A DNA stretch of 63,725 nucleotides, counting the filler, from Octopus bimaculoides (Eukaryota), in assembly GCF_001194135.2 (NCBI RefSeq). It is 8 parts of 7 records of this genome, joined end to end, with 100 filler letters (N's around TTAATTAATTAA, not from the genome) between each part and the next. Parts side by side here need not be neighbours in the genome. Positions count along the whole stretch, not along the records: positions 1 to 17,723 come from NC_068983.1; 7 more parts are not named here. One strand, given 5' to 3'. The position numbers and the translations under genes are program-made. Under the pieces are notes generated by a model. The model was not told where the DNA came from and made no database searches. It saw only the letters and a list, made by a program, of their open reading frames with translations. How positions within the stretch are numbered: the stretch's first letter is position 1; each line of letters begins with the position of its first letter. Shown here in pieces: positions 1-63,725 of the stretch.

Positions 1-185
1 TTATTCCTTGTCAGTCGTGCATACCTCTGTTCATCACTTTCAGATGCTCTGGCTTTTGTAGTGCACAGTCTGTTCTTTTCTTGGTGTGCTTCCCTTTCTG
101 CAGCTGTCTCTCTTTTTCTGGACAGAGACGTTCTTTTGGCTGACCTTGATTTTATAGACAAATTTGACATTTTCCTTCTAGGCAT
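1..185 (-). CDS. STPR-repeat protein, N-terminal part (runs off the window edge; not in ORF track)
   Basis: Hand translation from ATG at 185: MPRRKMSNLSIKSRSAKRTSLSRKR-ETAAEREAHQEKNRLCTTKARAS-ESDEQRYARLTRN, with no stop to position 1. It has 23-aa periodicity E[TS]xxER..R as in STPR repeats and an ACCATG start context. Confidence 0.75.
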   Translation of the reverse strand, partial: MPRRKMSNLSIKSRSAKRTSLSRKRETAAEREAHQEKNRLCTTKARASESDEQRYARLTRN

Positions 186-242
186 GGTTATATACGTATA
201 CAGAAATACACGAGTGCAGAAGATAGTAAACAATGAAACTAA

Positions 243-445
243 CTTGGTAACGGAAATTATGTTTCTTAATACGACAGGCAGAAAGTCAATAAGAATTTTT
301 AACGAAAAATAAAGTATTGTACAGGTTGAAGCGAAATTTGTCACTCAGTGAACCAAAGAGCCAGTATCGAAGGTACCAGAAGAAAAAAAAGAAACCTCAG
401 CAACAGGAAAACACAAAACCGTACTTCTGTTAGTAAATTACTTAC
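243..445 (-). other. Candidate 5'UTR intron of the left STPR gene
   Basis: Minus-strand donor GAT|GTAAGT at 445-440; candidate acceptors CCAAG| (244-243) or TTAG| (240-239) upstream of ATG 185. Confidence 0.5.
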
Positions 446-607
446 ATCAGTAAATGTGAACGTCTTTCTGTCAGTAATTTGTCGTTTGTTTGTAAATAGC
501 GATTGAAAACGTAATCTTTTAGTGAGAACAAAAGTGAAAAAAAAAACTATGGCGTAGAGATAGATAGAGAGAGATGGATTGAGAGATATAGATAGAGATA
601 TGTTTCC

Positions 608-724
608 TACGTCAATACCGGAAGTTGACATTTCATCACAAGTATGTAAGCATTTGGTACAAAAACGTCAAAATAGAGAGCGAAGCTTTTTGCCGTTGTT
701 ACGTCAATACCGGATGTTGACATT
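608..724. promoter_or_regulatory. Duplicated 25-bp ETS + CRE-half-site module, putative promoter of the left STPR gene
   Basis: TACGTCAATACCGGAAGTTGACATT (608-632) and TACGTCAATACCGGATGTTGACATT (700-724), 24/25 identical. Each contains ACGTCA and CCGGA[A/T]GT. Confidence 0.55.
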
Positions 725-1178
725 AAGGAACCTTTTTAAAGAAGTGAATCTTAAATATAAAACAATATTATTTATTTTTAATAAAAAAAAATCAAATGAA
801 GAGCCTAACATTTATCCGAGGTCAAATTCTCCATGCATCACAAGTATGGAAGCATTTGGTGAAGTCGATTTCACGTGAAAAGCGAATACACAGACATCTC
901 TATTTTATATATTAGATTAAAAAAGTTCAAACGGGGAATTATTCTATTCAATGTCTTTCAGCTAGAAACGTTTAGACCTTTAGCTGAAATATTTAGCATA
1001 ACTAGTTTTCTGGTGAGAGCAGCATTGCCTGCTGCTTCAGTAGAAATCTACGGATGCACAAACGCACAAAACGGAGAAACTGAAACAAATATGGACGACT
1101 TGTTCCAAAACACCCCCGAGTGGGGAACAATCCTCGAAAGTAACCCCAATTGTTTTTCCCCAAAATTCCTATGTTCTG

Positions 1179-1556
1179 GGAATCTACATAGTCCGAGGTA
1201 TATTTGTAGAAAATTTCATTAAAAAATATCAATTTTCTTAAAAGTTAAGACGAATTGAATTGGACGCCGGTGAATTTTCCGAAATTCCCCACCTACCCCC
1301 TCCTAAAACACTCCCCTCCCCCAAGTTTTGTATATTCGGAATCTACATGATATAACACATATTCGTAGAAAATTTCATTAAAAAATATCCATTTTTCTGA
1401 AAGTTATGATCATCAAAAATCGGGAGGGGGTAGGAATCTGGGTAAATTTTCAGATTAACACCCGCACGATTTTCACTAGGGTGTTAGGGTGGGAATTCCG
1501 TCCCTAACCCTAACCCCCTAGAGAAAATTGTGCGGGTGTTAATCTGAAAATTTACC
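1179..1556. repeat. Non-autonomous element remnant with internal direct repeat and a hairpin enclosing telomere-like TTAGGG/CCCTAA
   Basis: 41-bp inverted arms 1441-1481 / 1516-1556 (2 mismatches) around TTAGGG...CCCTAACCCTAACCC. A 25-bp identical direct repeat lies at 1206-1230 and 1365-1389. Confidence 0.6.
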
Positions 1557-1790
1557 GGAATCTGTAGTTATGCCTATAAATTTTGAGAAAAGAGCAAACT
1601 CACAGACTTTATCAGCACGATCCAGATCCTATCGCTGATGCCATTTGCTGGGAAGTAAATATCTCGGCATACTCTCGGTATTGAAGTGGAAATTTGATAT
1701 TATTCGGCAATGTCTTTCTGGATGCACTGGTTATTCCCCAACACCTTTTTAAAACGGAGATTACGATTCGCCCTGGAAACTTTTTTTTTT

Positions 1791-3104
1791 TTAAATTTCA
1801 GTACGGATTACTTTCATCAATTTCCTAGTGATTAGTTTGTGATTGTAAACCGACGTAATGTCAATATATTTCAAAACATGATCTAAAGAGAGCTTTCGTA
1901 TAGACTTGTTTTTTTTAATTAGAAAGACCTGTTGGTCCATGAACTGGAGAATGGAAGATGTAATGACAGGCAAGAAATGTACTTTTACAAACTAAACTGT
2001 CCTGACAATCAATACATTAAAGAAGGTTTAGGCGAGTCATTATCCATTACCAAAAGAACTTTGAGAGAAGATTGTTGTCCCTAGGGTACTTAGACACAGT
2101 AGGACAAAACACCTCAGACTACTCAGTGAAAAGATGACTGGTGATTTGTGGTTTGCCCAAACCTCAAGGCGGTTCTTATGATTTTAAATGCTCTAGGGTT
2201 TTCTAAATAGTAATTTATTTAAAAAAAAAAAGCCCCGTTTCATCATAGTTCAAATTTTGCTGTGAAACGAAGCCACTCATCTCCATAAAGTTTAAAAAGT
2301 GGTACTCACGAGCTACTTTATGGTCTGCACCAGCAGACTTATCACACTTTACATCATTATGTAATCCATTTCTTTTCCGGAATCTGGTAAACCAGCCCTT
2401 TGAAGCAAGGAAATCCAGCGCAGTATCATTTCCACTGGGAGAATTAGCTACAAGATCATCAAATAATTGTTTGGCTTTTACACAAATCATCGATTCACTT
2501 ATATTTTCACAAGCAATTTCTTTTTCTTTAATCCACACCAAAAGTAAATTTTCCATCTCTTCAATAAAATTGTTACGCGATTTACTAAGCTTGGTTATTC
2601 CCTTAGCTACCCGAACATTTTTTAATTTACATTTGTTTTTCAGTATGGTGCAGATAGTTGATTTTGCCACTCTATACTCCAAACTAAGGTTGCTAACACT
2701 AGCTCCATTTTCATGTTTACGTATTATTTCCTTCTTAGTTTCTATAGTAATTGATTTTCTAATTCGCTTTTGTCGATCCATGGTTATATAATTAGCTAAA
2801 AATGAGAAATAGTATTATTTTCTAAATAAAATATGAAAATTTGTGTACGTGAACGTTAACGAACCGTTCGTATATACCTTCCCAGCTACTTATATGTGTG
2901 CGTAGTCCACTCGTTCGTTATTCACAATTTATTCATTTAGCGTACCGTTCGTACACGTTCTACCACTCACTTATATGCGTGCATAGTCTGTTCGTGCTTG
3001 GTTAATCAAATTTTAGCTCGTTAAGCGAGTTCAATTTTCTTCGGAAAAATCGTTCGTTATTCAATGTTTGTTTAAAGAATCGTTCGTACATGAGTACCCT
3101 ACTG
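1791..3104 (-). mobile_element. Tigger/pogo-family DNA transposon, degenerate
   Basis: TIR-like 5' end CAGTAGGGTACTCATGTACGAACG (3104-3081) and subterminal CGTTCGT repeats. The HTH ORF ends at NYDETGL (first D). Downstream frameshifted remnants read ENPRAFK, KVLLVMDND and VHFLPVITSSILQFMDQQV, matching Tigger DDE motifs. Confidence 0.9.
2215..2781 (-). pseudogene. Tigger transposase N-terminal fragment (CENP-B/psq-type HTH + Tc5-type HTH), 188 aa open frame
   Basis: RKSITIETKKEII...SVSNLSLEYRVAKSTICTILKNK, EEMENLLLVWI, ICVKAKQLF, FLASKGWFTRFRKRNGL; the frame ends at a poly-T run. Confidence 0.85.
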
Positions 3105-4018
3105 TGTGTGTGAGTGCATATATGAACAGGAGTTTATTCATAATAAAAGTTTCGTATTTCTACTATAACTACAAAACTAGCATTTTCATACATTTAAACA
3201 ATACAAACATAATATTGGACTTTATAAACATTACAAGAAAAACAAACAAGTCCACCGACTGATCATCATTCGCTTGACTGCTTGCCACTTTTTCCTTCTC
3301 AAATTACAAACTCGACTTTTTCTTAAAGAGTCAGCAAGCTACGATCCTTCGTCAAATCCGTTCTACCTCATTTCATATGAGAACGTGTTGTTTTCCTCAT
3401 CAATCTTTGATTAGTAAATGATAAAATTTAATTTCGTAACATAGGGGAAATTTCTAAGAATTTTTACAAATAACCACCAGAATTGCTACTGATATAGTTT
3501 TGCATGCTAATTGTAAAAAAATCACCTTTTGTTTTCTAGAAATTAGTAATTAAAAAGTAACAAATCGTTAATGTAATTTTAGCCAATCAAAAGTCTCCAT
3601 TGCCGACTTATCGGAAGCAGCATTTGATTGTTTTCATAACGACAGCATTAACATTATCGTTTTCCTTCGTAGGACTCAAATTTTAAATGAACTTTTTGTG
3701 TACTCTACTTGTTTTAGACCATTTTCTGGAAAAAAGGTCCCAACTAGAATTTAGAAATGTTTGTGGCTTTATTTATTCGCTTACAATTGCTAGATAATAT
3801 AGTAACTTCATTTACATCATTAAAGTTTTTTTCATGCCTATGAAAAAAAAAAATTTTTTTATGAAAATCTCTATCTTTGAATTGTTTTGTACCTAACTGA
3901 TAGCTGTTTTAGCTTAATAATCTTCCCTGCATTCTATTCTAATCTGGGAAGATTCGATCTTATTTTGAAAACGTGTGTATTGCCAATTAATTTCCAAGTG
4001 ATTGATCATTCTTTCTAG

Positions 4019-4053
4019 TGATGACAATGCTGACAGCATATTCATTCAGTCAG
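4019..4053 (+). CDS. Candidate small exon of an antisense plus-strand gene
   Basis: Acceptor cattctttctAG|, donor CAG|GTGACA; phase 2 to 1, DDNADSIFIQS. Confidence 0.3.
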
Positions 4054-4659
4054 GTGACAAATATAATTTTACTTCTGAATATATTCCTAGCCTTGAACTA
4101 AAACAATTTGGGGTTTATATATTCTTATATAGAATTCGTGTTTTGTAACATAGCTTTCTTTGTACAATGATTGCTGAAACTGACATTACAAATACTTTAT
4201 TGTGGATAACGATGATAAAAATTTTGATAAATAGAGGATATGGCTTTATTAATCTGGGAATCTGAATGAGACTTAAGTAGATCATCTATTTGTTTGGCTT
4301 ACATGGTCTTTAATGAAATTATAAGGCCAATACAGTTTTGAGACAGGCTATTCTTTATATTGGCTGCTGTATAGTCATTATATTTTCATTTACCACTATG
4401 GTCTCATAATCTGCATGAAATGGCAATTTGGGATTAATTGAAACTATATAAATTCTATGAACATTATAAGGCCTTTAAGGGCTCCTCGCTTAGTCATAAT
4501 CTTATCTAATTTCAGAAGTCATCATCATTGTTTTAATGCCCCATTTTCTATGCTTGCAGGGGTCAGATTTTCTACGGCCAGGTGCCTTTCTGTTGTCAGA
4601 CTTTACATGTTTCCAAACAAGGTCATATTTTCTCAATGGAAATGAATAATACCATTTGT

Positions 4660-5430
4660 AGCTGTGGCCAGTGCCCCCTGACTGGCACCTGTTCCAGTGG
4701 CATGTAAAATGCATCATCTGAACATGGTCGATGCCAGGTCCGCCTGACTGGCTCCCGTGTGGCATGTAAAAAAACACCATTCAAATGTGATCGATACCAA
4801 AACTGCCCGACTGGCTCTCGTACTGGTGGCATGTAGAAAACACCATCCGAATGTGGCCGTTGCCAGTACTCCTTGACTGGCTCCCGTGCCGGTGGCATGT
4901 AAAAAGCACTATCCAAACGTGATTGATGCCAGGCCCGCCTGACTAGCTCCTGTGCCGGTGACATGTAAAAAGCACCCACGACACTCTCGGAGTGGTTGGC
5001 ATTAGGAAGGGCATCCAGCTGTAGAAACATTGCTAGATTAGATTGGAGCCTGGTGCAGCCACTGGTTCTCCAGACTTCAGTCAAACCGTCCAACCCATGC
5101 CAGCATGGAAAACGGACATTAAATGATGATGACAATCAATTACACCTATTGCATAATGTGAAACCAAAATCGCAGCTGTGGCCAGTGCCTCTTGATTGGT
5201 TGCCGTTTCAGTGGCACATAAAATGCATCATCTGAATGTGGTCGATACCAGTGTCCCCTGACTGGCTCCTGTGCCAGTAGCATGTAAAAAGCACCCTCTG
5301 AATGTGGCTGATGCCAGTAACCCTGACTGGCTTCTGTGACAGTGGCATGTAAAAAGCACTATCTAAACGTGATCGATGCCAGGCTGCCTGACTGACTCCT
5401 TTTTTCAGTGGCATGTAAACGATGATCATG
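4660..5430 (+). repeat. RTE-LINE 3'UTR-derived repeat with about 65-bp tandem subrepeats
   Basis: About 9 copies of GGCATGTAAAAAGCAC-like cores at about 65-bp spacing. The tail at 4977-5135 matches the tails at 7800-7975 (-) and 10050-10218 (+) and ends in (GAT)n. Confidence 0.75.
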
Positions 5431-6533
5431 ATGAATTCTAATCTTATTTGAGAAACAAAACAATTGTTGGTTAATATGTTGATTAATTAATAAATTAATT
5501 TGTATCTTACAATATTCTATATAATATATTCAGTGAAGAATTATCTCTTCAAAATTTGACATATTAAACCAGTGTATCTTGGATAAATATCCCTATAAGA
5601 GGTTTGAATATCCTCATTGTGACTATATATATACACACACAACAGGCTTCCTTCTGTTTCCACTTATCAAATCAACTGACAAGGCTTAGGTCAGCCTGGA
5701 GCTATAAGTGGAAGATACTTTCCCAAGGCATCCACAAATCCACATGGTTGGGGAGCAAACTTCTTAGACACAGGGGCAAACTTGTACCTATTAAACCATT
5801 CCTAGTTGAATATGTTTAGTGGTAATATGTATTCGTTGTGTAATAAGTATAATATGATGAGCTTTGTAATTTGTAAATTTCATGTGACATGAATGAAAAA
5901 TGCCAAAATATATGACATTTTATGAATTTATTCTTTATCTTTAGAACAGTTGATAGGAACTGATCTTAAAAACCTATTTAAGAGAGCTGTTTATACCCAC
6001 AACAGACCTGATTAAATAAACCTATAATTACAGATATTCCAGCCATTCCCATATCAATATTTCTTTCACACACTACTAAAAGTGTCTTTTTTTGTCTGAG
6101 GAAGATGCATAGAGGCCTCCTCATTGACTTGAACAAATTTTTATGCAGAGAGATGAATCTTGTGATTAGCGCTTATGGTTTAGAGAGTCTGTCATAAAAC
6201 ATCAACTCATCAGTTGACCTTAAAACTCAGCAATGTGAGTTACTGAAACAGTTCTCATTAGCAATATTATTGTTGACAGAAATTAACTGATATTCACTGT
6301 GACAACTATAAAAATTACAGATAATTTCACTGAAAAGTAAAAGAAAAACCAACTGAAAATAACTATTTTTTCATCCTTTTTACTTATTTACCAGAACTTC
6401 CTTGAATTTTTTAAGTATTTCAAAAGATGTAGTAGTGAAATTCTCCAATTAAGCCAAAAGTGGTAAGTCTTACACAAGTTTCTTGATAAAAATAAAAGTT
6501 AGAATGTTTATCCTCCAAAACTTATATTATCAG

Positions 6534-6635
6534 ACCAGTTAGATGTCAGAGATATATTGGTAAAGAAAATTCATGATAATAGAGATAATGATGGGGATAG
6601 TGATGATTTAAGTTGTGAAGGTGAAAATCAGTTAG
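6534..6635 (+). CDS. Candidate internal exon (102 nt, phase 1-1) of an antisense plus-strand gene
   Basis: Acceptor cttatattatcAG|, donor TAG|GTAAGA; open acidic peptide QLDVRDILVKKIHDNRDNDGDSDDLSCEGENQL. Confidence 0.45.
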
Positions 6636-6751
6636 GTAAGAAACCTACTTTAACAGTATTTTAATCTGAATAATAAAATGAAATCTGAAATTTGAAGTTA
6701 AAAATAATTACAAATATTATATATTGGGAAATTTAATTGAACATTTGTGCA

Positions 6752-7735
6752 CTATAGAGTTGAATATCCATTCACAGAAAATAAATTAACTGGATATGAT
6801 TTAGAATTTGATGTAGGCAGCGTACTTGAGATCTCTACCAAATCAGAATTATTGCTGAGGTTGTCTTCAATTATATTGCCTGTTACAGATGTTATTGAAA
6901 TTAGCTGTACTTCATCCTGATCATCAGTATCGTTATCACAATCTTCTGAATGCTGCGATAAACAAGTGTCTTCAGATATATAGATGACATCACGGGAATC
7001 CAGATGTTTATTTGAATGAGAAACTCCAAAATCATTGTGTCTATTGATGACCTTTCCAGAAGTGGTACTGGCAGCAGGCTTTAACTGAACATCATTATTA
7101 TTTGTAGTAATGTTACTAATATCAACACACAGTTCTTCTTGAATACTATTTTGATTTTCTCCAAGACTACAGGGTTCTATTTTTAAGTGAAGAGAGTTGT
7201 ACTTTGTTGCAGGCTCTATTAATGGTTCCGCTTCAGTCTTGATATCAACAATCTGGTCTGTAACCATATTTTCTGCAGACCTTACATCAGAAACTGAAGT
7301 TGTGGTGACAGAAACATCAGCTTGCATGTTAATATTGCTATAATTATTCCTAAATAACTTCATAAACATTGAATTCTGAACCTCGTTAGGATCTCCTTGT
7401 GTTCTGGAAGGGAATAATCCTGACAAAGAACAAGGTTCTGCCAATAAAGGTTCCACCACACCAGATAAAATATCTTTTGTCTTAGCTTTGTTCAATTCCT
7501 CACAACAAAGATCTTCAAAATCTTTCATTTCTAATTTTTCAGCAATAGTCTTCAGTTGGACTAGAATGTCTTCATTCAGATCTAACACACCACTGTACAT
7601 GTATTCTGCAAATGCTAAAAGTCCTTCTTTACTGACTGAACTTGGAAAGACCACATTGGGAAATGAACCTTTTGATGAATGCAGGAGAACTGGCAGTAGT
7701 TTTGGAGACACAGCTCCTAAAACCATTTTATGAAT
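6752..7735 (-). CDS. STPR-BTB gene, last coding exon: C-terminal part of BTB/POZ domain plus low-complexity S/D/N tail
   Basis: Acceptor ttttttatatattttcAG| at 7736, phase 0. IHKMVLGAVSPKL...LLAFAEYMYSGVLDLNEDILVQLKTIAEKLEMKDFEDLC follows the BTB pattern (HkxvLaa.S; ll.ymYtG.l; A..L.m..l...C). Stop TAG at 6752-6754. Confidence 0.9.
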   Translation of the reverse strand: MHKMVLGAVSPKLLPVLLHSSKGSFPNVVFPSSVSKEGLLAFAEYMYSGVLDLNEDILVQLKTIAEKLEMKDFEDLCCEELNKAKTKDILSGVVEPLLAEPCSLSGLFPSRTQGDPNEVQNSMFMKLFRNNYSNINMQADVSVTTTSVSDVRSAENMVTDQIVDIKTEAEPLIEPATKYNSLHLKIEPCSLGENQNSIQEELCVDISNITTNNNDVQLKPAASTTSGKVINRHNDFGVSHSNKHLDSRDVIYISEDTCLSQHSEDCDNDTDDQDEVQLISITSVTGNIIEDNLSNNSDLVEISSTLPTSNSKSYPVNLFSVNGYSTL

Positions 7736-7799
7736 CTGAAAATATATAAAAAATACCTAGAATAAATGTGGCAAATATACAGTTTAATAGCATGTTACA

Positions 7800-8515
7800 T
7801 ATCATCATCATCATTTAATGTCCATTTTCCATGCTGGCATGGGTCAGACGGTTTGACTGAGGTCTGGAAAGTCAGCCGCTACACCAGGCTCCAATCTGAT
7901 CTGGCAATGTTTCTCCAGCTGGATGCTCATCCTAACACCAACCACTCTGAGGGTGTAGTGGGTGCTTTTTACATCACACTGGTACAGGAGCCAGTCAGGC
8001 AGCTCTAGTATTGATCACATTCGGATGGTGCGTTTTATGTGCCACCGGCACAGGAGCAAGTCAAGGGGCACTGGCATCGAACACGCTTGGGTGAGGCATT
8101 TTACGTGCCACCAGAACAACAGCCAGTCAGAGGGCACTGGCCACAGCTACAATTTTGGTTTTACTTGACTCAACAGGTCTTCTAAAGCATATCATATTGC
8201 CCAACACATCAAAGGTACTTTTAAATGGGCCGGATATGCAACACTGGCATTGGCCGTGGCTCCGATCTCACTTTAGTTCCCTGGTCTTCTCAATCACAGC
8301 ATATCTCCAAAGGTCTCAGTCTCCTGTCATTGCCTCCGTGAGGCCTAAAATTCGAAGGTCATGCTTCACCATCTCATCCCATGTCTTCTTGGGTCTACCT
8401 CTTCCACAGGCTCCTTCCACAGTTAGGGTGTGGCACTTCCTCACACAGCTGTCCTCATCCATGTGTAACCATACCAGTGCAGTCATCTCTCTTGCACACC
8501 ACATTTGATGCTTCT
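7800..8515 (-). mobile_element. RTE-clade LINE, 3' fragment
   Basis: DEDSCVRKCHTLTVEGACGRGRPKKTWDEMVKHDLRILGLTEAM (post-RT C-terminus), followed by a 3'UTR and (GAT)n tail. Confidence 0.85.
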
Positions 8516-8974
8516 TACGTCCAACTTTTCTCTCAGGGCATTTACACTCTGTCGTGTATGCACACAGTATTGGTGGTGGGGGCGGGCACAACCACGAACA
8601 AGAGAGAGTCATTTTAGGGAGCAGAGCAAACAAGAAAGAATTATTTTAAAGATTAGTATGAAATATGTATATATATGTAGCCAAGAAACAAGGTTAGTAA
8701 TGTTGCGAGTTAGATGGGTCTGAATGAATGAGGCGATTAAAAACAAGAGAAATTCTTAGCTTAGCTGTGCATATTTTCGAGTGTCATCAAACAGCCAAAC
8801 ACATGGAATAAACTTGCTAAATTATTTGTCAGTGGCCTGTTTCTAAATTCAATACATTCACTGAGTGCTTTCTTGCAAAATTTGCACATTTCATCTGAAC
8901 AATATTATTCAGATCAAATTATATCTACAAAGCTCCTCTCAATTTTAAGTGTTGATGATGAGGAATTGTAATCT

Positions 8975-10218
8975 TCCCCAAGATGTACCCAGTGCAAGCT
9001 ATGGACACATAAGAGGTGCAGCAATATCAGAGGAAGGTTAACTGGAAAAATAGCTTTTGTGTGTGGAAGGTGCACAGGTACAATAAACACTAAAAATGTG
9101 CAGGAAATAGGACTCTATAAGATGCCAGTGGGGTAAGCTAGAGGTAGTGGATAGCTTCCATTATCTAGGTGACTGAGTCAGAAGTGGAGGTGGATGCTCT
9201 GAAAGTGTAGCTGTGAGAATAAGAATAGGCTGGGCAAAGTTCAGAGAGTTCCTACTTCTGTTGGCAACAAAGGACCTCTCCCTCAGAGTGAAAGGCAGAC
9301 TGTATGATGTCTGTGTGCAATCAGCTATGTTACATGGCAGTGAAACATGGGCTGTGACAGCCGAGGACATGCGTAGGCTTGAAAGAAATGAAGCCAGTAT
9401 GCTTTGCTGGATGTGCAATGTCAGTACGCATGTTTAACAGAAAAAAGTTAGGCACAAGAGGCATCATATGTAGTGTGCAAGAGAGATGACTGTGCTGGTA
9501 TGGTCATGTGATGCATATGGACGAGGACAGCTGCGTAAAATGCCGATCTCTAACTGTGGAGGGAACCTATGGTAGAGGTAGATCCAGGAAGACATGGGAT
9601 GAGGTGGTGAAGCATTATTGTCGAATGTTGGGCCTCACAGAGGCAATGACTAGAGACTGAGACTTTCGGTGATATGCCATGCTTGAGAGGACCTGTCAAG
9701 CCATGTGAAACCATAGTCGTGGCCAATGTCGTTGTCATATTACTGCCACTTGTACTGGTGCCATGTAAGAGCACCTTTTGAATGTTAGGCCTCGTGACCA
9801 TTGCTGGTGTTGTGACATTAGCATCCGTGCTGGTGGCACTTGAAAAGCCTCTTTTGAGTGTTGGGCCTCATGGAGGCAATGTAGCGGATGCTACTGTCAT
9901 GTAACTAGCACCCGTGCTGGGTGTTGGGCCTCACAGAGGCAATGGCAAATGACCAAGACCTTCGGCAATATGCTGCACTTGAGAAGAAGCCCCATCAAAC
10001 CAAGTGAAACTGTAGTCGTGGTAGTTACTGGTGCCAGGCAACTGGCATGTAAAAGCACCCATTACACTCTTGGAGTGGTTGGCTTTAGGAAGGGTATCCA
10101 GCTATAGAAACAATGCCAAATCAGACTGGAGTCTGGTGCAGCCCCTCAGCTTATCAGCCCTGGCCAAACTGTCCAACCCATGCTAGCATGAACAACAGAC
10201 GATGATGATGATGATGAT
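8975..10218 (+). mobile_element. RTE-clade LINE, 3' part, degenerate
   Basis: VDSFHYLGD, RIRIGWAKFREFL, KGRLYDVCVQSAMLHGSETWAVTAEDMRRLERNE, GRGRSRKTWDE, then a 3'UTR ending in (GAT)n at about 10200-10218. Confidence 0.9.
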
Positions 10219-10552
10219 TGTTGAAAACATAGGATTCTAAAGAAGTTTTTGGAAAAAATAAAACTAAAGGAAGTAGGGTGCATATCTGACATGCCACTTC
10301 TAATTTCTTCCATTATACAACTGTTTATACTTACTAATTCCTAAGCATACCATCACTGATTTGTTTGGATCACAAGACTTTGGTCAAGATAGGACTACAG
10401 TAAAAGACTTGCCAAGGTGCCCTGTAGTGGGACTGAATCTGAAACTTTGTCTTTGATACTTTTGAAGTTGATAAAATAAAATACTAGTTAGATGTTGGAA
10501 GTTGAGATACATAATCCTAGATGTGAATAAAATAGAATTAAAACATACATAC

Positions 10553-10730
10553 CATTACATTTATGGTACCATTACTAATGTATGAGTCACAGAGGCGCCG
10601 TGCCTTCCATAGAGAAAACAGATTGGACATTACTGCTGTTTGATGATTTGGAACGACTAAAACACGTCTTTCTTGAACAGGAGGCACAGTTGATTGTGGG
10701 AACACTATGACTTCATCAGTCATTGAATGA
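10553..10730 (-). CDS. STPR-BTB gene, exon encoding the BTB N-terminus
   Basis: Acceptor gtatttacAG| (phase 2), donor ATG|GTATGT (phase 0). HQTAVMSNLFSLWKARRLCDSYISNGTINVM matches the BTB start (H...l..L..lr....LCD) and joins in frame to IHK of the next exon. Confidence 0.85.
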
Positions 10731-11189
10731 CTGTAAATACAAGATATGTAAAATAGCATTGGTTAGATATATAATATGGGAAAAGAAAACATATCAACAT
10801 ACTAAGGTAACATATTGCATGTGTTAGATTTAGATTAGGATACATAACTGATCTTCCTCCAAATACTAGTGAGTCACTAGTACTAGCTAATTTGTCTTTG
10901 CCAAATTCCAAAGCAGCCATCATTCAGGTATCCCCAATCCATTCTTTTCTCCCTCCTTTCTTCACCCTCTTCAACCCTGCATTGACCACTATGACCAATA
11001 CTTCCTTCTCAGAACATGAATCCTTTGGAATTTCCTACCCACTCGTTTCTTTCTTGCAGGTGTCAATCTGCAATAGATTAAATGGAATATTAACAGCATA
11101 AAGTTCACTAATCTTGGAAGGCCTGCAAAAGTGATGTGGGCTGCTCTTTCACAATATTCTTTTGGATGGGATACTGGGTCCAAGACCAG

Positions 11190-11380
11190 CAAGTTTGAGG
11201 GAAGGGGCCAAACCAATTACATTGACCCCAGTAGTTGACTTGTATCATATTTTATTGACCTTGAAGGGATGAAAGACGAAGTTGACCATGGTAGGATTTG
11301 AACTCAGAGTGTAAAGAGCTGGAAGAAATGCCACTTAACATTCTGTCCATCATGCTGATGATTCTGCCAGCTTGCCACCT
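11190..11380 (-). mobile_element. SINE family B copy
   Basis: Reverse-complement match to copies at 27940, 33528 and 52935 (GGCAGAATC...GAGTTCAAAT...CCTTTCATCC). Confidence 0.75.
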
Positions 11381-11787
11381 GTAGGTGTCATTAACCTAGG
11401 TATGGGAAAATGGGAATTAAATTATTGATGATGATGAAGATATTGTACAGATGAGTGGTTAGGTGTTCCACAAGCTGTTGCTTTTCATTAAGATTGTACA
11501 AGATGGACAGCTGGGATGTAATAAGGGAATTAAGCTAATGAAGCAAACAACAATGGTGGTGGAGAGAAACTTAGTCAAATTGGTGCAAAGTAAAAGTAAC
11601 CTTGTTACAACATGTTCCCATCATAGCAGGCATAGCTTGAACATCATCTCTGCCAGACTGCTAATAAAGTGGTAATGAACAACACAGGTACAAAAAGAAG
11701 ATAAAATACTAAAATTAGACAAGTGATCATGTTGCAGCTTTGTAGTCTAGCGTGTTTATGACTCATTGTTAGTGATGTCCCCCATAG

Positions 11788-11918
11788 ATGTTGTTTTTAA
11801 TCAAGAAGAAAAGAATTTTGCAATGAAACAAGCATGTGATGAACCTAACACTTCATCTTGTAAACAAGCAAGGCCTAAACTCTCTGCAGTTAAAGAAATT
11901 ATTGATGATATTCTTTGA
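11788..11918 (+). CDS. Candidate downstream/terminal exon of the antisense plus-strand gene
   Basis: Acceptor cccccatAG| in phase 1, compatible with the donor at 6636; VVFNQEEKNFAMKQACDEPNTSSCKQARPKLSAVKEIIDDIL-stop. Confidence 0.3.
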
Positions 11919-12897
11919 ATGAAGAGATTACACTTATGTTGGTAATGAGAGTAATTTGGACAATCCAACTGGTGTCGAGGGAACAAATATGATAGTTAAG
12001 AAGTAAGCCCATGGTTTTGTTGGAGACATGTTTCCTAGTAATTCTGGGGTGCTGATTTCAAGAAAATAAATATCAATAGAATAATAAAAGCAGCTGACCA
12101 GTCTATTATGGACAAACAATACAATTGTGTTTATTCAGAAAATAAGCAGCAGAAAAACTTGACGTGATAAAAGAAAATTGACTGTAGTTTTGAAATCAGG
12201 ATGCCAATTTTAGTCTAAGTGAAGTAAAAAAGCAACCTCAAGAGAAATTATGTTCATAATTGTTCCCCTGTTATTGTTACTCTTCTGAATATTTCTGATT
12301 CTATCCATCAGTTTGTCTAACAAATATGGTAGTTGAGAGAAAGGCTTATTATTATTATCCTCCAGAATTTTTTTGTGATTTTGTCCATTAGTTTACCTGC
12401 GATCATTACTCTTGAGTTGTATATGCAACTATCTATTTTTTTTTTTTTTGCTCAGGAGCCCTACTCCATGTTAGATACAGGGGCCCAGGTCTGAGAGGGT
12501 TAAAGAATCTAGAATATACTTTAGCTTTATATTAATGCAACACTTTAGTTTTGAAACAACTGAAGAAGTTTTTGTTTAAGATCAGCCAACACTCTCTTAT
12601 GTTTATTGCTAAAAAACAAAAAAAAAACAATGTGTTTTGGTGAATAATAAGAAAAGCTGTTGCAAACGAATGACTGATGAGAGCTGTTAATGTTTTCTAT
12701 AGATTTTGTTAGGTTTCAGTAAAATTATAGATTCCTTCAGTTTCTAAAATTTTATCTTATCCTTTTTTTGCCTCTTAAAGAGGTTATAGAGGAATTTTTA
12801 ACAAATGGTCATTTTCTGATGATCAGATGTCCAATACAGAATCAATTAGAGCTAAAGAAGTCAATAATATGAAAGAAATTAGATGAGTAACACTTAC

Positions 12898-13120
12898 GAT
12901 GTTGATCTTCTTGTTTTTGAGGCTTTTGAATTTATTTGTTTGGAAATTGTGTCTGGGGTTACATCTTCTATCTGAATTGTAGCTGCTTCAGGGGCTTTCC
13001 TTTTCCATTTTGATGAACTCATTTCATTAAGATTTTGCATATTGTTAGCATGAGTATGATGCAATTGAAGAGTTGAGGCACAATCAAATCTTGATGTTTT
13101 TAAGAGAGATATATTATTTC
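12898..13120 (-). CDS. STPR-BTB gene, linker exon (223 nt, phase 1 to 2)
   Basis: Acceptor tatttcacAG|, donor ATC|GTAAGT. The frame GNNISLLKTSRF...SKTRRSTS is open, and its phases match both neighbouring exons. Confidence 0.8.
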
Positions 13121-13771
13121 CTGTGAAATAGAATATAAGTAACTCTAATACTCAATTAGGATCATTTTAAAATATGAAGTGGTTAGGAAAGACAAAATAG
13201 TAGATGTGTTAGAATATTGTTGAGATTTCAAAATGACTTAGGTAATAATTGAACAATTATCCAAACAGGAATACAATGCAGAGTCATGGAAATCACTTGA
13301 AAACAACACTATCAGAAGACAGTAAGGTATATACATCCTTTGGTGTAAATGACTAAGTAGACTGATGATAAAATCTAACAAACAAAACATTTGCTGTTTA
13401 GATCATATGATGTAGTTAAAAATTCTCAAGAAGAAACCTGCATGCACTGTGACTTATTCAAAACCCAAATACTATTTGAGTGAAGAATGAAGTATATACA
13501 AGGTTCTGATAGTTGTCACATGACACACATTGTAAACAGTAACATAAATCAAAATGATAACAATAATAATATAAAAGACTATGATTATATCAGAATATTC
13601 AAATTAGTTTAAAAGTGAGCAACAGTTCAAATTATCTAAGCACAATGGGCAGCAACTAATTGTACAAAATATTAACATCAGTTATGAGAGTCAAACATAT
13701 AAATGCTTAAATATGTACAGAAATTAAACTAGATATCACAGTTAAATGAAAAAATTCAGAGGGACAAATAC

Positions 13772-14201
13772 CAGGATTATATTGCATCTGCTCCTGATGA
13801 TGGAATTTTGGGACATCATAATACTTTAAAAGGTTGACTTTAATGTAGCCATTAGCAATTTGCTTTTCTTCTTGAGCCTTTTTACCCTGTCGAGTATAAT
13901 GATTCTTTGGCCCTGTAGCACGTCTGTTCCTTGCATATTGAGCAAGTTTCTTAAGTCTTTCATATCTTTCCTCTTTTGTTTCTTTGGTCCTTCTTTTCAA
14001 TTCATTCTGAGACAATCTTCTAAGCCTCTGTTTTCTCTCTTCTGCTGTTTCTTCAGCTCGTCTCTTCTGTGCATTTAAAGACAGCTTTCGTAGTCTCTCA
14101 AGTCTCTCATCATTTGTTTCATTTGCACGTCTTTCTCTTTCACGCAGTTTTTTGGCTTCTTGCTTTTCAGTTTCATTATGGTATTTCTTGAACCGCCCCA
14201 T
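13772..14201 (-). CDS. STPR-BTB gene, first coding exon with three 23-aa STPR repeats
   Basis: Acceptor ttctttgaAG| at 14211, ATG at 14201, donor CTG|GTATTT at 13771 (phase 1). Repeats: ETNDERLERLRKLSLNAQKRRAE / ETAEERKQRLRRLSQNELKRRTK / ETKEERYERLKKLAQYARNRRAT. Confidence 0.85.
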
Positions 14202-14625
14202 TATTTTACCCTTCAAAGAAATAAAAATTTATTGAAAACATACAAAAATAAATTTGATTCAGATTTTTTTCCTGAGTACAACGTTTTGGGTCTACAGACA
14301 TAATGTAAACTTTTTAACACGACTCTGAAAATTAAAAATCTATCTTGCACAATTACCTTAGTGATGAATAACAACTTCCTTTTATACTTTTGTATGAGAT
14401 TAGTATATCAATTACCAGAGAAAAAATATAATTATTTTCTCGGTTTTAAAGAGTTAAAATTCTCTGTTTTCATTCGTATAACATTTCAACTACTTTACAA
14501 TGAGATATATTCTAAAGCAAGATTTCATTATCTCTTCACAGTAGTTATACATCCCCCAGCATTATTTTATTCATAAGAACGGTAACCCCACAAAATTCTT
14601 CATCCTGATTTGCAGTCACGATCTT

Positions 14626-14634
14626 TCTCACCTT
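14626..14634 (-). other. Candidate donor of a non-coding first exon of the STPR-BTB gene
   Basis: AAG|GTGAGA on the minus strand, GT at 14631-14630. Confidence 0.4.
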
Positions 14635-15414
14635 AAATCTTTGCAGGCAGCTCGATAAGAAAATCTTTTTTATTTTACATTTGAATTTAATTACTTCTGT
14701 ATTTGTTTACCCTCTAGAATAAAAACAATTGCCCAACTGGCATTCTTTCGAAATAGATATTTTATCTGTCATTTCTTCGAAAGAATGCCGAACAATTTTT
14801 AGATAGTTTAGCATTTAACTTATACAAACTAGGATCTTGAAGTCTCTGACAAGTACCGTGTAGTACCAATATCTTCTTGCCAAGTCAAGAGAGTAATAAA
14901 TTAATGTAAATTGTCTCCGTTTAAAGATATATATTGTACAGGAGCCAATTTTGAACTACTGCATAACAACACTTTGGCCCATGCGAGTTTATAGATTAAA
15001 GCCTTCTTTTGATTATTTGAAAAGAACGCGCTTTCTTTTGGTTTGACTAGATTTTGCAGAATTTTGTGAAAAATGTAACATAAAAAGAACTCATGAATTG
15101 AAACAGTAGTTTATACAAATGACGATGATATGCTAATACAGTATGTAGAGGTTTCGGTGAAATTCGGATCAATTACTTTTTTTATCACACGAATTTTAAT
15201 GTTTTAAATGTCATACCTCCCATTGATATTTTACAACAATAATAGCAATAAAAATCACAATACGTCTTTTTAATCACAGCTAACTCGCTACTTTTAAGAA
15301 GTAAAAGTTGTTTTCAAATGGCATCGATATATACGGTCACAAATAAAAACAAAATTCATCCAAGCAAAAATAGTTTCCTTAAACAAATTGCCATCATTAT
15401 TTGTATAAGAAATG

Positions 15415-15423
15415 ACTCACCTG
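15415..15423 (-). other. Candidate donor of an alternative non-coding first exon
   Basis: Consensus CAG|GTGAGT on the minus strand, GT at 15420-15419. Confidence 0.45.
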
Positions 15424-17055
15424 ATATTTTCAGAAGGAAATTTTAAAACACTTTAGTTAATCGTTGCTTATGTATAGTAAATAGAAATGCAGTGGATTGT
15501 GACGATCAGCGTAGATGTTATTTTTGCATGTACTAAATATTGCTAAAATTGGAACTTTCTAGAAATACCTACTCTATTGTTATTTTAAAATGAATTATAT
15601 TTTCTGAGAACTTTGAAAAATCGGTCAAATGAGATACAGATTTGATTTGTATTTTTTTTTTATTGTTTTATTATCCCAAAGGAATAATTTCATCAATTGA
15701 TTGTAACTGAAGCGTGTACGCTAAGGGAGTTAACTATGCAGTGACTATCTTTTTTACATGACCAAACTCTACAAGTGTATAATATCGATGTATCATGTTA
15801 AGAAAACTAGTGTGCACACAAAATTTATTAAAACTTATTTATTACAAAATACGTTAATTTTAGTTTGTAGAGACTTTGAAATGGTTATTTTAACAAATGT
15901 TTCTATAGAAACATCACAAAAATATTCAGGGAATTGAGGGACAACGCCATATCCACTTATTACCATTCTATAAGGTTTTATATTATACACCAAAATACAT
16001 TTCTTTCTCAAAACTGAAATCATATAGGCAGTCACCAACCATTGATATCATATGCTAGATAAGATCATACATTAATACAGAGCTGAGAATTTTCCATTTG
16101 ACCTTTCAAATTCACTATAACAATCACGATTCACTTAAAGGCTGTAAAATATTAGTATTAGCGCTGTTTAGTTAGACAATAATCTAGTATAAAGCAAAGT
16201 TTCCTACCCAGTTTATGTGCAACTTCAAAGGGCAGCATGCATCTACGTTTAGTAAATTGTATACTTTAAAACTCTTTTTAATGGTTGAAGATTATATCAT
16301 ACAAATGTCGACCTATTTAGTTAATTGTTAAACTAAGCCTTTCCTTGCAGGAAATAAATGTTTCGTAAGAAAACAATTATCTCAAATTGATTGTATGGCA
16401 GTTTATGTCAAGCTCTACGTTCTAAATGATCAAATTTAAATTCTCATTTATGATACATTTTCATTTCTCCAAATTGTTTTCTTATATTTTGGTTTTTTAA
16501 TTTTTACCACTATAACAAAATAAAAAACAGTAAGAGGAAAAGAAATTAAAGGTAAAAAACTGAATTTGATGATTTCGGGCAAGTTTAAAACGTCAACAGT
16601 CTATGCTTCAACTGGTGGTTTGTCGTTAACTCAAACATTATTTGCTAATTCCAACTGGTGAAAAAATTTGTATCATTCCTTAAATAAACTTATAGCAGAT
16701 CTGAATAAGTGGAAACAAAATATGTATAGGGAGTCCATCGAAGAAGTTGAAAACTGTTTTCGGTATTAAATCAGAATTTTTTTTCGATGTTAACGTATTG
16801 GAAACATGAAAACTTTTCATTCATCAAAAAATACTCCTGAGCATCACCGAGTTAAATTGAGGAGGTAAAGCCAGCATAATTAAAAGTTACGCAATCACGG
16901 TCTTGTCTTTTACAGCTTTATTCATAAAATCTACATCAGTCTATTAAGGAAGTTTATTTACAAAAATACTTCACGCGTACATCACACCAGTTTATTAAAT
17001 ATGAGACTCCAAAATCAGTGTTAGCTCTGTTCTCACTTCTTGGTTTATGTACTTG

Positions 17056-17107
17056 TCAGGAAGTGACCTTTTTCCGGAAGTACCATTCAACGCTGTTCGT
17101 CGTGAGT
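17056..17107. promoter_or_regulatory. Candidate ETS-type promoter with adjacent plus-strand donor
   Basis: CAGGAAGTG and CCGGAAGT within about 25 bp; GTC|GTGAGT at 17102. Confidence 0.35.
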
Positions 17108-17482
17108 AAATACGTTTCGAAATCAGAATTGATCCATTTCTGAGTTTATTTTTCATGGTAATAAAATAAAATAAAATAAATGCTCGTCCAGATTCGTACT
17201 TTATCAATCAGATCCAGTTTTCAGTTATTTTTTTGCTTTTGTTTTTTAAACCCATCTTTTCGACTGCGGAGATTCCATATCTGCCCCAAAAAATCGGCAT
17301 TTCAAAATTTTAACCACTCCCGCCAATTTTTCACATTTTTTAAAGAAATTGTTTGGCCTAGTACGTTGAAAAATACGGAGATTATGATTCTAAAAAAATT
17401 TTTGTCAAATTTCAATTTTTCAAAAAAAAAAAAATAATAATAATAAACACCCCTCCCCTCATACTAAAATAGCAGACGTAAA

Positions 17483-17723
17483 AAGTTGTTGGCACGACGT
17501 CGAGGGTTCCAATTGATCCGATCAACGGAACAGCCTGCTTGTGAAATTAACGTGCAAGTGGCTGAGCACTCCACAGACACGTGTACCCTTAACGTAGTTC
17601 TCGGGGATATTCTGCGTGACACAGTGTGACAAGGCTGACCCTTTGAATTACAGGCACAACAGAAACAGGAAGTAAGAGTGAGTGAAAGTTGTGGTGGAAG
17701 AGTACAGCAGGGTTCGCCACCAT
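17483..17723 (-). mobile_element. tRNA-derived SINE family A, 3' part (truncated by gap)
   Basis: Near-identical to 44750-45000 and the reverse complement of 30900-31160. Confidence 0.85.
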
Positions 17724-17829
17724 NNNNNNNNNNNNNNNNNNNNNNNNNNNNNNNNNNNNNNNNNNNNTTAATTAATTAANNNNNNNNNNNNNNNNNNNNN
17801 NNNNNNNNNNNNNNNNNNNNNNNTCGATC

Positions 17830-18056
17830 CTACACGCTTATTTCACAGCAGTGCTCTACCCAAAAAACGAAAACGCAACAACACATACATATAAAATATG
17901 GAAGAAAAATACGCAAAACACTTTCAATACAGTAAACATAAGAGCACCACAGCAAACCACAGCACATACCCAAGGCGCACAGAGCTGCGCTCGGTAGTGA
18001 AGTGAAAGCACGTTATAAAAATAAAACTACTGAACAATAATAATAATAATAATTAT
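17830..18056 (+). mobile_element. R4/Dong-like RLE non-LTR retrotransposon, 3' end with (AAT)n tail
   Basis: CGCAAAACACTTTCAATACAGTAA plus a 3'UTR nearly identical to 57867-57990, ending in AATAATAAT. Confidence 0.8.
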
Positions 18057-18057
18057 A

Positions 18058-18268
18058 ACTATCCTTTCTACTAAGAGGTCTGGAATTTGTGGGGAGGAGA
18101 CCAGTCGATTACATCGATCCCAGTGTTCAGCTGGTACTTAATTTATCGACCCTGATAGGATGAATGGCCAAGTCGACCTCGGTGGAATTTGAACTCAGAA
18201 CATAGTGGCAGAGGAAATACTAAGCATTTCGCCCGCCCCGCTAACGATTCTGCCATCTAATCGCCTTG
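18058..18268 (-). mobile_element. SINE family B copy
   Basis: Reverse complement of the family B body (GGCAGAATCGTTAG...GAGTTCAAATTCC...GGTCGATAAATTAAGTACCAG). Confidence 0.8.
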
Positions 18269-19270
18269 AATAACAAGAACAAGAATTGAAGAAGAAAGTT
18301 TAGTCGAAATCAAAATGTACAAAAACACGAGAATAGGGTTAATAAAAGTTGTGTTCTTCCAGAATAGAGGTCGATTGATCCCCGAGGAAAATATCAAACG
18401 AGGAGAAAGCGTTTAACCAAGATGTAACAGAATTTGACGAACTTGGAAGTGAATATTTCCATACACCACATCTAAAACATTCAATATCAATGGCGATATC
18501 CTTGGCATTGTCAAAGAAAATTAAAGAATACGAAAATACGTTAAAGAGACTTGATTGAGAGCTCCTGGTAAATAGAAATTTTCTATCGTGAACATTTCAT
18601 CATTCTATACCAGCAACCTCTCAGGTCCTTACAAAGATACAATACATCACATTACAAAGAACTATCGGACGAGTGCATGCCTGAATCTAATGTATAAACT
18701 GTGAACTGCTTTTCTGAGCTTGTTTCCTTGCGATGTCAAGAATATCGTTACAAACGAATAAACATATAGAAAGAAAATAATTTGAGTATTGAGCACTTTT
18801 TCACTAATCCGAAGAAGGTTGTAGTTACAAAAACGGAATTCGATTTTATTCTCCTCTCGTCTGAGGCATTTAGCATCGCTAAAGTTCTAAAACAAATTTG
18901 CTACATTGCTGGAGACCATCCTGAAGTTGAAAGTACAAAACGAAATATCTTTCACCCCTATGAGATATATTGCAGGGGTGTGTTTCAAGTAGACAATCTT
19001 AGAGTTGTGAAGAAAATGCACTAAAAAAAAAAAGAACCATGTGTCTTTTCATCGATCTTCTCTTTTTCAACTAAAAAAAAAATATCATATTGTCTCAGAT
19101 ATGTTGATTATCTTTAACATATCAAGTATGGAGCCACGTTCTTTCTTCAAAAATCCAATGTTCAGCCATATTTTTACTCAAGAGCATTGATATATATCTT
19201 GTCGTTCCAACAATAATCTATGTCGAGCTAAAGGTGAATATTCGGTACAGGATTTATGGACTGCTCATAA

Positions 19271-19460
19271 ATGTATGTATGTATGTATGTATGTATGTAT
19301 GTATGTATGTATGTATGTATGTATGTATGCATGTATATATATGAATGCATACATACATAAATGTATGTATGTATGTTTGTATGTTTGTATGTATGTGTGT
19401 ATGTACGCATGCATGTATATATATGAATGCATACATACATGAATGTATGTATGTATGCAT
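19271..19460. repeat. (ATGT)n microsatellite, compound
   Basis: Seen directly in the sequence. Confidence 0.95.
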
Positions 19461-20331
19461 GCATGTATGAATATAAGCATGTGTGTACGATGCATATATG
19501 TATGCAGGTACGTATGTATGATTAAGAACAACTTCAGCAAAAGATAGAAATATAGCTAAAATAATACATAGCATTTTTTTTTTTAGATTAATTATCTGAT
19601 TTATACATGTGAATCCCTTATCGATTTCTATGAAAATATCTAAATTGAATGTAATCAGTCCAAGCAAAAATACGAATATACCAACACTAGCGCCCCTGAA
19701 AGTAATATTCTCTGGGAATGCACAAAAGCCTTTTTCAGAGTTATTTACTTTAAATTGTTATTATCTCATATCTGATTAGCCTGTTATTACGTAACATGCT
19801 TTGCGATTTTAGTATACATACCTTATTAGCATTTCCTCCCATGTTCTATATACTCTGGGAATGCATTAAAGCCCTTTTTCGGGTCTACTTTATTTGAATT
19901 CTTACTATCGGGTAACTAATTTCATGTTATTACAAAACTGACTTCACAATTTGCGTATTCATAACTTATTGGGAAGTCCTAAATACAAGATCCTGTGTAA
20001 GACAGTTCGGTATTCGCTGTAAACGCACAAAAACCGTTTTAAGGGCTACATACTTTGTATTGTTATTATTAGATTAGCGAAACAATTATGAGAAAAGAAC
20101 CAAGGGATAAACCCCGCTTTTCCGGGAATTACAGAGTACGTCAGCTAGTACAGAAATACATACATACATACATACATACATACATAAATTGTATATACAA
20201 ACATGCAAGCTTACATATATAGATATCTATATAGATGCGCGCATATGTGTGTGTGTGAGAGAGAGAGTGAGTGTGTGTATGTATGCACGTGTGCGTGTGT
20301 GTATGTATGTATGTATGTACGTACGTACGTA

Positions 20332-21198
20332 CGAGGTCTGATCAATAAGTATCCGGACTGTTGTCATAGGAACGAAGCTAAAGCACGCAGATTGAAGCCG
20401 CTTGGCAAAGATTGACTTTGAACTCCGCTGTGCATGCGCATTAAGTTTTAACGTTATAGCTCACTTCCGTTGTTTACAGTAGTGTTTGGAAGGAAGATGT
20501 GTAGCGCGTGATCGTCGCATTAACCGTGACAGAGAAAGCTGTCATGGCGATACCTGCTTAGAGACCTACGCAAAGTTGCAGAAAGTGCATGTGCCGTACA
20601 CAAGTGTATGAGTGGTTCAGACCTTTCCAAGATGGCAGAAAAATGTCGATATTGCCGAACGTTCTGAGAGACCCGGAACCAGCAGAACTGACAAAAACAT
20701 CATAGATGTGAGGGGAAATCGTTGAATCACCATCCGTGAGTTACCAAAGGATGTGCAGATTAGTTACGGTTCAGTTCAGTCAATTATCACTAAAGATCTG
20801 GGTATGAGATGTGCACCTGCCAAGTTTGTGCCTAAACTACTTTCAGCTGACCAAAAAGAAACTCGGTTTCAGTTGCACAAGATCTCCTTGATTGTGTCGA
20901 GAACGATGAAAGCCTTTTGAAAACTTTGTGTAGGCTTCTGAGCAGGTATCGCTAAGATTTTGGCAAAATTTGATGCAAATTCTCTGTTCAACTTTCTCTG
21001 TCATGGTCAATGTGACGATCACATGCTATACACCTTCCTTCTAAGAACTGCTGTAAACAGCGAAAGTGTGTTAGAACATGAAAACTTCGTGCGCATGCAC
21101 ATCAGAGTTTAAGGTGAATATGTGTCAAGCGGCTTCACTCTCCGTGCTTTAGCTTCGTTACTATAGCAACAGTCCGTATACTTATGGATCGGACCACG
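20332..21198. mobile_element. Mariner deletion derivative with two 5' ends (long inverted arms)
   Basis: TA-flanked TIRs CGAGGTCTGATCAATAAGTATCCGGACTG and reverse complement (4 mismatches). Inverted homology extends over 200 bp. The interior encodes mariner HTH/linker remnants (VYEWFR, AKFVPKLLSADQK). Confidence 0.85.
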
Positions 21199-22549
21199 TA
21201 TGTATGTGTAATAGCTCTGATGTTGGTCATTCGGGGAACATTCCCACTAAAATCTGAATGCGAATAAACTAGAGAATAATGGTTTCAAATAAAGAAAAAT
21301 GCAGTGCTGTAGATATCACCTGCCATCTTTCGAAATCAGTGAAAATAAGAACGTTTATATGTAGATTATTCGAAACCTGCAACTTCACCCCCGCCACCTA
21401 GATTATAAATCTGCATTTGTAGCCATACTCAAAATGCTATTAAATCATAATCTCAAAAAAGCCTGAAGTCGTCAAACTATGTCCCTCTAAATACTGTGTA
21501 CTCGCAACAGGTTGAATACTACAGCTTATCTTAATACTGTCGCTTTTTTATTGTATGTACATGGTATGGCTCAAAGATTTTCCATGCCGGATGACAGGCT
21601 ACGGCAGGATTTGAACTGAGAACAGAAAGAAATAATGTAAGGTACCCTGACCAGCATTCAGGCAATTCTGCCAGTCCACACCCCTGAAATCGTACTTTAT
21701 CTATCGATTTGAAAAGGACCAAAGACAAATTTGGCATGGTGGGATTTTAACACAGAACGCAAAGACCAAGCTAAAGTGTTACAAGCTAATCTGCCCTTTT
21801 CACTCTTCTGCCATTTCGTCCGAGTCTCTGGCGTTTCTGACAATTCGTTATATATTGAATTTTGGTTTAAATTTCTATGGTAACAGATTGGGGAGATATG
21901 AAATGTTTAGTTGTTGTTCGAAGATATCCGATAACAAATATATATCCACTTAAATAAAACTATCACATAATAAGGCTTTTTCTCCACCATTCACAAGTAA
22001 TTGACTCTATTCTTATTGCTATTTGTCATTGACTGGATCTGTGACGTCTATTCTTTGTTCATTGCTGGGAAGAGAAGTGACTAATTGTTCAGTTCATTGA
22101 TTTATTAAGGAACAAACGAAAACAGTGGAATGGTGGAGACTTTACTATTTGCTATTTTACTGTATTTCTTTTTCTTTATTCAAATTAAGCTCACGGTCTA
22201 CCTTTACGCATTGTAACCCCAATGGATCAATAAAAATAACAACCAAGGTATTATGGAAGTGGGGAGAGAATTCAATAAGCACATACTATCAAACTTCCTA
22301 TAAACTTAACTCCACGTTGAGTCGTTTCCCCGTTGAAGTTATTTCCTTTGACTTGCATAGATATTCTCTTTGAGAAAACAATGAACGTTATACGTTCTCA
22401 TTTGTCTTCCACTATGTAATTTGAGTTATGTGCATTTAGAAATCATTCACATAGAGAAAAATTATTGAAAAGTAATAGCATTAAACACGGTTCAACATGT
22501 ATGACATGCACTAACGCCTATTATAAGCAGTTAATAATATCTGTAATTA

Positions 22550-22665
22550 CTACATACATACATACACACATACATATACATACATACATACATACATACA
22601 TACACACATACATACATACATACATATATACATACGTTCGTACGTACGTACTACATACATACATG

Positions 22666-22697
<32 letters not shown>

Positions 22698-22806
22698 CAT
22701 ACGTTCGTACGTACGTACTANNNNNNNNNNTACATACATACATACATACATACATACATACATGCATACATACATACATACATACATACATACATACATG
22801 CATACA

Positions 22807-22835
<29 letters not shown>
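22550..22835. repeat. (TACA)n microsatellite
   Basis: Seen directly in the sequence, with a 10-N gap. Confidence 0.95.
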
Positions 22836-22837
<2 letters not shown>

Positions 22838-23113
22838 TTTTCTCGCTGTATTGCGTGTTCGTTTCTTTTTTGCATCTGTGATTTTATTTTTGATCTTCTA
22901 TGGAAATGCAGATATTTCCTTCGTTTTGCTGCTTTTCTTTCTACGGAACTGTTATTTTAACGAGCTGTGTCTATTTATGAGCCGATGGGATATCTGTACC
23001 GCCGGATGCTCCTCGTGAGGGATCGATGCAAGATGTCTCGAGACAATTGTCGTGATTAATAATAAATTCTTGTATATTCCATCTTCCGTCTTTCATTTAC
23101 CACACATACTCAC

Positions 23114-23144
<31 letters not shown>

Positions 23145-23640
23145 TACCAACACACATACACACACACAAACACAAATACACACACACATACAGACACAAA
23201 CAAACATACATACACACAGAGACCCAGAGAGACAGAGAAACAGAGACAGATGGGTGATAGAGAGGGAAAGAGAGAAGAGAGAGTGACGTGTGTATATCAA
23301 TGTGTCGTGTCTCTTTATTTCACACAACCTAGCGGTTCGACAAATAAATTTCAATATAAGAAGTATCCACCTGAAAATGTAATGAGGACGATATAATAGT
23401 TCATATAAACATATATGGTTGCAGTGCAATGACTGAAACTCGCGAAAGATAAAAGGATATATAAGAATATAAACATGAATACACACACGCACCCTCGAAA
23501 TGTACTATATGTGTATTTGTAGTATAAAAGAGGTTTGCCTTAACGACAACAAATGAGCAATCCGAAGGAGAAAAGCTTCACATACATCTGATGTCGCTAC
23601 AATAGAGAATATGTGCTTCTGTTATAAAAATACATACATG

Positions 23641-23671
<31 letters not shown>

Positions 23672-24299
23672 ACACACTTGCACACACACACTTACACACA
23701 CACTTGCACACACACACTTATATACACACACACACACATACACACACACTCAGACCCACACTTCCATGCTTACATATATATACAGGTATACATACATTAA
23801 TTCAATCTCACTCATCCATACGTACGTACGTAATAAACATATATGCACAATGTATTGTACTTCAAAAAATTTGATACATTTGAAATTGACAACTATCAAA
23901 GTATTGACTTTGTGTGTTTATGTCAATCGCCCCCACGCTACCCTCACTCTCCGTTTCTGAATCTAAACGCACACACACGTGACTCAATACTGGGCTTGCA
24001 AATAGGTATTCAGTGGAACATACAGTTTCACATTGAATGACTCACGCACAGATACTTACAGTTTATCATTAATAATCAGAAACACACAAAATCGCTAATG
24101 CACATATAGGGAAGAATACAAAGACACAAAGAATTACATGCATACAAATATAGGTCCTCTTTCATAATATGTCGGTATCTCACCTCACCTTCTTAGAGAT
24201 TAAAAAAATTTTCCCGGATGTGCTATTATTTTTTCCGAAGATGTTTTCTTCTGCATTTAAATATGATTTTACTTGTTTGTGGCATGTAAAGATATTTTA

Positions 24300-24403
24300 G
24301 AGGAGGAGGAGGAGGAGGAGGAGGAGGAGGAAGAAGAAGAAGAAGAAGAAGAAGAAGAAGAAGAAGAAGAAGAAGAAGAAGAAGAAGAAGAAGAAGAAGA
24401 AGA
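24300..24403. repeat. (GGA)n(GAA)n compound trinucleotide repeat
   Basis: Seen directly in the sequence. Confidence 0.95.
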
Positions 24404-25091
24404 GGACATTTGGGGGCTTTGCCCTCAATAAAATTGGTAAAGGGCAAAACAATTAGGTAGGATCCAGTGGGAGATGTTACAGTAGCACCATTGACACACC
24501 GCCGCTTGCAGATTAATGGGTGGTTGGAAATTCTGCCTCGTTAATGTTCTGGATGCAAATGGCAATGAGATACCTCCCATAATCCAGAAATGGCGAAAGA
24601 TGTCATCATTCCTGTCCTGTGGACCAACGAACGGGCATTTTGTCTTTCTGACATAACTAGCAGCAACAGCACCACAATATCGTCTTGTTATTACGGGGAG
24701 GTAATAAGAGGAGGAAACAAAGTCCCAAACAGTTGCGAAGAAGTGAAAAGAATGAGGAAACTATAAGGAAGATATAAGGAAGAAACCCTCTGAGAAGAAC
24801 AATGATGATGGTGACGAGGAAGGCAATGAAATGAAATTCGCCATCACTTGAAAATCAGATCAGTACCTCCACAGACAGGAATAACATATTCGCTGTGCGG
24901 CGGCCGTTTCATGATATATCACTCAATTTCATGATATATCACTCAAAGAAGAGTAAATAGATTTAAAGTTTGAGACAATTAAGTCAGACTTTACATTTAA
25001 AAAAGAAAAAGGAAATTTATAACTTGGAAAAACAAGAGTATCCTGAGGACATGGACTATTTCCTTTGTCACCCCCACCCCCCCACTGCCTT

Positions 25092-25144
<53 letters not shown>

Positions 25145-26694
25145 GCACACACACAAATACACACACAAAATGTTAACAGACAATTTTGGCGGCAGGAGAC
25201 TCCAGCACAAGCAGTGAAGGGAAAAGACGTGAGATTCTCTCACCCAACGGAGACATGTGGTTTCTCAACCGTGTTTCCATGTCTTGTCTTCTATTTACAT
25301 TATATCTTACTTTTAATTATTGTGCGTTTTATGTAATATTTACTTGCTCTGGTTAATTATTTGCATGTTTATGAAATGTTTAACTTTTTACATGTTTAAT
25401 TGTATATAGTCTTTTACCCCGTCATTCGTTTTTTTTATTATTATTTAATTTTTCTTTCCAGCACGAAAGCCTTTTCATTCCTGTTTAACATTTCTTGGTT
25501 ATTTCATTGAATGTTTCATATGCTATTGTGGCTACATGAAATATTATCATAATATCTGGAGAATCTACAAGAATAGATGCAAGCACTAATTTATAAAAAC
25601 ATGTGACATATTAATAAAAATCTGTAAATGTACAAGCATCCAGATATCTGTGTACCTTATTATTTTTTCTAATATATAATTCCTGTACATCAGCTCCAAA
25701 CCNNNNNNNNNNNNNNNNNNNNNNNNNNNNNNNNNNNNNNNNNNNNNNNNNNNNNNNNNNNNNNNNNNNNNNNNNNNNNNNNNNNNNNNNNNNNNNNNNN
25801 NNNNNNNNNNNNNNNNNNNNNNNNNNNNNNNNNNNNNNNNNNNNNNNNNNNNNNNNNNNNNNNNNNNNNNNNNNNNNNNNNNNNNNNNNNNNNNNNNNNN
25901 NNNNNNNNNNNNNNNNNNNNNNNNNNNNNNNNNNNNNNNNNNNNNNNNNNNNNNNNNNNNNNNNNNNNNNNNNNNNNNNNNNNNNNNNNNNNNNNNNNNN
26001 NNNNNNNNNNNNNNNNNNNNNNNNNNNNNNNNNNNNNNNNNNNNNNNNNNNNNNNNNNNNNNNNNNNNNNNNNNNNNNNNNNNNNNNNNNNNNNNNNNNN
26101 NNNNNNNNNNNNNNNNNNNNNNNNNNNNNNNNNNNNNNNNNNNNNNNNNNNNNNNNNNNNNNNNNNNNNNNNNNNNNNNNNNNNNNNNNNNNNNNNNNNN
26201 NNNNNNNNNNNNNNNNNNNNNNNNNNNNNNNNNNNNNNNNNNNNNNNNNNNNNNNNNNNNNNNNNNNNNNNNNNNNNNNNNNNNNNNNNNNNNNNNNNNN
26301 NNNNNNNNNNNNNNNNNNNNNNNNNNNNNNNNNNNNNNNNNNNNNNNNNNNNNNNNNNNNNNNNNNNNNNNNNNNNNNNNNNNNNNNNNNNNNNNNNNNN
26401 NNNNNNNNNNNNNNNNNNNNNNNNNNNNNNNNNNNNNNNNNNNNNNNNNNNNNNNNNNNNNNNNNNNNNNNNNNNNNNNNNNNNNNNNNNNNNNNNNNNN
26501 NNNNNNNNNNNNNNNNNNNNNNNNNNNNNNNNNNNNNNNNNNNNNNNNNNNNNNNNNNNNNNNNNNNNNNNNNNNNNNNNNNNNNNNNNNNNNNNNNNNN
26601 NNNNNNNNNNNNNNNNNNNNNNNNNNNNNNNNNNNNNNNNNNNNNNNNNNNNNNNNNNNNNNNNNNNNNNNNNNNNNNNNNNNNNNNNNNNNNN

Positions 26695-26877
26695 ATTATT
26701 ATTATTATTATTATTATTATTATAGACCTCGCACATTATACAACATCGTGAAGTCGTTGATGGAAGATATTGTGTCTACCGGGGGGTTTGTACTGTTTGT
26801 CAAGTCACAAGAAGGACCCCAGACAGACAGTACTTTACGCAACATGTGTACAGTTCCAAGTAATGCCGAATTTTGCA
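26695..26877 (-). mobile_element. R4/Dong-like retrotransposon 3' end (second subfamily) with (AAT)n tail
   Basis: The minus strand reads QNSALLGTVHMLRKVLSV-stop, homologous to QKIALLGIAHILRKTLSIQ at 57830-57889. The 3'UTR ends in (AAT)n. Confidence 0.75.
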
Positions 26878-27199
26878 TTATTATTATTATTGTTGTTGTT
26901 GCTGTTGTTGTTAAGGAGGTAAGACGTGTTTTGTGTTTTTTTGAGCTCCATTAAAGGTAGTCTAATTTTGTTGAGAATTTGTTGAACTCCTGTTTTTGTT
27001 ACTCTAATTGTTGTTGCAAGGTAGCTGCTATGAACATACTGGCTAAGGTTCAAGCAACTGACGAGCAAATCAATGGTATTGAGCAGAATATTTATAGTAA
27101 CCCATCTTTTATACCAAGACAAGACATGTACATGATAACATTTCCAATCAGTTAAGAGGAGAAGCTATGAGAGTCACTGCCTGGTACTGCATCAGGGCA

Positions 27200-27410
27200 T
27201 TTATTACCTCCGCCTTAACGAAGGCGGAGGTATTGTTTTCAGTCGTGTTTGTTTGTTTGTCCGTGGACAACATATCTCAAGAACCGCAGGATAGAGTCGG
27301 ATGAAACGTTTAAGGATGTTTGGCCTCGTGACTGGCACGAACTGATTAGAATTTGGGATCGATCCCGCACCGGACAAAGATTCTGTATTATTTTTCCCTT
27401 TTTTTCCTAC
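27200..27410 (+). mobile_element. Helentron-associated (HINE/DINE-1-like) element, 5' part
   Basis: Perfect 12-bp hairpin TACCTCCGCCTT-AACG-AAGGCGGAGGTA (27205-27232) followed by a (GTTT)n GTCC tract; homologous to the reverse complement of 50560-50750. Confidence 0.55.
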
Positions 27411-27457
27411 TGAACGAGGTATTCTCTGAACGAGGTATTAACAGTAACTGCATGATA

Positions 27458-27861
27458 AAGTGAAGTATAATTGCCACTTAAATGTGGATGACTCCGAAGG
27501 GTGGATGTTACTGTTGCTTTTAGCCCCAGGAGGACATCTCCTCCAGCTGGCTATCGACACACATCTGTGTCCTGTCGGTATTTGCCAAGGGAAGTTATCT
27601 TTCCAATCTTGATCTACGATACGTACGTACTCGAGTTTCAGGGTTATTTCCATTCTTCAGCGTACGACAATCGCCGACCTTGGCGAACACTATGTTATTG
27701 GTAATACAATACCTGTACTACCCATATCCCTTGGCAAATACCGACAGGACACAGATGTGTGTCGATAGCCAGCTGGAGGAGATGTCCTCCTGGGGCTAAA
27801 AGCAACAGTAACATCCACCCTTCGGGGTCAGCCACATTTAAGTGGCAAATATACTTCACTT
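27458..27861. mobile_element. Foldback/MITE with 135-bp inverted arms
   Basis: Arms 27458-27592 and 27727-27861 differ at 3 positions, with a 134-bp spacer. TAA at 27456-27458 and 27861-27863 is a possible target-site duplication. Confidence 0.85.
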
Positions 27862-27939
27862 AATTTTTAGTATCCTCATTTGTGAGAGCAGTCGAGTTTA
27901 TTTCATTATTGTTGTTGTTGTTGCTGTTGTTGTTGTTGC

Positions 27940-28150
27940 TGATAGAATCGTTAGCACGTCGGGCAAAAGGCTAGGCGGTATTTCATCTGTCGCTACGTTC
28001 TGTGTTCAAATTTCACCGAGGTTGACTTTACTTTTCATCCTTTCGGGGTCGATAAATTAGGTACCAGTGAAACATTGGGATCGATGTAATCGACATATTC
28101 CTTCACCCAAATATAGCTACCCTTGTGGAAAAATTTAAAACCCTTATTAT
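27940..28150 (+). mobile_element. SINE family B copy
   Basis: AGAATCGTTAGCACGTCGGGC...GTTCAAAT...CATCCTTTCGGGGTCGATAAATT. Confidence 0.8.
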
Positions 28151-28744
28151 TATCATCATCATTATTATTATTAATCAAATGGTCAGATTTAACAGCGACT
28201 GATTATCCAGTGTGCCAGACATACTAAATTACATCTTTGGGAGCGGTTGGCAGGAGAATTCTCTCATATGACACTTAATGTTTTCTGAGTGTTTTTATTA
28301 GTATTTCAAATAAAATCCCATCCATCAATCATTTACAAACGCCTAGTGTATATAAGTATGAATGCAACTCTGTACTTCTGTTTTCAACGGCTCTCTTTCT
28401 ATTTCTTTCTCTCTCTCTTCTCTTTCTAACCCTTCCCTCTCTCTCACTATGATGTACTGTTTATAAGCGTACCCGCATATACAATAAAAGCCTACTTATG
28501 TACAACTGTATATACATGCGAGTGCGTGTGTGTATGTGTCCCTCGCTTTCTCTCCCTCTCTCTCCCTCTCTTTCTCTCTCTCTTTCTTTCTCTCTCTTTC
28601 TCTTTCTCTCTTTCTATCTCTTTCTATATACATACGTATATGAGGATGTATTATAGAACACTATGTTATTGGTAATACAATACCTGTACTACCCATATCC
28701 TATTAGGTGTTCATGATTGCCCACTCGTATTAACAAAAACAAAG

Positions 28745-28809
<65 letters not shown>

Positions 28810-29100
28810 NNNNNNNNNNNNNNNNNNNNNNNNNNNNNNNNNNNNNNNNNNNNNNNNNNNNNNNNNNNNNNNNNNNNNNNNNNNNNNNNNNNNNNNNNNN
28901 NNNNNNNNNNNNNNNNNNNNNNNNNNNNNNNNNNNNNNNNNNNNNNNNNNNNNNNNNNNNNNNNNNNNNNNNNNNNNNNNNNNNNNNNNNNNNNNNNNNN
29001 NNNNNNNNNNNNNNNNNNNNNNNNNNNNNNNNNNNNNNNNNNNNNNNNNNNNNNNNNNNNNNNNNNNNNNNNNNNNNNNNNNNNNNNNNNNNNNNNNNNN

Positions 29101-29148
<48 letters not shown>

Positions 29149-29499
29149 TGTGTATATATATATATATATATATGAGTGTCTGTGTGTATCATATATATGT
29201 ATGTGCATGTGTATGTGTGTGTGTGTGCGTGTCTATGTGTGCGTGCGAATATGTGTGTTTGTTTATGTTAATTACGCTATTATTATTCGCAGATTCATCA
29301 TTGTACATTTTTTAAATGTTTGGCTATGTAAAAGCGATACGTCGCCATCTTTCCAAGGGGAATATTACAAGCTCTAAAAGAGTGGCTGTAAAGGTAGAAA
29401 TAGCATGAGGTCGAAAGCTTTTGCATGTAGAAAGGAAGATAAAATATGCTTTAATATAAATCAGAAAAAACCCGAGCTTTATGATGAATTTTTTTATAT

Positions 29500-29950
29500 A
29501 CCCAGGCCGATTCCCCATTTTTTAAGAGTGGATAGCTACAACAAAACACACACCAGGCACTCCATTCAGTTCCCAGCTCAAAGATGCGAGCTCCGTTCTT
29601 TGCTCAGGTCCAGATATAGGAGTAACCTCCAATACCAGCATCGGGACCCGACAGCATATGCTAGTTTGCTCCCGACGCACCATGCTGGTTCCGTACCCTT
29701 TTGAGCAACATCAAATTCACTCATCTATCCACAAACACTCTTCCAGCTTTCCTATCATTTATAAACTCTCTTGCCCCCCTCACTCCAATACTTCTAACCA
29801 TCAAAAGTTTCCTCACTTCATCTATATACACAAACCGAGGTCTACCTCAAGTTCTACTGCCTATCACTTCTTTCTTCATCACCCTCCTTACTATCCGATC
29901 CTCATCCATCCTCTCCATGCGGCCAAACTAGCTCAACATTCGTCTATTCA
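29500..29950 (-). mobile_element. RTE-type LINE 3' fragment (different subfamily)
   Basis: The minus strand reads LS*FGRMERMDEDRIVRRVMKKEVIGSRT*GRPRFVYIDEV, matching the RTE C-terminal WFGHVxRM...GRPR..W.D motif. Confidence 0.7.
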
Positions 29951-30708
29951 TTTTGCTATATAATGAAAAATAACGTAAAATAAAATGTGCTAGTGTTAGA
30001 CTTGGACCAAAAGATAAAGCATTCTAAAACGAAAATGTTAAATAAAAGATAAGTGATTAGTGGAGTAGTAGTATTCAGAGAAATGTCTGCGGATTTTGGA
30101 ATATCCATTCCAAATGGATATTCTTTAAAGGTATCTATTGAATGCAAATTAAGTACCTTTAACCGCAGTACACAGAGGAAACTGTTTGTCTCCCATTGCT
30201 TTTCGGTCCAATTTGCCATTCAGTTTTATAGTTCACTTGCCAAATATATTTCGAGAAAGCAGTAAAAGGTATTTTCGCTTTACCCTACAGGAAATAGTAT
30301 ACCAAGCAGATCTTTTTTACACGCCTTTCAATAAGCCTCAAATACTTTTGCTTTCCATTGTTATCGTTTCTTGGTGCCGATTTCCGCTTCATATTTTATA
30401 GGTTTGTGGTACAAGCTTGATCAAGCAGGTACGTGCATTAGTTAATCTCCTTCTTCTTAATTCTATGTAGACGTTCTAGGATTCTTGGCAAAAATACTTT
30501 TGATATTTGCGATGTTACTATACCTCACTTTCAAGCATTTTCGTTGATGTTCATTTTATAATAGTGCATGCTTCTAAGCGATTGTGTATCAATTCCAGCA
30601 CCTAAATAGAAGGTGAGGGGGAACGAGATAATTTTCCGGGGCTTATTTGTGGATATATGGGTAGGTCGGTTTCAACTACACACGTCGATATTCATACATG
30701 TCTATGTG

Positions 30709-30747
<39 letters not shown>

Positions 30748-30773
30748 GTGTGTGTAGTAGGCATGTGTGTGCA

Positions 30774-30813
<40 letters not shown>

Positions 30814-30847
30814 ACACATGCGAGCGCGTATATGTATATACATACAT

Positions 30848-31160
30848 ACATACATAGTGGAGGCGCAATGGCCCAGTGGTTNNNNNNNNNNCGGCAGGGG
30901 ATGGTGGCGAACCCTGCTGTACTCTTTCACCACAACTTTCTCTCGCTCTTACTTCCTGTTTCTGTTGTACCTGTAATTCAAAGGGTCAGCCTTGTCACAC
31001 TCTGTGTCACGCTGAATATCCCCGAGAACTGCGTTAAGGGTACACGTGTCTGTGGAGTGCTCAGCCACTTGCACGTTAATTTCACGAGCAGGCTGTTCCG
31101 TCGATCGGATCAAATGGAACCTTCGACGTCGGAAGCGACGGAGTGCCAACAACAACAACA
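30848..31160 (+). mobile_element. tRNA-derived SINE family A
   Basis: Head GGAGGCGCAATGGCCCAGTGGT, a gap, then body and (CAA)n tail. Confidence 0.85.
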
Positions 31161-31564
31161 TACATACATACATACATACATGCACTTTGTATGTATATCC
31201 CTAAAGAGAGTTGGTGTAGAAAATTATTTTGAAAAAATAGCACGGTAAATCCCTCTATCTGGATGCATTTAAACCCTTTACAACTTTCTGACACATATAA
31301 CAGCCTTCCTGATTATTTTGGTGGGCACGTCTTTTTAAAAAAGTGTAACTATATTTACTTTTAATCAATTATTTATCACAATTATGTAATTATAGATTTG
31401 GTAGTGATTATCTTACTGAAACAACTATAGAGCACAATTAAAGTATGAACAAGTGAAATTTGTCATGCTTTTCTTCTTTTTGGCATCTTTGACGGTCACT
31501 CACTTCCACTCCGTTGTTGTTTCAGTTTTCCTCTATCAGCGAGACTGGAATGTAAAACATTACG

Positions 31565-31671
<107 letters not shown>

Positions 31672-32669
31672 ACTGTATCGACCAGTCTATTAAATGTTTT
31701 TATACATCGCTTGTCACAATGCACTTCTTTTTCTTTCTTGGTTGCACCATTCTTTTCCACCTTGGCTCAAAACGTCTTTCCACCATTCTGACAGCCTTTC
31801 GTATGATCTTTTCCGATCTCTTGGATACCATTCGGCAACTGCACAGATCTATTTGTTGTTAGATACAGACAACATATACATATACACACATATATAGTGC
31901 ATATATGTATGTAGAGGGCCTATTAGTACACGTTTGATCGTTGGATAGGCAGCGTTACAGAAATCGTTTTGGCTCTCACCTCTGAGTTGAAATCCAGTCA
32001 AGGCCACCTTTACCTTTCAAACATTCGAGTTCAATAAATAAAATACCGATTTTGCCCCCACTCCTCTCTCTCTCTGGCTCATTCTCTCTCTTTCTCCCTC
32101 TCACATTTTTCTCCTTTACATATGCTTGTGTGCTAGTAATTCGCTCTTGTTACACTAAAGACTCTTCCCGCTCGCATAAAGGTCCCTGAAGCGCCATGGT
32201 GAATTAAATCCTTATCAGAATACAAAAAGAAAGAGGATATCAACACAAAGAAGTAAAGAAATCGAGTGGCAGCGGGAAAAAATGCAGACTGATCGTATAT
32301 GACTTTAGTGTTATATATATTTATTTATAAGAGGTACTAAATGTTCACGGATATTATATTACATAGGCTACCTGACGACTATTATGTAAAATAAAAAGAA
32401 AAGGACAATGTAAATGTGTTTAACCTCCGTTTTAGCTGTGTTTCAGTTATTTATTTCATAAGCAGAACTAGTTATATTGTGAATTATAATGTATGTGAGT
32501 ATTCTGCAAATGTTTTTACCCTTAAAAATTCACAGGCACCATCAGTGTGAAAATGGATGTGCATCAAGGCTATGTGTATTCATGCACAAAAATCCAGTAC
32601 TGGGTCGATGGCATTGACTTACCACTCCCCACAAAATCTGCTCGCCTCGAACCTAAATTAGAAATAATC

Positions 32670-33960
32670 ATATTGGCTTCAAATTTTGGCACAAGCTCAA
32701 CAATTTCGGGGAAGGGTTAAGTCGATTACATCGACCCCAGTGTTCAACTGGTACTTATTTTATTGACTCCGAAAGGATGAAAGGCAAAGCCGACCTCTGC
32801 GGAATTTGAACTCAGAACTTGCCTGGCGTGCAAACGTTTCTACCAGCTCGCCTTCTTGATTAGAAAGAACTACATTGGAAAAATTGTTAGAGTCGGAAAT
32901 GTGCTATGCGCTATTTCTTCTTGCTCTTTATATACTGAATTCAAATACCGTCTAGGTCAACTTAGCCTTTCATTTCTCTGGCATCAATAATATAAGATAT
33001 CAGTCAATGCATTTTTGTCCAGTGCTCTGAAGATTCGGTCAATCTATCGCCTCTGGCTCCAGTAATTTAGATTGCTTTTTTCATAAACGTTGTGGCTACT
33101 CCGAGTATTGTAAGTATTATTAGACTTCCTGTCAGATTCAGTAAAATATGATCTACGTTAGAAAACCAAGGTGTGGATTCTATTTTCCATTCCCGAACAG
33201 TCATAGCATCCCGAATTTTACCTGACTATTTTTAGTCAGAGTTTGGAATGTAACATGTGTGCATTTCTTTCAATCACTGACAGATTGGAAGTAACAATGG
33301 TTAATTATCTTTAAAATCATTACAGTTGAAAACGTAATGAAAGCGTTACCTCCACTGGAAGATAAAATATGCTGTCACACTCCAGTTGTTATAAGGTGAA
33401 ACTTATGTCAGATGTATTACATAACAGGAAAATAGAAAATCGAACGCGACATTGTGTATTATTTGTGTGTTGTATGTGAGTAGGGGTGGTGCGGAAATGA
33501 ATATCTACTGTTATCATTACTTTTAAATAAGGCAGCAAGCTGCCAGAATCATTACAGTGTCGGAAAAAATGTTTAGCAGCATTTCGTCTGAGTTCAAATT
33601 ACCCTGAAGTCAACTTTACCTTTCATCCTTTCGGGAGTGATAAAATAAGTACCAGTTGAATTCTGGGGTCGATGTAATCGACTTACTCCCTCCCCGAAAT
33701 TGCTGACCTTGTGTCAAACTTTGAAACCATTATAAATAAATCGGCGAGCTGGCAAAATCGTTAGCGCACCGAGCAGAATGCTTTGTGACATTTCGTACGT
33801 CTTTACGTTCTGAGTTTAAATGCCACCGTGGTTGATTTTGCCTTTCATGCTTTCGAAGTCGATGAAATAAGTACGAGTTGAACATTGGGTTGATGTAATA
33901 GATAAGCCCCATCCCACCAAATTTCAAACTTTGTTCTTGTAGTAGAAAGGATTATTATTA
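32670..33960. mobile_element. Cluster of SINE family B copies: 32670-32835 (-), 33528-33730 (+), 33740-33960 (+)
   Basis: Each carries the family B motifs; the last two are head-to-tail. Confidence 0.75.
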
Positions 33961-34207
33961 TTAATCGTGAAGATTAAAGGCGGGGAAATAACAGGATCTT
34001 TAGAGCGTTGGAAAAATGCCTTGCGACATTTGAGCCTCTCTAACAAGTTGTAACCATCATTAGAAGAATGAAAGGTGTTGGTTGGTCGAACCTGCAGAGC
34101 AGCAAGCAATGTACCTAACACTATTCACAGTTAACTGGCTCTACGTTCTAATTTTAATTCCCACTGAACGTAACAATGCCTTTCATTTTTCTGGAGTTGT
34201 TAAAATA

Positions 34208-35461
34208 TCAGGTCATCCCATAAGTTCTGTCCGATTTTACCTTTTTTAAAATTGAATGAAATTTAATAGTATTTGAGAATGGAATTAAAAAATTATTTTT
34301 ATGCATTTGTGTACATTTAAACTAATTAAAATATTATTTTACAGAATAATAGAATTAAAATTTCTTTGATTAAAACCCTTTCTAACATGGAAGTATCCAA
34401 AGAGCGTAGGAAACTCTGCAGCCGAAGCGACTCGAAACATGCACTCAGTTTATGGGAAAGAATGCTTGAATGAAAGAACTTGCAGAAGATGGTTTGCAAA
34501 ATGCAGAAGTGGAGATTTCAGCCTTGAAAATGAAGATCGAACAGGACGTCTAGTTGAGTTTGATGATAAGATCCTTGAGGAATTACTTGAAGAAAATCCT
34601 GCATTATCAGTTAATGAATTGGCAATAAAGTTTAGTTCAAGCCATACAACTGTTCATTGTCATCTTCAACAACTTGGAAAGGTTCCTAAACTTGGAAAAT
34701 GTGTGCCTCATGAACTGTCCGAAAGCAACTGCAAATCTCGAGCTGACATCTGCTCTTCTCTCCATTCTCGCGAACACATTTCACCCTTTTTGGATAGACT
34801 TGTGACTGGTGACGAGAAATGGATCTTCTATCGAAATGTTAAACGTCATAAACAGTGGCTTGGTAAAAGGAAAAAAAGCTCAACCACGACCGACAAAAGG
34901 AACTTCATGGAAAAAAAGTTTCTTCTCTCTATCTGGTGAGATTGCAAAGAAGTGATTCACTTTGAATTGTTACTACCTAATGCAACAATCAATGCTCAAG
35001 TTTACTGTCAGCAATTGGAGCGTTTGAACCAAGCTTTGAAGAAAAAAAAGACCAGCTTTAGTGAATCGAAAAGTAGTGATGATTCATCAGGACAATGCGC
35101 GACCCCACACTGCAAAGATCACGTCACAAAAGATCGAAGAGCTTGGTTGGGAAAAAATTTCTCATCCACCTTATTCTCTCGACCTTGCTCCTTCAGACTA
35201 CCATTTGCTTCGTAGTTTACAGAATTATTTGAGGGACATAACTTTGCAAGCCAGGAGGAGGTCGAAACTGACATTTCAGCGTTCTTCGCTTTGAAACCAA
35301 AAGAGATTTACATTGATGGGATTAAAAAGCTTGTAAACAGATGGAAGGAAGTCATAGATAATCAAGGAAAGTACATTGATGACTAAATTTCAGTTACATA
35401 AAACATTTGATAACTTGTTCTCTTTATTGAAGATTCGGACAGAATTAATGGGATGACCTGA
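34208..35461 (+). mobile_element. Full-length mariner (DD34D), 1254 bp
   Basis: 27-bp TIRs TCAGGTCATCCCATAAGTTCTGTCCGA / reverse complement (2 mismatches), with TA on the left. Confidence 0.95.
34387..35386 (+). pseudogene. Mariner transposase, frameshifted
   Basis: CVPHEL, LVTGDEKW, HQDNARPH, HPPYSLDLAPSDYHL; 34 residues between D2 and D3; split over three ORFs. Confidence 0.92.
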
Positions 35462-35549
35462 CATATATATATACCAGGAAATAATGGAAATTAATTTGAT
35501 TGACTTTGATCTCTGTGCAAACGGCTTCGTGTTTATGCTAGAAATATTA

Positions 35550-35760
35550 TTGGTTTCAAATTCTGGCACAAGGCCAGCTATTTCGTGAGAAGAGCTAAGT
35601 CGATTACAACGACTCCAGTGCTCAACTGGTACTTATTTTATCGGACATTGAAAGGATAAAACATAACCTCGGCGGAACTTAGACTCAGAACGTAAAGTCA
35701 GACAAAATGCCACTAAGCATTTCATTCGGCATGCTAATATTTCTGCCAAATTGCCGCTTT
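35550..35760 (-). mobile_element. SINE family B copy
   Basis: Reverse complement of the family B body. Confidence 0.75.
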
Positions 35761-36062
35761 ACCTATGCTACAAATATCATTAACTGAATCGGTACATCAA
35801 ACAAAGGGGAATTATGTTTTTTATTTAGCAACAACCCTTCCCTTAACGTTTTGAGTTCAAATATGAACAGAATCTGTTTTGCTTTTATCTGCTCTGGGGG
35901 TCCAATGTAGGGAAAACACTTAACGACCGTATATTAAATAAAATCATAACACTATATGATTATTGATATCTAATTTATGCACTAAGCCACACATTTTCGG
36001 GAGGGATAGTGTATTAAATTTACTTTATTATTTGACAGACCCACTACTGATCCACTATGTGC

Positions 36063-36845
36063 CGAGGGCGAGTAAAAAATTGTGTGCACTCTTGTGTCTG
36101 CAATGTATTAAAACAAAAGCAGGAGTACATCATTTTGCGACATAGTCTCCTTGCTTTACGATACACTTTTTCCAGCGGTCCACAAGTTGGCTTATTCCAC
36201 CGGAGAAGATTTTCGGCTGGTTGCGCAGCCATTTATGCAACGCGTCCTGCTCTTCTTCGTCCGTAGCAACTCAACAAGCTTGTAAAGGATGTTGTGGCAA
36301 TCCAAAGAGGTGATAGTCGGAAGGGACGAAATCTGGATTATATGATGAGTGTTCCAGCAAATCGACACCCAATTTTTCAATGGTTTCAATGGCGTGGGTG
36401 GCCATATGTGGGCATGCATTATCATGAAACAACAACAGTTGATTTGATAACAGACCTCGATGTTTTGTGCGAATTGCTAGTTTCAGTTTGTTGACCAGCA
36501 TTTCACTGTAGCCTACAGTGGTGATTGTAGATCCCTTTTCCCGGCAATGTTCCAGTATCGGCCCTTTTGCATACACCCACCACCCCACTCAAACGGTTAG
36601 CATCCCTTTTTCTGTGGAAGGTTGAGTCTTGATTTTTCTTTCACTGGCGATTCCACGTGTTTCCACTCCAAGTTCAGCCTTTTGAATTCTGGATCAAATT
36701 GATGACCCAGGTCATTTCTCCCGTGACTATTCTCTGCAAAAAAGTTTTACCTTTTATTGTTGTAGTGCTCGAGTAAATGTTGACAGATCTCCACACGATT
36801 GCGTTTATAGCTATCGATAAGCCCTGTTGGCACCCATCTCGTACA
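36063..36845 (-). mobile_element. Mariner (DD34D) fragment, second family
   Basis: RWVP, FLQRIVTG, HDNACPH, HSSYNPDFVPSDYHLFG; TIR-like CGAGGGCGAGTAAAAA at 36063. Confidence 0.85.
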
Positions 36846-36957
36846 TACTTTACTTGTATGTGTGTAAATATACACAAGCACATAAGGGTTTTTATGTTTA
36901 TATATATGTATATAGTTATAATTTCTCCACACCTCATTTCTTTCTCTCTTTCACACA

Positions 36958-37045
<88 letters not shown>

Positions 37046-37137
37046 CACAGAGTTAGTGTGCGTTATTCTATCATTGTGCGCCTATTATATGTACTGAGTG
37101 TGTGCGAGCGCATTTGTGTGTATGTGCACGTCTCACT

Positions 37138-63725: not shown

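What the first reader, a model, noticed from the sequence alone, without database searches (positions are those of the whole stretch)
1..724. Second STPR-repeat gene hidden at the window edge: a tandem STPR cluster, possibly Helitron-derived
Seen: an ORF missed by the track (185 to 1) encodes a basic N-terminus plus 23-aa repeats. It is preceded by a 5' intron (GTAAGT at 445) and a promoter-like module, the same layout (non-coding exon, then ATG plus STPR exon) as the gene 14 kb upstream on the same strand. From recall, similar MPR...ETxEQR..RL repeats occur at the N-terminus of animal Helitron Rep/helicase proteins. Inference: this is either a domesticated Helitron DNA-binding module amplified into a local gene family or the 5' end of a Helitron ORF.
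Basis: partly seen in the sequence, partly recalled or inferred. Interest (0 to 1): 0.7.

Follow-up and report, generated by a model that had tools for sequence, protein, structure and literature searches.

The report
Dead Helitron transposon's front end
The small open reading frame at the window edge is the first 61 codons of the transposase of a broken copy of a common Helitron transposon, lying between two real host STPR-BTB genes; it is ordinary.

Summary
The ORF is real: ATG at 185, minus strand, open to base 1, 61 codons. It is not a host gene. Window 1-441 has at least 40 scored copies in this 2.34-Gb genome at 86-97% identity. A full-length relative on contig C5 carries one unbroken 1454-aa frame that starts with the same MP(R/T)RK... 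sequence and then has Helitron_like_N and PIF1 helicase domains. Copy alignments give the family's ends as A|TC...CTAG|T. The 5' TC lies at window 916-915, so all of 1-916 is Helitron.

Left of the window is a 1297-N scaffold gap. The contig beyond it repeats window 1-441 (440/441 identical). It then continues the frame into an in-frame TAG, a frameshift, an internal deletion and the 3' CTAG end. This is a dead, internally deleted copy, or two tandem copies.

The 23-aa repeat is weak. Pfam STPRs gives no hit on the ORF, but a profile comparison gives 95% probability. Related Helitron proteins carry clear STPR domains, which is already published (HELIANO, 2024).

A tandem STPR cluster does exist nearby: at least three STPR-BTB host genes with an Argonauta hians relative. 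The Helitron sits between two of them. Interest is low.

The parts
1..185 (-). First 61 codons of a Helitron RepHel (transposase) frame: a basic MPRRK start followed by about two degenerate STPR-like 23-aa units. It is cut by the contig end at a scaffold gap.
   Evidence: Searches give the ORF. phmmer with the full-length relative matches its residues 1-61 at window 3-185 (E 4e-19). A 440/441-identical copy left of the gap continues into Helitron_like_N.
186..916 (-). Non-coding 5' leader of the Helitron, from the 5' terminus to the ATG. It includes the GTAAGT at 445-440.
   Evidence: Blocks 2-461, 497-553, 556-601, 604-861 and 708-923 recur in other genomic copies at 75-97% identity.
915..917 (-). 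Helitron 5' terminus: TC at 916-915, preceded by the host A at 917.
   Evidence: In an alignment of eight copies, homology starts at A|TCTAATATATAAAATAGAGATG. Upstream flanks are unrelated and often (TA)n.
555..601 (-). (TCTCTATC)n-like microsatellite inside the 5' leader. It is much expanded in the full-length copy L023.
   Evidence: Tandem Repeats Finder. There are multiple matches to L023 1188-1400.
608..724 (-). Internal duplication in the leader: 25-nt repeats with TGACGTA at 608-632 and 700-724.
   Evidence: The block 604-861 recurs in copy L003/L013 at 92.6%.
13707..14201 (-). Context, not part of the Helitron. First coding exon (STPR domain) of host STPR-BTB gene A. The coding part probably ends near 13775 at a GT donor.
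   Evidence: Pfam STPRs E 2.4e-10. Only three local paralogs exist in the genome. tblastn with Argonauta hians P0024 maps residues 1-95.
6752..7735 (-). Context. Last large exon (BTB domain and tail) of host STPR-BTB gene A. A small BTB exon lies at 10550-10681.
   Evidence: Pfam BTB E 4.9e-5. P0024 residues 285-561 and 242-285 map here.

Best explanation
Window 916 to 1 (minus strand) is the 5' end of a decayed, non-autonomous copy of a canonical Helitron, a rolling-circle DNA transposon. The edge ORF is the start of its Rep/helicase transposase.

In intact members, this basic, STPR-like N-terminus precedes three further parts: a Cys-rich CxxC...CC.GKV.LP motif, the HUH Rep domain and a PIF1 helicase. 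I infer that the N-terminus acts as a nucleic-acid-binding or nuclear-targeting part of the transposase. This was not shown here.

The copy here cannot transpose itself. The near-identical sequence beyond the scaffold gap shows:
- an in-frame TAG at codon 92;
- a frameshift;
- loss of everything after RepHel residue 478;
- a junction to the last ~200 bp of the element, ending in CTAG.

The copy lies in the spacer between two tandem host STPR-BTB genes. It shares only the ancient STPR repeat type with them.
For: (1) Copy number. Window 1-441 matches at least 40 scored loci at 86-97% identity, out of 992 first-look candidates.

(2) Continuation.
- L011 8241-8681 is 440/441 identical to window 1-441.
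- It reads on into the CxxC motif and Helitron_like_N (PF14214, E 2e-11).
- phmmer places RepHel residues 1-193 and 316-478 there.

(3) Intact relative. L023 2614-6975 is a 1454-aa unbroken frame, and its DNA is 91% identical to window 4-298. It carries Helitron_like_N (E 2e-60), PIF1 (E 1.5e-67) and Pif1_2B. Copy L015 (93% DNA identity) shows the same N-terminus joined to the Rep domain, including the RGLPHVHILLW motif.

(4) Termini.
- 5': A|TCTAATATATAAAATAGAG in eight copies.
- 3'...CCCGGGCAACGCCGGGTGCCTCTGCTAG|T followed by TA-rich flanks in twelve copies, one of them the L011 copy itself.
- A 5-bp GC stem ends 12 nt before the 3' end.

(5) Public relatives. All 20 database relatives of the N-terminal 200 residues are long proteins, 18 of them with PF14214. 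Three also carry PF21107 STPRs.

(6) The region. In the 37.7 kb examined, RepHel homology exists only at window 3-185 and L011 7403-8425.
Against: - The part of the ORF inside the window (61 codons) has no significant Pfam hit of its own. Its identity rests on homologous copies.
- The link from the window to the L011 continuation crosses a 1297-N gap. Physical continuity is therefore inferred from a 441-bp near-identical overlap, not seen directly.
- The 3' hairpin is short. Its fold energy is not unusual against shuffles (z = -1.19), and in the local copy it is weakened by a G-to-A change.
- No transcript data were available, so weak expression of the 91-codon remnant cannot be excluded.
Confidence: 0.93

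Rival explanations
1. The edge ORF is a fourth member of the local host STPR gene family: a true tandem paralog of the gene at 13707-14201.
For: Same strand. Similar MPR-basic start and ET..ER...RL spacing. Pairwise BLASTP E values are 0.004-0.01, and the profile match is 95%.
Against: - The three local STPR exons have no other relatives in the genome, while the edge sequence has dozens.
- The local genes continue into BTB exons like Argonauta P0024. The edge ORF's copies continue into Rep/helicase.
- Identity to the local genes is only about 27%, against 76-88% to Helitron N-termini.
Confidence: 0.02
2. The remnant is an exapted (domesticated) Helitron fragment. The 91-codon frame ending at the TAG would encode a small STPR-like DNA-binding protein, driven by the Helitron leader and possibly using the GTAAGT at 445 as a 5' intron donor.
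For: - The 91-codon frame is intact up to the TAG.
- The leader holds duplicated TGACGTA (CRE-like) motifs.
- STPR domains are DNA-binding transcription-factor modules, as stated in PMC11417382.
Against: - The copy is 5-13% diverged from its relatives and carries the usual decay: stop, frameshift and deletion.
- Many other equally truncated copies exist.
- There is no sign of orthologous conservation and no transcript evidence.
- The only base that differs between the two gap-flanking copies removes the AG at about 239, one of the last AGs before the ATG.
Confidence: 0.03
3. A structural alternative within the Helitron reading. The locus holds two near-identical head-to-tail Helitron copies, one ending in the window and one in L011, rather than one copy split by a spurious gap.
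For: - The gap is sized at 1297 N. Two ~1.95-kb units in tandem would need about 1507 bp of hidden sequence, which is close.
- Other loci show head-to-tail arrays of 5' pieces of this family: L006 has two 5' ends and three copies of block 323-461, and L013 has a second 5' end after the truncated ORF.
- One mismatch exists in the 441-bp overlap.
Against: - Contig ends that overlap by 441 bp at 99.8% across a gap are the usual signature of an unmerged overlap in a short-read scaffold.
- The left contig stops exactly where family copies diverge (about 435-461), a typical assembler break point.
- Gap sizes in such assemblies are rough.
Confidence: 0.35

Closest known systems
Canonical animal Helitrons (HLE1 in the HELIANO classification) encoding a RepHel with an N-terminal STPRs domain
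   Same: - Domain order in the intact relative: basic/STPR-like N-terminus, Cys-rich motif, Helitron_like_N (HUH Rep), PIF1 helicase.
- 5' TC and 3' CTAG ends, with a GC stem before the 3' end.
- Insertion between A and T, often in (TA)n.
- Many truncated and non-autonomous copies.
- STPRs is listed among the domains stably carried by HLE1 elements (PMC11417382).
   Different: In this family the STPR repeats have decayed below Pfam's threshold (10.4 bits in the intact copy). The copy in the window is a dead, internally deleted fragment.
STPR-domain transcription factors (Pfam PF21107: FMBP-1 / ZNF821 type), here the neighbouring octopod STPR-BTB genes
   Same: 23-residue basic repeats with the ET.E.R...RL pattern. 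Profile-profile match of 95% probability.
   Different: - The host genes are low-copy (three local paralogs).
- They pass the Pfam cut-off.
- They splice to BTB exons and have an Argonauta hians counterpart.
- The edge ORF does none of these.

Membership tests
Helitron (canonical, HLE1) | Encodes, or derives from an element encoding, a RepHel protein with an HUH Rep domain plus a PIF1-type helicase. | tested here: met
   The intact family member L023 has Helitron_like_N (E 2e-60) and PIF1 (E 1.5e-67) in one 1454-aa frame. The local copy keeps residues 1-193 and 316-478 only.
Helitron (canonical, HLE1) | 5' terminus TC. | tested here: met
   Homology among eight copies starts at TCTAATATATAAAATAGAG. 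In the window, TC lies at 916-915 on the minus strand.
Helitron (canonical, HLE1) | 3' terminus CTRR, preceded by a short GC-rich hairpin. | tested here: met
   Twelve copies end in ...CCCGGGCAACGCCGGGTGCCTCTGCTAG. A CCCGG/CCGGG stem ends 12 nt before the end. The stem is short, its energy is not unusual against shuffles, and it is weakened in the local copy.
Helitron (canonical, HLE1) | Insertion between host A and T, with no target-site duplication and no terminal inverted repeats. | tested here: met
   A precedes the TC in the window, L005, L007 and L019. T follows the CTAG in all twelve aligned 3' ends. Flanks are often (TA)n.
Helitron (canonical, HLE1) | Dispersed multi-copy distribution. 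| tested here: met
   At least 40 scored 5'-end copies, 108 Rep matches, and at least 40 scored 3'-UTR and 3'-end copies each.
STPRs domain (Pfam PF21107) | Score above Pfam's gathering cut-off (27 bits). | tested here: not met
   No hit on the edge ORF or its 91-aa extension at E <= 0.01. The intact relative scores 10.4 bits, E 0.91.
STPRs domain (Pfam PF21107) | Homology to bona fide STPR proteins at profile level. | tested here: met
   - hhalign of the Helitron N-terminal alignment against the local STPR genes gives 95% probability, E 3e-8.
- Three of nine aligned Helitron N-termini pass Pfam STPRs (best E 1.8e-13).
- Another Helitron family in this genome scores 91.8 bits.
- Caveat: biased, charged repeats can inflate such scores.
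Local octopod STPR-BTB gene family | Low copy number, an STPR first exon spliced to BTB exons, and a counterpart in another octopod. | tested here: not met
   The edge sequence is high-copy and is followed by Rep sequence, not BTB. The true members map to P0024 exon by exon.

The most novel reading that the evidence does not exclude
The octopod STPR-BTB gene family and the STPR module of Helitron transposases may share a recent, direct origin: either a host gene built from a Helitron N-terminus, or a capture in the other direction. A Helitron landing inside this very cluster might then reflect more than chance, for example targeting by its own STPR domain. My evidence shows only that the two share the STPR repeat type (95% profile match). 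It neither supports nor excludes a direct link.
Probability: 0.07. Interest if true: 0.45.

Novelty: already known. Interest (0 to 1): 0.1.

Why it matters
It matters little in itself. It is one more dead Helitron copy in a repeat-rich genome, probably an octopod's.

Two practical points follow:
- An annotator should mask window 1-916 as Helitron and should not call a gene there.
- The scaffold gap to the left is flanked by a 441-bp near-identical overlap and is probably an assembly artefact.

The real biology nearby is a tandem array of STPR-BTB host genes. STPR-type repeats at Helitron N-termini are already documented.

Tried and rejected
- **False 3' end.** I first took the ...CTGCTAG motif in L023 7363 and L011 7209 for a SINE tail, because a 182-bp block ending there is very abundant and BLAST matches ran on into (TA)n. 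Aligning twelve copies with their flanks showed that homology stops exactly at CTAG|T. A RepHel-bearing copy on C16 runs straight from its 3' UTR into this block. It is therefore the Helitron 3' end, shared with a more abundant non-autonomous family.
- **3' flank search.** A search with L023 6900-8100 was swamped by an unrelated ~440-bp repeat.
- **Long Helitron frames with strong STPR hits.** I used the loci already returned (L063, L065) instead.
- **Exact-sequence look-up of the window's STPR protein.** Nothing was found. A homology search with the L012 STPR paralog found one unnamed 164-aa relative, P0023, in the public read assemblies.
- **Organism.** It could not be named directly. The best named relative of the BTB exon is from Argonauta hians.
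- **Not attempted.** The bacterial promoter/terminator scan does not apply to a eukaryote. dN/dS and a tree of single 23-aa repeats would be uninformative for about two degenerate units.

Full report
**What is at the coordinates**

On the minus strand an ATG at window 185-183 opens a frame that runs to the window edge. It reads MPRRKMSNLSIKSRSAKRTSLSRKRETAAEREAHQEKNRLCTTKARASESDEQRYARLTRN. GTAAGT is at 445-440. Two 25-nt direct repeats containing TGACGTA lie at 608-632 and 700-724, and a (TCTCTATC)n-like tract lies at 555-601.

The '23-aa repeat' is thin. There are about two units (R23-A45 and R46-R68), and I count 5 of 23 identical positions. Pfam's STPRs model (PF21107) gives no hit at E <= 0.01.

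**The window edge is a scaffold gap with an overlap**

The window is G000:C3:135394878-135412656, in a 2.34-Gb genome of 145,327 contigs. Immediately to its left are 1297 N (L011 8682-9978). The contig on the far side ends with a stretch, L011 8241-8681, that is 440/441 identical to window 1-441. It stops exactly at the window-equivalent of position 441.

Either the two contig ends are one locus that the scaffolder failed to merge, or there are two near-identical head-to-tail copies. A two-copy layout would need about 1507 bp in the gap, against the 1297 N recorded. Other loci of this family do show head-to-tail 5' pieces (L006, L013). I cannot decide between these, and I favour the single locus at about 0.6 to 0.35. 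In either case the L011 copy shows how the frame continues.

**How the frame continues**

In L011 the ORF reads on as ...KISNAERRAVAKAQRSNFYEAAFNYDPAVH. It then hits an in-frame TAG where the other copies examined have Tyr (AVHYADD...).

The same frame then gives TECIHCKARKWPGETLALCCSGGKVKLP, the Cys-rich motif seen in all the Helitron proteins examined here. Next comes a 10-N gap that stands where residues 194-315 would be. After that comes Helitron_like_N (PF14214, E 2e-11).

phmmer with the intact relative places its residues 1-193, 316-435 and 438-478 at L011 7403-8425, in three different pieces and frames. It places residues 1-61 at window 3-185. It finds nothing else in the 37.7 kb examined.

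After ...TFTCNPKWK the coding sequence breaks off at L011 ~7405. Through 24 bp of filler it joins the last ~200 bp of the element.

**The family**

- Window 1-441 matches at least 40 scored loci at 86-97% identity, out of 992 first-look candidates.
- Copy L015 (C10, 93% identical) joins the same N-terminus to a Rep domain containing RGLPHVHILLW, then runs into an assembly gap.
- A Rep-domain search found 108 matches in the genome.
- One of these, on C5 (L023 2614-6975), is an unbroken 1454-aa frame. It starts MPTRKRSNLSKISRSAKRMSLSRERETPEEREARQEMNRLCTTKARASQSDEQRNARLTRN....
- That frame carries Helitron_like_N (residues 361-541, E 2e-60), PIF1 (1001-1213, E 1.5e-67) and Pif1_2B.

**Termini**

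Aligning the upstream ends of eight copies shows homology starting at TCTAATATATAAAATAGAGATG. It is preceded by A, and beyond that by unrelated and often (TA)n sequence. In the window the TC is at 916-915 and the A at 917.

Aligning twelve 3' ends, one of them the L011 copy itself, shows homology ending at ...CCCGGGCAACGCCGGGTGCCTCTGCTAG. This is followed by T and TA-rich, otherwise unrelated sequence. A CCCGG/CCGGG stem ends 12 nt before the terminus. It is short, not exceptional against shuffles, and weakened by a G-to-A change in the local copy.

Most of the 3'-end copies belong to a different and far more abundant non-autonomous family that shares only the last ~182 bp.

The local element therefore runs from window 916 down through the gap to L011 ~7209.

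**The STPR question**

That is correct and is already published.

- In this genome PF21107 gives 59 hits.
- Several hits lie 1.4-2.4 kb upstream of Helitron Rep hits, on the same strand. One (C2:146327967) is reported with the same 1038-aa open-frame length as its Rep hit.
- A 340-aa frame from another Helitron family (L063) scores 91.8 bits on STPRs (E 3.7e-26). It then shows the same F.YEP..NY and CxxC...CC.NGKV.LP layout.
- All 20 relatives of the N-terminal 200 residues, found among 5.8 billion proteins, are long proteins (941-1884 aa). Eighteen carry PF14214, and three of them also carry PF21107.
- Their N-termini show plain 23-aa repeats, for example SRAAETPEERDTRL..QRVRA.T in P0005.
- The HELIANO paper lists STPRs among the domains stably carried by Helitron-like elements, almost only in HLE1 (PMC11417382).

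In the family studied here the repeats have decayed. The intact copy scores 10.4 bits, E 0.91. A profile of nine Helitron N-termini, headed by the edge ORF, still matches the neighbouring STPR genes at 95% probability, E 3e-8. Charged repeats can flatter such scores.

What the N-terminus does in the transposase (DNA binding, nuclear import) is inference from what STPR domains do elsewhere. It was not tested.

**The neighbouring 'STPR gene' and the real cluster**

The ORF at 13707-14201 passes Pfam STPRs (E 2.4e-10). It has exactly two other relatives in the whole genome. Both are on the same strand within 34 kb: L011 4109-4726 and L012 1-530.

A search with the BTB-containing ORF at 6752-7726 found an Argonauta hians protein, P0024 (563 aa), that carries STPRs at its N-terminus and BTB further on. 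tblastn maps it exon by exon:

| Gene | Exons mapped (minus strand) |
|---|---|
| A | window 14201-13917, 10681-10550, 7735-6800 |
| B | L011 4612-4145, L011 1689-1597, L012 8565-8434, L012 6691-5726 |
| C | starts at L012 486 and runs off to the left |

So there is a tandem array of at least three STPR-BTB host genes. The Helitron sits in the spacer between genes A and B. The edge ORF is not a member:
- It is high-copy.
- It is 76-88% identical to Helitron N-termini but about 27% identical to the host genes.
- It is followed by Rep sequence, not BTB.

**Intron and promoter claims**

These could not be tested, because no transcript data are available. The stretch between 445 and the ATG varies by large insertions among copies. 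That fits a non-coding leader or an intron equally well.

**Verdict**

This is an ordinary, dead Helitron fragment. It is already known in kind, down to the STPR-type N-terminus. Interest is low.

The only reading with some novelty is a direct evolutionary link between the Helitron STPR module and the octopod STPR-BTB family. My data neither support nor exclude it.

Noticed in passing
window 14201-6752 (minus); L011 4612 to L012 5726; L012 486 leftwards: There is a tandem array of at least three host genes encoding an N-terminal STPR domain plus a BTB domain. The exon structure matches Argonauta hians protein P0024. The STPR exons have no other relatives in this genome.
   Followed up: partly
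L011 5947-7026 versus window 906-1346: The Helitron is bracketed by a large inverted repeat: 86-90% identity, arms of at least 440 bp, interrupted by an N gap in L011. It is probably two opposed copies of another repeat, or a foldback element into which the Helitron inserted.
   Followed up: no
window 2215-2781 (minus); L011 2954-3631 (minus): Two ORFs carry CENP-B_N and HTH_Tnp_Tc5 domains, the Tigger/pogo transposase N-terminus. One lies in the spacer next to the Helitron. The other lies inside an intron of STPR-BTB gene B.
   Followed up: no
L034-L044 (dispersed loci); L011 7186-7367: The last ~182 bp of the Helitron 3' end is shared at 92-96% identity with a much more abundant family whose upstream sequence is different. 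This is presumably a non-autonomous Helitron riding on the same 3' end. There were 841 first-look candidates.
   Followed up: partly
L006 (C16:16931133-16934587); L013 1610-1970 (C13): Some loci hold head-to-tail arrays of 5' pieces of this Helitron. L006 has two 5' ends and three copies of block 323-461. L013 has a second 5' end right after a truncated ORF.
   Followed up: no
window 4650-5420, 7800-8180, 10040-10220: A tract of tandem repeats recurs in both orientations within introns of gene A, at 72-82% identity. From the offsets of the self-matches I estimate a unit of about 66 bp. Its ORFs read ...FYMPP.REPV....
   Followed up: no
window 17494-17723 versus L011 5282-5509: A 230-bp stretch is 96.5% identical between the right end of the window and the spacer upstream of gene B. 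It was not characterised.
   Followed up: no
L011 7851-7860 and many other loci: The assembly is peppered with N runs. A 10-N run inside the local Helitron stands where about 120 codons of RepHel would be. It may hide sequence rather than mark a deletion.
   Followed up: no

What the first reader, a model, noticed from the sequence alone, without database searches (positions are those of the whole stretch)
6752..14201. Spliced gene fusing STPR DNA-binding repeats to a zinc-finger-less BTB domain
Seen: four minus-strand exons with canonical GT-AG sites and matching phases (1, 2, 0) give an uninterrupted 1815-nt CDS (604 aa): three 23-aa ETxxER..RL repeats, a linker, a BTB/POZ domain and an acidic tail. 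Known: 23-aa STPR repeats are the DNA-binding unit of Bombyx FMBP-1 and human ZNF821; BTB transcription factors normally have an N-terminal BTB and C-terminal C2H2/psq/BEN domains. Inference: STPR placed before an internal BTB is an architecture I do not recognise and could be a lineage-specific transcription factor built by exon shuffling. An in-frame ATG (MTDEVIV) at the start of the BTB exon suggests the BTB gene was once independent. Caveat: the phase-2 match at that junction has a 1-in-3 chance of being accidental.
Basis: partly seen in the sequence, partly recalled or inferred. Interest (0 to 1): 0.82.

Follow-up and report, generated by a model that had tools for sequence, protein, structure and literature searches.

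The report
Octopus STPR–BTB transcription factor gene
The four exons form a real octopus gene, already in RefSeq as an uncharacterised protein, that joins a rare STPR DNA-binding repeat to a BTB dimerisation domain; it belongs to a mollusc gene family that swaps different DNA-binding modules onto one constant BTB body.

Summary
The four minus-strand exons (14201-13772, 13120-12898, 10730-10553, 7735-6752) give a 604-aa product. It is 100% identical to Octopus bimaculoides RefSeq XP_014774303 (LOC106872009, "uncharacterized"). Pfam finds STPR (residues 9-59) and BTB (258-360). The STPR region aligns without gaps to the Bombyx FMBP-1 crystal structure. A confident AlphaFold model of the BTB matches transcription-factor BTBs (PLZF, BCL6). 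Exon boundaries, phases and splice sites are identical in O. sinensis. The same four-exon STPR-BTB layout occurs in octopus paralogues and in Argonauta.

The architecture is therefore real but already in databases. It is one case of a wider pattern: a cephalopod BTB family, tandemly arrayed here, in which an internal BTB plus acidic tail follows an interchangeable N-terminal DNA-binding module. Modules seen are STPR, pogo CENP-B/Tc5 HTH, THAP, FLYWCH, CG-1-like, FAR1-like and DUF3504. The next gene, LOC106872008, whose first pogo-derived exon is at window 2781-2310, uses three alternative phase-1 DBD exons on one acceptor. An abalone gene does the same.

I saw no RNA reads for this gene. Interest is moderate.

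The parts
13772..14201 (-). Coding exon 1 of LOC106872009 (ATG at 14201; 430 nt; donor G|GTATTT, phase 1). Encodes the STPR module and a conserved '..EQMQ..P' exon end.
   Evidence: identical boundaries in O. sinensis; same exon in paralogues and Argonauta
14211..14212 (-). Putative AG acceptor after a pyrimidine tract, 9 nt upstream of the ATG. It implies that exon 1 is an internal exon fed by one or more upstream 5'UTR exons (inferred).
   Evidence: sequence. The paralogous STPR exons show the same arrangement, and the sequence just upstream of the O. sinensis ATG is conserved. No RNA evidence.
14121..14174 (-). Degenerate 18-aa STPR-like unit (residues 10-27, ETEKQEAKKLRERERRAN)
   Evidence: predicted helix 10-26, pLDDT about 96
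13914..14120 (-). Three canonical 23-aa STPR repeats (residues 28-96), each with Glu1, Thr2 and Arg9
12898..13120 (-). Coding exon 2 (223 nt; enters in phase 1, leaves in phase 2). Fast-evolving basic linker with a KWKRK motif.
10553..10730 (-). Coding exon 3 (178 nt). Encodes the BTB N-terminal extension (VLVVPNHQ..) and the first half of the BTB fold (from 10663).
6752..7735 (-). Coding exon 4 (984 nt including the TAG stop at 6752-6754). 7735-7442 encodes the second half of the BTB fold. 7441-6755 encodes the acidic Ser/Asn/Asp/Glu-rich tail with conserved short motifs.
2310..2781 (-). Not part of this gene: the first alternative coding exon (isoform X2) of the next tandem paralogue, LOC106872008. 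It encodes a pogo-type CENP-B_N + HTH_Tnp_Tc5 module. Donor C|GTGAGT, phase 1.

Best explanation
Window 6752-14201 (minus strand) is the protein-coding gene LOC106872009 of Octopus bimaculoides. Shown: it has four coding exons. It encodes an N-terminal STPR array (one degenerate and three canonical 23-aa helices), a poorly conserved basic linker, an internal BTB domain of the transcription-factor (ZBTB) type with the beta1-alpha1 extension, and a 230-aa acidic, disordered tail with a few conserved short motifs. It is the first unit of a tandem array of paralogues. In that array a constant 'exon 2-3-4' body (linker, BTB, tail) is preceded by a DNA-binding exon that always ends in phase 1. In this gene the only such exon is STPR. 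In the next gene three alternatives (pogo HTH, STPR, pogo HTH) join one acceptor. Inferred mechanism: the STPR helices lie along the DNA major groove, probably of AT-rich DNA, as in Bombyx FMBP-1. The BTB makes homodimers and, because it is 80-91% identical among the octopus paralogues, probably heterodimers with sister proteins that carry other DNA-binding modules. The acidic tail recruits partners. On this reading the protein is a sequence- or shape-reading dimeric transcription or chromatin regulator, and the family is a combinatorial set built by exon shuffling and capture of DNA-binding exons, several of which derive from transposases.
For: Gene model: (100% identity to RefSeq XP_014774303). 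O. sinensis has identical exon lengths for exons 1-3, the same GT/AG sites, and a concatenation that translates exactly to XP_036357332. Argonauta hians has the same four-exon order. Constraint: 48 amino-acid changes against 62 +/- 4 expected from random substitutions (0.065% of simulations reach 48 or fewer). Only 3% of such simulations keep the frame free of stops. Both coding indels are in frame, and dN/dS is 0.25 for STPR, 0.23 for BTB and 0.28 for the tail. Domains: Pfam STPRs and BTB are above their cut-offs. A 70-residue gap-free alignment to FMBP-1 (5D23) has E=6e-9. AlphaFold gives four helices of about 21 residues broken at each 'ET', with pLDDT about 96, and a BTB at pLDDT 73-95 with beta1 at 241-243. 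Foldseek's best matches are PLZF, BCL6, ZBTB9, BACH2 and LRF, with TM about 0.75. Family. Phase-1 donors and the shared acceptor. The BTB is the best-conserved module, at 80-91% among octopus paralogues against about 50-59% for STPR. Intronless RNA-type contigs from a cuttlefish join an N-terminal module to the BTB in one ORF (L003 THAP-BTB; L004 STPR-like-BTB). STPR DNA binding along the major groove of AT-rich DNA is from PMC4856987.
Against: I could not see any RNA read or transcript contig for this particular gene. The protein collection held no Logan transcript-derived copy of it. The only related Logan hit (P0042) is a genomic read-through ORF. The STPR score is modest (33 bits, against 59-66 in paralogues), and the array is one repeat shorter than theirs. 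Constraint is weak. dN (0.036) is similar to intron divergence (0.03-0.06), and exon nucleotide divergence is no lower than that of introns. Exon 2 shows 10 non-synonymous changes against 1 synonymous. DNA binding, dimerisation and any regulatory role are inferred from homology only.
Confidence: 0.8

Rival explanations
1. There are two separate genes. A small STPR gene (exons 1-2) and a BTB gene starting at the MTDEVIV ATG in exon 3 were joined only by gene prediction.
For: No transcript evidence for this locus was accessible. An in-frame ATG sits 9 nt into exon 3. The bridging exon 2 evolves as if unconstrained.
Against: The same junctions and phases are kept in O. sinensis, in three paralogues and in Argonauta. 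The Met is not conserved in paralogues. Exon 2 has no stop codon in either species, and its GT donor is conserved. Cuttlefish RNA-type contigs carry N-terminal module plus BTB in one uninterrupted ORF. In the neighbouring gene, three DNA-binding exons share the exon-2 acceptor in frame.
Confidence: 0.05
2. The gene is real, but the BTB works mainly as a CUL3 substrate-adaptor module, so that the protein recruits ubiquitin ligase to DNA-bound targets, rather than as a transcription-factor dimeriser.
For: The best sequence matches in the PDB are gigaxonin and KLHL3, which are CUL3 adaptors. A long conserved helix follows the BTB (348-375).
Against: No BACK, Kelch or MATH domain is present. Structural neighbours are ZBTB-type BTBs (PLZF, BCL6, ZBTB9, LRF, BACH2). 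The partners are DNA-binding domains, as in ZBTB factors.
Confidence: 0.1
3. The gene is a decaying duplicate: an expressed or unexpressed paralogue that is losing function.
For: It has one fewer STPR repeat and a weaker STPR score than its paralogues. dN is about equal to intron divergence. Exon 2 has dN/dS above 1. No transcript contigs were found.
Against: The 604-613-aa frame is intact in O. bimaculoides, O. sinensis and O. vulgaris. There are significantly fewer amino-acid changes than under neutrality (0.065% of simulations), and only in-frame indels. Splice sites are conserved.
Confidence: 0.07

Closest known systems
Bombyx mori FMBP-1 and vertebrate ZNF821 (STPR DNA-binding domain, Pfam PF21107)
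   Same: Tandem 23-residue repeats with Glu1, Thr/Ser2 and Arg9. Gap-free alignment to the solved FMBP-1 STPR. Predicted zig-zag of helices of about 21 residues.
   Different: The STPR is N-terminal here. It has three canonical repeats rather than four, and it is fused to a BTB. FMBP-1 has the STPR at its C-terminus behind acidic and basic stretches (PMC4856987). ZNF821 pairs it with C2H2 fingers (my own knowledge).
Octopus CENPB-BTB and THAP-BTB proteins noted by Mukherjee & Moroz 2023 (PMC10027918)
   Same: The same gene family, and in part the same loci. LOC106872008 isoforms X1 and X2 and LOC115209549 carry pogo HTH or THAP in front of a BTB and tail that are 80-87% identical to those of this gene.
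   Different: That paper treats the BTB as 'transposon-derived'. It does not mention STPR, the alternative 5' exons or the tandem array.
Drosophila lola and mod(mdg4) (TTK-type BTB with alternative DNA-binding exons)
   Same: One BTB body is combined with many alternative DNA-binding modules, including FLYWCH, by alternative exon use. Isoforms are numerous, and heteromerisation among family BTBs has been proposed (PMC11426971).
   Different: The layout is a mirror image. Here the variable module is N-terminal (alternative 5' coding exons) and the BTB is internal. The FxLRWN TTK motif is absent (RVLVVPNHQ instead), and the fold neighbours are classical dimeric ZBTB domains. TTK-type BTBs are reported as arthropod-specific.
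Vertebrate ZBTB/POK factors (PLZF, BCL6, LRF)
   Same: The BTB fold has the beta1-alpha1 extension, with TM about 0.75 to PLZF and BCL6. The BTB is paired with a DNA-binding domain.
   Different: There are no C2H2 fingers, the BTB is not N-terminal, and the DNA-binding domain lies upstream of it.
Host-transposase fusion genes formed by splice capture (my own knowledge: Cosby et al. 2021, tetrapods)
   Same: The neighbouring exon at 2781-2310 is a truncated pogo transposase (CENP-B_N + Tc5 HTH). A GT donor splices it to host exons just before the DDE domain, and the unspliced frame still reads '..NYDETGLFFFK*'.
   Different: For the STPR exon itself I found no evidence of a transposon origin.

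Membership tests
STPR domain (PF21107; FMBP-1/ZNF821 type) | Tandem repeats of exactly 23 residues | tested here: met
   Units start at residues 28, 51 and 74. An 18-aa degenerate unit starts at residue 10.
STPR domain (PF21107; FMBP-1/ZNF821 type) | Conserved Glu1, Thr/Ser2 and Arg9 in each repeat (PMC4856987) | tested here: met
   ETNDERLER, ETAEERKQR and ETKEERYER. The degenerate unit has Lys at position 9.
STPR domain (PF21107; FMBP-1/ZNF821 type) | Score above the Pfam gathering threshold, and alignment to a solved STPR | tested here: met
   33.1 bits against a 27-bit cut-off. E=6e-9 with a 70-residue gap-free alignment to 5D23.
STPR domain (PF21107; FMBP-1/ZNF821 type) | Binds DNA along the major groove | not testable with these tools
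   Only the helical zig-zag is predicted.
BTB/POZ domain (PF00651), ZBTB (transcription-factor) subtype | Full BTB fold including the N-terminal beta1-alpha1 extension | tested here: met
   Pfam covers model positions 4-108 of 110. The AlphaFold model has beta1 at 241-243 and alpha1 at 253-260, at pLDDT 73-95. Foldseek matches PLZF, BCL6 and ZBTB9 with TM about 0.75.
BTB/POZ domain (PF00651), ZBTB (transcription-factor) subtype | Homodimerisation | not testable with these tools
   No multimer prediction or assay was available.
ZBTB/POK zinc-finger proteins | N-terminal BTB followed by C-terminal C2H2 fingers | tested here: not met
   No zinc-finger hit. The BTB is at residues 241-375 of 604, downstream of the DNA-binding domain.
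TTK-type BTB (arthropod lola, mod(mdg4), ttk) | FxLRWN motif in the N-terminal extension (PMC11426971) | tested here: not met
   The corresponding segment reads RRVLVVPNHQ. A search with the N-terminal half alone finds no TTK-type structure.
BTB-BACK-Kelch / CUL3 adaptors | BACK and Kelch (or MATH) domains after the BTB | tested here: not met
   No such Pfam hits at E<=1. The region after residue 375 is predicted disordered.
Cephalopod 'N-terminal DBD - internal BTB - acidic tail' family (unnamed) | Internal BTB with the xLVVPNHQ..SLWK.GRLCD extension, a conserved post-BTB EPLLAEPCSLSGL segment, and a C-terminal PYPxxLF motif | tested here: met
   Alignments A1, A3 and A4. The profile search finds only 35 representatives at E<=1e-30 among 1.84e9 proteins, and every named member I looked up is a cephalopod.
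Cephalopod 'N-terminal DBD - internal BTB - acidic tail' family (unnamed) | A DNA-binding coding exon ending in phase 1, spliced to a common linker exon | tested here: met
   Exon 1 is 430 nt. The same phase holds for STPR, Tc5-A and Tc5-B of LOC106872008 and for the STPR exon of the third gene.
Host-transposase fusion | DNA-binding module demonstrably derived from a transposase | tested here: inconclusive
   This is met for the neighbour's exon at 2781-2310. For the STPR exon, the word-based search returned only one orthologous fragment, so its origin could not be traced.

The most novel reading that the evidence does not exclude
LOC106872009 is one unit of an undescribed molluscan system, present at least in cephalopods and abalone. 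In it a constant body (BTB plus acidic tail) is combined with interchangeable N-terminal DNA-binding modules by alternative 5' coding exons and tandem duplication. The modules are STPR, pogo HTH, THAP, FLYWCH, CG-1-like, FAR1-like, DUF3504 and C2H2. This would be a mirror-image, independently evolved counterpart of the arthropod lola and mod(mdg4) loci. The near-identical BTBs could let products with different DNA-binding modules heterodimerise into a combinatorial regulatory network fed by transposase capture.
Probability: 0.5. Interest if true: 0.65.

Novelty: new variant of a known kind. Interest (0 to 1): 0.5.

Why it matters
STPR is a rare and little-studied DNA-binding fold, and this is a clear case of it coupled to a dimerisation domain. 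The locus also shows, within one window, how new transcription factors are assembled. Phase-compatible DNA-binding exons, some of them visibly truncated transposases, are plugged onto one BTB body and then multiplied by tandem duplication. If the modular design holds across molluscs, it is a convergent counterpart of the insect lola and mod(mdg4) strategy. It would also be a candidate contributor to lineage-specific gene regulation in cephalopods, whose regulatory novelty is of wide interest. The gene model itself adds nothing new to the databases.

Tried and rejected
1. The alternative donor at 13886 (566-aa model) is rejected, because the orthologue and paralogues conserve the segment up to 13772.

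I used cluster membership instead.

3. Searching with the STPR exon alone returned one hit, a genomic read-through ORF from another octopus. It gave no transcript evidence and no clue to the origin of the STPR exon.

4. The first AlphaFold run, with 12 sequences, gave an unusable BTB (pLDDT below 50). A 36-sequence alignment fixed this.

5. I considered membership of the TTK-type BTBs because of the shared 'NHQ', and rejected it. The FxLRWN motif is absent, gigaxonin shows the same His, and no TTK structure matches the N-terminal half.

6. Look-ups of LOC106872006 and LOC106877732 isoforms on contigs failed because those products are not on record. The full extent of the tandem array was therefore not mapped.

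7. Searching papers for the SRA run numbers did not identify the species. I inferred it as Acanthosepion pharaonis or a close relative, from near-identity over about 620 residues.

8. Rfam and tRNA scans of the window found nothing.

9. ORF fragments in intron 3 gave no Pfam hit.

10. No paper mentions these loci.
Full report
**Observation.** All introns are GT...AG, and the phases after exons 1, 2 and 3 are 1, 2 and 0. The stop-codon probability on this strand is 0.071 per codon. Open frames of 143 and 327 codons therefore have chance probabilities of 3e-5 and 4e-11. Pfam finds STPRs (PF21107, 33.1 bits, cut-off 27) and BTB (PF00651, 38.4 bits, residues 258-360) and no zinc finger. Residues 28-96 are three exact 23-aa units with Glu1, Thr2 and Arg9, preceded by an 18-aa degenerate unit. 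The last 239 residues have pI 4.3.

**Identity of the locus.** A database search returned full-length STPR+BTB proteins from Octopus sinensis (LOC115209332, 91% identity), several paralogues, and Argonauta hians. The 90%-identity cluster of the O. sinensis protein contains a 604-aa O. bimaculoides entry: XP_014774303/4/5/7, 'uncharacterized protein LOC106872009'. The window is therefore O. bimaculoides chromosome CM046603.1 at about 135.4 Mb, and the model has long been public.

**Comparative support for the splice model.**
- The O. sinensis locus (L001) has the same exon lengths for exons 1-3 and the same splice dinucleotides. Its four exons concatenate to exactly XP_036357332.
- Argonauta hians has the same order of STPR exon, linker exon and two BTB/tail exons.
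- Between the two octopus species dN/dS is 0.35 overall: STPR 0.25, BTB 0.23, tail 0.28. Exon 2 has 10 non-synonymous changes against 1 synonymous.
- The constraint is modest. Exon nucleotide divergence (4-6%) is no lower than intron divergence (3-6%).
- Even so, 87 random substitutions would give 62 +/- 4 amino-acid changes against the 48 observed; only 0.065% of simulations give 48 or fewer. Such substitutions would leave the frame stop-free only 3% of the time.
- The only coding indels are in frame.
- I could not see RNA reads for this gene, and no transcript-derived copy exists in the protein collection. This gap should be stated plainly.

**Domains.**
- The STPR region aligns without gaps over 70 residues to the crystallised Bombyx FMBP-1 STPR (5D23, E=6e-9).
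- AlphaFold predicts four helices (10-26, 30-50, 53-73, 76-100) broken at each 'ET', at pLDDT about 96. This is the pattern described for BmSTPR on DNA.
- With a 36-sequence family alignment the BTB is modelled at pLDDT 73-95, with beta1 at 241-243 and alpha1 at 253-260.
- Its Foldseek neighbours are transcription-factor BTBs: PLZF, BCL6, ZBTB9, LRF and BACH2, with TM about 0.75. By sequence the nearest solved chains are gigaxonin, ZBTB17/BCL6 and KLHL3.
- The arthropod TTK motif FxLRWN is absent.
- Residues 103-237 and 371-613 are predicted disordered.

**What is really there: a modular family.** Other isoforms and paralogues carry the same BTB and tail behind different N-terminal modules.
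- In O. bimaculoides the gene immediately downstream, LOC106872008, has three alternative first coding exons. They are a pogo-type Tc5 HTH exon (L002 10001-10472, which is window 2781-2310), an STPR exon (18148-18616) and a CENP-B_N+Tc5 exon (19141-19750).
- All three end in phase 1 and join one exon-2 acceptor in frame, giving ..R|KFEAP..G|KFEAP and ..R|KFEAP. The same arrangement exists in O. sinensis.
- A third STPR-BTB gene follows (L002 32274 onward).
- A profile of BTB plus tail, searched against 1.84 billion representatives, finds only 145 proteins at E<=1e-3 and 35 at E<=1e-30. Below about 1e-14 the hits become ordinary N-terminal BTB proteins.
- The strong hits I scanned have an internal BTB, and most of them carry a recognisable N-terminal module in front of it; a few (for example P0032, P0036, P0047, P0049, P0051) show no Pfam module there. 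The modules seen are STPR or STPR-like repeats, CENP-B_N/Tc5, THAP, FLYWCH, CG-1-like, FAR1/ZSWIM3_N-like, DUF3504/QRICH1, or a whole HTH+DDE_3 transposase.
- Every named member I looked up at this level is a cephalopod: three Octopus species, Argonauta and Acanthosepion pharaonis. Several loci have 6 to 15 or more isoforms.
- Two cuttlefish-like Logan contigs of 3.5 and 1.7 kb carry THAP-BTB and STPR-like-BTB as single uninterrupted ORFs with UTRs. They are therefore spliced mRNAs.
- The BTB with its extension is the best-conserved module: 80-91% among octopus paralogues and 59-64% to cuttlefish. STPR is about 50-59% among STPR paralogues and the linker about 25-30%.

**A gastropod parallel.** The profile also hits Haliotis rufescens LOC124116851 at E about 1e-15. 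Its isoforms share one body with an internal BTB and an acidic tail. They begin with three C2H2 fingers, FLYWCH, or one of two THAP domains.

**Interpretation.** Two points are not supported. First, the architecture is already in public annotation and recurs in paralogues and species. Second, the MTDEVIV Met is peculiar to this orthologue group (HSVSSEIL, NSEILL and HSLSDEVV elsewhere), so it is not a relic start codon. The most likely function is a dimeric DNA-binding regulator: STPR on AT-rich DNA, the BTB for homo- and perhaps heterodimerisation within the family, and the acidic tail for partner recruitment. All three steps are inferred from homology.

**Prior knowledge.** Mukherjee and Moroz 2023 noted that most Octopus CENPB and THAP factors carry a BTB/POZ domain, which they called transposon-derived. 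They did not mention STPR, alternative 5' exons or the array. No paper in the library cites these loci. Bonchuk et al. 2024 describe multi-isoform BTB factors as a feature of the arthropod-specific TTK type. The molluscan family is a non-TTK, mirror-image analogue.

**Verdict.** This is a real gene, already annotated and ordinary as a gene model. Its architecture is an unusual variant of the BTB transcription factor, and it belongs to a modular family that appears not to have been described as such. Interest is moderate (0.5). The main missing piece is direct RNA evidence.

Noticed in passing
window 2215-2781 (-): The first alternative coding exon (isoform X2) of the next gene, LOC106872008, is a truncated pogo-type transposase (CENP-B_N + HTH_Tnp_Tc5). 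The donor C|GTGAGT at 2310 cuts just before the DDE domain, and the unspliced frame still reads '..NYDETGLFFFK*'. I recognise this from my own knowledge as the first catalytic-Asp motif of pogo transposases. The exon is 96% identical at protein level to the O. sinensis exon.
   Followed up: partly
window 4809-5132 and 7805-8128 (also 4614-5384, 7957-8178, 9922-10218): An interspersed repeat with internal tandem units of about 65 nt forms a 324-nt, 82% complementary inverted pair that brackets the last coding exon. One arm lies 70 nt upstream of the exon-4 acceptor and the other about 1.6 kb past the stop. Many copies are also present in the O. sinensis locus. If both arms are transcribed, the pair could form a long double-stranded RNA.
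   Followed up: no
window 8241-8438 vs 9538-9735, and 8468-8533 vs 9439-9504 (intron 3): A second inverted pair lies inside the GC-richer intron 3. It carries short ORF fragments (for example '..GRGRPKKTWDEMVKHDLRILGLTEAMT') present in both orientations. There was no Pfam hit. These are probably decayed retroelement copies.
   Followed up: partly
window 12898-13120 (exon 2): The linker exon has 10 non-synonymous changes against 1 synonymous between O. bimaculoides and O. sinensis (dN/dS about 2.9), and is only about 25-30% identical among paralogues. Its length, frame and splice sites are nevertheless conserved.
   Followed up: partly
window 6752-14201 vs L001 10001-17570: Exon nucleotide divergence (4.3-6.3%) is no lower than intron divergence (3.3-6.1%), and dS (0.10) exceeds the intron rate. 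Constraint shows up only in the type of change and in the absence of frameshifts.
   Followed up: yes
window 6755-7441 (tail, residues 376-604): Short motifs are conserved across paralogues and cuttlefish within an otherwise disordered acidic tail: D(V/I)I(Y/N)ISD/E, (E)LQLISxTS, SDLVEISS (these resemble SUMO-interaction motifs, from my own knowledge) and a C-terminal PYPxxLF.
   Followed up: no
window 1183-1440 vs L001 22412-22660: A segment of about 260 nt just downstream of the pogo-derived exon aligns to O. sinensis in inverted orientation (88% identity), at the point where the collinear alignment ends. A nearby direct repeat lies at 1179-1250 and 1338-1409.
   Followed up: no
Haliotis rufescens LOC124116851 (P0086, P0087, P0229, P0232): One abalone gene with at least 14 RefSeq isoforms shares a constant body (internal BTB plus acidic tail) behind alternative N-terminal modules: three C2H2 fingers, FLYWCH, or one of two THAP domains. 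This is the same design as in the cephalopod family.
   Followed up: partly
window 13886 (-): A second GT donor in the same phase (CAGG|GTAAAA) would give a 566-aa isoform lacking residues 106-143. Comparative data favour the 13772 donor, but alternative use is not excluded.
   Followed up: partly
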